Origin: Mobula hypostoma
Lineage: Eukaryota
Direction: 5' to 3'
Assembly: GCF_963921235.1 (NCBI RefSeq)
Contig: NC_086103.1
Coordinates: 72,726,001-72,790,000 of the forward strand
Length of the DNA: 64,000 nt
Below are positions 1 to 64,000 of this stretch, piece after piece. The notes beneath the pieces are model-generated. The model had not been told where the DNA came from, made no database searches, and saw nothing but the letters and a program-made list of their open reading frames with translations. Numbering within the stretch: position 1 is the stretch's first letter; every line of letters starts with the position of its first letter. The position numbers and the translations under genes were made by a program.

Positions 1-358
1 TGAATGGCCTAATTCTATTCCTGTACCTTATGGTCTTATTATAACGTTATCCCATTAACGTGGTTGTATCTTTCTTATTCTACAGTCCTGCCCATATACA
101 TTCACTGGACGAGCTCTCCAGTCTGTCCTGACAGAGCACTGCTGTGACATTTTCCCTCACTAGTAATGCCACCCCTCCCTCTTTAATCCATCTCGCTAAA
201 ACAATGTCTAAAACAATGGAAACCAAATCTCACTAAAGCTATTAGGTCATAATTCCACGTGCCGATCCACACCGTAAACTAATCTGCCTTTCCTACTATA
301 CTCCTTGCCCTGAAATGTACGTAGCTCAGAACGTTGGTCCCATCGTGATCAAACTGTT

Positions 359-1010
359 GATTCAAATGGTTCGGTTTATTATCGGAGAAAGTATACAGTA
401 TACAACCTTTGCAGACATCCACGAAAAACAGAACCCCAAAAGAATGAATGACATAAGAACATTAGAACCCCAAAGTCCCCCCTCCCGCCTCCCCGCGCAA
501 ACAGCAGCAAGCCTCAATGCATCACCCTCCTGCACCCCACTCATTTTAGTGTCAGCACCCACCACTCACCAAGGGAGAGACCGTGGTCTGCAGTCAACAA
601 GAACTACTGTTTACCCGACAATTCAACACGCCACAGGCTCTCCCTCTCACTAACAAGAGACAGAGAGATATCACCCATTTTTACAGCGAAAGGGGAGACT
701 GGCAGTCACTGTTACAATCTTACAGTCTGCCGCGTCGCTTTTTATTCCATGATTCTCCGACATGAGAATTGCAGAAAGTCTCCGAACATCGAGAGAAAGC
801 GAGAGAGTGTGAATGCTCGACTACAGAGACCTCCACCCATACATACGCCGCAGTGAAATGCTGATGTTGCATCTCCCGGTCTGTCTTAGTCAGCAACACC
901 AGCCGGGAATCGGTCCTCCACTGGGCTGCACCCTGGAGGTGCCAAGTTCCAAGCGCGCCTGGAGAATGTCGGAAAACAGTTGGCTGGCGAGCTCCAGAGA
1001 CCAGAATTTA
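359..1010 (-). mobile_element. Non-coding retroposon-like repeat, same family as 45370-46098
   Basis: Reverse complement shares blocks with 45740-46098 (GTCTCCCCTTTC.C.GT.AAA, GGGGG.CTTTGGGGTTCTAATG, TGTATAC..TTC terminal region). No ORF. Left and right limits approximate. Confidence 0.6.
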
Positions 1011-1396
1011 TCTGCCGTAAAAAAAAAGTTTGAATGCCACTTGCAGAACGGGACCTCAACAGAACTCCAACCACCTTGTAAAGGGAAAACAGAGACATTA
1101 AAAAGGGAAATCTAAGCTGATTCTGCAGGTGAGCTTGAAGAGCTCCTTGGTGCTATGTTAACTCCTGCTAACCTTTCATGTATGCTTAACAACATCTTTC
1201 CCCACAACCGCTGCTCTATCTGTTCTGGTGCTCTGATTCGTAGTTTAAACCCCACCCCCATCCCACCACCTCCACCCTGCAACACTAGGGCTAGGATATT
1301 ATTCTCCCTTTAGTTCAGGTGCAAACTGTCCCTTCTGAACACATTCCACCTTCCAATGACCCTAAAATCTGAAGCCCTCCTTCCTGCACTATCTCC

Positions 1397-1708
1397 TTTT
1401 TATAGGCATCCATTAGTCTCGTGACATCATGGATTTGTACCTTGGAAGGTTTCCAGGACACAGGCCTGGGCAAGGTTGTATGGAAGACCGGTAGTTGCCC
1501 ATGTTGCAATTCTCCCCTCTCCACACCACCAATGTTGTCCAAGGGAAGGGCACTAGGGCCGATACAGCTTGGCACCGGTGTCGTCACAGAGCAATGTGTA
1601 GTTAAGTGCCTTGCTCAAGGACACAACACACTGCCTCAGCTGAGGCTCGAACTAGCAACCTTCAGATGACTAGACCGATGCCTTAACCACTTGGCCACGC
1701 GCCAACAC
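1397..1708 (-). mobile_element. Full-length tRNA-derived SINE
   Basis: Minus strand has A box TGGCCAAGTGG, B box GTTCGAGCC, body TGTGTCCTTGAGCAAGGCACTTAAC and tail GGATGCCTATAAAA. Near-identical copy at 11006-11298. Possible TSD ATCTCCTTT (1391-1399 and 1717-1725). Confidence 0.9.
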
Positions 1709-2462
1709 ATCCAACCATCTCCTTTGCCATGTGTTAAACGGTATGATTTCTCTATTTCCGGCCTCACTAGCACATGACACGTGAAGCAATCCTGAGATCA
1801 GGAGGTCCCGTCCTTTAACTTGGCACCTAAACCTAAATCCCTAAACTCACTTTGTAGGATGTGGTCACTCCTCACACCCCTGTCAACGGTACCAACCTGG
1901 ACCACCACCTCTGGCTGCTCACCTTCCCACTTAACAATACTGTGGACTCAATCCAAGGTGTCCCTGACCCTGATACCCAGGAGGCAACGAACCATCTGGA
2001 AATCTTGTTCTCATGTCAGAGAACAATCTTCCTATTTCTGTTCCGCTAACCAATGTATCTCCTATCACCACAGTTCACTTCTTCTCCACCTTCCCTTCTG
2101 AGTTACAGATCCGGACTGAGTTACAGAGACCTGTTCACTGCAGCTTCTCCCTGGTAAGTTGCACCCCGCCCCCTAACAGTATCCAAAGCATATAATTATA
2201 CATATTATTGATGGGAACGGCCACTGGGGTACACTGTATTGGCTGCCTATTCCCTTTTCCTCTGCTGTCAGCCACCCAGATTCCTGCCTCCTGCAACTTC
2301 AGGGTGACTGCTTCCCTGTAGCCCTGATCTATCACCACCCCGTTCTTCCATATGAACAAAAGGTCATCAAGCTGTAGCTCCAATTTATTAACACAATTGC
2401 TAAGGAAATGCAGCTCAGTACACTTCGTGCAGATATTGTTCTCAAGAACACTGAAGGTCTCC

Positions 2463-2572
2463 ACTGGGCTGCCAATTCAACTGCCGGTCTTCCATACAAC
2501 CTTGCCCAGGCCTGCACCCTGGAAACTTTCCAAGGCGCAAATCCATGGTCTTATGAGACTAACGGATGCCTA
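2463..2572 (+). mobile_element. 5'-truncated copy of the same tRNA-SINE family
   Basis: Matches the 3' third of 11006-11298. Flanked by an 11-bp TSD TGAAGGTCTCC (2452-2462 and 2573-2583). Confidence 0.85.
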
Positions 2573-2831
2573 TGAAGGTCTCCCAAACTTCCCACATCTC
2601 ACACAAGGTACAGACCACTACTCTGGACCTATCCTCGGTACACTAGCCTTGTACTAACAGGGGGAAAAAAACTTACTGAAAAATTTCTTAGAGCCTGCAT
2701 CTGTGCTTATCGAAGCTGTTCTTGTGCAAGCCGGTGGAACCAAAGCTGGACCACTCTAACACTGCCCCACTTACACAATGGCCACGCCTTTTACACCTTC
2801 TTTCGTTTTATGGGCTTAAACAACCACTCAC

Positions 2832-2907
2832 TCCCAATGCGACTTGCAGTTTTCAAATGGCTCCATTTGAAGTTGTCGCTCTCATCAATAAAGATGTTAT
2901 TTGCATC
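2832..2907 (-). other. Candidate 76-nt exon (DANNIFIDESDNFKWSHLKTASRIG), possibly a receptor cytoplasmic-tail exon
   Basis: Acceptor TTTGCTTAACTCTTTACTCTGTAG and donor GTGAGT; open only in phase 0. Confidence 0.3.
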
Positions 2908-3091
2908 CTACAGAGTAAAGAGTTAAGCAAAATATCTGTTGAATTAATTGTCATCCCTTGTTATCAATGATGAATTCCCCAGCATTCTTTTCCACAAAAC
3001 AATGCTCATTTGGTTAAGTCTAACCTCTTTTTTGGAACAGCTATAAGATCTCCTACCATCAGCTTTCATATTTCTACTCACACTCAGCGTT

Positions 3092-3400
3092 TCATTGATG
3101 TATATGATATGAGAAAAGACCCTTGGGCCTCACTTGTCCTTGCAAACCAAGGAACCTACTGCAGCTAGTCCCACTTCCCCTGTATTTCTCTAAAGCTTTC
3201 ATAAAAATGCACCTGTCCAAATTACTTTCAAATATTGTAATTTTACCTGTTTCAATCACCTTCTCTGGCAGTTCATTCCATTTAAGCACCACCGTGTGTG
3301 TGAAAAAAGTGCTCCTTCTGACTGCTTTAAATCTTTTCTCTTTCAACATAAACTTATGACCTCCAGTTGACTTACATGTGGATTTTATCTTTCCTGTTGG
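3092..3400 (-). mobile_element. CR1 LINE 3' fragment
   Basis: FFTHTVVLKWNELPEKVIE..FESNLD, the CR1 ORF2 C-terminal motif. Confidence 0.8.
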
Positions 3401-3719
3401 AATATATCTATTCTGTGATTTTTTCAAAGTCTTTCAGTGTATTTCAATTCAAACCTCCCTGAGATTAGTGTAAAATTTTCTAAAGCCTTACCTTGAAAGA
3501 AGAAGTACTGATGTCCATTTCTGGCTGTTAATTAGCCCTCAAGCAGAATCAATGAAGAATCTGCATTACAATCTATATCTGATTATCACCACATGCCTGT
3601 TTGCTAAAGCAGGTCCATCTTGGATGTTCGGTGCTTTGGTGTCCTGACCATACGGAAGGGACTTTATTACTTTCACTTTAACTACAAACAATCCAAACCC
3701 ATTCTTTCACAATAGACCG

Positions 3720-4240
3720 TGGAATGGATTGTGGACATCAGGAAAGGGGAGTTGGGTGAACACATATTAGTCCTGATTGAGGGGCCATCAGTAGAAAGGT
3801 TAAGCAGCTTCAAGTTCCTATCAAGGATCTATCCTGGGCCCAACACATTGATGTGATCATGAAGGCGACGTACAATGGCGATACTTCATTAGGATTGTGA
3901 AGAATTTGGTATATCACCAAATGAACGGTGGAGAACATTCCTACTGGTTGCACCACCGCCTGATATGGATGTTCCAGCGCACATGATTGCAACAGGATAC
4001 AGAATGTCATAGACTCAGTTAATTCCATCGTGGGCACAACCCTCCCACCATCGAGGAAATCCTTAAAAAAATAGTGTCTTAAGAAGGTGACGTTAATCAT
4101 TTAAGGGCCCTCACCATCTGGGACATGTCCTCTTCTGATTACTACAATTAGTGAGGGTTAGAGGAGCCTGAAGACCCACAGTCAACACTCTAGGACAGCT
4201 TTTTCCCCTCCACCATTAGATTTATGAATGATTCATTCAT
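3720..4240 (+). mobile_element. Rex1/Babar-like LINE 3' fragment
   Basis: Degenerate homologue of the C-terminus of the 21361-24686 element (SFKFL, LSWAQHID, GTTLPTIE, RSLKTH). Confidence 0.7.
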
Positions 4241-4276
4241 ATTTCCTCGCTAGTCCTCTTTTGCACAATTTATATA

Positions 4277-4821
4277 CACTCTCTCCTGTACCTAATAAAG
4301 TGGCCACTGACCGTATATTCATGGCGGGCTGCTGTAGCCCATCCACTTCAAACTCTGACGTGTTGTGCATTCAGAGATGCTCTTCTGCACACCACTGTTG
4401 TAACACATTGTTATCTGAGTTACTGTTACCTTCCTGTCAGCCTGAACCAGCCTGGACATTCTCCTCTGACCTCTCTCATTAACAAGGTGTTTCCACTCAC
4501 AGAACTGCCATTTACTGGATGTTTTTTTTTATCACACATTCTCTATAAATTCTAGTAACTGTTGTTCATGAAAATACGAAGAGATCAGCAGTTTCTGTGA
4601 TTCTCAAACCAACCCATCTGGCACCAATAATCATTCCATGCTCAAAGTCATTTAGATCACATTTCTTCCCCATTCTGATGTTTGGTCTGCATAACAACGG
4701 AACCTCTTGACCATGTCTACCTGCTTTTTATGCATTGAGTTGCTGCCACATGATAGACTGATTAGATATTTACATTAATGAACAGGTGCACAGGTGTACC
4801 TAATAAAGTGGCCACTGAGTG
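4277..4821 (-). mobile_element. Non-autonomous Tc1/mariner DNA transposon carrying the transposase N-terminus
   Basis: Minus strand from ATG at 4673 reads MGKKCDLNDFEHGMIIGARWVGLRITETADL, a paired-like HTH of Tc1 transposases. TIR-type sequence TGTACCTAATAAAGTGGCCACTGA at 4795-4818 and 4287-4310; preceded by TA. Confidence 0.85.
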
Positions 4822-5086
4822 AATATTTGTAACTTTCATGTCTTGCTCTGTACAGCAGCCAGACATTTCATGCATATGTTATTGATAGTAAAGTCGATTC
4901 TGATCTTAAAATAATGATAATTTTTAAGGCTTTAGGCATAAAAAATATAATTAAATAAATGCAAGTTCAAGACAAGTTGTTGTTCACTTTCATCATCTAT
5001 AGTCAAATTGTGCTGTTTATGCAAAAGAAGCCAACAACATCAGAAATGAGAACATGAATGGCAATGTCTGGAAGATTTAGACTGAC

Positions 5087-5170
5087 GTTCAGATGTAAAT
5101 GGGGCAGAATCATTTCCATAGTCTGTAGAAAAGGCATCAATTGCTCTCAAAGAAGATGCTGTGCTAGTCT
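5087..5170 (-). other. Candidate 84-nt phase 1-1 mucin-like exon (ETSTASSLRAIDAFSTDYGNDSAPFTSE)
   Basis: Acceptor TTCACTTTTCTTTTATTACAG, donor GTCAGT, open frame, S/T-rich, NDS sequon. Confidence 0.5.
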
Positions 5171-5198
5171 CTGTAATAAAAGAAAAGTGAATTTATAT

Positions 5199-5495
5199 TC
5201 AGAATCAGAATCAGGTTTATTATCACTGACGTATGTTATAAAATTTATTGTTCTGCGGCAGCAGTACTGTGCAATTCATAAAATATGCTATAAATTACAA
5301 TAAGAAATATATATATATATATATATATGTAAATAAGTAGTGCTAAAATAGAGACGTAGTTTTTATGGGTTCATGGGCAATTCAGAAATCTGATCAGAAT
5401 CAGAATCAGATTCTGATGGTGGAAAGGAAGAAGCTGTTCCTAAAAAGCTGAGTGTGTGTCTTTAGGCTTGTGTACCTCCGCCCTGATAGTAGTAC
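5199..5495 (-). mobile_element. LINE (Rex1/L2-type) 3' fragment with (ATTCTG)n tail and embedded (AT)n at 5307-5328
   Basis: TCAGAA repeats at 5199-5214 and 5395-5410; following sequence resembles 21640-21720. Confidence 0.6.
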
Positions 5496-5519
5496 TAAGT
5501 TCCAGACTGGATGCAGATA

Positions 5520-6000
5520 ACATTAACAAGTGGATGGATATTAATGATAACGTACCTCCTGTTCATTATTAAACTGATGCGGAAATTGTGGAGATGGTTG
5601 TAAGTCCAGAGACAAAAGACAGTGGGGGAGAATGTAGCAATGAAAATGAGGAAGAGGTCGTCAAAAAAATGTCCATTGACAGGTTAATTCAGCTGACAGT
5701 TAAACTGATAAAAGGTCTTGAGCAGCGCAATTTTATTACTGAACCAGAAATAATGAATATGTACATTTTGCAAGAAAATCTAATCAAAGAAAATACATGA
5801 AGTAGGTTAGTTTGCAGGATATGTTCAGAAAAACAGTTAAATAAAGTGCAAGACAGGAGTCAACACTTGAAAATACAGTGTCATCAACTTCGGCCCCACC
5901 CAAATGTGCTGCCAGCACTATCTCCAGTTCTTCAAGATTTTGCCGACTTCATCACAACCACCAGGTCACGAAGATTCAATCGTTTTTTTAAGATGAAATG
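5520..6000 (+). mobile_element. Tigger/pogo-like transposase C-terminal remnant
   Basis: W.DI.DNVPPVHY*TDAEIVEMVV..acidic linker..MSIDRLIQLTVKLIKGLEQ resembles the TIGD/Jerky C-terminus. No DDE domain seen. Confidence 0.55.
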
Positions 6001-6711
6001 CAAAAAAATCCTGATGACCCCCATCTTCAGACATGTAACTCTGCTTAGTTGTACAATCCAGCTTTTTACTTTGGAAGTGGGAATATCCAACCATCTATTG
6101 TAAGTCAAGACAGATACATTGTAAGGTATTTTGCCTGTACAGTACTTCAATAAATTTCACTTGCTTTTCATTTGTTGTTTCTTTTTTCTTTATTATTCAA
6201 GGGTGAGGTGATCATCAACTGGGTTAGAGGTGTTTATTTACTTAATCCTAACCTAACCATCTATGATTCAACAAAATCACTAATCGGGTCACAATCATTC
6301 CATATTTGTGGTGATCAACCTATATTAGACAAAAAAAATCTGTGGGGCATGAACAGCTGGAAAGTTAGTAAATTCCTAAAGCCAATGGTTTACTTCCAGA
6401 GTTTTGAATGAATCAGAATTACAGGGAGTGAATACTATGTTTGCTATCTTCCAATGTTCTATGGATTCTGGAATTACTCCTGGATGACATTATTTCAGAA
6501 TAACATTATTTAAAAAAGAGGAAATAGAGGATATAGGAATGACTGACGATTAGAGCAATGTCAGTGATCGAGAAATTGCTGAAATGTATAATGAAGGATG
6601 TAATAAATAACCTTACAAAACTTAATAGCATTGAATGGGGCAAATGAGTTTATCACAAGAATAATCAATTGGATCTCAGTTGATGGAACTAGTAGAATGG
6701 ATAACTCACTG

Positions 6712-7211
6712 GATTGATTGCCTCAACCTTGCAGCTACATCTCACAACTGGGTCACAGATGTCTGTATCACAACACCACCCTCACTGGGGTGAGTGCTCA
6801 ATATGGTCCATGTTGCTTCAACACATCAATGGTCTATACTGCCAGGGTCTGGGAGGTAATACAACACTAAGTGTGTGAACTCTGCGCTCTGCAGTTAATT
6901 ATGCAATGTTCAGACAATCACTCTCAATGCCTGGAAACTGCTGGTTTGTCACTTTATCGCAAAATTGGAAGGCACAGAGAATCGACAAAGAATGAACATA
7001 TGTTTGTATCCTGGATATAGGGTACTGCAAATCAGCAACACCAAGATAGGGAATCCCTTCTGTTGCAGAATATCTGAGATTGTCATGTGATCAGGTAACT
7101 TGATCTATTTAAATAGTGTAGAGAGATTCCTAAATACTGAGAGTACAACACAAGTTGAAGAAATAATGATGCGTATTGAAGTCCATACTGGTCAGACAGA
7201 CATCAGATCAG
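6712..7211 (+). repeat. 500-bp direct duplication, copy 1
   Basis: Aligns without gaps to 8757-9256; about 16 substitutions counted by eye. Confidence 0.95.
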
Positions 7212-7438
7212 GCTTGAACATTAACTGATCAATCAATTTATCGCCCAGGTAAAAAGTTAACTCTTGGCCCCATAACTCTCTGAAGTGGATATAAAATCCC
7301 CTGAGGCATTATTTCAAAGAATAATGTGTGACATCAGTTCCTGATTGACAATTGGTCCTCAATCAAAATAAACTGCAAAATCTACATCACAATCTATATC
7401 TAGTCATCACCAATCCCTGTTTGAACAAAGAGGTCCAC

Positions 7439-7465
7439 CTTGGATGTTCAGTGCTTTGGGATATC
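7439..7465 (-). other. Candidate 27-nt micro-exon; paralogous 25-nt copy at 3619-3643 has a dead donor
   Basis: CATAATGCCAG|GATATCCCAAAGCACTGAACATCCAAG|GTGGAC. Flanks homologous to ~3540-3680. Confidence 0.35.
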
Positions 7466-7508
7466 CTGGCATTATGAAAGTTACTTTTATAAAATTTGAT
7501 TTTGTAGG

Positions 7509-7680
7509 GGCACCAGGGTAGCACAGCAGTTAGTGTGACACTATTACAGCTCAAGGCATTAGAGTTCAGAGTTCCATTCCAATGCTGTCAGAAAGCAGTT
7601 TGTACATCCCTTCCCGTGAACGCACGCGTTTCCTCTGGGTGTTCTGGTTTCCTCTATCTGCACTGTATCTCTAAATAAAT
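7509..7680 (+). mobile_element. HE1/V-SINE-like element, internally deleted
   Basis: Degenerate tRNA head (GGTAGCACAGCAGTTAG..AGTTCCATTCC) plus V-domain-like GTTTCCTCTGGGTGTTCTGGTTTCCTC. Confidence 0.65.
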
Positions 7681-8019
7681 AAGAACAAAATAAATGCATT
7701 TAAAAATGCAAGTCGTACTTTCACTTTCATCACACAAAAGAAACATACATTTGAAATACATTCACCTAATTTAGATCATTATGAATTGTCATGATTTTAA
7801 GGACCAGCACTATTGTCCACTTCCATCATCTACAGTCAATTGTGCAGCTTATGCACAAGAGACAGCAACATCAAATATATAATAAGCAACATCATTTCCA
7901 TGATGTGTACATAAGAACTTGTGAGTGAAGTAACAAGTAACTGCTGGTCTCTGAAACAGAAGGAACATCAGTTTATTTTTATGTTGGTGAATGCTTTGCT
8001 GTATTTGGTGCACAGAAGA

Positions 8020-8300
8020 GAATCATGGAGTATTTATTAAGTCAAAGTTCATATACAAGGTATCAAAGTGTGTATATGTCACCATATATTCATTTTCGTA
8101 CAGGCATTCACAGTAGAACAAAGAAATATAATAAAATCAATGGAAAACAACAGATGAACAAAGAGACAAACAACCAATGTGCAAAAGATGACAAGCTGAG
8201 CAAATACAGATGATAATAAGCACAGCTGCTGAGTTGTGAGACCTGCTGAGCTCCTCCAGAATTTTGTGTGTCACTCTGGATTTCCAGCATCTGCAGAATC
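8020..8300. mobile_element. LINE-type 3' tail (-; 8020-8220) abutting a Penelope-like terminal fragment (+; 8222-8300)
   Basis: Tail homologous to 10630-10870. GACCTGCTGAGCTCCTCCAG..GATTTCCAGCATCTGCAG is shared with 34615-34680 and 52465-52540. Confidence 0.55.
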
Positions 8301-8461
8301 ACTTGTATGATTTGCTCTGTCACTGTGAAGCCTCTTCGAGGCAACCCTACCCTGAAGAAGTTTAGATCTTCTCCTCGTTGGGAGTTCAGTGAGACCCTCT
8401 CTCATTGCTCCCCCTCTGTGATCTCTGTCGCTCTCAGACTCTTCGAGCATTTACTTGATGG

Positions 8462-8701
8462 TGTTGTGTATCTGATATGTCACTAATATTTGAGTAATGT
8501 TGTACCTATATTGTTTGATTAAGCATTCTTGTTCACATAAATAATTAATATGGGTTATATGTAAAAATATGTTAATTGCATATGTCATCACAGTACCACA
8601 TGATACGTTTTTTCCTCGCATAAAGTAAATAAACACATTTTTCAGACTCTTTGTGTCTTCTTTCGAATTAGTTTAATGTTTTGAAGTTACAGAACATAAC
8701 A
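8462..8701. mobile_element. Probable solo LTR (Ty3/Gypsy type)
   Basis: TGTT...AACA termini, AATAAA near 8627, 240 bp. TSD not clean (GATGG versus GACAG). Confidence 0.5.
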
Positions 8702-8756
8702 GACAGGAGTTCAGTGAAAACCCCTCACACAGCTTTCCCTCTGCAATCTCTGCTGA

Positions 8757-9256
8757 GATTGATTGCCTCAACCTTGCAGCTACATCTCACAACTGGGTCA
8801 CAGATGTCTGTATCACAACACCACCCTCACTGGGGTGAGTGCTCAATATGGTCCATGTTGCTTCAACACATCAATGGTCTATACTGCCAGGTTCTGGGAG
8901 GTAATACAACACTAAGTGTGTGAACTCTGTGCTCTGCAGTTAATTATGCAATGTTCAGACAATCACTCTCAATGCCTGGAAACTGCTGGTTTGTCACTTT
9001 ATCTCAAAATTGGAAGGCACAGAGAATCGACAAAGAATGAACATATGTTTGCAACCTGGATTTAGGGTACTGAAAATCAGCAACACCAAGATAGGGAATC
9101 CCTTCTGTTGCAGAATGTCTGAGATTGTCATGTGATCAGGTAACTTGATCTATTTAAATAGTGTAGAGAGATTCCTAAATACTGAGAGTGCAACACAAGT
9201 TGAAGAAGTGGTGGTGCATATTGAAGTCCATATTGGTCAGACTGACATCAGATCAG
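8757..9256 (+). repeat. 500-bp direct duplication, copy 2
   Basis: See 6712-7211; offset 2045 bp. Confidence 0.95.
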
Positions 9257-9601
9257 TAAGGAAGCAAAACTTCAGTTAATGGGGCCTGGACTTGTTCTCT
9301 GTTGTAGTTTTGGTTTCTTGTCAAAAGAAAGGATTTGCTTGCCATAGGCAGATCACAGGGAAGTTGCTGTGCTAGTGGGTTCTTCTAAGAGGCGAAACTG
9401 AGTTGAGTGTGACTGTACTTTCAAGTTTAGAAGAACAGAAGGCAGCCTCAACAGCACAAACAAAAACATTGAAGAAAATGGCAGGGTAGATGTCAGGAAA
9501 GATTATGGAACTTGTGATAGGCCAGCTGAGATATAGATGAGAGGAGTTTTCTCGGGTGGTGAATCATTGGGCTGTAGAAGCTCAGTTGTTGCGTCTGTTC
9601 T

Positions 9602-10292
9602 TGTAAGGAGTTTCTTCTTTTATGTTACTGCGAAGGCTAACAAAATGGCTTCTTTGTTATGTTATAATTAAAATGGCTTTTCCGTGATAATACTGCAATG
9701 TAAGGAGTTCTCTCTCTCTCTGCTTGTTTTTGTTATATTATTGATAAGAGAGGGAACGAACCAATTGGGATAGATGTTATTCTTTCCTGTGCATATGTAA
9801 GCTATTGGTTGCCCGAGCTTTGAGGGAGAAGGCACGATGCTGTAAGCTGGCCGACGGGACAGACCCCGAGCGGGAGTCCGAGGCCCAGGGTCTTCGGTGA
9901 GGAGAGGAGACGAAGACAGACTCATGTGGAGTGTCTGGTCGACCACCGTGGTTGGTCCCAGGCAGTGGGTCGAGGGGGTCGGAGGGGATCGAATGATGGA
10001 AAGAAGACTCCATTAATTGAGCTCCAACTGTTGTGCACAAAGTGGTTGAACTTTGATAAGTTTGGTGCCTTTTACTTTCCTTTTATATTTTATCTCTATT
10101 AATTACATAGTTCCAGTAAGATCTATAAATTGTAATCATTTAATCGCATATGATGTATTGTCTGTTATTTGGCGGGGTGGGGTACATCACACAGCATCCA
10201 CATAAACTTGATTGCCCAGTTTGGCGGGGCTGAAGGCTGCTCCCCCAGATGAAAGCGAGCTGAGCGAGCCTGAGGATTACCAGGGGGCTACA
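9602..10292 (+). mobile_element. Solo LTR (Gypsy-type; same family as 55601-60283)
   Basis: TGTA...TACA termini, 4-bp TSD TTCT (9598-9601 and 10293-10296), clear homology to 59707-60283. Confidence 0.9.
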
Positions 10293-10629
10293 TTCTAATC
10301 ACAGATTGATGGACATTTGGACATGGAGTCCAGAGATATGGGGTAGTGCTGGAAAATGGCAGTGAAGTTGCAATTCCTAATGAACAGAGGAGCAGGCTGG
10401 AGCATCCAATAGGCAACTCCTGCTCCTATTTCTAATGTTCCCATGACAACAGCATCAAAACCAGCAAGATCAGGATAACCCCAAGTTTCTGTAGAACACA
10501 CAGTACAGGGTTGTTCAACACACAAAAGTTTCTTCCCCACAGATTCTGAGACAACGCTTCTTTGTCCGTATTACATTGTAATGTCCTGCCATTTTCACCT
10601 TGCCTATTATCCATAGTACCAATATTCAA

Positions 10630-10930
10630 AGAGCAAAGTTCAAAAGTAAATTCATTATCAAACTATATACATGTCACCTTATACAATGCTGAGATTCATT
10701 TTCTTGCAGGCATTCTCAGTAAATCCAATCACAGTAACAGAATTGATCAAGGACCGCATCCAACAGGGTGGACAACCAGTGTGCAAAACACAACAAAATA
10801 CTGCAAATACAAAAGCAAAAATATTAATAAATAAGTAAATAATCAGTAAATATTGAGAACATGAGATGGAGAGTCTTTGGATTGTGAGTCCCTAGGTTGA
10901 GGGACCAGTTCACTGATAGGGCAAATGAAG
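10630..10930 (-). mobile_element. LINE-type 3' tail fragment
   Basis: TTCAAAAGTAAATTCATTATCAAA..ATGTCACC..ATTCATTTTCTTGCAGGCATTC, shared with 8020-8220. Confidence 0.55.
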
Positions 10931-11005
10931 TTGAGTGAACAATTGTGAACAATAGGGAACAATAAATCTCAAATCAGTATTCATTTTGTTATTTCATGTG
11001 TTCTT

Positions 11006-11298
11006 GTGTTGGTGCGTGGCCAAGTGGTTAAGGCATTTGTCTCGTGATTTGAAGGTCGCCAGTTCGAGCCTTGGCTGAGGCAGCGTGTTGTGTCCTTGAG
11101 CAAGGCACTTAACCACACATTGCTCTGCGACGACACTGGTGCCAAGCTGTATCGGTCCTAATGCCCTTCCCTTGGACAATATCGGTGGTGTGGAGAGGGG
11201 AGACTTGCAGCATGGGCAACCTTGCCAAGGCCTGCGCCCTGGAAACCTTCCAAGGTGCAAATCCATGGTTTCATGAGACTAACGGATGCCTATATAAA
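11006..11298 (+). mobile_element. Full-length tRNA-derived SINE
   Basis: A box TGGCCAAGTGG, B box GTTCGAGCC; homologous along its length to 1397-1708. Confidence 0.9.
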
Positions 11299-11429
11299 GT
11301 GGCAATGAAAAGGACCATCCAGCACAACAAGATTATATCATCTGTCCATATGTTCCCATCAGATGCACTCCACACTATCTTTGTGGAACCTTTCTCCCAC
11401 AGCTCCCTGCTATACCCCTGCTATTCATC

Positions 11430-11620
11430 TACACTAGAGGCAGTTTACAGTGACCGATTAATCTGACAACCTGTCTTGGCATGTGGGAGGGAAGTGGATC
11501 ACCTGGATGCACCAAGGGAGAAGGTACGATCTCCTCACGTGGAGCACCAGAGCTCAGGATTGGACTTGGATCTCGAGACCTGTGCAGCAGCTATACCAAC
11601 CTCTACACTGCTGTGTCACC
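11430..11620 (-). mobile_element. Old HE1/V-SINE-like element
   Basis: Minus strand: GGTGACACAGCAGTGTAG head ... CCTCCCACATGCCAAGAC..ATTAATCGGTCACTGTAAACTGCCTCTAGTGT. Confidence 0.55.
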
Positions 11621-11639
11621 CCAGAATCACATCATATTG

Positions 11640-12250
11640 AGCTGCGAGCCATCCAAAACCAGGAGATTCAAATTGATTTTCGAATTATTGCACTACTCAG
11701 AGAGAGCCGAGCGTGTGGAGTGTGATTGGCATCAGAATGTGTAGCAACTGTTACAGGTTGCACCCAGCGCACCTTCAGGTGTGCTGGTTGTTAACACAAA
11801 CAATGCACTTCACTGTATCTTTCAATGTGGACATGATAAATAAACTTGAAATTTCGAATGCTCTGCTAAGGCTGGTGGTAGAAACAGATACGTTGTAGGA
11901 ATTTAAGAAATTCATGGATAGGCACAATGATGATAGAGAAATATGTAGGAGGGAAGGGTTAAACGGTCAGCACAACACTGTAGGCCGAAAGGTCTATACT
12001 ATGCCAGAATGTTCTATGTTCTATGACACTAGGAGTGAACCTAATATTGGGGTGAGGCCCCAGTCCTCTCTGATACCAGGGTTGGGTACATCAGATGCCT
12101 GGTACACTACTAAATATGAGCTCAATGTTGGACCCTCAATTAGGAAACATGTGGGAGGTGATCTGCAACAGGTGCAAGGAATAAGTGATCAGGGAGGTAG
12201 GGAAGGGAGTTGGAGACAGCAGATGAAATTGGAGTGTGGGGAGTGAGTTA
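11640..12250 (+). mobile_element. Cluster of short LINE 3' fragments (Rex1/L2-like, then CR1 with (TTCTATG)n tail at ~12010-12025)
   Basis: CR1 3' UTR GGCCGAAAGG..TGTTCTATGTTCTATG, the same tail as at 59685-59706. Confidence 0.6.
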
Positions 12251-14269
12251 AATAATTAGAGGAGGCATGTCTGGCAGGATTTTCTGATTTTGCAGGTAGG
12301 ATGAAAACCGCTGGAAATAATTGGTAGTCCTGGCAGCATCTATAGAAAGAGGCTACGATTCAGATCTATGACCTTATTTGGGAACTGATGCTGCCTAAAT
12401 TGAGCATTTCCAGTATTTAATTTAATCTTATTTTATTTTATTAAATTAGATTTCCAGTATTTCTTTTTTTAATTTCAATTCTGCTTTCCAGCATTTACTA
12501 TATATTATGTAGAATCAACAGTTTTAGAATGCAACCCCATCACTTTGGTCAGGATATAAATCACTCTTCACCAATGTTTGTGTGTGAAATATTCACTTCC
12601 TGTTTCTTCTTGGGGCATCAAAAAAAATATGAATATTGGAGAGAAAGCTAACGGCTAATTCAAGTGTATTTATTGAACCTTCACAACCACTGCTTCATAT
12701 TTAATATCAACCGTGATGCCATACACCTAGACTCACAACACACCCAGCGGACAGTGAGCACCTTGATTCTGTGTAGGTTAGGTTGATTAGGTTGTCAGTA
12801 TAGCCTCCACACATTGACATGATGACTGTTCTTAAGAAGCATGTCTCTCGCTTTTGTGACAAACTCATGTGATTAAAACATGCATCCAAGATTCAATTTT
12901 CCTCTCTGTACACTACAGTACAGTCATACAATGCAGTTCTTCAAGTCATCTTTAAAGTTAGTGTCAGAGTCCCATTATGCAACAACTCTATCAAAACCAT
13001 TTACATCTGTCCAATGCAAATCTCCCCAGTTCCTCAAGATCACAGTCATGCCTCAGTTTTCTCCCTGCAAAGAGTCAGAAACACTATTTTTCTGTTGTCT
13101 CGTGCCTTTTGATAAGGCACATCAAATTCAACAAGTCAGGTATGATTACTCAAATAGAAGACAAAAATATAACACAGAATAAGGGATGCATCTCAAGATC
13201 CACTCCAGAATCTAACCAGGATGAATTATCTCAGTACTCCCAACATCATCACATCGTTTTGTGGTTTAGTAATCCACAGTATTCCAATGATTCTCAAATT
13301 ATTTAGTTCCTTCATTAACGCTATTAAGTTCTTTAAGACATATATCACTCATTGATAGGTAAGTACATCAAAAATAATACATGCACATAATCCAAAAACT
13401 ATCTAAAACACTAAAATAGAAAACACCATTCTCAAAAAGGCAAGCCAGGTTGAAGCATTGTGAATTTCAATAAATAGTTCTGCCACTACATTCTCCTTTT
13501 CCCATCACATTTCATATTGGGGAAATGCACTGGTTCAGCTTCTTTCTCTTCAAAGAGTTGTAAATAGAATGACATTCTTTCATTTTTCAGTTCTCCTTTG
13601 CCCACAATGATGTTTTCACTTTCTTGTCTGTTCTGTAGTGTTTGTCATGCGTGTTAATGAATTGGAAGGAAATGTGGATGGGATGATTGGTAAACCATGC
13701 CGTGACTCTGGGAACTGTGACTGAAGAGTGAAACTTGAGGGTGCAAGTTCATAGTTCCCTAAAAGTGTGAACACAGGTGGACAGAGAGGAGACAAATGTG
13801 TGTAGTATGGCAACTATACATTATGACCAGAGAATAAAGGAAATGGGAATAAGCTGTTTACAAGTTTCACACAGATACTGGGAGTACTTTATTGAGTAGA
13901 GCCCTGGTCTTATCTACACTGAAGGAAACACGAGAGTCACATATCTAACCTTTGTAATTACTTTACTCAAATAAAGCATTTTACTTCAAATAAATATCAT
14001 CATCATATTGCGTGAAATGTGAGGAACAACTTTACACAAATATCTTAGCAAGGTGTTTTGAACGTTATATATTAATTTGTCACTTATATTTCTACTTGCA
14101 CAGCAGCAAAGTGATAGAAAGAAAAGAGATGAAAACAGGAACGAGTGGTCCAGCAAAGAAGCAAAATCAGTTTGTTAGCAAGCTCACCAGGAACCTGAAA
14201 CAGAGAACAAGACCTATTTTCTCAGCTTTAAATCTAAAATGAGAGAACTGCAAACGCTGAATAATACTG

Positions 14270-15030
14270 ATATCATGGTATTATCAGCACTTAATGTGCA
14301 ATCCAAACCAAACTAACTGAGCACAACTGAGCCCCACGGTACTCACATAACGTAAGGACACAAGAAATAGGAACAGGAGAAAAACACACAAAACTGCTCT
14401 GTCATTCAAGGGAGCAATGGCTGGCCTCGGGGGGGCACCAGTGCTCAGCATGATGGAGCGTGAGATGCTGTTGCCAACTCGGACTGACTTGGGTCTTTCC
14501 CTCATGAGGCCCAAGATTCAGTTACACAGAGCGCAGTTGAATCCCAATGAGGACACTGTGCCCACCAGCATCTGAGGGATGATCAAGTTAAGCGCTGAGC
14601 TGAAGTTAATGAACAACAACCTGGTGTATAAGGCATTGTTTTCTAGATGGGACAGGACAGAGTGGAGGGCCAAGGCTATGGCATCATCAGTGCACCAGTG
14701 TGAGTGGGAGGTGAACTGGAAAGGGCCCAATGTAGCTCGAATGTGGGATTTTATATGATCCGTTATCAGTTTCTCAAAGTATGTCATGATTGCTGAGATC
14801 AATAGCACTGGGTGGTAATCATTTAGCTATCATTGTTCTCTTAGTCATGAGAATAAGCGTGGTTGCTTTAAAGCCTGCAGGGACAGTGGACTGTAGCAAA
14901 GAAATATTAAAGATATTCATTAAGATATCTGTTAACTTGGGCACACAGTCCCTCAGCACCTGGCAGCTTTGTGTGGATTTACCCTGGCTAGGATCCTCCT
15001 CAACTTGCTTGTGGCCAGGGAAGTACACTG
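14270..15030 (-). mobile_element. Rex1/Babar-like LINE RT fragment
   Basis: DDAIALALHSVLSHLEN..LLFINFSSA..IIP and KLTDILMNIFNISL..VPAGFK motifs, homologous to 22156-23157. Confidence 0.85.
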
Positions 15031-15482
15031 GGTTGTAAAAAGAGATGGAAATGAGCCATTAGGAGAAGGCAATAGTGAACTGTTCAGTATGGTAGGGCTG
15101 GAAGAACTGATCTTCATTTTCTATTTCTGCTGTGAAATGTTGACAAATAAGAGAATGTGAGACAGCTGGAGCTGTAATGTGTTCTGAAATGCAATGGAAC
15201 CCATCACAAGCCTTTCAGAGAAGATCAACATAAGTTATCTACAAAAGAGCAGAAGATCTGCTGGACAGATGCTCAGGAATTATTGCTAAGAGCTAGCTGT
15301 GCAGCTCAATATCATGGAGAATGCTCCAAGGATGTAAATGCTGTGAGAAAGATGAATTATTTCCCAAGTTGAATCTTATACTGGTATATCCATCCATGTG
15401 GCTATTAGTGTCATTGTTTGTACAATAAACCCTGACGCACAGATGAAGCATCTCCATTGCACAGTCCTCAACACTTCAATTC

Positions 15483-16776
15483 TGTCATGGTCCGGTCCGT
15501 GAAGTCTATATTCCAGTTCACGGTCCAGTCCATCAAACCCTTGCTCCAGGTTTTTCTGTCTACCCTGTTTCTGTTCCTGTTGAACACTAATTGAGGCAGC
15601 TGATGCTCGTTGGGGCTGGCTGCATAAATACCTTCAGAGACCAGGGCGTGGCTGCTGGATTGTTCTTGTCCTTACTCCTTGTATCCCTTCCCCTGCCTTC
15701 TCTTTCCTGGTCTGAAGCCCTGCCTTGTCTTGCCAGTAACTCTCGCCTCACCTGAAGTTCTGTATTGCCTTGCATTGCCTGAAGCCTTGCCTTGTCTTGC
15801 TGTCTTGTCCTGGAGCCACCCCGTACCTAGCTCCCTTCCTGTCCCTTGCCTCCGCCAGGTAAGTCAGGCCGTTTTGCCATTACCCTGCGGTTGGTTCTGT
15901 CCTTCCTGTTCCTAGCCTCCCTCGGGTAAGCCAGGCCATTTTGCCGTTACCTGCGGTTGGTTCTGTCCCTTCCTAACCCTTGCCTCTGTCGGGTAAGCCA
16001 GGCCGTCTTGCCTTTACCTGCAGTTGGTTCTGTCCCTTCCTGTCCCTTTCCTCTGTCGGGTGGAGAACCATGCCCTGCCCAGGAGAACCACACCCTGCCC
16101 AGGGGAACTGCACCCTGCCCAGGAGGAGCCTCCAGCCTCCAGCCCCAAGCCTCGCCTCAAGTCTCCAGCCTCCTGCCTAGCCTGAAGCCTGAAGACTCCA
16201 GCCTCCTGCCTAGCCTCAAGCCTGAAGACTCCAGCCTCTTGCCTATCCTCAAGGCTGAAGACTCCAGACTCCTGCCTAGCCTCAAGCCTGGACTCCAGCC
16301 TCCTGCCTAGCCTCAAGCCTGAAGACTCCAGCCTCCTGCCTAGCCTCAAGCCTGAAGACTCCAGCCTCCTGCCTAGCCTCAAGCCTGAAAATTCCAGCCT
16401 CCTGCCAAGCCTCGCCTCGAGTCTCTAGCCTCTAGCCTCAAGCCTGAAGACTCCAGCCTCCTGCCTCCTGCCAAGCCTCGCCTCGAATCCCTAGCCGCTA
16501 GCCTTAAGACTCCAGCCTCGTCCTGCCTGCCAGCCAAGCCTCGTCCTTGCCTAGTTCTGGGGTCCGAGCCAGAGGCAAGACCCAGGTACTGGGTCCTTGT
16601 CCAGTCTCTGGCTCGGAGTCCAAACCCGGGCTCCTAGCTCTCTTATCTAGTCCTGTTCCGGGTTCCCGGTTTTCGTGTCCATGTCCTTGCCCTCACCCTA
16701 TATCCAAGTCCTGTCCCTAGTACTTCAGTGTCTGTGTCTTGCACTTGGGTCCGTTCCCAGCCACCTCCGTATGACA
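15483..16776 (+). mobile_element. Solo LTR of a Tf1/sushi-like Gypsy family with an internal minisatellite
   Basis: TGTCAT...ATGACA inverted termini, 5-bp TSD AATTC (15478-15482 and 16777-16781), same family as the LTRs of 49852-52398. Confidence 0.92.
16163..16411 (+). repeat. 33-bp minisatellite, 7 units plus a partial unit, inside the LTR
   Basis: Unit CTCCAGCCTCCTGCCTAGCCTCAAGCCTGAAGA; one unit is 31 bp; no spacers. Confidence 0.95.
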
Positions 16777-16839
16777 AATTCAAAAGATTTACCTCACCTT
16801 CATGCACTGAGCCCAGGTGCAAACTCACTAATTACGCAT

Positions 16840-18770
16840 ACAAATGCATGGGTGTAAGGGGCTCTTTTCTAGTTTGCTGCCAGTGACTACTGGCATTTCT
16901 GTTTTGGTACCAATATCTTTCATGTTATACATTAGTCATTTGGATATCAGAAATGATGGTGGCCAAGTTGGTCGATTAAACAAAGATAACTTAACAAAGG
17001 CTGCTTAACAAGATAAAATCCTATGCTGTTACAAGAAAGATACTAGCATGGATAGTGGAATGGCTGACAGTCAGGAGGCAGCAAGTGGGAATAAAAGGGG
17101 CCTTTTCTGGTTGGCTGCTGATGTCTAGTGGTGTTCCTCGGGGGTCAGTACTGGAACTGCTACTTCTCACATTATTTGTCAATGATTTCAATAATGGAGT
17201 TGATGGCTTTGTGGCGAAGTTTGCAGATGATACGAAGATAGGTGGAGGGGTAGGTAGTGCTGAAGAAGCAACACATTTGGAGCAGGACCTGGACAAACTG
17301 GAAGTATGGACAAACAAGTAGTAGATGGAATACAGTGTTGGGAAATATATGATAGTGCATTTTGGTAAAAAGAACAATCGCGTGCAAGGCTCCCAGAAGA
17401 TTAATTTACAGATTGAGTCTGTGGTAAAGAAGGCAAATGCAATGTTGGTATTTATTTCAAGGGGAATAGAATATAAAAACAAGGAGAAATTGCTGAGCCT
17501 TTATAAGGCACCAGTCAGGCCACATTTGGAGTATTGTCAACAGTTTTGGGCCCCATATCTCAGAAAGGATGTGTTGTCCTTGGAGAGAGCCCAGAAGAGA
17601 TTCACAAGGATGATTCTGGGATTGAGCATATGAAAAGCATTTGGCAGCTTTGGGCCTGTACTCACTGTAATTTAGAAGAATGCAGGGGAATCTCATTGAA
17701 GTCTACCGGATATTGAAAGGACTAGATAGGATGGATGTGGAGAGGATGTTTCCTACGGCGGGGGTATCTAGAGCTAGAGGGCACAGCCTCAGAACTGAGG
17801 GGTGACCTTTTGAAGGTAAGGAGGATTTTTTTTGGCCAGAGAGTAGTGAATTTGTGTTATGCTCTGTCACAGACTGCGGTGGAGGTCAACTCCTTGGGTA
17901 TATTTAAGGTGGAAGTTCATCGTTTCCTGATCGGTCAGGGCATCAAAGCTTATGTCAAAAAGGCAGGTATATGGGATTGAGTGGGATCCGGGATCAGCTG
18001 TGATGAAAAGGCGGAGCAGGCTCGATGGGCTGAATGGCCTAACTCTGTTTCTATGTCTTATGGTCATATAACCAGTTGGTAGGCTGTGTTGAGGATGCAG
18101 GGAGGCTGCAGAGGAACATTGGGTTGGGAGAACAGGCAAAGAAGCAGCAGATGGAATACAGCATAGGAAGCAATATGGTCTTGCACTTTTGTAAAATGAA
18201 TAATGGCAGATTATTTTCTAAATTGGAAGGCAACTCAGAAACTAGAAGTGCAAAGAGACTTGGAAGTCCTAATGCAGGATTCCATAAATGTTAATTTGCA
18301 GGTTGAGTCAGTGATGAGAAAAGAAATACAATTGCGAAGAAAGCATCACAGAGCCTCTACTTCCTTAGGAGTCTGTGGAGATTTGGCATGATGTCTAGAA
18401 CTTCAACAAACTTGCTGCAAGTTTGGAAGGACAAGGTGAGATCTCATTAAAACCCACTGAATATTGAAGGCCTGAATAGTGTACACGTGGAGAAGATGCT
18501 TCCAGTAGTGAGAGAGTTGAGGACCAGAGGGCACAGCCTCAGAATAAAGGGAACTCCCATTAGAATAGAAATTAGGAGGAATATGTTTCGCCGGTGGTGA
18601 ATCCGTGGAATCCATTGACAGAGATGTCTTGAGGCCACGTCTTTGAATACATTTAAAGCAGAGGTTGATATGTTCTTGATTAGAAAGTATGCAAGAGTTT
18701 TCAGACTCGAGGGGGCAAATAGACTAATTCTGCTCCTGTCTTCCTCCTTTCATTATAGTCTTATGGTCTC
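16840..18770 (+). mobile_element. Two tandem 5'-truncated CR1 LINE fragments (ends near 18066 and ~18770)
   Basis: SGVPRGSVL.LLLLTLFVND..KFADDTK RT motif; RPHLEYCQQFWAPY; CR1 3' UTR with CTATGTCTTATGGTC tail. Confidence 0.9.
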
Positions 18771-19084
18771 CCCTCCCTTCACCATGACCCCAACACAGTT
18801 CTGCTTTCATTTCAGATTACCATCATCTGGAACAAGCTGAGCAGAAGGAAATAACCTTGTCACCTCAGTGAAATTCTACAAATAATTATACTTGTCTTCT
18901 GGATAAATAGGGAATTAAGCACAGGTGAGAGTGGAGCTGAACTGAAATCTCTGGGAGATTCAGACAGAGGTAAAAACAATTGTAAGATTGAAATCTGCAG
19001 CAAACAGAACAAGATGGTATTCAGTGTAAAGAGAGTCTTACCCAGATGTTGAGCTAATTTGCCAAAACTTCCAGACCCAGGTTT

Positions 19085-19728
19085 CAGAACATAGAACAGT
19101 ACAACACAGAAACAGGCACTTCAGACCACAAAAATGTGCCAAAACAGGTAAATTAGTAATCAAATGGCTAACTAAACTAAACCCTTATACCTACAAAATG
19201 TTCATATCCACCATTTTCCTCACATTCATGTGTCTATCTAAATGTCTCCTAAAAGTCCTAATGTATCTGCCCCCGCCACTCCCTGGCAGCGCATTAGTCA
19301 CCCACCACTCTGTGTAAAAATAACTTGCCTCTCCCCTTTAAAATTACCCCCTTTCACCTTAAACACATGCCCTCTGGTATTAGACATTTCAACCTTGGAA
19401 AAAGATGTACTGTCTGTCTACTTCATCTATACCTCTCATAATTTCATAGACTTCTATCAAAACACCCTCAGCCTCTTCCGCTCCAGTGAAAACATCCCAA
19501 GTTTGTCCACCCTCTTGTTATAGTACAGTATATGGCCACTAATCCATGCAACATCCCGGTAAATCCCTTCTACTCTCTCTCCAAAGCCTGTACATCTTTC
19601 TGATAAGCAATACTCCAGATGCGACATAACCAGAGCTTTATAAAGCTGCAACACTTGGTACTGATCTCCCTACCTCCATATCCTTCTCCTTAGTAAATAC
19701 TGACATAAAGTACTCATTTAGGACCTCA
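19085..19728 (-). mobile_element. CR1 LINE 3' part, host of the L1 insertion; continues at 28545-29075
   Basis: MLQLYKALVMSHLEYC motif, (TTCTATG) tail near 19085-19100; sequence resumes after TSD AGGACCTCA. Confidence 0.8.
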
Positions 19729-19891
19729 TCAGAGCCCTATTGGCTGCTGATGGAGTAACATCATTTTAGGTTGCTCCTACCCTATTTACTTTATTGTCTC
19801 CTACCAATTTTTTTTGAAACCTTATTATAATACTTTAATACTGCTCTACTAAGGCTGGGAAAAAAAAAACACAAAAGCTTCTGCAAAAGAA

Positions 19892-20639
19892 ATGGAAACA
19901 GATGATGAATTCCCAGTCACTTTGGATTCAATCAGTGACTTCCTTAAACGGCAAAAACTGGAATTTTCTGAGGAGTTTCCACAACTTAATGGCAAATTGG
20001 ATATAATCCAACAAACTTCAACTGAGCGTGAGAACCAAATTCAGGAAAATACTGCAAAGCTGTTGACTCTTGAAGAGGATGTTGAAGATACAATTAATCT
20101 CTGCAAAGAGTTATTTATTCAATGAAAAATTGATGCAAAGGATTATCAATCTAGAAAATAGAAATAGGAGAAATAATCTGCAAATTCTGGGTCTTGAAGA
20201 ATCAATTGAAGGCACTGACCCTACGAAGATCATTGCAAACTTTCTGAAGCAGCTATTCCCTGTTTTATTCACTTCTGAGCCTAAGCTTGATCGAGCATAT
20301 CGCTCACCGACTTCGAAGCCACTGTCGTCGGCAGCAAGACCTAGCTCGGTCATTCTAAATTTTCATGACTTTCGTATTAAGGACCTTTTAATTCGCTATA
20401 CCCGTCAACAAGGAATGATCGATTTCCACGGTTACAAGGTCAGATTTGTGGCGGACTATTCGCCTGAAGTTATAGCTGATTGTATGAAATATAAAGAAGT
20501 TATGTTGGAACTTTACAATAAAGGATTTCAACCATCTCTTCGTTTTCCCACCTGTCTGAGTATTGTTTTAAAGAATGGATTGCAAAATAGAATAAAGTCA
20601 GTTGAAGACGCAAAAGAGATTCTGAAGGCTGAAGTCTAA
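19892..20639 (+). pseudogene. L1 ORF1p (coiled coil, RRM, CTD), one frameshift
   Basis: LENRNRRNNLQILGLEESIEG..LDRAYR..VILNFHDF..VRFVADYSPE..F.PSLRFP. Confidence 0.88.
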
Positions 20640-21360
20640 AACTGTTATATTTCTTATTTGATCAATTTTTTCTTTCGTTAATATGAATTTGAAATAAGGT
20701 TTCAATAAGCTTACATTTTGGCTGTTCATATATTTTTTTGGGGGGGGTTTTGATACTTTTTTATTATATCCCTTTTGAGGCTTTATTTTAATATATCTTT
20801 CTTTGAATTTGTTCAAATTGATCCTTTTATATTTTCGAATACTGAGTTATTTTTCTTTTTATGTTGTGTCTTGGTAGGGACATAATTGACCTTGAAGGAC
20901 TGGAGTTTTGGTCAACAGGATTTTTTGGGGAGGGAACTTTTTAGTTGTTAGCTTGCTGACTGTCTATTGGTCAGCCTTCTGGCTTTGGGTGGGTGAGGTG
21001 ATAGGACCTATTTCTCTCTGGGAGCTGTGTTAGGTTGATTATATGATTGTCTGTTTGACTACCTTACCCTACGGTTTGCTTTCTAGTTTTAAATAACTTA
21101 TAGCCAGATCTTTTAATTACATGATGATTGGTATTTAAAATGGTTCAAAATATTGACTTATTTAGTTTAAATGTGAAAGGGCTGAATCACCCCATTAAAT
21201 GGAATAAAGTGTTTGCTTATATTAAAAAAATTAAGAGCACCCATTATTTTCTTACAAGAAACACACATACGTGGCTGTGATAGCTTATGTTTTTTAACTT
21301 GGTGGAAGGATATGTAATTCTATTCTTCATTTAATGCAAAATCACATGGAATTTTGATTT

Positions 21361-24300
21361 ATTATAATACTTTATTATTATACTTTATACTTTATTGTCA
21401 CCAAACAATTGGTACTAGATCGTACAATCATCACAGTGATATTTGATTCTGCGCTTCCCACTCCCTGGATTACAAATATTAAATATTAAAAATAGTTAAA
21501 ATCAGTAAATATTAAAAATTTAAATTATAAATCATAAATAGAAAATAGAAAAATGGGAAGTAAGGCAGTGCAAAAAAACTGAGAGGCAGGTCCGGATACT
21601 TGGGGGGTACAGCCCAGATCCGGGTCAGGATTCGTTCAGCAGTCTTATCACAGTTGGAAAGAAGCTGTTCCCAAATCTGGCCGTATGAGTCTTCAAGCTC
21701 CTGAGCCTTCTCCCAGAGGGAAGAAGGACGAAAAGTGTGTTGGCTGAGTGGGTCGTGTCCTTGATTATCCTGGCAGCACTGCTCCGACAGCGTGTGGTGT
21801 AAAGTGAGTCCATGGATGGAAGAATGGTTTGTGTGATGTGCTGCGCCGTGTTCACGATCTTCTGCAGCTTCTTTCGGTCTTGGACAGGACAACTTCCATA
21901 CCAGGTTGTGATGCACCCTAGAAGAATGCTTTATACAGTGCATCTATAAAAATTAGTGAGGGTTTTAGGGGTCAGGCCAAATTTCTTTAGTTTTCTCAGG
22001 AAGTAAAGGCGCTGGGGGGCCTTCTTGGCAGTGAACTCTGCTTGGTTGGACCACGTCAGGTCATTTGTGATTTTGACCCCAAGGAACTTAAAGCTTTTGA
22101 CCTGTTCCACTTGCGCACTACCGATGTAAATTGGGTCGTGCGGTCCACTACTCCTTCAGAAGTCAACAACCAATTCCTTCGTCTTGCTGATGTTGAGGGA
22201 TAGGTTATTATCTTTGCACCATGCCACCAGGTTCTTAATTTCCTCTCTGTACTCAAACTCATCATTACCCAAGATACGGCCTACAATTGTTGTGTCATCA
22301 GCAAACTTATATATTGAGTTTGATGGAAACTTGGCTGCACAATCATGGGTGTACAGTGAGTACAGCAGGGGGCTGAGTACACAGCCTTGTGGGGCACAGG
22401 TGCTCAGAGTGATTGTAGAGGAGAGCTTGTCCCCTATTTTTACAGCCTGGGTCCTGTCTGTGAGGAAATTGAAGATCCAGCTGCAGATCTGAGTGCTAAG
22501 GCCCAGGTTCCGGAGCTTAGGAATCAGTTTATTTGGAATGATGGTATTAAAGGCAGAGCTGTGGTCAATGAAAAGGAGCCTTACGTATGCATCTTTATTC
22601 TCCAGGTGTTCTAAGGAGGAATGTAGGGCCAGAGAGATGGCATCTGCCATTGACCTGTTGCTTCGGTAGGCGAATTGCAAAGCGTCGAGGTTGACCGGTA
22701 GGCTGTGGTTGATGTGTGCCATAACCAATCACTCGAAGCACTTCATAGCAATTGATGTCAGAGCCACAGGTCGATAGTCATTCAGGCATGCCACCTTGCT
22801 CTTCTTCGGCACTGGGATTATCGTTGCCTCCTTAAAACACGAGGGGATCTTAGACTGAAACAAGGAGCATTTGAAGATGTCAGCAAACACTCCAGCTAGC
22901 TCGCTTGCACAGGCCCAGAGAACCCGTCCTGGGACACCACCTGGGCCCGTCACCTTCCTTGGGTTTATCTTCAGGAAGGCCCTTCTAACATCCCTCGGTG
23001 ACGATGAATCTCCATGCCACCAGGTCCAGTTCATCTGGAGGGAGCGGGACGCTCCTGTTCTGTTCGAATCTTGCATAGAATACGTTAAGTTCGTCAGGAA
23101 GAGAAGCACCACAGTTATTGATATTCCCAGCCTTTTCTTTGCACCCAGTGATCTCATTTAGACCCTGCCATAGTGTATTGGCGCCCCTTTGGTTAGCCTA
23201 GGCTTCCAACTTGGCTCAATATTGCCTCTTGGTGCCCGTAATGGCTTTTCGGAATCCACGCCTGGATTCCGTGTAGCGACTGGTATCCCCGGACCTAAAA
23301 GCCGCAGCTCCAGCCTTTAAAATGGACTTGATCTCATAATTCATCCAAGGTTTCCGGTTAGGGAATACCCGGATCATCTTGCGAGACACACAGTCCTCCG
23401 TGCATTTCCAAATAAAGTCCGTGACAGTTGAGGCATACTCATCAAGGTTAGCTGCCGAGTCCTTGAATACTAACCAGTTCACCGATTCAAAGCAGTCACA
23501 GAGGACCTCATCCGTTTCCTCCGTCCAACGCGACACTACTTTTGACACCGTGACCTCCCACTTCAGTTTCTGTTTGTAAGCCGGGAGGAGGAGTACGGCC
23601 TGATGGTCCGATTTTCCGAAGTGAGATCGTGGGATGGAACAATAGGCATCCTTGACTGCTGTGTTGCAGTGGTCAAGTATATTCGGGCCTCTAGTGGGGC
23701 AGGAGACATGTTGGTATAACTTTGGCAGTGCCTTTCTGAGGTTGGCCTGGTTAAAATCCCCGGCTGTAATGAGCAAAGCCTCCGGATACCTGGTCTCAAG
23801 TTCACTGATGTTGGCATACAGTATGTTCAGAGCACATTCCACGTCCACCTGGGGGGGAATGTAGACCGCTGTCGGTATGACCGAGGTGAATTCCCGTGGC
23901 AGATAGTAGGGATGACACTTCACCGACAGGTTTTCCAGGTCCGGGCTGCAGGAACTTGTCAGTGCCACTGTGTCCCAGCACCACCCAGTGTTGATCAGTA
24001 GGCAGACACCACCTCCCCTCGTCTTGCCTGAAGACACCGTGCAGTCCATCCGATGGATCGAAAATCCCTCCGGTCGGATGGCACAGTCGGGGGTGGCAGG
24101 GTAGGGCCAGGTCTCGGTGAAACAGAATACACAGCAGTTCTGCATCTCCCTGCAGTAGGTGAGTCTCCCTTTAAGATTATCCACCTTGTTCTCTATGGCT
24201 TGCACATTAGCTAGTAGGATGGTGGGCATAGGGACCCTGAAGCCCCTCAGCTTCAATCTGACCAGTAGCCCAGCTCTTTTTCCACGCTTCCTCGGTAAGT

Positions 24301-24686
24301 AGTGCATTTTTCCAGGTTTCCATTGATGCAGTGTGTTGTCAGCTCTTTGATGTTGGTGGACATTCCCGCGGGAATCGATCGGCGGGTCGCGTCGTCTTGC
24401 GGTCCGGGTCGGGTCAGGTAACAGGGGAGGCTCCGCTGCCACTTCCAGCTGCTGGGGGCCCAGGCTGTTGATTGGATCAGGCCCCAAAGCCAACACTTAA
24501 TCCCGGATGGCCGGGCTCCTTGCTGAACCAAGTCCTTAAGCCGAGTCACGATTGTGGAGGCCTCCGCTCCAGTCGAGCCTCGGGCTCGATTTCCGAGGTC
24601 GGCGACGGAGGCCTCACTTCTGGCCACTGTGGATGGCCACCAACGGGGCTTTACGGTGGTTGCTCCGGGGAAGCGTCTGGGGCACC
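21361..24686 (-). mobile_element. Near-complete Rex1/Babar-like LINE (APE+RT) nested in L1 ORF2
   Basis: LANVQAIENK..CFTETW..GGGVCLLIN..GDFNQ..SDH (APE); [32 protein letters not shown] (RT); ATAAAGT-like tail; 7-bp TSD TTGATTT (21354-21360 and 24687-24693). Confidence 0.92.
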
Positions 24687-27600
24687 TTGATTTTTGTAGA
24701 TAATACAGTTTCCTTTGTTCAGCATAAAGTTGTTTCGGATCCTAATGGTTGATTTGTTATTGTAGACAGTATATTGATTGTTTTTGCTAATGTATATGCC
24801 CCCAACATAGACGATCCAGGATTATTTGAACATCTATTTTCGTTTTTACCAGATTTGTGTGCTTACCCTCTTGTGATGGGAGGAGACTTTAACTGCTGGT
24901 TAGATCCAGTATTAGATTGCACGTCTGTTATACCAGCCACACTTAATAAATCAGCTTTGTTTATCCAATCCTTTCTAACTAAATGTGGTATAGTTGATGC
25001 TTGGCGTTTTCTTCATCCGACGGACAGGGAGTATTCTTTTTTCTCTCAAGTCCATCATTCTTACTCCAGGATTGATTTTTTTTTATTGACAGTCAAATAA
25101 TTCCATTGGTTCGATCAATTGAATATAAAGAGATTGCTATGTCTGACTACTCTCCTGTACTTTTATCTTTAAATCTTCCTGGTCCTATCCCTATGAGTAG
25201 ATTTTGGCAATTTAATTTAACTCTGTTATCTGATGAGGACTTTTTAAAATTTATGGAGAATCAGATTACTCTTTTTTTTTGAAGAATATATGTTGGAAGA
25301 GACATCTAGTCTTATTATATGGGATACTTTTAAAGCATATGTCTGGGGTCAAATTATTTCTTATACATCATTAAAAAAGTTAACAAAGAGAGAAACAAAC
25401 TAGCCAATCAGGTAAAACAACTGGACCATAAAAATGCTTTGGTACCAGATTCTGAAACATATAAGAGACATATTGAAACTAAAACTAAATATGATCTTCT
25501 TTTAACATATCCAATTGAAAGCCAGCTGTTAAAAGATAGAAGTCAATTTTATATTCACGGAGATAGAACTGGTAAGCTACTGGCTAATCAATTGAAGCCA
25601 TTTATAGCCAAGCGGCAAATTAAAGAAATACGTAAGATTAATGGGGTTGTGACAACTAACTACTTTGAAATTAATGACACTTTGAAGGAATTTTATTCCA
25701 AATTGTATAGTTCTGACTCTGTTAATGATAATATTGCAATTATTAATTTTTTAGATCAATTAAATATTCCTAATCTTTCGATAGAAGATCATAGGCAATT
25801 GGATCAACCTATTTCCCAGGAGGAAATTGCTCAGGCTACTTGAGAATTGCATTCTGGGAAATCCCCAGGACCCGATGGATTCTCTAGAGATTTTATAAGG
25901 CTTTTTCCTCCTTGCTTATACCACACTTATGTTCTACCCTTACAGATTCCTTTAAGGTAGGAAGGTTACCACAGTCTTTTTACGAAGCTCCCATTTCACT
26001 TATTCTTAAAAAGAAGAAGAATCCTATTGAATGTTCTTCTTATAGACCTATCTCTTTTCTCAATTTTGATACTAAAATTTTATCTAAAGTGTTGGCTCGC
26101 AGACTTGAAAATATTATATCTCTATAGTTTCAGATGATCAGACAGGATTTATTAAAAATTGATATTCGCATTTTAATATACGGCATTTGTTAAATGTTAT
26201 GCATTCTCCATCTAAGGAAATATCGGAATGTGTAATATCTTTGGATGCGGAGAAGGCCTTTGACAGAGTTGAATGGAATTATCTTTTTGCATCTTTAGAA
26301 AGATTTGATTTTGGATGTAATTTTACTCATTGGATTAAATTACTTTATTTATTTCCCTTCGGTCGGGTTCTTACCAATCTTCAAAATTCTAAACCCTTTA
26401 AACTCCAATGTGGGATTAGACAAGGTTATCCTTTGAGCTCTCTGTTTTTTGATTTGGTATAGAACCCTTAGCAATTGCTTTTCGAGAGCCTAAGGAGATT
26501 ACTGGTATTTTAAGGAGAGGTACTATTCATAAAGTGTCGCTTTATGTTGATGACTTATTGCTTTTTGTATCTAATGTTACATCCTCTTTACCATCTGTGT
26601 TCCGTTTACTAATTTTAGTCAATTCTCAGGATATAAATTAAATTTACATACAAGTGAATTGTTTCCTTTAAACAATTTAATACCAACTGATACTAACCTT
26701 CCTTTTAAAATTTTAAGAAAACAACCTAGGTATTTAGGAGTAACAATTACTAAGAATTATAAAGATTTATTTAAGGAAATTTTTTTAGCTTTAATGAATT
26801 ACGTTAAAAAAAACTTTCTAATTGGTCACCTCTCTCTTTATCACTGATTGGCTGAATTAATTCGATTAAATTAAATATCTTACCTAAATTTATATACCTT
26901 TTTCAAGCTGTGCCTGTTTTTATTCCCAAATCTTTTTTTGACTCTTTGGATTCAATTCTTTCTTCCTATATATAGAAGAATAAAAAACCTGGAATAAATA
27001 AAGGTCACTTTCAAAAACCCAAACAGAATGGAGGCTTTGCCTTACCCAATTTTAGGTTATATTATTGGGCAGTTAATATATGAAATATTACGTTCCGGAT
27101 ATATTACATTAAACATGAGAATTGTCCTATATGGGTATCTTTGGAAGTCAACTCTGTAATGAAATTTTCCATTATTTCTTTACTTGGATCCTTGCTTCCT
27201 TTATCTTTAAATAAACTAACTGACAATGTGGTAGTCAAACATACTTTGAGGATTTGGTTACAGTTTAGAAAACATTTTGGTTTATTGAGATTCTCCCTTT
27301 CAAGTCGCATTTTTTCTAATTTTTTTTTAAACCATCTACAATTGACTTATCTTTTGAAGAATGGGATAGATTGGGTATTAAACAATTTCAGGATTTGTTT
27401 GATGGAGGGAATCTCTCTTCTTTTGTGCAACTTTCAACGAAATTTAACCCTTCCAATACCCACTTTTTTCGTTATTTACAGATTAGGGATTTTTTTTAAA
27501 TCTCAATTACTTACATTTCCTACAAGTCCAAATAAGAATACAATTGATGAAATTTTTAATCTGAAACCCTTTGACAATGGTTCAATATCTTACATTTACG

Positions 27601-28544
27601 GTCTGCTGTTGGGACTGAAAAAGGCTTCTTTAGGTAAAATTAAAGGAGACTGGGAAAAGGATTTACAGATTTTCATATCTGAAGAGAGCTAGAAGATTAT
27701 TTTAAAATTGATTAATTCTTCATCATTATGTGCTCGTCATTCTTTATTACAATTCAAAGAGGTACATAGAGTTCATATGTCTAAAGACAAGCTCTCTCGT
27801 TTCTATGCAGATATTTCCCCTTACTGTGATAGATGTACTAATGGAACGGCCACGCTAATTCATACATTTTGGACGTTTCCGAGCCTTGAAAAATTTTGGA
27901 AAGATGTATTTCAAACTTTTTCTGTACTTTTCAATGTTAGTTTTAAGCCCAATCCCCTGACGACCATGTTTGGTATCGTTGAGGATACTGCTACAATACT
28001 GAAGCCATCTAATTTGGGGGTATTGGCCTTTATGTCTCTTATGGCCAGGAGGGCGATCTTGCTCAAGTGGAAGGAGGCCGCCCCGCCCACTCATGTTCAA
28101 TGGCTATCTGATGTTATGTTATGCCTTGATCTAGAGAAGATTCATTGTTCGATTTATGATTCTAAACATGATTTTCTGATGTTATGGGGACCCTTTCTGA
28201 GTTATTTTCATAATATTTGAACTGTTATTAAAGTATGGATCTGAGCCATTATTATTATAATATTATATGGTAAGGTTTTTTTTTCTTCTCTTTTTTTTCA
28301 CTAACCAGCTCATTTTGGTAGTGGGGGTAGATTTTTTAAAATTAAAATAAAATTATTTTATTTTATTTCATTTCATAATTCAATCTTTTTTTCTACATGA
28401 TTGATTTGGAATATGGGATACTGTGATCATATTACTGTGATTTAAATGTAAAGTAATTCATATTACTTATTTGTATCCTTATGAATTTTGTATCTGTATT
28501 CATGCAATTTATATAATATTAATATTAATAAAAAATATTGAAAG

Positions 28545-29075
28545 AGGACCTCACCAACATCCTCCACTTCCAAACAAATGTTTCCCCCCTTTATTCCTGA
28601 GTGGTCCTACCCTCTCCCTAGTTATCCTCTTCCTCTTGATGTATGTATAGAATGCCTTGGAATTCTCTTTAATTCTACTTTCCAATGACTTTTTATGGCC
28701 CCTCCTGGCTTTCCTAATTCTCTTCTTGAGTTCTTTTCTGTCTTCTTTATAATCCTCAAGGGCTCTGTTTGATTCTAACTTCCTCAGCTTTACATACTTT
28801 TCCTTTTTCTTCTTGACCAAATTCATCACCTCACTCATCATGTAAAGTTCTCTTGCCTTGCCATCCTGGTTCTTTCTTCTGACTAGAACATACCTGCCCT
28901 ATACTTCATGGAATTGGTCTTTAAACACCCACCACATGTCAGGTGTGGACTTGGCCGAATACAGTTGTTCCCAATTAACTCTCCTTAGTTCCCGCCTAAT
29001 GAAATCGTAATTTGCCCAGCTCCAGTTTAAATCCCCCCTCCAAGGTTCATGATTATCCTTACCTATAGTGATATC
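28545..29075 (-). mobile_element. CR1 LINE, continuation of the host split by L1
   Basis: KKRIRKARRGHKKSLESRIKENSKAFYTYIKRKR, CR1 ORF2 linker. Confidence 0.85.
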
Positions 29076-29079
29076 ATTG

Positions 29080-29945
29080 GTTGTGAGAACATCTCAATGA
29101 TGGAGCAAGTGTGTGTAGTTATCCTCTTTTATTCAAGAGCCTGATAGTTCAGAGGTAGGAACTGTTCTTGAACCTGGTGGTGTGAGTCCTGAGGCTCTTC
29201 TACCTTATGGCAACAGCATGACCTGGTTGATAGGGATTTCTGATGATGGATTCTGCCTTCCTGCAACAATGATTCATGTAGATGTGCTCAATGGTTGGGA
29301 GGGCTTTACCCATGATGTACTGGGCTGAATCCATTACCTTTTGTAGGATTTTCTGTTCAAGGGCATTGATGTTTCCATATCAGGCCATGATGCAGCCAGT
29401 CAATAAACTCTCCACTACACATCTATAGAAGTTTGTCGGTTTCAGATATCCTGCTGAATCTCCACAGAGTCCTTAGGAAGTAGAGGCACTGCCATGCTTT
29501 CTTTGCAATTGCACTTACATGCTGGGTCCAGGACTGGTCCTCTGAAATAGTAACACCCAGGAATTTAACACTGTTAACTCTCTCCACCACTGATCCTCTG
29601 AGGATGACTGGCTCATGGACATTTTGTTCCCTCTCCTAAGTCTACAATCAATCCCTTGGTCTTGCTGCCATTGAATGAGATGTTGCTATTATGACATCAC
29701 TCACCTTTGATTTGGCCCACAACAGTGGTGTCATCAGCAAACTTGAATATGCATTGGAGCATTGGAGCTGTGCTTAGCCACACAGTCATAAGTGTAAAGC
29801 ACGTACAGCAGGGGGCTAAGCACATGGCCCTGTGGTGCACTTGAGTTGAAAGAGATCATGGAGGAGATGTTGACTACCAAAATGACTGGAGTCTACAAGT
29901 AAGGAAATCAAGAGTCCAATTGCACAAGGAGGTGCTGGTTTGCAC
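29080..29945 (-). mobile_element. Rex1/L2-type LINE 3' fragment
   Basis: Degenerate FADDTTVVG motif (TGTCATCAGCAAAC) and C-terminal homology to 21600-22300. Confidence 0.7.
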
Positions 29946-29994
29946 AGGTCTTTAATACATGGTCTGGTCCAGGTGCTTTGCAGGGATTCATCTT

Positions 29995-30545
29995 CCTTTT
30001 TAAATCTTTTTATTGATTATTATTGAAAATCAACAACAGAGAAAAATACATCAAAATAATCAAGATAACATATCCATATGTAGAGTAAAAGTTAAACTAT
30101 CAACCAGGCTAAACAGTATATCAATAATAATCAAAAAGAAGTATTAAAGCTTTTTTTTAATGGAAAGAGGGAAAGGAGGGAAAAAAAGAACCCCAACTAA
30201 CTAAAACAGGGAAAAACCCCTAATAACTAAAAAAAAAAGGGGGAAAAAACCATTTGGAGCACAAGCCCGGAGCTATGCGCCATACAAGCTTCCATAAAAA
30301 AAGACATCAAACCGCCAACCAAACCCATAAACCAAGCATCAGAAAAGGACCATCTTAATTAACTCAAGTCAAATCGTAATAACGGGCAAAAGAACCCCAC
30401 CTTTTCTCAAAGTCAAATTTAGGATCAAAAGTTCGACTTCTAATTTTTTCCAAACTAAGACATAACATCACCTGAGACAACCATTGTATCAAAGTGGGAG
30501 CAGAGGCATCTTTCCATTTTAATAAAATAGCCCTTCCAGGCAATA
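29995..30545 (-). mobile_element. 5'-truncated L1 (3' end)
   Basis: RAILLKWKDASAPTLIQWLSQVMLCLSLEKIR, homologous to 28030-28150; AATAAA plus A-tail at ~29995-30020. Confidence 0.85.
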
Positions 30546-31269
30546 ATGTGACAAACGGGGATTGATCTTCCTGAAGGCAGCCTGCATGTCAGCTTCAGAT
30601 ACTGAGGTCACAGGAATATCAGGGGATGTGGGGTTTGCGTTGGTTTCTCCATGTTCTGACAGTTACGGCAAGCATAGAAGGCATTGAGCTCATCTGCAAG
30701 TGAAGCCCTGCTGTCTCCACTGTTGCTTGATCCAGTTTAATACTCTCCAAAGCCCATGCTTATCCTTAACTATATCTGTCTTAAAACTTACTCCTCCCAG
30801 GCTTTACTATAGCTAACAGAAAAAAAACTGGACAGCCACAAATAGACTCTGAAGTCAACATGCCAAAACAGTGCAAACACTACTCTGATGGGGCACCCGA
30901 CAAACTCCAACTTGCCCCTGTGGTGCCCCAACCTGGTCCAAACATGCCCTCTCACCAAGATCCGAGATGGCTTTGTGTCTACAAACTGGAGCAGCGGTTT
31001 GACAAGAACTAATTAGAAGTGTGAAGAGAAAAAGACCTGTCATACAAAATAACAACAACAAGGGGGCGGAAGAGCACTGTTCATTCGATCAAAGCAATGT
31101 AATCTCTCCAAGCAAGTGTTTCCCATGTTTACAGAGGAATCCCGAGCACACAGTGAAATTGAGGGTGACCTTCAGAGCTCAAGACTGAACCTGTGTCACA
31201 GAGCTGTGGGACTGTACACTGCTGTTTCACCATTGATGAGACAGAAAGATGGAATATTGAGCTGCTTGC

Positions 31270-31615
31270 TGTCCAAAACCAGGATATTCAAGTTCATTTT
31301 CAAATCATTAAGCAGTCCAGGAATCTCCACACCACAGCAATGCCAGTCATTATATTCTCTTTGTAGATGATTTATAGTGAGCGACACAACTCCTTTCACA
31401 ATTCTACCAGCAAGACGATATCTCTGGGATGTTACAGAAGTTACTGCATCTTCATTTGTCTAACCAGTTAACCTCTACAGTCCATAGCAGGACATTGTCC
31501 TCGGCCCCAGCACATCTCACTTTTAACATAGATGCTGACAGAGTAGTGGCACAGGAGTGTGATCGACTATTCCATAACTCCTTGCACTACTGATCCAGTG
31601 ATGGGGTGACTCAAT
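31270..31615 (-). pseudogene. TIM/HAVCR-family IgV exon, pseudogenised paralogue of 62643-62990
   Basis: SITLLCHYSV..MCWGRGQCPAMDC..VTSVTSQRYRLAGRI..VSLTINHLQRE..WHCCGVEIPGLLNDL. Three in-frame stops, two 1-nt deletions (346 versus 348 nt), donor GT changed to GC. Intron homology extends to ~31920. Confidence 0.93.
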
Positions 31616-32079
31616 CTGTAACAATCCAGAGAAAGGAAGTTACAGGTAGCACTGACTGGGTGTTAAGAGAGGGAGCATCTGCAGTTTGAAATCCTGTCCT
31701 GACACTGAGAAAGTGATCGAGTTACCAGCTGGGCAGCATCTGAGGAATACTACAGAAAATTTCTATGTATTCACCAGGATGTTGGCTGTTTACACCTCCA
31801 CCCCGCCCCCCCCCCCCCCCAGAATTGTCCTCAGGAGTAGGTGGCAATCGGCCTTCTTCAGTCCCTGCCTTTCTGTAGCAGTTTTGACACAATCGAATGC
31901 CTTGTGATGCTATTTCAGTGCTAATTTGTCCTCCAACTCCACTGACCCTGACAATTCACCTCTTATTGCTGTGTTCTGTGTTTCGTGGAAATGTGGCTTG
32001 CTCTGCCCACACTGATTCAGCAATCAGAACTAAGGGCTTCTCGATACACAGGATGGACCGGAGGAGGGGGGGAACGGCA

Positions 32080-32699
32080 ATGGACCAAGTGCTCCAAGTT
32101 ACCTCCAGAACACAATGTTACCACGATGATGTCATCAAGACCGGCAAAAATGATGAAGAGCACCTCCAGAATCTTGGTAAAGTGCTTACCAGGCTGAGTG
32201 AGTATGGATCTGCATGCAAAGAGAGAGAAATGTGAGTTTTTAAAGAATAAAGTCTCATATTGCGGACATGTCATTGACAAGCATGGCTTAGAGAAGTCAC
32301 AAAAAAAAATTAAAGCAGCCAAACTAGAAAATGTGTTACAATTCAGGTCATACCTGGGCCTTGTAAACTACTGCCACTAGTTTTGCCCAAACATTGCTGC
32401 AGTGCTGCACCCATTGAATGCACTGTTGCAGACAGGAGCAAAATGGGAATAGTCAAAAAAAATGTGAAAGAGCATTCAAGGAAACAAAGGAACTAACAAC
32501 ATCAGATGAACTGCTCACCCATTATGACCAATCTCTGACCATCAAACTGGCATGTAATGCATCCCCTTATAGCATTAGAGCCGTTTTGTCATGCATTACG
32601 AAAGATGGAGCTGATCGTTCAATTGCATTTGCTTCAAGATCACTGATGAGCACAGAACACAACTATGCACTGATCGACCAAGAGGCCTTAGTCTAGTAT
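32080..32699 (+). mobile_element. Ty3/Gypsy pol fragment (RT and RNase H)
   Basis: YHDDVIKTG..EEHLQNL..KCEF..V.YCGHVI; RSYLGLVNY; LTHYD..LACNASPY..IAFASRSL..NYA.ID.EAL. Confidence 0.9.
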
Positions 32700-33120
32700 T
32701 GTCACAAGGGGATGGCTGGAAACAGACCCAAGTGCAAGACACAGACACTCAAATTCAAAAAACAGGACTTGACTAGAGTAGAGACGTGACAGGATTCAGG
32801 CAAGGAGCAGGGACAAGAACCCAGTCTTGGGCTAGGGAAAGCGGGACCAGGTCTAGGAACCATGGACTAGGAGACAAAGCTTGGACTCTGAGCCCGAGAC
32901 TGGACAAGGACCCAGAACCTGGGTCTTGAACTTGGCAAGGACATGACATGGCTTCAGGACAGGACATGGCTGGGGTCTAGAGGCCTGAGCTTGGAGACAG
33001 GCTGCGGGCTCATAGAGGCTGGGGTTCTTGCATCTTGAGCTTGGCTGCGGGCTCGTCGAGTCTGGGGTTCTTGCGTCTTGAGCTTGGCAGTGGGATCGTC
33101 GAGGCTGGGGTTCTTGCCCA
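32700..33120 (-). mobile_element. 3' portion of a sushi-like LTR related to the 15483 family
   Basis: TGTCAC terminus; reverse complement of the LTR U5 end (TGTGTCTTGCACTTGGGTC). Confidence 0.8.
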
Positions 33121-34550
33121 GTGAGGGCCTGCCTTCACAACACCATTTGACACAGACACAGCCATCTCAGGATACTTTTCCTGCTCACACTTGCCATATC
33201 TGACCTGTGTTTATCATACCATCTACTCCAGCAATCTTGGTTAGGTGGGGAAATCACTAATCAAGACCTTCCAGTTAAACAGATGGTATGTAGGGAAATA
33301 CCAGTCCTTAACGCACTTACCCCACTGGGGCTATTAAGGCCAAAGTCCCTTAAGGCTGTTACCATACTATGGGTTGAGTTTGGCTGGAATAGACTACTCC
33401 CTCCCAGCTCCCCCCAGACCCCCAGAATAGAATGTCAAAACCTGAGAAGCTAGATGATTTCACCCGACAGTCTTTTTCCTCATCATCGCAGTGTAGTAAG
33501 GAGTCCTCATACAGATCCAGCAAGCTGGCACATTGGTCCAGTGTGTAATTTCCACACTATTCTCAGGAATGTATCACAGGGTCTCCTACCACAAGTTAGC
33601 GTTCACTACTTTGTCATTCTGTAATGCAAGGAGATACAAACACACTCGCTCCTGATTAGTCATTGGATATTTAGGCACAAAAAACACAAAACAACAACTT
33701 TTAGAATTGTTCCCCAAATGCTTGTTTCCCCCTGGAATGTAAACATCTCATATCCAGAATAAAGATGCTCAAATTTCTACCTCATTAACCCAAATTCCAC
33801 ATGGCCAGTATGAACTGTGGGGTTATTGCCAAAGCCAATTGCATGGGAAATGAATAAGCAACAAACTAAAAACACAGACAAGACAAACAAAAATACAGAT
33901 TTGTACTTAATTTCCTTAAGAAACTTGGCATGGAACTGCAAAACTTAAAACAAAACGTTAATTCCCATGGGGGGGGGGAACACACTTATCGGAGAACAAG
34001 CGGAAAGAAAAGTCTGGACAGAGCCCAACACATTCAGTCTCTAAAGGCAAAGCCTTCACTCATCTCTCCACAATCAAACCATTCACACTCTACTTACATG
34101 GAAGAGGGATGCAAGCCAAATGCCCCCCCCCCCCAATGCCTTCAGCCATGGATGTCAGCCATAGCCCTTTGCAATGCCTCTAGCTCAGCATATAGGGAAT
34201 GTTGAATGAAATGTGAGGAATCCAGCAGAGGACAAAAGGAGCCCTTATCAGGAGAGGGCTTGAAGAATGGCCCTTCCAAATTAATGGCCTCCTTTCCTCA
34301 CTTTCATTGGCTGGACTCCCTCAAAGTTGCTTAGCGTATGGGAGAAGGAACCCATTTACCTGTTCCTTTGGGATCCCAGCTTTTAGCAACGCCAGAAGCA
34401 TTTCCTTATGAGTCAGGAGGGACCCTCCACTCACGGTCTGCTTATCCAACTTCCATACCTGGTTATGCACATCCTTTTCTGCATACCTCAAACCCTGCCA
34501 CAATTACATCGCTGTACTTAGAGGACAACCATAATCTGGTCCTATTAAAG

Positions 34551-34690
34551 ACAGTCAGCTCTGATGAAGGGTTTTTGGTCTGAAACATTGAATGTTCACT
34601 CTTTTCCACAGGTGCTGCCTGGCGTGCTCAGCTCCTCCAGCTTTTTACGTGTTGCAATGGATTTCCAGCATCTGCAGATTTTCTCATGTT
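34551..34690 (+). mobile_element. Penelope-like terminal fragment with degenerate hammerhead core, inserted in the ERV gag
   Basis: CTGATGA (34561-34567)..GAAA (34582-34585), followed by GCTGCCTGG..CTCCAGC..GATTTCCAGCATCTGCAG. Confidence 0.7.
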
Positions 34691-35929
34691 TCTGATATTA
34701 CCCCTTTTAAATGGGAAGCCAGAGCCATAACCAGGTGCCCTATCATGGCAGAGGTTCATTCAACCTCCTCTGGCAGGTTATCACTACCATTGTATAGTTC
34801 TGTAATAAGAGCCCTCTGGCAAAGGGCTTTAGTGCCTCTCTCTACTGTGCTCCATTCTGCCCAGGGTTTTAAATCCCTTTCAAAGAGAGAAGGATATGTG
34901 AATCTGACCAATGCTGCTACTTGATGCTACAATGACACATTATGCTCAGTGGAAGCAAGCAGTGTTCTCAGTGTGTTATTGATCACGTGTTGGGACACTA
35001 AGCTCTCCATTAGATAGGCTCTCTCTGGTACCTCCCTCATCCCATATCTTCAACAACCATGTGGCCAAAGACTCTTCAGGCTTCTCTAAACTCGCCAGTT
35101 CTTTAGCAGAGAACTCCCTGGTCTCTGTTGTCTCGAAGGGAGCAGTTAACACGTTGCTGACTCTTCTTCTCTTCCTCTACCTCCTGGGAGAAAGAAGCCG
35201 TGAGCCAATGCTACCCATGGCAGGTATAGGACTGCATGATCACTGGCCTCGCTCGTACTGTTTTGGGAACACAAGCAATAATTTAGAGAGTGAATCCTAG
35301 GAGACTACTCCACCCTCTCTTCTTCATTTTCTCCATCCAGCCAGACATCCCCATCTCCCATCCATGCAGTAGGATCATTGCCCCACCACCACATCAAAGC
35401 TCAAACCTTAACAGGATCGATTTGCCAATTAGCCCACCAGGCAGCCCCTAATTGCTCTACCTTCATTAGCCGACAATCTCTGTATTCTTATCTTCTGATT
35501 TGCAGACCAGCTCTTGGCCATCAGCAGTCCTTCTCTCATAATGATACAGCACTAATTTAGCTCTTCAGCCTCATTTTTAAGACCCTAGGTCATGTTGTGC
35601 AGGTGCTTTATGATGGCTGTAAACAGCCAGAGAGCATCCCACCAGCTATCCTTTCTCCTAGGACATCCTAGTGTTTTAAGTTGTGGATACAATATGTTAT
35701 CCAGTTTTAACGCCGTGAAAATCTAGGTGGTCTGACCAATCTATTATCATCCTGTAACCCATTGGTAGGTTTGTGAGACTTCCATAGCCTCACTGTTATC
35801 CGTCCACCCAGGGACTCGACATTGCTCATACCGGGCGGGTGGGGGCGGGGCGGTCCTCTCGCTTAAATGACCTTCTAAAGAAATGCATTTTCTGCTCAAA
35901 TCAGCAAATCATGCCAAAGCAGCTCCGAA

Positions 35930-36387
35930 TGTAATGTGGAAGCAGGTTCATGGGTTTGGTGAGCGAGACAGAAGACAGTGACTGAAAATAAGCACATTAA
36001 TCTTTATTCACAAACAGCAAAAGATTCTACCAAACATCTATGTCCCTCAGAGTTACGCAAACTACAAAACTAAATATTCAACAAACAGATACTGAACTAA
36101 GACTGTGCGTGGAGCATACCTTCCCAATCATTCCATGAGCCATGCCCTGGGGACAAAGGAAAGAAAACAGAGCAAACCTCCCACACTTGCTATTTGATAC
36201 CCCCTGAGGTGCCCGGAACCAGAAATAGGTGCCATGGTGCGCAAGACAACCAATGGGAAAGAGCGGCTACAAACATTAAATGGACCAATCACTGACCAAC
36301 GCAGTAAAAACAGCTTTCGACTGGCAAATAAGCCACACCCCCACGTGACACAGGCTTGAGCTGGTACTTGCCCCTCATAAAATTACA
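35930..36387 (-). promoter_or_regulatory. LTR of the ERV-like element
   Basis: TGTAAT...ATTACA inverted termini; in minus-strand order two CCAAT boxes (~36250, ~36285), TATA-like TATCAAATAG (~36190) and AATAAA (36003-36008). Confidence 0.75.
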
Positions 36388-36579
36388 TCCTCTGCTGACA
36401 CAAAAAAAAATGATCATTGCAGTCAGAGCTGGCCGGTGTGAAGATAACAATGAGCTGGCAGCAGGAATTTTATGCATGACCTTTATTGGGTTGGCCTAGG
36501 TTGAGTAAATTATGCAGATTTCATTTTTCTGTGTCACCCACAAGATAACTATTTGCATTTTCTTTGAGGATTTTCATAC

Positions 36580-36631
36580 CTGCACAGACAAAAACCTGAA
36601 CTCCAGTGATTAACAAGGGGATGAATGTCAT
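36580..36631 (-). other. Candidate signal-peptide exon (MTFIPLLITGVQVFVCA-G) of the minus-strand TIM pseudogene
   Basis: 52 nt, phase-1 donor GCAG|GTATGA, hydrophobic, same length and phase as the intact gene's leader exon. No clear nucleotide homology to it. Confidence 0.4.
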
Positions 36632-37214
36632 TGAACCTGTCAGTTACATGGAATTTACTAGGTGATAGTCCTATGAGACAACCTCAGAAAAATAGGGTTT
36701 TTTCAGTAGCTGGTTGCTAAGGCATCCAGTTGCACTCTCTGCACAAAATTGCTGTTTCGAGTTGTGATGGTCTGCAGTTGTTAGGACAGTGAGACAGTGA
36801 CCTAGTTAGTCTATTTGCCCAGGTGTAGCGACAGCTGCTACTTTAACCTAAGAGTCTCTGTGGAAGGAAGGGGAAGTGGACTATTTAATTGATATGTGGG
36901 ACTGATCAACAGGTATAGTGATGATAACTGTTTATATGTAACCTGGTGTATGGTCTTGTTGAAGTGATTTATCCATTTTGGCAATTAAACTTTGAAATAA
37001 AATTGTTCTTAATTAGCTTAGTTGGCTACAAATTTTCAGCTTTGAAGTACAAGCACTATCAGATTGCAAAGAGGGGTGCCATCAGGAAAAGCTTACAGGA
37101 GTTTCACAATACCAGGTTCAGGAACAGATATTACCCCACAATTATCAGGCTCTTGGACCAGAGGTGACAACTCCACTCAACTTCACTTGCCCCATCACTG
37201 AACTGTTCCCACTA

Positions 37215-40200
37215 CAGTACCCCTATGGCTATACCCCTTGACAATAAGTACTCCTGCTTGAGTACTGTTGGGGGGGGGGCAGCCTACCTGGGGGAAGCAA
37301 CAGTGGCCGTGCCCCTGGCACAGAGTCTGGCCCTGTGGCTCAGAAGGGCAGGGAAAGGAAGAGGAAGACAGCAGTGATAGGGGACTCTATAGATAGGGGG
37401 TCAGGCAGGTGATTCTGTGGATGCAGGAAAGAAACTTGGATGGTAGTTTGCCTCCCAGGTGCCAGGGGCTGGGATGTTTCAGCTCACGTCCAAGATATCC
37501 TGCAGTGGAAAGGAGAACAGCCAGAGGTTGTAGTACATATTGGTACCAATGACATAGGTAGGAAAAGGGAAGAGGTCCTGAAAACAGACTACAGGGGGAT
37601 AGGAAGGAAGTTGAGAAGCAGGACAGCTAAGGTAGTGATCTCGGGATTACTGCCTGTGCCACGTGACAGTGAGTATAGGAATAGAATGAGGTGGAGGATA
37701 AATGCGTGACTGAGGGATTAGAGCAGGGGGTGGAGATTCAGATTGCTGGATCATTGGGACCTCTTTTGGGGCAGGTGTGACCTGTACAAAAAGGACGGGT
37801 TGCACTTGAATCCCAGGGGGACCAATATCTTGGCAGGGAAGTTGCTAAGGCTACTGGGGAGAGTTTAAACTAAAATTGTTGGGGGGTGGGAACCGAGCTG
37901 AAGAGAGTGAGGAAGAGGCGGTTGGCTCACAAATAGAGAAACCTTGGAGGAAGTGTGCGAGGGAGGATAGGCAGGTGATAGAGAAGGGACGCACTCAGAC
38001 CAACGGTTTGGGAAGTGTCTATTTTAACACAAGGAGTATTGTGAGCAAAGCAGATGAGCTTCGAGCGTTGATCAGTATTTGGAGCTGTGATGTGGTGGCC
38101 ATTACAGACAGTTGGATGGCTCAGGGACAGGAATGGTTACTTCAAGTGCCAGGTTTTAGATGTTTCAGAAAGGACAGGGAGGGAGGCAAAAGAGGCGGGA
38201 GCATGGCACTGTTGATAAGAAATAGTGTCACAGCTGCAGAAAAGGTGGACGTCATGGAGGGATTGTCTATGGAGTCTCTGTGGGTGGAGGTTAGGAACAG
38301 GAAGGGGTCAATAACTTTACTGGGTGTATTTTATAGGCCGCCCAATAGTAACAGGGATATCGAGGAGCAGATAGGGATACAGATCTTGGAAAGGTGTAAT
38401 AATTACAGAGTTGTTGTGACGGGAGATTTTAATTTCCCAAATACTGATTGGCATCTCCATAAAGCAAGGAGTTTAGATGGGGTGGAGTTTGTTAGGTGTG
38501 TTCAGCAAGGTTTCTTGACACAATATGTAGATAAGCCTACAAGAGGAGAGACTGTACTTGATTTGGTATTGGGAAATGAACTTGGTCAGGTGTCAGATCT
38601 CACAGTGGGAGAAAAGCGTTTAATTGGATTAAGGTGAATTATCAGGCTATCAGGCAGGAAATTGGAAGCTTAAATTGGGAAAAAATGTTCTCAGAGAAAA
38701 GCAGGGAAAAAATGTGGCAAATGTTCAGAAGATATTTGTGTGGAATTCTGCATAGGTACATTCCAATGAGACAAGGAAGTAAGTTATGGTGGGATACAGG
38801 AACCGTGGTATACAAAGACTGTAATAAATCTAGTCAAGAAGGAAAGAAAAGCTTGCAAAAGGTTCAGAGATCTAGGTAATGTTAGAGATCTAGAAGATTA
38901 TAAGGCTAACAAGAAGGAGCTTAAGAAGGAAATTAGGAGAGCCAGAAAGGGCCATGAGAAGGCCTTGGCAGGTAGGATTAAGGAAAACTCCAAGGCATTC
39001 TACAAGTATGTGAAGAGCAAGAGGATAAGATGTGAAAGAATAGGACCTATCAAGTGTGACAGTGGGAAAGTGTGTATGGAACCAGAGGAAATAGCAGAGG
39101 TACCTAATGAATACTTTACTTCAGTATTCACTATGGAAAAGGATCTTGGTGATTGTAGAGATGACTTGCAGAGGACTGAAAAGCTTGAGCATGTAAATAT
39201 TAGGAAAGAGGATGTGCTGGAGCTTTTGGAAAGCATCAAGTTAGATAAGTCGCCGGAGCAGGATGAGATGTGCCCCAGGTTACTGTAGGAGGCGAGGGAG
39301 GAGATTGCAGAGCCTCTGGCGATGATCTTTGTATCATCAATGGGGACAGGAGAGGTTCCGGAGGATTGGAGGATTGCAGATGTTGTTCCCTTATTCAAGA
39401 AAGGGAGTAGAGATAGCCCAGGAAATTATAGCCCGGTGAGTCTTACCTCAGTGATTGGTAAGTTGACAGAGAAGATCCTGAGAGGCAGGATTTATGAACA
39501 TTTGGAGAGGTATCATACGATTAAGAATAGTCAGCATGGCTTTGTCAAGGGAAGGTCGTGCCTTACGACCCTGATTGAATTTTTTGAGGATGTGACTAAA
39601 CACATTGATGAAAGAAGAGCAGTAGATGTAGCGTATATAGATTTCAGCGACGCATTTGATAAGTTACCCCATACAAGGCTTATTGAGAAAGTAAGGGGGC
39701 ATAGAATCCAAGGGGACATTGTTTTGTGGATCCAGAACTCGCTTGCCCATAGAAGGCAAAGAGTGGTTGTAGACGGGTCATATTCTGCATGGAGGTCTGT
39801 GACCTGTGGTGTGCCTCAGAAATCTATTCTGGGACCCTTACTCTTCGTGGATTTTTATAAATGAAATGGATGAGGAAGTGGAGGGATGGGTTAGTAAGTT
39901 TGCTGATGACACAAAGGTTGGAGGTGTTGTGGATAGTGTGGAGGGCTGTCAGAGGTTACAGCGGGACATTGATACGATGCAAAACTGGGCTGACAAGTGG
40001 TAAATGGAGTTCATCCCAGATAAGAGTGAAGTGGTTCATTTTGGTAGGTCAAATATGATGGCAGAATATAGTATTAATGGTAAGACTCTTGGCAGTGTGG
40101 AGGATCAGAGGGATCTTAGGGTCCGAGTCCATAGGACACTCAAAGCACCTGCTCAAGTTGACTCTGTGATTAAGAAGACATATGGTGTATTGGTCTTCAT

Positions 40201-40810
40201 CAATCGTGGAATTGAATTTAGGAGCCGAGAGGTAATGTTGCAGCTATATAGGGCCTTGGTCAGACCCCCCTTGGAGTACTGTGCTCAGTTCTGGTCGCCT
40301 CACTACAGGAAGGATGTGGAAGCCATAGAAAGGGTGCAGAGGAGATTTACAATGCTGTTGCCTGGATTGGGGAGCATGCCTTATGAGAGTAGGTTGAGTG
40401 AACTTGGCCTTTTCTCCTTGGAGCGACGGAAGATGAGAGGTGACCTGATAGAGGTGTATAAGATGATGAGAGGCATCGATTGTGTGGATAGTCAGAGGCT
40501 TTTTCCCAGGGCTGAAATGGTTGCAACCAGAAGACACAGGTTTAAGGTGCTTGGGAGTAGGTACAGAGGAGATGTCAGGGGTAAGTATTTTTTTACGCAG
40601 AGAGTTGTCAGTGCGTGGAATGGGCTGCTGGTAATGGTGGTGGAGGCAGATACGATAGGGTCTTTTACGAGACTTTTAGATCGGTACATGGAGCTTAGAA
40701 AAATAGAGGGCTATGGGTAAGCCTGGTAATTACTAAGGCAGGGACATGTTCGGCACATCTTTGTGGGCCGAAGGGCCTGTATTGTGCTATAGGGTTTCTA
40801 TGTCTCTATG
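37215..40810 (+). mobile_element. CR1 LINE, 5'-truncated within ORF1 (esterase, APE, RT)
   Basis: VVCLPGAR..VVVHIGTND (SGNH); YFNTRSI..VAITDSW..GDFNFP (APE); QHGFVKGRSCLT..DFS.AFD..KFADDTK (RT); tail TTTCTATGTCTCTATG. Confidence 0.95.
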
Positions 40811-41850
40811 TTGTCAACCATGCCTCCCCCAGAGCGTCACACTGTTCCCACCCGAGGGGTCAGCCGTCATCGGCAACCCCAGGGTCCATGACAATGTCCA
40901 AAAGTCTCAGTGGCATCGACACTGCCGTCTGTTCGTGTGAGGCAGGAGGCAGGACACCTGGAGTGTCACTTCCTTCCTTCAGACTCACTGGGTCAGCGGT
41001 GGCCAAGAGCTGACACGGTGTCAGCCGGTCCCGGTGCAGCACGACTGCCTTCCGCCGCTCAGGCAACCGCACCTGATATACCACATCGGAGAGGCTGTCA
41101 AGCACCTCTCCTGGCCCCTTCCAGTGGCTTCCCAGCCTGGGGGATCGTCCTTTCTTCCGAGAGGGGCCCCCACCAGGTACTGCTGCATTGGCGCCCTAGA
41201 CTGGCGGCCCAGTCCCTTCTAGGACACGCAAGCATTGCAGAAGTGCAAACAGCTCCACGTCCCGCCTGTACCCAGGCCAGTAAAAGCGTTCATGCAGCCT
41301 GCCCTTCCCTCGCAACGCCGTACAGTCGCGGGTGACCGTAGCCAGTTGGACGGCCGTTGTTGTTCACCCAGGTGGGGAAGGCTGGTCCGTGTTAGGGGGA
41401 ACACCAGGACGGATGATGGTGATGGTTGACCTCGTGTCCACCAACACACGGCACCTGATGCCCTCCCCTATGCAGTCCATGTATGAGCCCTGCTCTTCAA
41501 CTAAACGGCCCACCCGGAGGGGCAATAGCGGAGGGATTCTGCTTGAGGTCTCGGATGGCAATGCCCGGTCGGTATTTCCCAATGGTTGCCTTGAGCTGTG
41601 GTGCCGGTACGGGGCAGTCCCGGGCCAAATGACCTGCCTCACCGCAGCGGTAGCCGAGATCGTTTCGTGGCCCGCGGCAGTGGTCGGACCTGTCTCACGG
41701 GCTCCTCCACGTCAGTTTCCTCTTCAGTGTCGGTGACACAACCTCGGTCTCGCTGCCTGCGGGGCGATGCTGGACCACAATGGGGGGACTAAAATTGCTT
41801 CTGCCTTCTCCGCCTCGGCTAGCTCCCCAGAGCGTCACAGTATTATGACG
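40811..41850 (-). mobile_element. Internally deleted Ty3/Gypsy fragment (protease and integrase C-terminus)
   Basis: GIRCRVLVDTRSTITIIRPG (degenerate DTG protease); W.GP..LDSLSDVVYQVRLP..VVLHRDRL (GPY/F region). Confidence 0.75.
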
Positions 41851-43829
41851 ACCTCCCTATAGTTACTACTATGCACTACCTCATGCAGCCCCACTCTCTC
41901 CACTTTGGAGACGGATGACAGACCTCGATAAGTTGAATTGATTGTAATGGATGCCAGCAGTGGTACGCTTCGATTTCTGGCGGGGGGGGTACGGGTGTAG
42001 GGGGCACTGGGGAGCCTTCTCTCCCTCCCTCCTCTTCGGACCCTGAGGAGTCCTGCTCCTCCTGCCCAGAGCTCTCATATCCTAATGGATCTAGCACCGA
42101 GCTGTTACCTGCCATACATTCTCTGTCCCATAGGGAGCCTGGAAACACACTACACTCTCAAAGTCTGTCTCTTCATTACTCTTTGGCACAATAGCGACCC
42201 ACTCAGTGCAAGATTCTCTGGTTGCCCTTTGTCCTTCATTGCCATTGCTGCGTGGTTGAAGTTCAGAATGATGGAGATTTCTAGGGGGCTGTGAGGAATC
42301 CACGGATTCTTCTGTATACACTGATTTATCAGCGCTCAACTGGGTAATACATGGTGGGGAGGCTGTTGGTTTCCTCCAAGTCTAAACCCGGGGTTGTCAC
42401 TTGCTCTTCATTGACTGCTACCAGACAATGGGCCAAAGGAGCGCCATAAGCCTCAGGAAGGTAGTCAGTCCATGGCCAAACCTTCAGAAGAGGTAAGTCC
42501 CAAGTGCTGCCTTGACAGGGCATCTGCAGCTGCATTCTGACGGCCAGTACAGTAAATAATCTGGAAGTCAAATCCGGTGAGCTCTGCAGCTCTATCTGCG
42601 GTCTGCAGATGACTCAAAGGGTTGTTATCTGTCAGGACCACAAACTTATTGTCGAGTAAATTGGTCACGCAGAACAAAATCATTGTACTACTGCCCATAT
42701 ATCTCTAAGGATCTCCAATATGCGTTCAGGTTCTGACCACTTGAATGATGGGCGATACTTGGTCCCCTGCCTTGCCTGCCCTCCTAAATATTCATAAATG
42801 TAGGCTGCCTTTTGTACACTAGAAAAGGGACGAAGGCTTAACACTGAAATCAGGTCATCTAGCCACTCGTAATACACAGCACCGGAATCCCCAGAGAAAA
42901 CCCTACACTTTCTCTCTTTCAGCAAATATAGAGCACACTCCCTAGCCTGAGCGGATTCATCCTGCCTGCTGGCATGCCTGTCACCTGAGGGGAAGGCAAG
43001 GAAGAGGCCAGTCACTGTTCCCCTAACTGCAACAAAGCTTCCTCTGTTTCTCTCTACTATATCATAGCTTCCTCACCTGCCTGTACCCTTGCTCTAAGAG
43101 CTTGCAATTTTTCAACACATCAGTGTTAGACATTCTCTATATATGTGGCAAACAAATAGACCAGAAAAACAAAACGAAATGTATTTTATGTATGTATATT
43201 TATATATAAAACCACATAATTTATATAAATGTACCCCACGCAGCTGAATAAGTAAACTGGTGCCGAAATGATGACGGCAGCTCTCCTGCAGTGGTTCCAC
43301 TCACCCGACTTCCATGTGGCCGCTGCTTTAGTCCCACAACTTGATTTCAGCACCACAACTTGAAGCACTGTGCAGATCAACATGCCTCTCTCCATAGACT
43401 CCCCTTCTGCAATTAAGACCCAGAGCTGGCGGAGCCAACCTGTAACCACTCACCCAGGATTACAGACAGGTTCTGTACACCTATACGGCAGGCAGTCCAA
43501 CCAGGCAGTTTAAATTATAACAAATTTTATTAACAAACAGCAGTTTTGTTAAAAACATTGTACATAGAGAGGCAAGTCAGATTTCACATAAAATGCAGTT
43601 CCTGAGATATCATCAGACTGAATAAAGTGCATTAGATAAAGTTACTACACCAACATAATAAAGCGCATCAGTGCCTCGGGTTTACATGGAAAATTAAGGC
43701 TAACCATATAAATACTACAAACTCAGGTCTGTGCCAAAGCCAATGGTATTAAACAGAAGGCTAAAGCAGTGAATCACATAAAGGCCTACTGCATCCTTTA
43801 ATGTACACGTTTGTACAAAAGGGGCTACA
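41850..43829 (-). mobile_element. Deleted Gypsy element with PNMA-like gag and 5' LTR (43441-43829)
   Basis: LTR TGTA...TACA; RKCRVFSG..YYEWL..KAAYIYEYLGGQA (PNMA-type gag); FVVLTDNNPLSHL..FDFQIIY.TG.QNAAADALSR (RNase H end); C-terminal RQKSKRTTAG. Confidence 0.8.
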
Positions 43830-43894
43830 CAAGTAACACACCTCATGCTGGTACACATGGTCACTAAAATAAATCAACCAAAATGTAACCCAGA

Positions 43895-44544
43895 TTAATT
43901 AGATTAGATTAAATTATGAGGACGCTCGGTCCTCGTTTATTGTCATTTAGTAATGCATGCATTAAGAAATGATACAATGTTCCTCCAGTATGATATTACA
44001 GAAACACAAGACAGACCAAGACTAAAACTGACAAAAACCACGTAATTATAACATATAGTTAGAACAGTGCAAAGCAATACCATTATTTGATAAAGAACCA
44101 TGGACATGGTAAAAAAAAGTGTCTCATAGTCCCGATAGCCCCATCATCTCACGCAGACAGTAGAAGGAAGAAAAACTCTCCCTGCCATGAGCTTCCAGCG
44201 CCGCAAACTTGCCAATGCAGCATCCTGGAAGCACCCGACCACAGCCGACTCTGAGTCCGTCCGAAAACTTCGAGCCTCCGACACCGACCACCATCATTTG
44301 CCAAGCGTTTCGACCCCGGCCCCGGCCACCAAGCAACAGGCAAAGCTGAGGATTTGAGGCCTTCCCCTCTGGAGATTCTGGATCGCACAGGAGCAGCGGC
44401 AGTGAAACAGGCATTTCAGAAGCTTCTCCAGATATTCCTCTGTGCTTCTCACGTCCGTCTCCATCAAATCAGGATTGTACACGGCATCTTACTTGACAGA
44501 TTACAGATATTCATTCCAGAGTGGCCGCTGCGCGCTGCGTCACC
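43895..44544 (-). mobile_element. About 650-bp non-coding retroposon with GC/CpG-rich head and (AATCT)n tail
   Basis: Minus strand ends AATGACAATAAAC..TAATCTAATCTAAT. No A/B boxes and no convincing ORF. Confidence 0.6.
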
Positions 44545-44550
44545 CAAAGA

Positions 44551-45034
44551 TGTAATGTTAGAAAGCTCCACGTGTGGAGGGATGAAAATGAGGTTTATGG
44601 AATTGTATAGAAAAGAACTTGAGGGAGAAAAAGCTAAGCGAGAATGAGGCATGACTGATGCAGAATGGAAAAGCGAGATCAATGCAGCAAACTGTTAGAA
44701 ATGAAAGATATAAAACTGTTAAAAGTGGAATTAGTGGTAAGTATCTTTACCCTACTTACTTGAAAACTTCAGGGTGAAATTCCTGGAAGAGAGACGATGG
44801 TGATAAAAGATCTATTGAAGCTATGGCTATAACAAGCAGCAGCTGTAATGAGGCAATATCGGCAGAGACCAGTGTCCAAGATCTCTGCTGTGTAACCGGG
44901 AATTAGTTCCATTCAGTCAAACCAAGGGATTTGGTCAAGTTTTTCTTCGTACAAGTTTTGTGAACCGACTTTCCGTGGATGATCAGCTATTTCATCCAAC
45001 GAAACAAGAAACAAGATGGCGAGCCAACCGAGTT
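44551..45034 (+). mobile_element. Probable LTR (44551-45013) followed by a tRNA-Arg(ACG)-type PBS
   Basis: TGT...ACA termini, then after 3 nt TGGCGAGCCA (45017-45026), complementary to the 3' end of vertebrate tRNA-Arg(ACG). Downstream sequence is non-coding. Confidence 0.55.
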
Positions 45035-45369
45035 CAAAGAACCAGCGCGGGAACAAAATGTTTCATGATGTAGAAGATTTAATATGGTTGGATGTATAAG
45101 TTTATTTTCTTTCAAAACATCTGAATTTGATTTTCTGCAAGAACTGATTATTTTTGCAAGACTTTGATAAGTTACTGAATGAGATTTACTTTGTTTAAAA
45201 GTTGTGATGTTGGAGAGTTGACGTGAAAGGAGTTACGCTGTATAGATATATAATTTTTTAATTTGAATTGTTGACATACTGAGCTGAACTGAAACTGAAG
45301 TTAACCATAATAAGGAATTCAATTAGTTTTCTAACTAGGGATAAATAAAAAGGAAATGTTAGTTTGTAA

Positions 45370-46098
45370 ACTATCTCTTTTTTCCTTTTTTAAGGTTCTT
45401 TTGAAGACTCTGACCTGGAGTTACACTGACTGCGGTTCTTTGTGGGAATTGGACCCTCTCTCGGGATCTCATGACCACCCGCTTTCTGATATCTCAAGGA
45501 TGCCGCCTGGAAGACGAGCGCACCTTCAGGGTGCCGGATTTTCATGGCTCTGGAGATGGGCTGATTCTAGGCCGATGCCCCTGACTGAGACGTCGTGGGA
45601 GAACATGGAACATCGGGAGCAGCGGGCTAGCTGCCATGGGCTGTGTATACAGAGACCTGAGCCTTTGTGGGGCCATCTCTCTGGGCGCAGAGCTCGGAAA
45701 AAGTGACGCAACAGACTTTTAACATCATATATCAGAGAGTTGCTTGTTATGTCTCCCCTTTCACCGTGAAATGGGGACGGCTCTTTTTTCCTTTATTAGG
45801 GAGAGAGAGAGAGAGAGCCTGGGGTATGTCGAATTACCAAATGAATGAGTAGTCTTTGAGATACTACAAGTCTGTGTCTTTATTGATGCTTTGCTGCATG
45901 CTTGCGTGCTCAGTGGAGGGTGCAGATGTTGTTTTGGTGGTGTGGGGGGGGTCATTGCCTTGCTGCTGCTTGTGTGTGGGAGGGGGCAGCTGTGGGGGGG
46001 GGGCTTTGGGGTTCTAATGTTTAACTACCATTCATTCTTTGGGGTACTCCTATGTTCTCAAATTTCAGGATGTATATTGTATACATTTCTCTGACATT
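45370..46098 (+). mobile_element. Non-coding retroposon-like repeat (family of 359-1010)
   Basis: Shared blocks with the reverse complement of 359-760; includes an (AG)n run at ~45800-45817. Confidence 0.6.
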
Positions 46099-46109
46099 AA
46101 ATGTACCTA

Positions 46110-49100
46110 TTGAAATCCATTAAACCTTTAAATAGGCAATAACGCTAGATCTATTTAGTTAAGAGAAACTGGAGTAATAAAGGTTATTCTAATGAATATC
46201 ACTGATTCTATATAAACAAAGCTTACCTCCGGAAGTGTCTGTTTTCTACTCACTGTCTCTTTCCGATGTCTGGAGCTTCTGATGCCTACTAGCACCTAGT
46301 GTAGTACTATGTAATTTGATTTTTCTCAAAGAATGTGGTGACCAGTCACACAAGATAAGCCAAGCGCTACACAGGTGTTACATAAAAGTTGCCGAGACCC
46401 CCAGGACGCAGTGTGTTAGATAACCATAACACAGTGATTAGTATGCAAAGCACTAAAAGAATCGTATTGTTCAAACTCACTTATTCAATTAAGATCTGCA
46501 GTGAAAAAAATGGAAGTTATAGAGAAAAGGGCGTCAAAATCCCAAATGCTGCTTTAGTCATTGGCATAACAGGAACAGAAAAAGATGAGGAAATACTAGA
46601 CTTCCTGAAAGAATATGGCTCAGTTGCCAGAATTATTCCTCTAACTGACCCCGGTGCAGAATTTCTTAAGTCCCTCATAGTAGAGAACAATTTCTGCTGT
46701 GCAAGATCTCCAGCCCTTGCTGTACACTCAACTGGCAAGCAGTGCCCAAAAACTTGGAAAAGACACCACTCAAGCTTACCTTGATGAGTTGAAACCCTTA
46801 GCAAAGCACAGTGGGAAATCTTGAGAGAGATGTTAACTCAGATCAGTGAAACCCTTACTATCGAGAGTGGGGATATAGTCACTGTTCAAACTGCTGAAGA
46901 TGTACGTAACAAGACCACAAATCTTCAATTCAGAACTGACTCCTCTGATGCTAACCAGCCAGAAACAGCTCTAACTGCTATGCAGAATAACTCAATCCCT
47001 GTAATACAAACTAATGGATTTGCAGTGAACCCATCCCTCTCTTCCAATGATCTAAACCCTCCAGATATTCAAAGAATCGTAGTGGAGCACATTGTGCATA
47101 GTAATGACTTGATGTCTCATGGCAATCCACCAGTAAGGCTCTGGATTTTTTTTTTCTGGTAGAACCCCTCATCCAACTAATGAGGCGGATTATGAGACTT
47201 GGCGTACTCGTGTTGAACTGCTCTTGCAAGACCCAAGTGTGTCTGATCTTCATAGAACACAGAAAATATGTGAAAGTATTCTTCCACCAGCTTCAGACAT
47301 CATCAAGTCAATAAGCCCTGGAGCTTCACTCGTGACTTACGTACAACTCCTAGATTCAGCTTTTGCCGCTCTGGAAGATGGAGATGAATGATTCACCATG
47401 TTCATGAACACGATACAGAACACAGGTGAAAAACCGTCTGTCTACCTACAGTGGCTATAGTGTCATGGTCCCTTCTGGCAATCCCCCACCATGCCATTTA
47501 CCTCAGGAATTGGGCCTCAATCACCTCATTTAAATTCCAATCATTCCCAGGTTCCACTAAGTACACACACCTGCTACCCATCAGAAACAGCAGGATAAAG
47601 ACCCTGTGACCACAACAAGGAGTTGCCAGTTCGTTGTTCTTGTAGGAGTCGCCTCGTTCCATGGTTCTTAGGACTATCAGTTCTAAGGCTAGCATCGTTC
47701 TTGAATTTTCTACTAAAACCAAGACTTCGGCTAAAGACTCTCTCTGGACACCAATTCCACGCTTGCTACGACCATAACGCCTCCTGACTCAGCCTCCGCG
47801 CCTGTGTTCATCACTTGGGTTCGTACCACCGCATCGTCCTTGAACATATAGGTAGCATTGCCACTGACTGTAAAGCGAGGTAGAGTAGCCAAAACTGGCA
47901 CTAACAAGCATCTTTTAAAGCAATTTTGTAGGGGATGTTGGGACAACACCCCAATGGTAGAGCTGCACCTGGAACAGGAAAAGAAACAAAACACGCCATC
48001 ATTTACTGAACTATTGACATTTCTATGTGCCGAGGAAGACAAGCATGCTTCCAGAACCGCACACATGAGGCAGCCTGTATGAGCAGTCACACAACGTGAC
48101 GTTATACAGTCTCAGACCGCAGGTGCCTGTAAAGATGATGTAGCACGGATAATTTTAATTACTTCTCAACTGACTAAACAAATCACTTGGCTTAAGATTC
48201 AACTAACTATTCTACAAGCTAAGAAATAGCAGAAGGTAAAAGTGAGCTCTAAGACAGCAAGTGATACGCCACCAAAAGGAAAGGGTGACACAATGGATAA
48301 ACAAGAGTCCACAGACACTAACGAACAGCCAAGTGTCAAACTGAAATCTTGGTACTGTTTTAAATGTGGTGAAGATGGACACATAGACAGCGCTTGCTGC
48401 TATGAACCCAATCCGGCATTAGTAGCGGAAAAGAGAAGACATCTTGAAAAGAGATGGAGTGAGTGGGAGTCTCGTCATAGTACTCGCAAGCTTCATTTTA
48501 AACAAGAAGTGGTTCCTGTTGGGGGACAGATGGAAAGTGATGTTGACAAAGCAAGTCCCAAAAGCTCCAAGATGTCACTCGGTGAAACAAAGTGCCAGAA
48601 AGAGTGGAATGCATCTTGAAGTTTACTGAAAGTCATCTAGTGAACTCAGGTGATGTGGTTGAGGTTAGCGCTGATGTTGAGCAAGCTATATGAGAGAGTG
48701 GTCTTATCCAACAGACAGAACCTGGCGCAGATGTTGCCATTGCATATGTTCAATGCTTAACGATGCACTCAAGTGCTATTCCTGACAGTTAGGCAGAAGA
48801 TCAGTGTGGGGGATTACCAGTCATTTCTCATCTCTCTGATGCTCTATTACAAACTCCCAGTTAGCAGATCCTTGTATTAGAGAAGTCATCAAGCAGATGG
48901 AAACTGGTGAAAAGCCATCCCCTTCAGTGAGAAACGCATTCCCCAGACTACCCTACCTTCTCAGAATGGGATTGTCCAGAGCTAAAAGACGGATTCTCTA
49001 CAGGAAGAGATTAACTAGAGATAAAACAACATACCAGCTTCTTTTACCTGAAAAGTTTCAATCTGATGTATTTGAGTCTTCACAATGACTTTGGTCACAT

Positions 49101-49330
49101 GGGTATTGATCGTACCCTAGATTTAGTCAGAAACCGATTCTATTTGCCCAAGATGGCTGCTGATGTGGAACACAAGATTAAAGCATGCAGTTGAGGCGTA
49201 AGAAGAAAGACCCTACCTGAGTGAGCTGCTCCATTAGTGAATATTGTGAGTACTTGACCCTTGCAGCTGGTCTGCATGGACTTTCTTACATTAGAACCTG
49301 ATCAAAGTCACACAAAAGGTGTGTTAGTAA
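46110..49330 (+). mobile_element. Degraded Gypsy element with PNMA-like gag, zinc knuckle and integrase remnant
   Basis: LTR end GTGTTACA (46382); MEVIEKRGVKIPNA..DFLKEYGSV; NEADYETWR..LDSAF..EKPSVYLQ..QFCRGCWD; WYCFKCGEDGHIDSAC (CCHC); HNDFGHMGIDRTLDLVRNRFY; LVCMDFL. RT region missing. Confidence 0.88.
47461..47846 (+). mobile_element. Solo LTR nested in the PNMA-like gag
   Basis: TGT...ACA termini; 5-bp TSD TATAG (47456-47460 and 47847-47851); removing it restores YLQWL*VALPLTVKRG. Confidence 0.9.
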
Positions 49331-49339
49331 TTCTACCAC

Positions 49340-49851
49340 CAAGTTTATATCTCTAGGATGTTACAGAAGTTACTTTGTCTCCATTTGTTCTAATCAGCAC
49401 GTGTCCGCAGCCGCTAAAAGGACATGTGAGGAGCGTTTGGCAGCTTTGGGCCTGTACTCACTGGAATTTGGAAAAATGTGGGAAGAAATCATTGAAAGCT
49501 ACAGAATGTTGAAAGGACTAGATAGGGTGGATGTGGAGCGGATGTCTCCTCCGATGGGAGCACAGCCTCAAGATTCAGGGTGACTCTTTACAACAGCGGT
49601 AAGGAGGAATTTTTTTTAGCCAGAGAGTAGAAGATCTGTGTAATGCTCTGCCACAGACTCCAGCAGAGGCCAAGTCTGTGCATATATTTAAGGCAGAAGT
49701 TGATCACTTCTTGATTGGTCAGGGCATCACAGGATATGGCGAGAAGGCAGGTGTATGAGGTTAAGTGGGATTCTTGATCAGCCATGATAGAATGGCGAAG
49801 CAGGGTCAATGGGCTGAAAGGCCTCATTCTGCTCCTATGTCTTATGGTTTT
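49340..49851 (+). mobile_element. CR1 3' fragment
   Basis: EERLAALGLYSLEF..ESYRMLKGLDRVDVERM; CR1 3' UTR. Confidence 0.85.
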
Positions 49852-52398
49852 TGTCATGGTCCAATCTGTGAAGTCCTCATTCCGGTTCATCAACCCTTGC
49901 TCCAGGTTTTCCTGTCTACCCTGTTTCTGTTCCTGTTGAGCGCTAATTGAGGCAGCTGATTCTCGTTGGGGCTGGCTGCATAAATACCTCCAGAGAGCAG
50001 GGCGTGGCTGCTGGATTGTTCTTGTCCTTACTCCTTGTATCCCTTCTCCTGCCTTCTGTTTCCTTGCCTGAAGCCTTGCCTTGTCTTGCTGGTAACTCTC
50101 GCCTCGCCTGAAGTTCTCACCTTGCCTTGCATTGTCTGAAGTCTTGCCTTGTCTTGCTGGTAACTCTTGCCTCGCCTGAAGTTCTTACCTCGTCTTGCAT
50201 TGCCAGAAGCCTTGCCTTGTCTTGCTGGTAACTCTCACCTCGCCTCGCCCGAAGTTCTTGTCTCGCCTTGCATTGCCTGAAGCCTTGCCCTGTCTTGCCG
50301 GTAATTCTTGCCTCGCCTCGCCTGAAGTCTTGTCTTGGAGCCACCCTGTATCTAGGACCCTTCCTGTCCTTTGCCTCTGCCAGGTAAGCCAGGCCAGATT
50401 GCTGTTACCCTGCAATTGGTTCTGTCCCTTCCTGTCCCTTGCCTCCATCACGCGGAGATCCGCGCCCTGCCCAGGTGATCCGCACCCTGCCCAGGAGTAC
50501 CGCGCCCTGCCCAGGAGGAGCTTCAAGACCCCAAGCCTCCAGCCAAGCCTCGCCTCAATACTCTGGCCTCACCTCACCTCAAGACTCTGGCCGAGCCTCG
50601 CCTCAAGTCTCTAGCCGAGTCTCGCCCCAAGCCAAGCTTCAAGACCCCAAGCCTCAAGCCTCACCTCAAGTCTCTAGTCTCAAGTCTAGAGACTTGAGTC
50701 CCCAGCCTCGCCTCAAGTCTCTGGTCCCCAGCCTCGCCTCAAGTCTCTGGCCTCAAGCCTCGACTCAAGTCTCTGGTCTCAAGCCTCGCCTCAAGTCTCT
50801 GGTCCTAATCCTTGCCTCAAGTCTCTGGTCTCAAGCCCCTGGTCTCAAGCCTCACCTCAAGTCTCTGGTCCTAAGCCTTTCCTCAAGTCTCAAGCCTCGC
50901 CTCAAGTCTCAAGCCTGAAGACTCCAGCCTCGTCCTGCCTGCCAGCCAAGTCACGTCCTTGCCTAATTCTGGGGTCCGAGCCAGAAGCAAGACCCAGATT
51001 CTGGGTCCTTGTCCAGTCTCTGGCTTGGAGTCCAAACCCTGGCTGCTAGCTCTCTTGTCCTGTCCTGTTCTGGGTTCCCAGTTTTTGTGTCCATGCCCTA
51101 GCCCTCACCCTGTATCCTAGTCTTGTCCCTAGTACTATGTGTCTTGCACTTGGGTCTGTTCCCAGCCACCTCCCTATGACAGAACAATCCAACCAACCAT
51201 GGACCCAGTGACACAGACACTATCATTTTCCTTTTGCCACCCAGGGTTTTCTTCTGTGAAATACCCTCCCACCTGCCCGGGTCATCCATAGTCTGGATAG
51301 CTTGTTTGGTCACCTGGAGGCTCCCATAGAGCGGGGGACTGTCATGGGCTGGTCCGTGAAGTCCGCATTCTGGTTCACGGTCCGGTCCATCGACTCTTGC
51401 TCCAGGTTTGCCTGTCTACCCTGTTTCTGTTCCTGTTGAACACTAATTGAGGCAGCTGATTCTCGTTGGGGCTGGCTACATAAATACCTCCAGGGTGTGG
51501 CTGCTGGATTGTTCTTGTCCTTACTCCTTGTATCCCTTCCCCTGCATTCTGTTTCCTTGCCTGAAGCCTTGCCTTGTCTTGCCGGTAACTCTTGCCTTGC
51601 CTCGCCCGAAGTTCTTATTTCGCCTTGCATTGCCTGAAATCTTGCCTTGTCTTGCCGGTAATTCTTGCCTCGCCTTGCCTGAAGTCTTGTCTTGGAGCCA
51701 CCCTGTATCTAGGTCCCTTCCTGTCCTTTGCCTCCGCCAGGTAAGTCAGGCCAGATTGTCGTTACCCTGCAGTGGGTTCTGTCCCTTCCTGTCCCTTGCC
51801 TCCATTGGTTGGAGATCCGTGCCCTACCCAGGTAATCCGTGCTCCCAGGAGGAGCTTGAAGACCCCAAGCCTCTAGCCGAGCCTCGCCCCAAGCCAAGCT
51901 TCAAGACCTCAAGCCTCTGGTCCCCAGCCTCGCCTCAAGCCTCTGGTCCCCAGCCTCGCCTCAAGTCTCTGGCCTCAAGCCTCCCCTCAAGTAACTGATC
52001 TCAAGCCCCTGGTCTCTAGCCTTTCCTCAAGTATCTGATCTCAAGTGCCTGGTCTCTAGCCTCGCCTCAAGTCTCAGGTCTCTAGCCTTGCCTTAAGTCT
52101 CTAGCCTCGCCTCAAGTCTCCAGCCTGGAGAATCCAGCCTCATCCTGCCTGCCAGCCAAGTCACGTCCTTGCCTAGTTCTTGGGTCCGAGCCAGAGGCAA
52201 GACCCAGGTTCTGGGTCCTTGTCCAGTCTGTGGCTCGGAGTCCAAGCCCGGGCTCCTAGCTCTCTTGTCCAGTCCTGTTCCGGGTTCCTGGTTTTCGTGT
52301 CCATGTCCTTGCCCTCACCCTGTATCCTAGTCCTGTCCCTAGTACTTCAATGTCTCTGTCTTGCACTTGGGTCCATTCCCAGCCACCTCCTTACGACA
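49852..52398 (+). mobile_element. Complete non-autonomous two-LTR element (Tf1/sushi-like): 5' LTR 49852-51181, internal 51182-51339, 3' LTR 51340-52398
   Basis: TG...CA on both LTRs, 5-bp TSD GTTTT (49847-49851 and 52399-52403), gag-like start ATGGACCCA (51199), purine tract AGAGCGGGGGA (51328-51338). Confidence 0.93.
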
Positions 52399-52410
52399 GT
52401 TTTATGTTAT

Positions 52411-52545
52411 GTACAGTTCTGATGAAGGGTCTCAGCCCAAAACCTCAACTGTACTCTTATCCATAGATGCTGCCTGGCCAGCTGAGTTCCTCCAGCAATT
52501 TGTGTGTGTTGCTTGGATTTGCAACATCAGCAGATTTTCTTTTGT
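52411..52545 (+). mobile_element. Penelope-like terminal fragment with a minimal type I hammerhead fold (52411-52454)
   Basis: Stem I GTACAGTT/AACTGTAC, core CTGATGA, stem II GGG/CCC, core GAAA mutated to AAAA. Confidence 0.75.
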
Positions 52546-52559
52546 TTCCCATGTAAGTT

Positions 52560-53830
52560 CTGGCTGGCCTGTCTCAAGTTCTAGATTCCTCAGTCAGGGA
52601 AAACACCTTCCTTGCATTTTTTCTGCCAAGTTCGTGAAGGTTTTTGTATGTTTTTTTGAAGTTGAAGAGAGTACAATCCCAATCTACTCAATATCTTCTC
52701 ATTTAGAAACACTACCAATCCTGAATTGTTATTGCACTCTGCCAATGGCAATTGCATCCTTTCTTAGGTAAGAGGTCAAAACGGTCCTCTATATTCTAGG
52801 GTGCTTTTTCCAAGCCATTCTACAAGAACAACATGACTTGCTCATTGCTGCAGTCAGATTCTCTTGTAAACGATAATCTACCATTTGCACCTACATCAGA
52901 CTTTGGTCTCTATAAACTTTAACACTGCCTTATCACTGCCATTTAATAATTAATTCATTTTTATATTCATTGTACCAGAATGGATAAGCTTTGAATTTTT
53001 TCACATTGTATTCCATTTGTCATTTTCTTGCCCTGTCACTGAGCTTGTTTATATAACCTTGCAGCCTCTTCACATCCTGCTTTGTGCTCCCAATCCCTCT
53101 TGGTCTAACACTATTGGAAAATGCAGAATATATAACTCGTTCCCTCATATATTTCATTGCATCTCAGTCCTGAATGATGATGCCTTATTTTGAGATTTTG
53201 AGATGATGATCCCTACAGGCAAAGTATCTCTTACACCTGCCCTTTGAAGCCCTCTCAGAATTATATACATTTCAATCAGTTCTCCTCCTATTCATCTGAG
53301 CTCTGCTGTGTATCAACATTTATTTCTTCTGATCCAAGTCTTTTTTATCTGCCTATTGGTATACTAAGCTTTCAGTGACCATGTACACAGACACCCAGGT
53401 TCTTTGAATACCCAATCACTCCACCATATAACAAAAACCTGTTTTTCTGATGTTCCTACTGAAGTGGATCATGTCACATTTCTCTACATTATATTCTATT
53501 CGGCATCTCCTTGTCTATTTAGCCACTCTTCCCTGTCCCGCTGATTTCTCCTTGCATTCTCTGGAAATCTCACACAGTTAATTACCTATTGTTAAATCTT
53601 GGAAATGTTGCCCTTCAGCTAACTCTTTGATATATGTTATGAAGAGAAGAGGGTCCAACCCTATGACTATGGATCTCAACCACTTGCAGTTTCCTAACTC
53701 AAGCTTATTCCATCTGTTTTCTCTGTTAACCAATGCAGATTTCAAAATTAACCCCAGTCCAATGTGTTCTAATCACCTCTAACTGTGGCAGTTTAAAAAT
53801 CCTCCAGTGGTCAAAATGCTTAATATCCAC
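52560..53830 (-). mobile_element. Old degraded CR1 LINE RT fragment
   Basis: Patchy CR1 motifs on the minus strand (ORF 53726-53965 FDHWRIFKLP; GCAATTGCATCC; TACAAGAACAACATGAC). Confidence 0.5.
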
Positions 53831-54527
53831 CTGTTCTCCGTAATCTTTTCTACAAGTTGTATAAACTTGAAGTGAATAAAATTGCATGACAGGCATTGAA
53901 AAACTTAAAAATAAATTTAATGTTTTTCTGTGACACAGACAAGCACACAGTTCTGTTAAGCACAAGTAAATGCTTTATTATATACAATGGAAATGATGTT
54001 GCTTACTTACATCTCTGATATCAATGTGTTTTGTTTGGATAAACTGCACTGTTGAATATAAAAGGTAACAAGTATGCATTGAAGTTGATTTTAATTGAAA
54101 TGTTTATGTTTAGAACCTTAAATTTGGTGAACATATTTGCATAAGGCAGGCTGTGAATGTTTGCAGTTAAAGTGAAAGTAAGACTTGCACTTAATAAATG
54201 CTTTTCGCACTGAACAGCCATTGGGGTACGTATTTCCACAGACAGGGATGTGGTGATGATCAGATGTAGATCCTGATTGTAGATTTATTCATTAGATTGC
54301 CAGTTGTTTAGGAATTGAGTTAATTTCTTGTTCTTAAAGATAATCAAAGTCATGAAAATACAGAAAGACATAATATGACAATAATAGTGATATTGTGTCT
54401 GTTCATAGAATTTGCAACAAGGTAAACAAATCAGTGACATAGATAGAAGTAATCCTGATTTCATCACCTTGTGGAAACATGTCCACAATGTTTAATGAAG
54501 AAGCTCAGTGATATTTCAAGAACTTGG

Positions 54528-54960
54528 TGTCATCTGGGGGGCATTGGTAGTGGACCGAAATGCAAGACACAGACACTGAAGTACTAGGAACAGGACTCTG
54601 TGTGTCAAGAAAGCAGGGGATGTGGGGAAGAAAGGACGCTGGACATTGACACAGGCCCTGGACAAGACTAGGGTGCAGGGCCTGGTCTAGGACATGGACA
54701 AGAAACATGGAACCTGGACAAGGAACTTGGACCAAGGAGCCTGGACTAGGGACAAAGGACTCCAGAACTAGAGCCCGGACAAGGACCCAGAACCTGGGTC
54801 TTGGTGGGGACTAGGAACCTTGGAGCCTTGGGCTTGGAACTCAGGAACATGGAACACAGAGCTGGGATCCCTCCTTGGAAACAGGACCAGGGGCCGGGGC
54901 TCTTTCTATACACAGAACACTGAACACAAAGAGACAGTTCTCCACTCAGGGTAGCGGCAA
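54528..54960 (-). mobile_element. 3' portion of a sushi-like LTR related to the 15483 family
   Basis: TGTCAT terminus; reverse complement of U5 block GTACTTCAGTGTCTGTGTCTTGCA. Confidence 0.75.
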
Positions 54961-54964
54961 ACGG

Positions 54965-57900
54965 AACCTGAAGATGACTATCGACAGTTTAAATGCTGGA
55001 AAGACTCAGAGTTGACTTGGAAGGCGTCACCAGGATGGAAAAACAGGAGGCTGAAGGGGTAGCCTCGGCTAAATGTTTCAGTTTGGAGAAACTCAAACAG
55101 CAGCTACCAATCGAGGGAATGAGGAAGAATACGGATTCGAAGGATGATGTGCTGGACATGTGGTACACGCTGCCTTTCGCTAACTTCCCCGTCATTGAGG
55201 AAGAGACCTTTGGCCCTTCTCAGTTGTAGTGGGGAGGGCTAGCTCTGGGCAGTCTGAGTTACGGCCGGATCAGGAAGGAAAAGAAGCGGGGCCCCGGACA
55301 CGGGACAGGGGGCTCCGAGTTGTAATGGTGGCCTGAGTGAAAGAGTACTCAGCAAGCAGGCCCGAAGTATCCCTAGAAGTGTCTGAGCCTTTAGGGTTTA
55401 GGTGAGGGGGTACCGAGGTCTCGGAGGATTAGGGAGCTCTCAGACAGGTTGGCCTATGTAGCGCCCGTGGACGGGCGGAAGGTCCATTGTTTGGGAAGCA
55501 ATGTCACTGTGTGTATCTGGATGGGTTTCTGTGTCTGTAGGACTGGTTGCCGAGTTATTTAGAAGTCATGAGGACATGACTTTATTTGGTGGGGGGAGAG
55601 TGTAAGGGGTTTCATTTTTTATGTCACTGCGTAGTCTAATTGAAAGGGCTTCTTTGTTATGTTAACTGCTGAGAAAGTCCTTCCCGTGCATGAGTGGGCC
55701 AGTGAAGGAGTGGAGCTTTGAGGCTATGACTCGAGAGGCTTCGACAAGAAGAGGCGGAGGACAAGCCAGCTCGCAGTTAGTTTTTACTATGTCTCCTGAG
55801 ACGGTGATGTGCCTCTCATGTAAGATGTGGCAGTCTTGGGGGAACTCCCCTCTCCCACAGAGTCACATCTGCCAGAAGTGCATACGGCTGGGCAATCTGG
55901 AAGACCGTGTAAGGAATCTGGAGCAGCACCTGAATGACCTTCGACTCATAAGGGAGAATGAGGCAGTCATAGATGAGAGCTACAGGGAGGTAGTCACACC
56001 TAGGCTGTCGGAAGCAGGCCGTTGGGTGACAGTCAGAGGGGGGAAAGTGAAGGTGAGCAGACAGGTAGTGCAGAGCACCCCTGTAGCCATTCCCCTGAAT
56101 AATAATTTTACCATCCTGTATACTGTTGGCAGGGACGACTGACCAGGTGTGAGCCACGGTGGCAGGGCCTCCAGCACTGAGTCTGACCCTGTGGTGCAGA
56201 AGGGTGGGACGGAGAAGAGGAGAGCTGTCATTATTGAAGACTCTATAGTCAGGGGAGCAGACAGGAGATTTTGTGGACGTGAGAAGGACACCCGCATGGT
56301 TTGTTGCCTCCCGGGTGCCAGGGTCCGGGATGTCTCTGACTGGGTGCACGACATCCTGGTATGAGAGGGAAAGCAACCAGAAGTCGTGATACATGTTGGG
56401 ACCAACGACATAGGCAGAAAGAGGGATGAGGTCCAGAAGTGTGAGTTTCGGGAACTAGGCAGAAGGCTGAAGAACAAGACCTCAAGGGTGGCGTTCTCAG
56501 GATTGCTGCCAGTGCTACGTGACAGTGATGGTAAGAATTGGAGGAGATGGCAGTTGAATGCGTGGCTGAGGAGTTGGTGCAGGGAGCAGGGTTTTAGATT
56601 TTTAGATCATTGGGATCTCTTCTGGGGAAGGTGGGACCTGTACAGATTGGATGGGTTGCACCTGAACTCGAGGGGGAGCAATATCCTTGCAGGTAGGTTT
56701 GCTAGCATGGTTCGGGAGGGTTTAAACTAATTTGCAAGGGGGATGGGACCCAGAGCGATAGAGCAGTGAAAGAAGTGCATGGAGTAAAGCCAGATCTAAC
56801 ATATAGAGAGGCTTTGAGGAAAGAGAAGCAGAATAAATGGTGTAAAGACAGTAAGGTAGAAGGGCTGAAATGTGTGTACCTCAATGCAAGAAACATCAGG
56901 AACAAAGGTGATGAACTGAGAGCTTGGATAAATACATGGAATTATGATGTAGTTAGTGGCCATTACAGAGACTTGGCTGGCACCAGGGCAGGAATGGATT
57001 CTCAATATTCCTGGATTTCAGTGCTTTAAAAGGGATAGAGAGGGCAGAAAAAGTGGAGGAGGGGTGACATTACTGGTCAGGGATACTATTACAGCTACAG
57101 AAAGCGGGGGTAATGTAGCAGGATCCTCTTTTTAGTCAATATGGGTGGAAGTCAGGAACAGGAAGGGAGCAGTTACTCTACTAGGGGAATTCTATAGGAC
57201 CCCTGGTAGCAGCAGAGATACAGAGGAGCAGATTGGGAGGCAGATTTTGGAAAGGTGCAAAAATAACAGGGTTGTTATCATAGGTGACTTTAACTTCCCT
57301 AATATTGATTGGCACCTGATTAGTTCCAAAGGTTTAAGTGTGTCCAGGACGGATTCCTGTCACAGTATGTGGACAGGCCAACCAGGGGGAATGCCATACT
57401 AGATCTAGTACTAGGTAATGTACCGGGTCAGATCACAGATCTCTCAGTGGGTGAGCATCTGGGGGACAGTGACCACTGCTCCCTGGCCTTTAGCATTATC
57501 ATGGAAAAGGATAGAATCAGAGATGACAGGAAAATTTTTAATGGGGGAAGGGCAAATTATGAGGCTATAAGGCTAGAACTTGCGGGTGTGAATTGGGATG
57601 ATATTTTTGCAGGGAAATGTACTATGGACATGTGGTCGATGTTTAGAGATCTCTTGCAGGATGTTAGGGATAAATTTGTCCTGGTGAGGAAGATAAAGAA
57701 TGATAGGGTGAAGGAACCATGGGTGACAAGTGAGGTGGAAAATCTAGTCAGGTGGAAGAAGGCAGCGTACATGAGGTTTAGGAAGCAAGGATCAGATGGG
57801 TCTATTGAGGAATATAGGGAAGCAAGAAAGGAGCTTAAGAAGGGACTGAGAAGAGCAAGAAGGGGACATGAGAAGACCTTGGCGAGTAGGGTAAAGGAAA

Positions 57901-60283
57901 ACCCCAAGGCATTCTTCAATTATGTGCAGAAAAAAAGGATGACAGGAGTGAAGGTAGGACCGATTAGAGATAAAGGTGGGAAGATGTGCCAGGAGGCTAT
58001 GGAAGTGAGCGAGGTCCTCAATGAATACTTTTCTTCGGTATTCACCAATGAGAGGGAATTTGATGATGGTGAGGACAATATGAGTGAGGTTGATGTTCTG
58101 GAGCATGTTGATATTAATGGAGAGGAGGTGTTGGAGTTGTTAAAATACATTAGGACAGATAAGTCCCCGGGCATGACGGAATATTCCCCAGGCTGCTCCA
58201 TGAGGCGAGGGAAGAGATTGCTGAGCCTCTGGCTTGGATCTTTATGTCCTTGTTGTCCACGGGAATGGTACCGGAGGATTGGAGGGAGGCGAATGTTGTC
58301 CCCTTGTTCAAAAAAGGTAGTAGGGATAGTCCGGGTAATTATAGACCAGTGAGCCTTACATCTGCTGGAAAGCTGTTGGAAAAGATTCTTAGAGATAGGA
58401 TCTATAGGCATTTAGAGAATCATGGTCTGATCAGGGACAGTCAGCGTGGCTTTGTGAAGGGCAGATCATGTCTAACAAGCCTGATAGAGTTCTTTGAGGA
58501 AGTGACCAGGCATATAGATGAGGGTAGTGCAGTGGATGTGATCTATATGGATTTTCGTAAGGCATTTGACAAGGTTCCACACGGTAGGCTTATTCAGAAA
58601 GTTAGAAGGCGTGGGATCCAGGGAAGTTTGGCCAGGTGGATTCAGAATTGGCTTGCCTGCAGAAGGCAGAGGGTGGTGGTGGAGGGAGTACATTCAGATT
58701 GGCGGATTGTGACTAGTGGTGTCCCACAAGGATCTGTTCTGGGACCTCTACTTTTCCTGATTTTTATTGATGACCTGGATGTGGGGGTAGAAGGGTGGGT
58801 TGGCAAGTTTGCAGATGACACAAAGGTTGGTGGTGTTGTAGATAGTGTAGACAGTTGTCGAAGATTGCAGAGAGACATTGATAGGATGCAGAAGTGGGCT
58901 GAGAAGTGGCAGATGGAGTTCAACCCGGAGAAGTGTGAGGCGGTACACTTTGGAAGGACAAACTCCAAGGCAGAGTACAAAGTAAATGGCAGGATACCTG
59001 GTAGTGTGGAGGAGCAGAGGGATCTTGGGGTACATGTCCACAGATCCCTGAAAGTTGTCTCACAGTTGGATAGGGTAGTTAAGAAAGCTTATGGGGTGTT
59101 AGCTTTCATAAGTCGAGGGATAGAGTTAAGAGTCGCGATGTAATGATGCAGCTCTATAAAACTCTGGTTAGGCCACACTTGGAGTAATGCGTCCAGTTCT
59201 GGTCACCTCACTACAGGAAGGATGTGGAAGCATTGGAAAGGGTACAGAGGAGACTTACCAGGATGCTGCCTGGTTTAGAAAGTATGCATTATGATCAGAG
59301 ATTAAGGGAGCTAGGGCTTACTCTTTGGAGAGAAGGAGGATGAGAGGAGACATGGTAGAGGTGTACAAGATAATAAGAGGAATAGATAGAGTGGATAGCC
59401 AACGCCTCTTCCCCAGGGCACCACTGCTCAATACAAGAGGACATGGGTTTAAGGTAAGGGGTGGGAAGTTCAAGGGGGATATTAGAGGAAGGTTTTTTAC
59501 TCAGAGAGTGGTTGGTGCGTGGAATGCACTGCCTGAGTCAGTGGTGGAGACAGATACACTAGTGAAGTTTAAGAGACTACTAGACAGGTATATGGAGGAA
59601 TTTAAGGTGGGGGCTTATATGGGAGGCAGGGTTTGAGGGTCGGCACAACATTGTGGGCTGAAGGGCCTGTACTGTGCTGTACTATTCTATGTTCTATGTT
59701 CTATGTTAGCAGTCGGTTGAATCATGTTACTGATAAGAAGATGTTATGAACCAATTGCGGTAGTTGTTATGTTTTTGGTGTATCTGTAAGATATTGTATG
59801 CGCGGTGTTTTCGGGGAGAAGGCGGGAGAGAGAGACAGAGGATGGACCAGGTGCTGTGAATCCGCTAACGGAGTCGGACCCCGAGCGGGGCGTTTGGAGA
59901 GGAGACGGAGACGGACTCGTGTGGAGCATCTGGTCGACCACCGTTGTTGGTCCCAGGCGGCCAGGCGAGGTGGTCCGAGGGGTCGCAGGGTGAAGAAGAA
60001 GGGTCCTGAGCTCCAACTGTTTGTGCACAAAGAGATTGAACTTTGATAAGTGTGACGCCTTTGATTTTCCTTTTATATTTTATTCTCTATTAATTATATA
60101 GTTCCAGTAATATCTATAAACTGTAAATCACTTAATCGTATCTGGTGTATTGTCTGTTATTTGGACGGGGTGGGGTACATCACACAGCATCCACACAAAC
60201 TGTTACCCAGTTTGGCAGGGCTGAGGGCTGTTTCTCTAGGCGGCAGCGAGCCGAGCGACCCTGAGGCTGGCCGGGGGGCTACA
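54965..60283 (+). mobile_element. 3' end of a Gypsy element: pol tail, PPT and 3' LTR (55601-55686 plus 59707-60283) split by a CR1
   Basis: VPRSRRIRELSDRLAY tail; PPT GGTGGGGGGAGAG directly before TGTAAGG; LTR homologous to 9602-10292 and ending GGCTACA. Confidence 0.85.
55687..59706 (+). mobile_element. Near full-length CR1 LINE (ORF1 Cys/His finger, coiled coil, esterase; ORF2 APE and RT)
   Basis: CLSCKMW..HICQKC; VCCLPGARVRDV..HVGTND; YLNARNIRNK; QRGFVKGRSCLTSLIEFFE..SGVPQGSVLGP..KFADDTK; (TTCTATG)3 tail. Several stops and frameshifts. Confidence 0.96.
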
Positions 60284-61419
60284 CCATTTATTATTAGAAG
60301 CTTTGAACATTGAAGTAACAGAGTCGTACTGTAGTTGTACAGAGTCTTGGCAAGTCTGCACTGGGCAGGTCGTGCAGAGTTTTGGTTTCTTAACCATGAA
60401 GAGACATACCTGCCACAGAGAGAGAACAATGAATAACTGGAGTCACAGACAGCAATTCACACCACCCTTCCCCCACGCTTCAATGTAGTGAGTGCTGGAT
60501 ATATTTGGAGAGTTCAAGATCAAGTCATGGTTTGAACACATTAGTCGTCCATTTGGTCAGAATATATCTGAACAGCCCTTTGCATCAGTCAGCGTACAGA
60601 CATTTACTCTCATCTGAAAATTGCTCACTTATCATTGTTTCTCATAAACTGGAGGCACAGCAATCTGAGACAGAGTGAATATATATCTGCAGCCTGGATC
60701 TTTTTCATGGAATCAATTTGATCACTCTGTAAATCATCATCCTAATACTTCCATTCTTTGGTGTTATGTTAAATTCTGTCTGCAGGATTTTTTTTAGCTT
60801 TAATGATGCAATATAAATCATTATCAGGCCCTACATTACATTTAATTACAGTTGTTCTGCGTGAAAAATAACTGAATACCCTGGCTCGTGCAAATCAGTC
60901 TTGTTCTGTTGTTTCTGTCCATCTCCTTCTGGCCATTATCATGGTTCATTTTCCCTGCTCATCCTTTCTCACACTCCATTCTTCCGATCACTTCCCCATC
61001 TCCCACTGACTCCCCACCTCCTTGATATCTCTTCTTCACATCTATCAGCCAGTCACCTCCCAATTACTGGGGTCTGATCTTCATCTCACCTTTACCTGTG
61101 AGCTGCCCGGGAAGTGCACCAGACATCTGATGTAGGCAGGTCTGACCACAGCCCCAGTATCACTCCCAGTGTCAGTGCTTATTACAGCATGATTCAATAA
61201 TTTGCAGTTTGCAGTTCAGAGACTCTTGAGTCACCATTAAGCCTCTTCACAGTTGAACAGAGATTGAAAGTCCCTTCACTCCTCAGCAACAAATGACCTT
61301 GACTCCAGTCTTGAACTGCGTTGACAGACCAAATTTAGACTGCCAGTGCAGAGCAGGCTGGAGTTAAAACAGAAAATAGTGGAATCACCTTATCTGGGTC
61401 TCACTCACTCCGTACTTCA

Positions 61420-61856
61420 CCCTCGGTTCCGTTCACGTACGAAGCATTGAAACGTGACGCAAAGTGACAGGACTCAACCGGACCAGCGACTCAGCAGTTC
61501 GAACAGCCAGTTGGATACTTGGCAATTTGCCCATTCGTGTTACTGATGGACATTTCAGACACGAATTCTGTCGATGTCGCGTCACATCTGTAGTCGGAAG
61601 AAGAGTTTTATCTCAAAACCGGGAACTGAAAGCAACGGTGAAGGAAAATCATGCACGTTTAGACTTTGATGGTAACGCCTGGGAGGAGACGACTGTTTGA
61701 TAACACCTGCCTCATTTCTCCGGGGTGTCGGTGAAAAACACCCGTGTTCCTGTGGGAGGAAATCTTGTCCACGACAAGCCGGAAGGAACAGTTTAACTCG
61801 CAGCCACAGCATCTGCTGCAGCGACACGGACAGCGGCCGCCACAGTGTCCGGCGCG
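61420..61856 (+). promoter_or_regulatory. CpG-rich promoter and 5' UTR of the TIM-family gene
   Basis: High local CpG density; GGAACTGAAA (61622-61631; ETS-IRF composite pattern); several GGAA cores; no obvious TATA box. Confidence 0.55.
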
Positions 61857-61908
61857 ATGTCTGCTACGGGCGTTGTGGCTCATTTGACAATAATGTTTCT
61901 TCTGTTGG
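61857..61908 (+). CDS. HAVCR/TIMD family: TIM/HAVCR-family receptor, exon 1 (signal peptide MSATGVVAHLTIMFLLL-G)
   Basis: ATG with G at -3, hydrophobic core, phase-1 donor G|GTACGT that joins in frame to the IgV exon. Confidence 0.8.
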
Positions 61909-62642
61909 GTACGTTTCAGAAAGCAGGAATTGAATTAGCTTGTTCAATCTTGTTGTTTTAACCTCTTGGACGCAGTAGTTGAGATGGAGACTGTGTGTGA
62001 GTGTTAGAGCCGGGAGGGATACAGCCGACACCCCGAGTGATGCCGGGCGCTGCTGGTTTTTGCAGATTAATGGATGTGGGGTGTGGGGGGGGGGTTGGTG
62101 GTGGATTGACGGGGTGAGTGAACTTGGAGGACTGATCATTGCTGATCTGAATGGACTAAGAAACAAGACCAAAGCTCGGAATATCCCCAATCATTGCGGT
62201 GAAGGTTTGGGTGCACAGTGGGTATGTGAGTAGAAAAATGAATCCCAGATCCAAAATGGCAAGAGAGGAGAATGATTTCAATACTCGAGATCACAATCGG
62301 ATCTTCGTACCTTCCCTGCATGTTTCTGTATCAGTGACAGAACAGCTCTCTGAAATGTTACCGCTGGACTATCGGTTGTGTCAAAACTACAGAAATGCAA
62401 TGCAATCACCACATCCTACTCAGGGTCAGCTGAGGGGTGGCTGTTTCAGGATGTGGGAAATGCCTAATAATATCCACATGCTTTTGAATACGTAGAAATT
62501 TTCCGTAATATTCCTCAGATGCCGCCCGGCAGGTAAAATGGATCACATTCCCGTTGCTCGGGCAGGTTTCTAAACTGTAGGCACACCCGTCTGATCATCC
62601 CATTCAGCGCCATCTGTAACTTTCTTTCCTGGATTCTTTCAG

Positions 62643-62990
62643 GTCGAGTCGCCTTCGTCTCTGGGACAAACGTGCGAGGAGTCACGGGACAGTCGATCAC
62701 ACTGCCGTGCCACTATTCTGTCGGAAAATATGTAAAAAGAGCGATGTGCTGGGGTCGGGGACAGTGCCCTTTAAGCGGCTGCGGACACGTGTTGATTGGA
62801 ACAAATGGACACAGAGTAACTTCTGTAACATCCCAGAAATACAGTCTTGGTGGTAGAATTGCGGCAGGAGATGTGTCGCTCACCATAAATGATCTACAGA
62901 GAGAAGATAGCGGCTGGTATTGTTGCCGTGTGCGGATGCCGGGACTGTTTAATGATCTGATAACGAATTTGAATCTCCGGGTTTTGGACG
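62643..62990 (+). CDS. HAVCR/TIMD family: TIM/HAVCR-family receptor, exon 2 (IgV domain); downstream exons not found in the window
   Basis: TTCTTTCAG acceptor, GTAAGC donor, phase 1-1, 348 nt, open. GQSITLPCHY..CWGRGQCPLSGC..GDVSLTI..EDSGWYCCRV..PGLFND shows the six-Cys TIM pattern and FG-loop FND motif. Orthology (TIM1/3/4) cannot be assigned. Confidence 0.95.
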
Positions 62991-63026
62991 GTAAGCAGCT
63001 CAATATTACATGACTCTGTGTCAGAA

Positions 63027-63331
63027 ATGGCGGCATAGCGGTGTAGATGCTAGTATATTTTGCACACATCTCCTGTGATTCTGGTTCGATCCCGAGCTCT
63101 TCTGCTTATTGTGCGGAAATCATATGTCCTTCCTTGCTTCCTCCAGTGCTCTGAGATCGCAAGAACAGGTTAGTAGATTAATCGGTCAGCGTAATCTACC
63201 TCTAATGTAAATTAACAGCAGGACAATGGCGGGGAGCTAAGTTTCCAAGGAAATATGGGGGATGTATCTGATGGGAATCTTGGGCAGCTGATATGGTCGC
63301 GATGGGCTGAACGGCCCTCCTCTGCCCCCGA
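63027..63331 (+). mobile_element. HE1/V-SINE-like element in intron 2
   Basis: tRNA-like head (GGCGGCATAGCGG..GGTTCGATCCC), V-domain-like centre, CR1-type tail GGGCTGAACGGCCCTCCTCTG. Confidence 0.75.
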
Positions 63332-63559
63332 GAACATAAGAAATAACACAATGAATACTGATTTATTGTTCGCTCTGTTGTATATCCAGTACAATGGATA
63401 ATGTGCAGGATAACAACGGCAGGACAGTACAATGTGATATGGACAAAGAGTGCATTGTCTGAGATTCTCTGGAGAGAATTGTTTTGTGTGTTGCATCAGA
63501 TATACAACACAAAATAATGGGCTTCGTGTGCCAATAACAGTGTTAATGCTGCTGTCGTA

Positions 63560-64000
63560 GGAGCATAACCAATAGAAACAGGGGTTGTCCACTGGGCATT
63601 TCTGGCTGTTCCACCATTCATTCAGAATGTGGTTGATCTTCTTTCTACCTCAGCACCATTTTCCATCATTGTCCTGTATCCCTTGACTCCATGTCCAGAC
63701 ATCTATCAATCTGTGTTTTGAACAAATATGAAGAATGGGCATCTGTAAACTAAAGGATCACGATCACAGAAAGATCTTCTTCTGCTGAGCTTTATAAGAT
63801 ACTAATTAGGCTGCACTGAGAGTATTGGCTACAGTTTTGGGCCCCTTAGCTCAGGAAGGATGTGTTGTCATTGGAGAGATTACAGAGGAGGTTCTCGGGG
63901 ATGATTACGGGATTCAAGGAGTTAACATGTGAGGAGCATTTGGCAGCTTTGGGCCTGTACTCACTGGAATTTAGAAAAATGTGGGAAGATATCATTGAAA
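63560..64000. mobile_element. CR1 fragments
   Basis: RLH*EYWLQFWAP.LRKDVLSLERLQRRF on the + strand, preceded by a short minus-strand CR1 3' UTR piece. Confidence 0.75.

Follow-up and report, generated by a model that had tools for sequence, protein, structure and literature searches.

Both in fungi and in vertebrates, Tf1/sushi elements commonly prime their own reverse transcription (PMC10085805, PMC4600332, PMC6317226). In the case of Tf1, the RNA structure named 'pretzel' combines a central duplex formed by primer and primer-binding site (PBS) with two other duplexes, in which sequence adjacent to the PBS pairs with the LTR downstream of the primer (PMC10085805). Among vertebrate members of the Tf1/sushi group, namely sushi-ichi of Takifugu and its relatives, self-priming has been predicted by Butler et al. 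(2001), as that work is cited in PMC4600332 and PMC10085805. With regard to short elements, TRIMs measure less than 1 kb and harbour repeats of 100–250 bp together with a tRNA-complementary PBS (PMC6934838, PMC10886601).

The locus considered here lies in a 64-kb stretch of Mobula hypostoma DNA, which is called the window hereafter. It is probably a Ty3/gypsy-type LTR retrotransposon, non-autonomous and internally deleted, ancient and inactive, which has kept only cis signals and used a Tf1/sushi-like mode of self-priming. The element spans positions 49852–52398 of the forward strand (2547 bp), on which all its parts are read, and consists of a direct pair of LTRs surrounding a short interior and bordered by a target-site duplication (TSD). 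The 5' LTR (49852–51181, 1330 bp, TGTCA...TGACA) and the 3' LTR (51340–52398, 1059 bp) align with each other, both following the pattern TGTCA...(T/C)GACA, and the 5-mer GTTTT at 49847–49851 is found again, identical, at 52399–52403. Between the LTRs, the 158-bp interior (51182–51339) begins at the PBS and ends in the purine-rich stretch AGAGCGGGGGAC (51328–51339), which adjoins the 3' LTR and whose position suggests a polypurine tract (PPT). The two LTRs, the TSD and the 158-bp interior had all been proposed in an earlier, sequence-only reading of this DNA, and each of them stood up to inspection. Two neighbouring solo LTRs are ruled out as an explanation, since PBS and PPT lie precisely against the inner edges of the LTRs, and a single TSD surrounds the whole. 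The cis signals that remain are two long minisatellite-filled LTRs, a PBS followed by a short leader, and the PPT.

The minisatellite arrays occupy positions 50064–50916 of the 5' LTR, with units of 68, 20, 24 and 26/14 bp, and differences in their copy number explain most of the length gap between the two LTRs (1330 versus 1059 bp). In the non-minisatellite blocks, LTR identity is only 90–92%, and the copy is therefore ancient; it is also inactive. In other respects, this is an ordinary decayed transposon, showing no sign of a host function.

The interior is devoid of coding sequence, in agreement with the earlier view that only cis signals were kept. The same reading had recognised a 'gag-like start MDP', and an open reading frame of 30 codons plus stop (MDP...GHP) is indeed listed at 51199–51291, but nothing ties it to gag. 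When its 30-residue product was submitted to an exhaustive phmmer search, a single match was obtained, a 1684-residue bacterial RHS-repeat protein; this match was rejected as spurious, its score being the sum of many weak repeat matches. An autonomous partner, also sought in the window, was not found there: the open reading frames bearing reverse transcriptase are LINE-like or belong to other elements; the LTR of this element flanks none of them.

Evidence for self-priming is found at the junction between the 5' LTR and the interior. The putative PBS AGAACAATCCA (51181–51191), formed by the final base of the LTR and the interior's initial 10 nt, exactly matches the reverse complement of TGGATTGTTCT (50012–50022), the putative self-primer. 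The complementarity covers exactly 11 nt (11/11) and is flush with the LTR end, the last LTR base being included. A complement of at least 11 nt between a 24-nt junction window and the LTR was reached in 10 of 5000 dinucleotide-preserving shuffles (p about 0.002), a test that scored match length, the position of the 11-mer 32 nt after the TATA-like motif lying outside it. That spacing, from ATAAATA at 49980 to the 11-mer at 50012, was verified in the 5' LTR, and it is the same in a solo LTR of the same family (15483–16776, forward strand), where motif and 11-mer lie at 15624 and 15656–15666, respectively. In the 3' LTR, where the 11-mer is located at 51505–51515, 7 nt are missing between the two, reducing the spacing to 25, again as previously described. 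The 11-mer is part of a 43-nt stretch (50004–50046) that is invariant in the three LTR copies, which are otherwise 90–92% identical.

RNA folding points in the same direction. Both the minimum free energy and the centroid structures predicted for a 1204-nt RNA pair nucleotides 1–11 with the PBS, and the primer/PBS duplex has a pair probability of about 0.86 in the predicted ensemble, despite a 1.17-kb loop. The loop had been described as largely made of minisatellite, which holds, the arrays representing about 57% of the stretch that separates the two 11-mers. In the 140 nt that follow the primer, the best candidates for the two accessory 'pretzel' duplexes reached −14.1 and −15.2 kcal/mol, values that shuffled sequences matched (fraction at or below the observed value 0.28 and 0.31, respectively). 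With regard to a tRNA primer, no TGG occurs within 18 nt of the LTR, in agreement with the initial observation, and the TGG at 51200 is followed by no tRNA acceptor or T-arm complement recognisable by eye; an ERV-type element with a tRNA primer is ruled out, as there is no TGG-type PBS. The window contains no tRNA gene, and an Rfam scan returned no match. The proposal of self-priming is upheld in part: a complementarity like that of Tf1/sushi elements is present and is unusual by the shuffle statistics, and the predicted pairing holds over 1.17 kb, but the accessory duplexes do not rise above shuffles.

Should the element have been copied in this manner, the 5' end of its RNA would fold back on the PBS, RNase H from a partner element would cleave after nucleotide 11, and the released 3'-OH would prime minus-strand DNA synthesis. 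Plus-strand synthesis would then copy the primer back into the PBS, and such rewriting of the complementarity in each cycle would explain the perfect match. Every protein would have to be supplied in trans by an autonomous relative located outside the window; both this trans-mobilisation and the RNase H cleavage are deduced here from the arrangement of the locus. To our knowledge, self-primed reverse transcription has been demonstrated experimentally in fission-yeast elements only, whereas in vertebrates it is predicted from sequence. As yeast Tf1 and the sushi elements of fish and other vertebrates offer precedents for the process, the element illustrates it neatly without being of a new kind.

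The resemblance to Tf1, Tf2 and Tj1, the self-primed Ty3/gypsy chromoviruses of fission yeast, resides in a PBS that adjoins the 5' LTR and complements 11 nt of the RNA where its 5' end is predicted, in the absence of a tRNA primer, in a 5-bp TSD and in LTR ends of the form TG...CA. For these last two features, we found GTTTT around the element, AATTC around the solo LTR, and TGTCA...TGACA termini. Unlike these yeast elements, the present one has neither gag-pol nor a chromodomain, resides in a vertebrate, and has a complement that takes in the final LTR base. In Tf1, primer and PBS enclose a loop of about 0.1–0.2 kb, compared with 1.17 kb of mostly minisatellite sequence here, a far greater length that counts against self-priming, and the element also differs from Tf1 in having no detectable accessory 'pretzel' duplexes. 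These two features, the long loop and the missing helices, bear on the RNA structure needed by self-priming.

The vertebrate Tf1/sushi group shares with the element a vertebrate host and predicted self-priming in place of a tRNA PBS. Members of this group are autonomous, measure 5–6 kb and carry a clear AATAAA close to the LTR's 3' end, whereas the element is a 2.5-kb shell with an LTR devoid of this hexamer. At the termini, the 5' end TGTCATG conforms to TGTYANR, the integrase motif of sushi (PMC3601003, Table 3), and the 3' end TATGACA conforms to CNTNACA but for its first position. The element may belong to the Tf1/sushi clade; against this reading, no coding sequence is left, and hence no reverse transcriptase, RNase H, integrase or chromodomain to compare.

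The qualification 'TRIM-like', which had also been put forward, does not hold as far as size is concerned. The element shares with TRIMs, including the animal Helenus LTR-11_DR of zebrafish, two terminal direct repeats enclosing a short interior, free of coding sequence and bounded by PBS (51181–51191) and purine tract (51328–51339), as well as dependence on a partner for proteins, but its length of 2547 bp, its LTRs of 1330 and 1059 bp and its self-complementary PBS set it apart from them. LARDs in plants and MaLRs in mammals have likewise kept LTRs and cis signals while losing the coding region; LARDs differ by a long non-coding interior, compared with 158 bp here, and MaLRs by their origin from ERV-L and their tRNA PBS.

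An element free of coding sequence that retains a primer/PBS pair represents a natural 'minimal substrate' and suggests which cis signals may suffice for trans-mobilisation. A more ambitious reading is that of a propagated, codon-free family in a cartilaginous fish, still copied by Tf1-type self-priming across a loop that exceeds 1 kb and consists of fast-varying minisatellites. We regard this reading as tentative and rather doubtful. If it were true, the mechanism would tolerate kilobase-scale loops, the central duplex alone being enough without the 'pretzel' helices required in yeast, and self-priming shells could parasitise sushi-type chromoviruses in vertebrates.

The alternative that survives best is a one-off deletion, in which a full-length self-priming element inserted and later lost gag-pol in place by illegitimate recombination, so that the 158-bp junction would be unique and no miniature parasite family would exist. 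Logan contigs from two species bear on this question. In both species, contigs cross the LTR end, PBS and leader (51141–51311) with about 87% identity, the initial 130 nt or so of the interior are multi-copy, and at interior position 51249 one species has at least 26 contigs and the other at least 15. Among the contigs listed, which are only a few out of about 217,000 pieces, none joins the leader to the 3' LTR, and the longest over the interior end at 51311 in both species, before the purine tract. This break favours a one-off deletion, but it proves nothing, because Logan contigs end at any branch point and those listed are so few. No second copy of the 158-bp interior occurs in the window, which also favours a deletion, and the age of the copy, with LTRs 90–92% identical, would have left ample time for such an event. 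We consider the one-off deletion a serious possibility, though one somewhat short of an even chance.

Another alternative concerns the nature of the conserved motif upstream of the putative primer. The sequence CATAAATA (49979–49986), found in all three LTR copies, contains the only TATA-like motif of the LTR, ahead of which TAATTG and CAGCTG sites are perfectly conserved, and also the only poly(A)-like hexamer of the LTR, CATAAA, AATAAA and ATTAAA being absent throughout the three LTR copies. Judging from the 32-nt spacing to this ambiguous motif, transcription would start near 50012. If the motif were a polyadenylation signal instead, cleavage would occur near the CA at 49998–49999, TGGATTGTTCTTGTCC, which is GU-rich, would act as downstream element, and the 11-mer would lie in U5; the Tf1-type mechanism would then fail, since strong-stop DNA would be without R, and the complementarity would have to serve another role, such as long-range pairing between leader and LTR for packaging or masking of the 5' signal.

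The status of CATAAA as sole candidate hexamer in all three copies speaks for polyadenylation, as does the succession of a CA 14–15 nt past the hexamer and GU-rich sequence; the 11-mer lies within that GU-rich sequence, which could be a downstream polyadenylation element, and this counts against a transcript start there. Further, putative RNA contigs cross 50012 without any coverage step, which argues weakly against a start at this position, the RNA status of the runs being a guess; with the same reservation about these assembled contigs, the RNA/DNA depth ratio is flat along the LTR. Several observations weigh the other way. Polyadenylation at this site would squeeze U3 and R into about 150 nt lacking a TATA box. 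The conserved TAATTG and CAGCTG ahead of the motif fit a core promoter. The putative RNA contigs are unbroken from 49897 to 50058 and 50109. Finally, a GT-rich block close to the LTR's 3' end is conserved across diverged families, and the poly(A) region of sushi-type elements sits there (PMC3601003). On balance, a polyadenylation signal appears improbable, and self-priming from a predicted start near 50012 is the reading that we retain as likely.

A merely coincidental complement, with priming by a whole or fragmentary tRNA or by another RNA paired with the leader, is very improbable: 11 nt is short, such a length arises in about 0.2% of shuffles, very many LTR junctions had been looked at and the accessory duplexes are unsupported, but the match sits where a Tf1-type primer is expected, 32 nt past the TATA-like motif and flush with the LTR end, no TGG-initiated tRNA complement lies beside the LTR, and the primer/PBS duplex dominates the predicted ensemble.

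With regard to relatives, four more LTR pieces had been announced for the window, and three were found. The first is the solo LTR at 15483–16776, which aligns with the 5' LTR of the element and is flanked by AATTC at 15478–15482 and 16777–16781; its own 5-bp TSD indicates that the family was mobile. The two others are truncated LTR ends on the minus strand, one of a related family, truncated at its 5' side (32700–33120, ending ...GTGACA at 32700), and one of a more distant related family (54528–54830, ending ...GATGACA at 54528); both were examined, and these truncated fragments display neither a TSD nor a self-priming complement. Two exact-pattern scans of metagenome contigs, one for LTR end plus PBS and the other for PBS plus leader, gave no match, and a protein-word search with a 71-residue minus-strand open reading frame running across LTR end, PBS and leader yielded no candidate. 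In the Logan contigs, the LTR reaches very high summed depth in two species. The family is abundant in at least two related species, and LTR annotation pipelines based on a tRNA PBS will miss or misclassify such elements. Old families in which solo LTRs are in large excess commonly include deleted derivatives of the LARD and MaLR kind, and this excess is seen here too, in the contigs.

The element at 49852-52398 is made up of a direct-repeat pair of 1330 bp (5' LTR, 49852-51181) and 1059 bp (3' LTR, 51340-52398), both starting with TGTCATGG and ending with (T/C)GACA, and is bordered on either side by the target duplication GTTTT (49847-49851 and 52399-52403). Between the repeats lies a 158-bp interior (51182-51339), whose first bases are GAACAATCCA and whose last, purine-rich bases, AGAGCGGGGGAC, adjoin the 3' LTR; this anatomy had been proposed in the sequence-only reading and is seen in full. 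The length difference between the two LTRs mostly reflects the copy number of internal minisatellites, arranged in arrays with units of 68, 20, 24 and 26/14 bp, and the A content of the LTR plus strand is only about 15%. A solo LTR (15483-16776) carries its own 5-bp duplication, AATTC, so that this LTR family was once mobile and generated 5-bp target duplications. The three LTR copies are roughly equidistant, with 90-92% pairwise identity in minisatellite-free blocks, and the insertion of the element is old. Other LTR pieces in the window number three and not four as first counted, namely the solo LTR and two truncated LTR ends on the minus strand, which belong to related families and terminate at 32700 and 54528.

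At the junction of the 5' LTR and the interior, the putative primer-binding site (PBS) AGAACAATCCA (51181-51191), formed by the final LTR base and ten interior bases, is indeed the exact reverse complement of TGGATTGTTCT (50012-50022) in the 5' LTR, over 11 nt and without extension beyond. When the 24 nt round the LTR/interior junction were compared with dinucleotide-preserving shuffles of the LTR, ignoring position, a complement of at least 11 nt occurred in 10 of 5000 shuffles. As also claimed earlier, the 11-mer lies 32 nt downstream of the TATA-like motif CATAAATA in both the 5' and solo LTRs, and a 7-nt deletion reduces this spacing to 25 in the 3' LTR. The 43 nt in which it lies (50004-50046) show no difference among the three copies; a run of this kind is only marginally unusual, about 0.1 being expected from a rough estimate. 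The perfect match observed today is itself unremarkable, because the probability that both 11-mers stayed intact since insertion is about 0.4 at a decay of about 4-5% per copy. In the minimum-energy and centroid folds of RNA 50012-51215, nucleotides 1-11 are predicted to pair with the PBS across a 1.17-kb loop, and the ensemble of a 1249-nt RNA gives this pairing a predicted probability of about 0.86, a value helped by the C/U-rich composition of the LTR strand, in which competing partners are few.

The claimed absence of a tRNA-type PBS holds, since the first TGG sits 19 nt into the interior and, judged by eye, the sequence after it bears no resemblance to a tRNA 3'-end complement. No tRNA gene was detected in the 64-kb window, and Rfam gave no match in the region of the element. 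Self-priming has reportedly been demonstrated for Tf1, an LTR retrotransposon of S. pombe. By analogy with Tf1, transcription of the element would begin at about 50010-50013 and give an RNA that comprises R-U5, PBS, leader and polypurine-like tract and extends into the 3' LTR; the first 11 nt of this RNA would fold back onto the PBS, the RNase H of a partner element would cleave after nucleotide 11, and the resulting 3'-OH would prime minus-strand synthesis. Plus-strand strong-stop synthesis would then copy the primer back into the PBS, and the 11-nt match would thereby be renewed in every cycle. In this scheme, we infer the cleavage, the supply of proteins in trans and the transcript ends. 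Self-priming of Tf1 requires a three-duplex 'pretzel' (PMC10085805), of which the central duplex, between 11-mer and PBS, is predicted in the element RNA. For the accessory duplexes, sequence next to the PBS was paired with the 140 nt following the primer, and the best results were no better than those of shuffles, of which fractions of 0.28 and 0.31 reached the observed energy or a lower one. The element is notable chiefly for its kilobase-sized loop and for accessory helices that are not detectable.

With regard to the transcript ends, the TATA-like motif can be read in another way, as it contains CATAAA, and the three LTR copies (49852-51181, 51340-52398 and 15483-16776) have no other poly(A)-like hexamer, AATAAA and ATTAAA being absent from all of them. 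CATAAA is followed by CA at 14-15 nt, and then by GU-rich sequence including the 11-mer. If it were a polyadenylation site, the 11-mer would fall in U5 and a Tf1-type mechanism would be unworkable, since the strong-stop DNA would be devoid of R. We consider this unlikely: it leaves just about 150 nt for U3 and R, without a TATA box, the perfectly conserved TAATTG and CAGCTG preceding the motif are typical of a core promoter, and putative RNA contigs show no ends near 50000. Moreover, the most conserved block across diverged families is the GT-rich GTGTCTGTGTCTTGCACTTGGGTC near the LTR 3' end, and it is near the LTR 3' end that sushi-type LTRs have their poly(A) region (PMC3601003). Concerning the preferred start near 50012, putative RNA contigs cross this position with a coverage relative to DNA that is flat along the LTR, a profile equally compatible with background, read-through or 3'-LTR transcripts. 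The GT-rich block, (AGT)GTCTGTGTCTTGCACTTGGGTC, precedes the LTR end by about 25-50 nt and is the sole conserved part among otherwise hardly alignable LTR families. It is present in the solo, 5' and 3' LTRs (16720-16751, 51130-51156 and 52340-52373) and in the two truncated LTR ends (32725-32760 and 54553-54590, minus strand), and may serve in polyadenylation, as a downstream element, or in reverse transcription or integration, as a U5 signal.

The 30-codon ORF of the interior (MDP..., 51199-51291) had been described as a gag-like start, a description that finds no support, as an exhaustive profile search detected no relative; its lone match, to a repetitive bacterial RHS protein, was judged spurious. 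A word-based search with a 71-aa ORF on the opposite strand gave no match, the 64-kb window contains no autonomous relative, and metagenome pattern scans were blank. The 5' terminus, TGTCATG, matches the sushi integrase motif TGTYANR, and the 3' terminus matches CNTNACA save at the first position (PMC3601003). The earlier term 'TRIM-like' does not suit LTRs of 1330 and 1059 bp, since TRIMs are defined by a total size below 1 kb and repeats of 100-250 bp (PMC6934838, PMC10886601), and a more fitting description is that of a non-autonomous LTR element with giant LTRs and an internal deletion. Judged from its sequence, it is a coding-free shell with a putative self-priming signature of the vertebrate Tf1/sushi type, and has no pol for clade comparison. 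The initial observation is confirmed, and its interpretation is partly supported, for the self-priming signature but not for the gag-like and TRIM-like assignments.

Logan contigs from one DNA run for each of two species, and from two putative RNA runs, were aligned to 49500-52750 with at least 80% likeness. The summed contig depth of the LTR ranges from about 1e4 to 4e5, versus about 75 for the least repetitive bin of the flanks, which makes it a high-copy sequence in both species. The interior, too, has multiple copies in both, though far fewer than the LTR; at position 51249, 26 contigs of one species and 15 of the other (total depths of about 975 and 500) carry C versus T in the window copy. 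If the least repetitive contigs, at a depth of 12-15x, serve as yardstick, there would be roughly dozens of leader copies and thousands of LTR copies, in order of magnitude only, as summed contig depth is not copy number. Two contigs of 177 and 166 nt span the LTR end, PBS and leader (51141-51311 and 51150-51311) with about 87% identity. Both end at 51311 and, among the contigs listed (a few out of some 217,000 pieces, of a type that breaks at any branch point), none reaches the 3' LTR from the leader. The host site is an interspersed repeat far more abundant than the element, with flank bins at depths of 1e5 to 4e6. Contigs of both species and of the putative RNA runs contain this repeat (49500-49851 and 52399-52551), its depth being about 4.4 million in bin 52443-52551 versus about 75 in the next bin; the flanking sequences may resemble common cartilaginous-fish repeats.

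Other retroelements are present in the window. A LINE-like element (37876-41736, plus strand) comprises an endonuclease/exonuclease/phosphatase-domain ORF (37876-38637) and reverse-transcriptase ORFs from 39322 on. Retroelement debris at 20070-20639 (plus), 22156-22728 (minus) and 58244-59143 (plus), none of it flanked by the LTR of the element, includes one L1 ORF1-like match that is weak and does not reach the Pfam cut-off (Transposase_22, E = 9e-4), along with two RVT_1 reverse-transcriptase ORFs belonging to different elements. Finally, the related LTR fragment at 32700-33120 (minus strand) has its 5' side cut off at about 33120, and the coincidence of this break with the start of an ERV-like gag/env (33121-36387, plus strand) suggests a nested insertion into the fragment.
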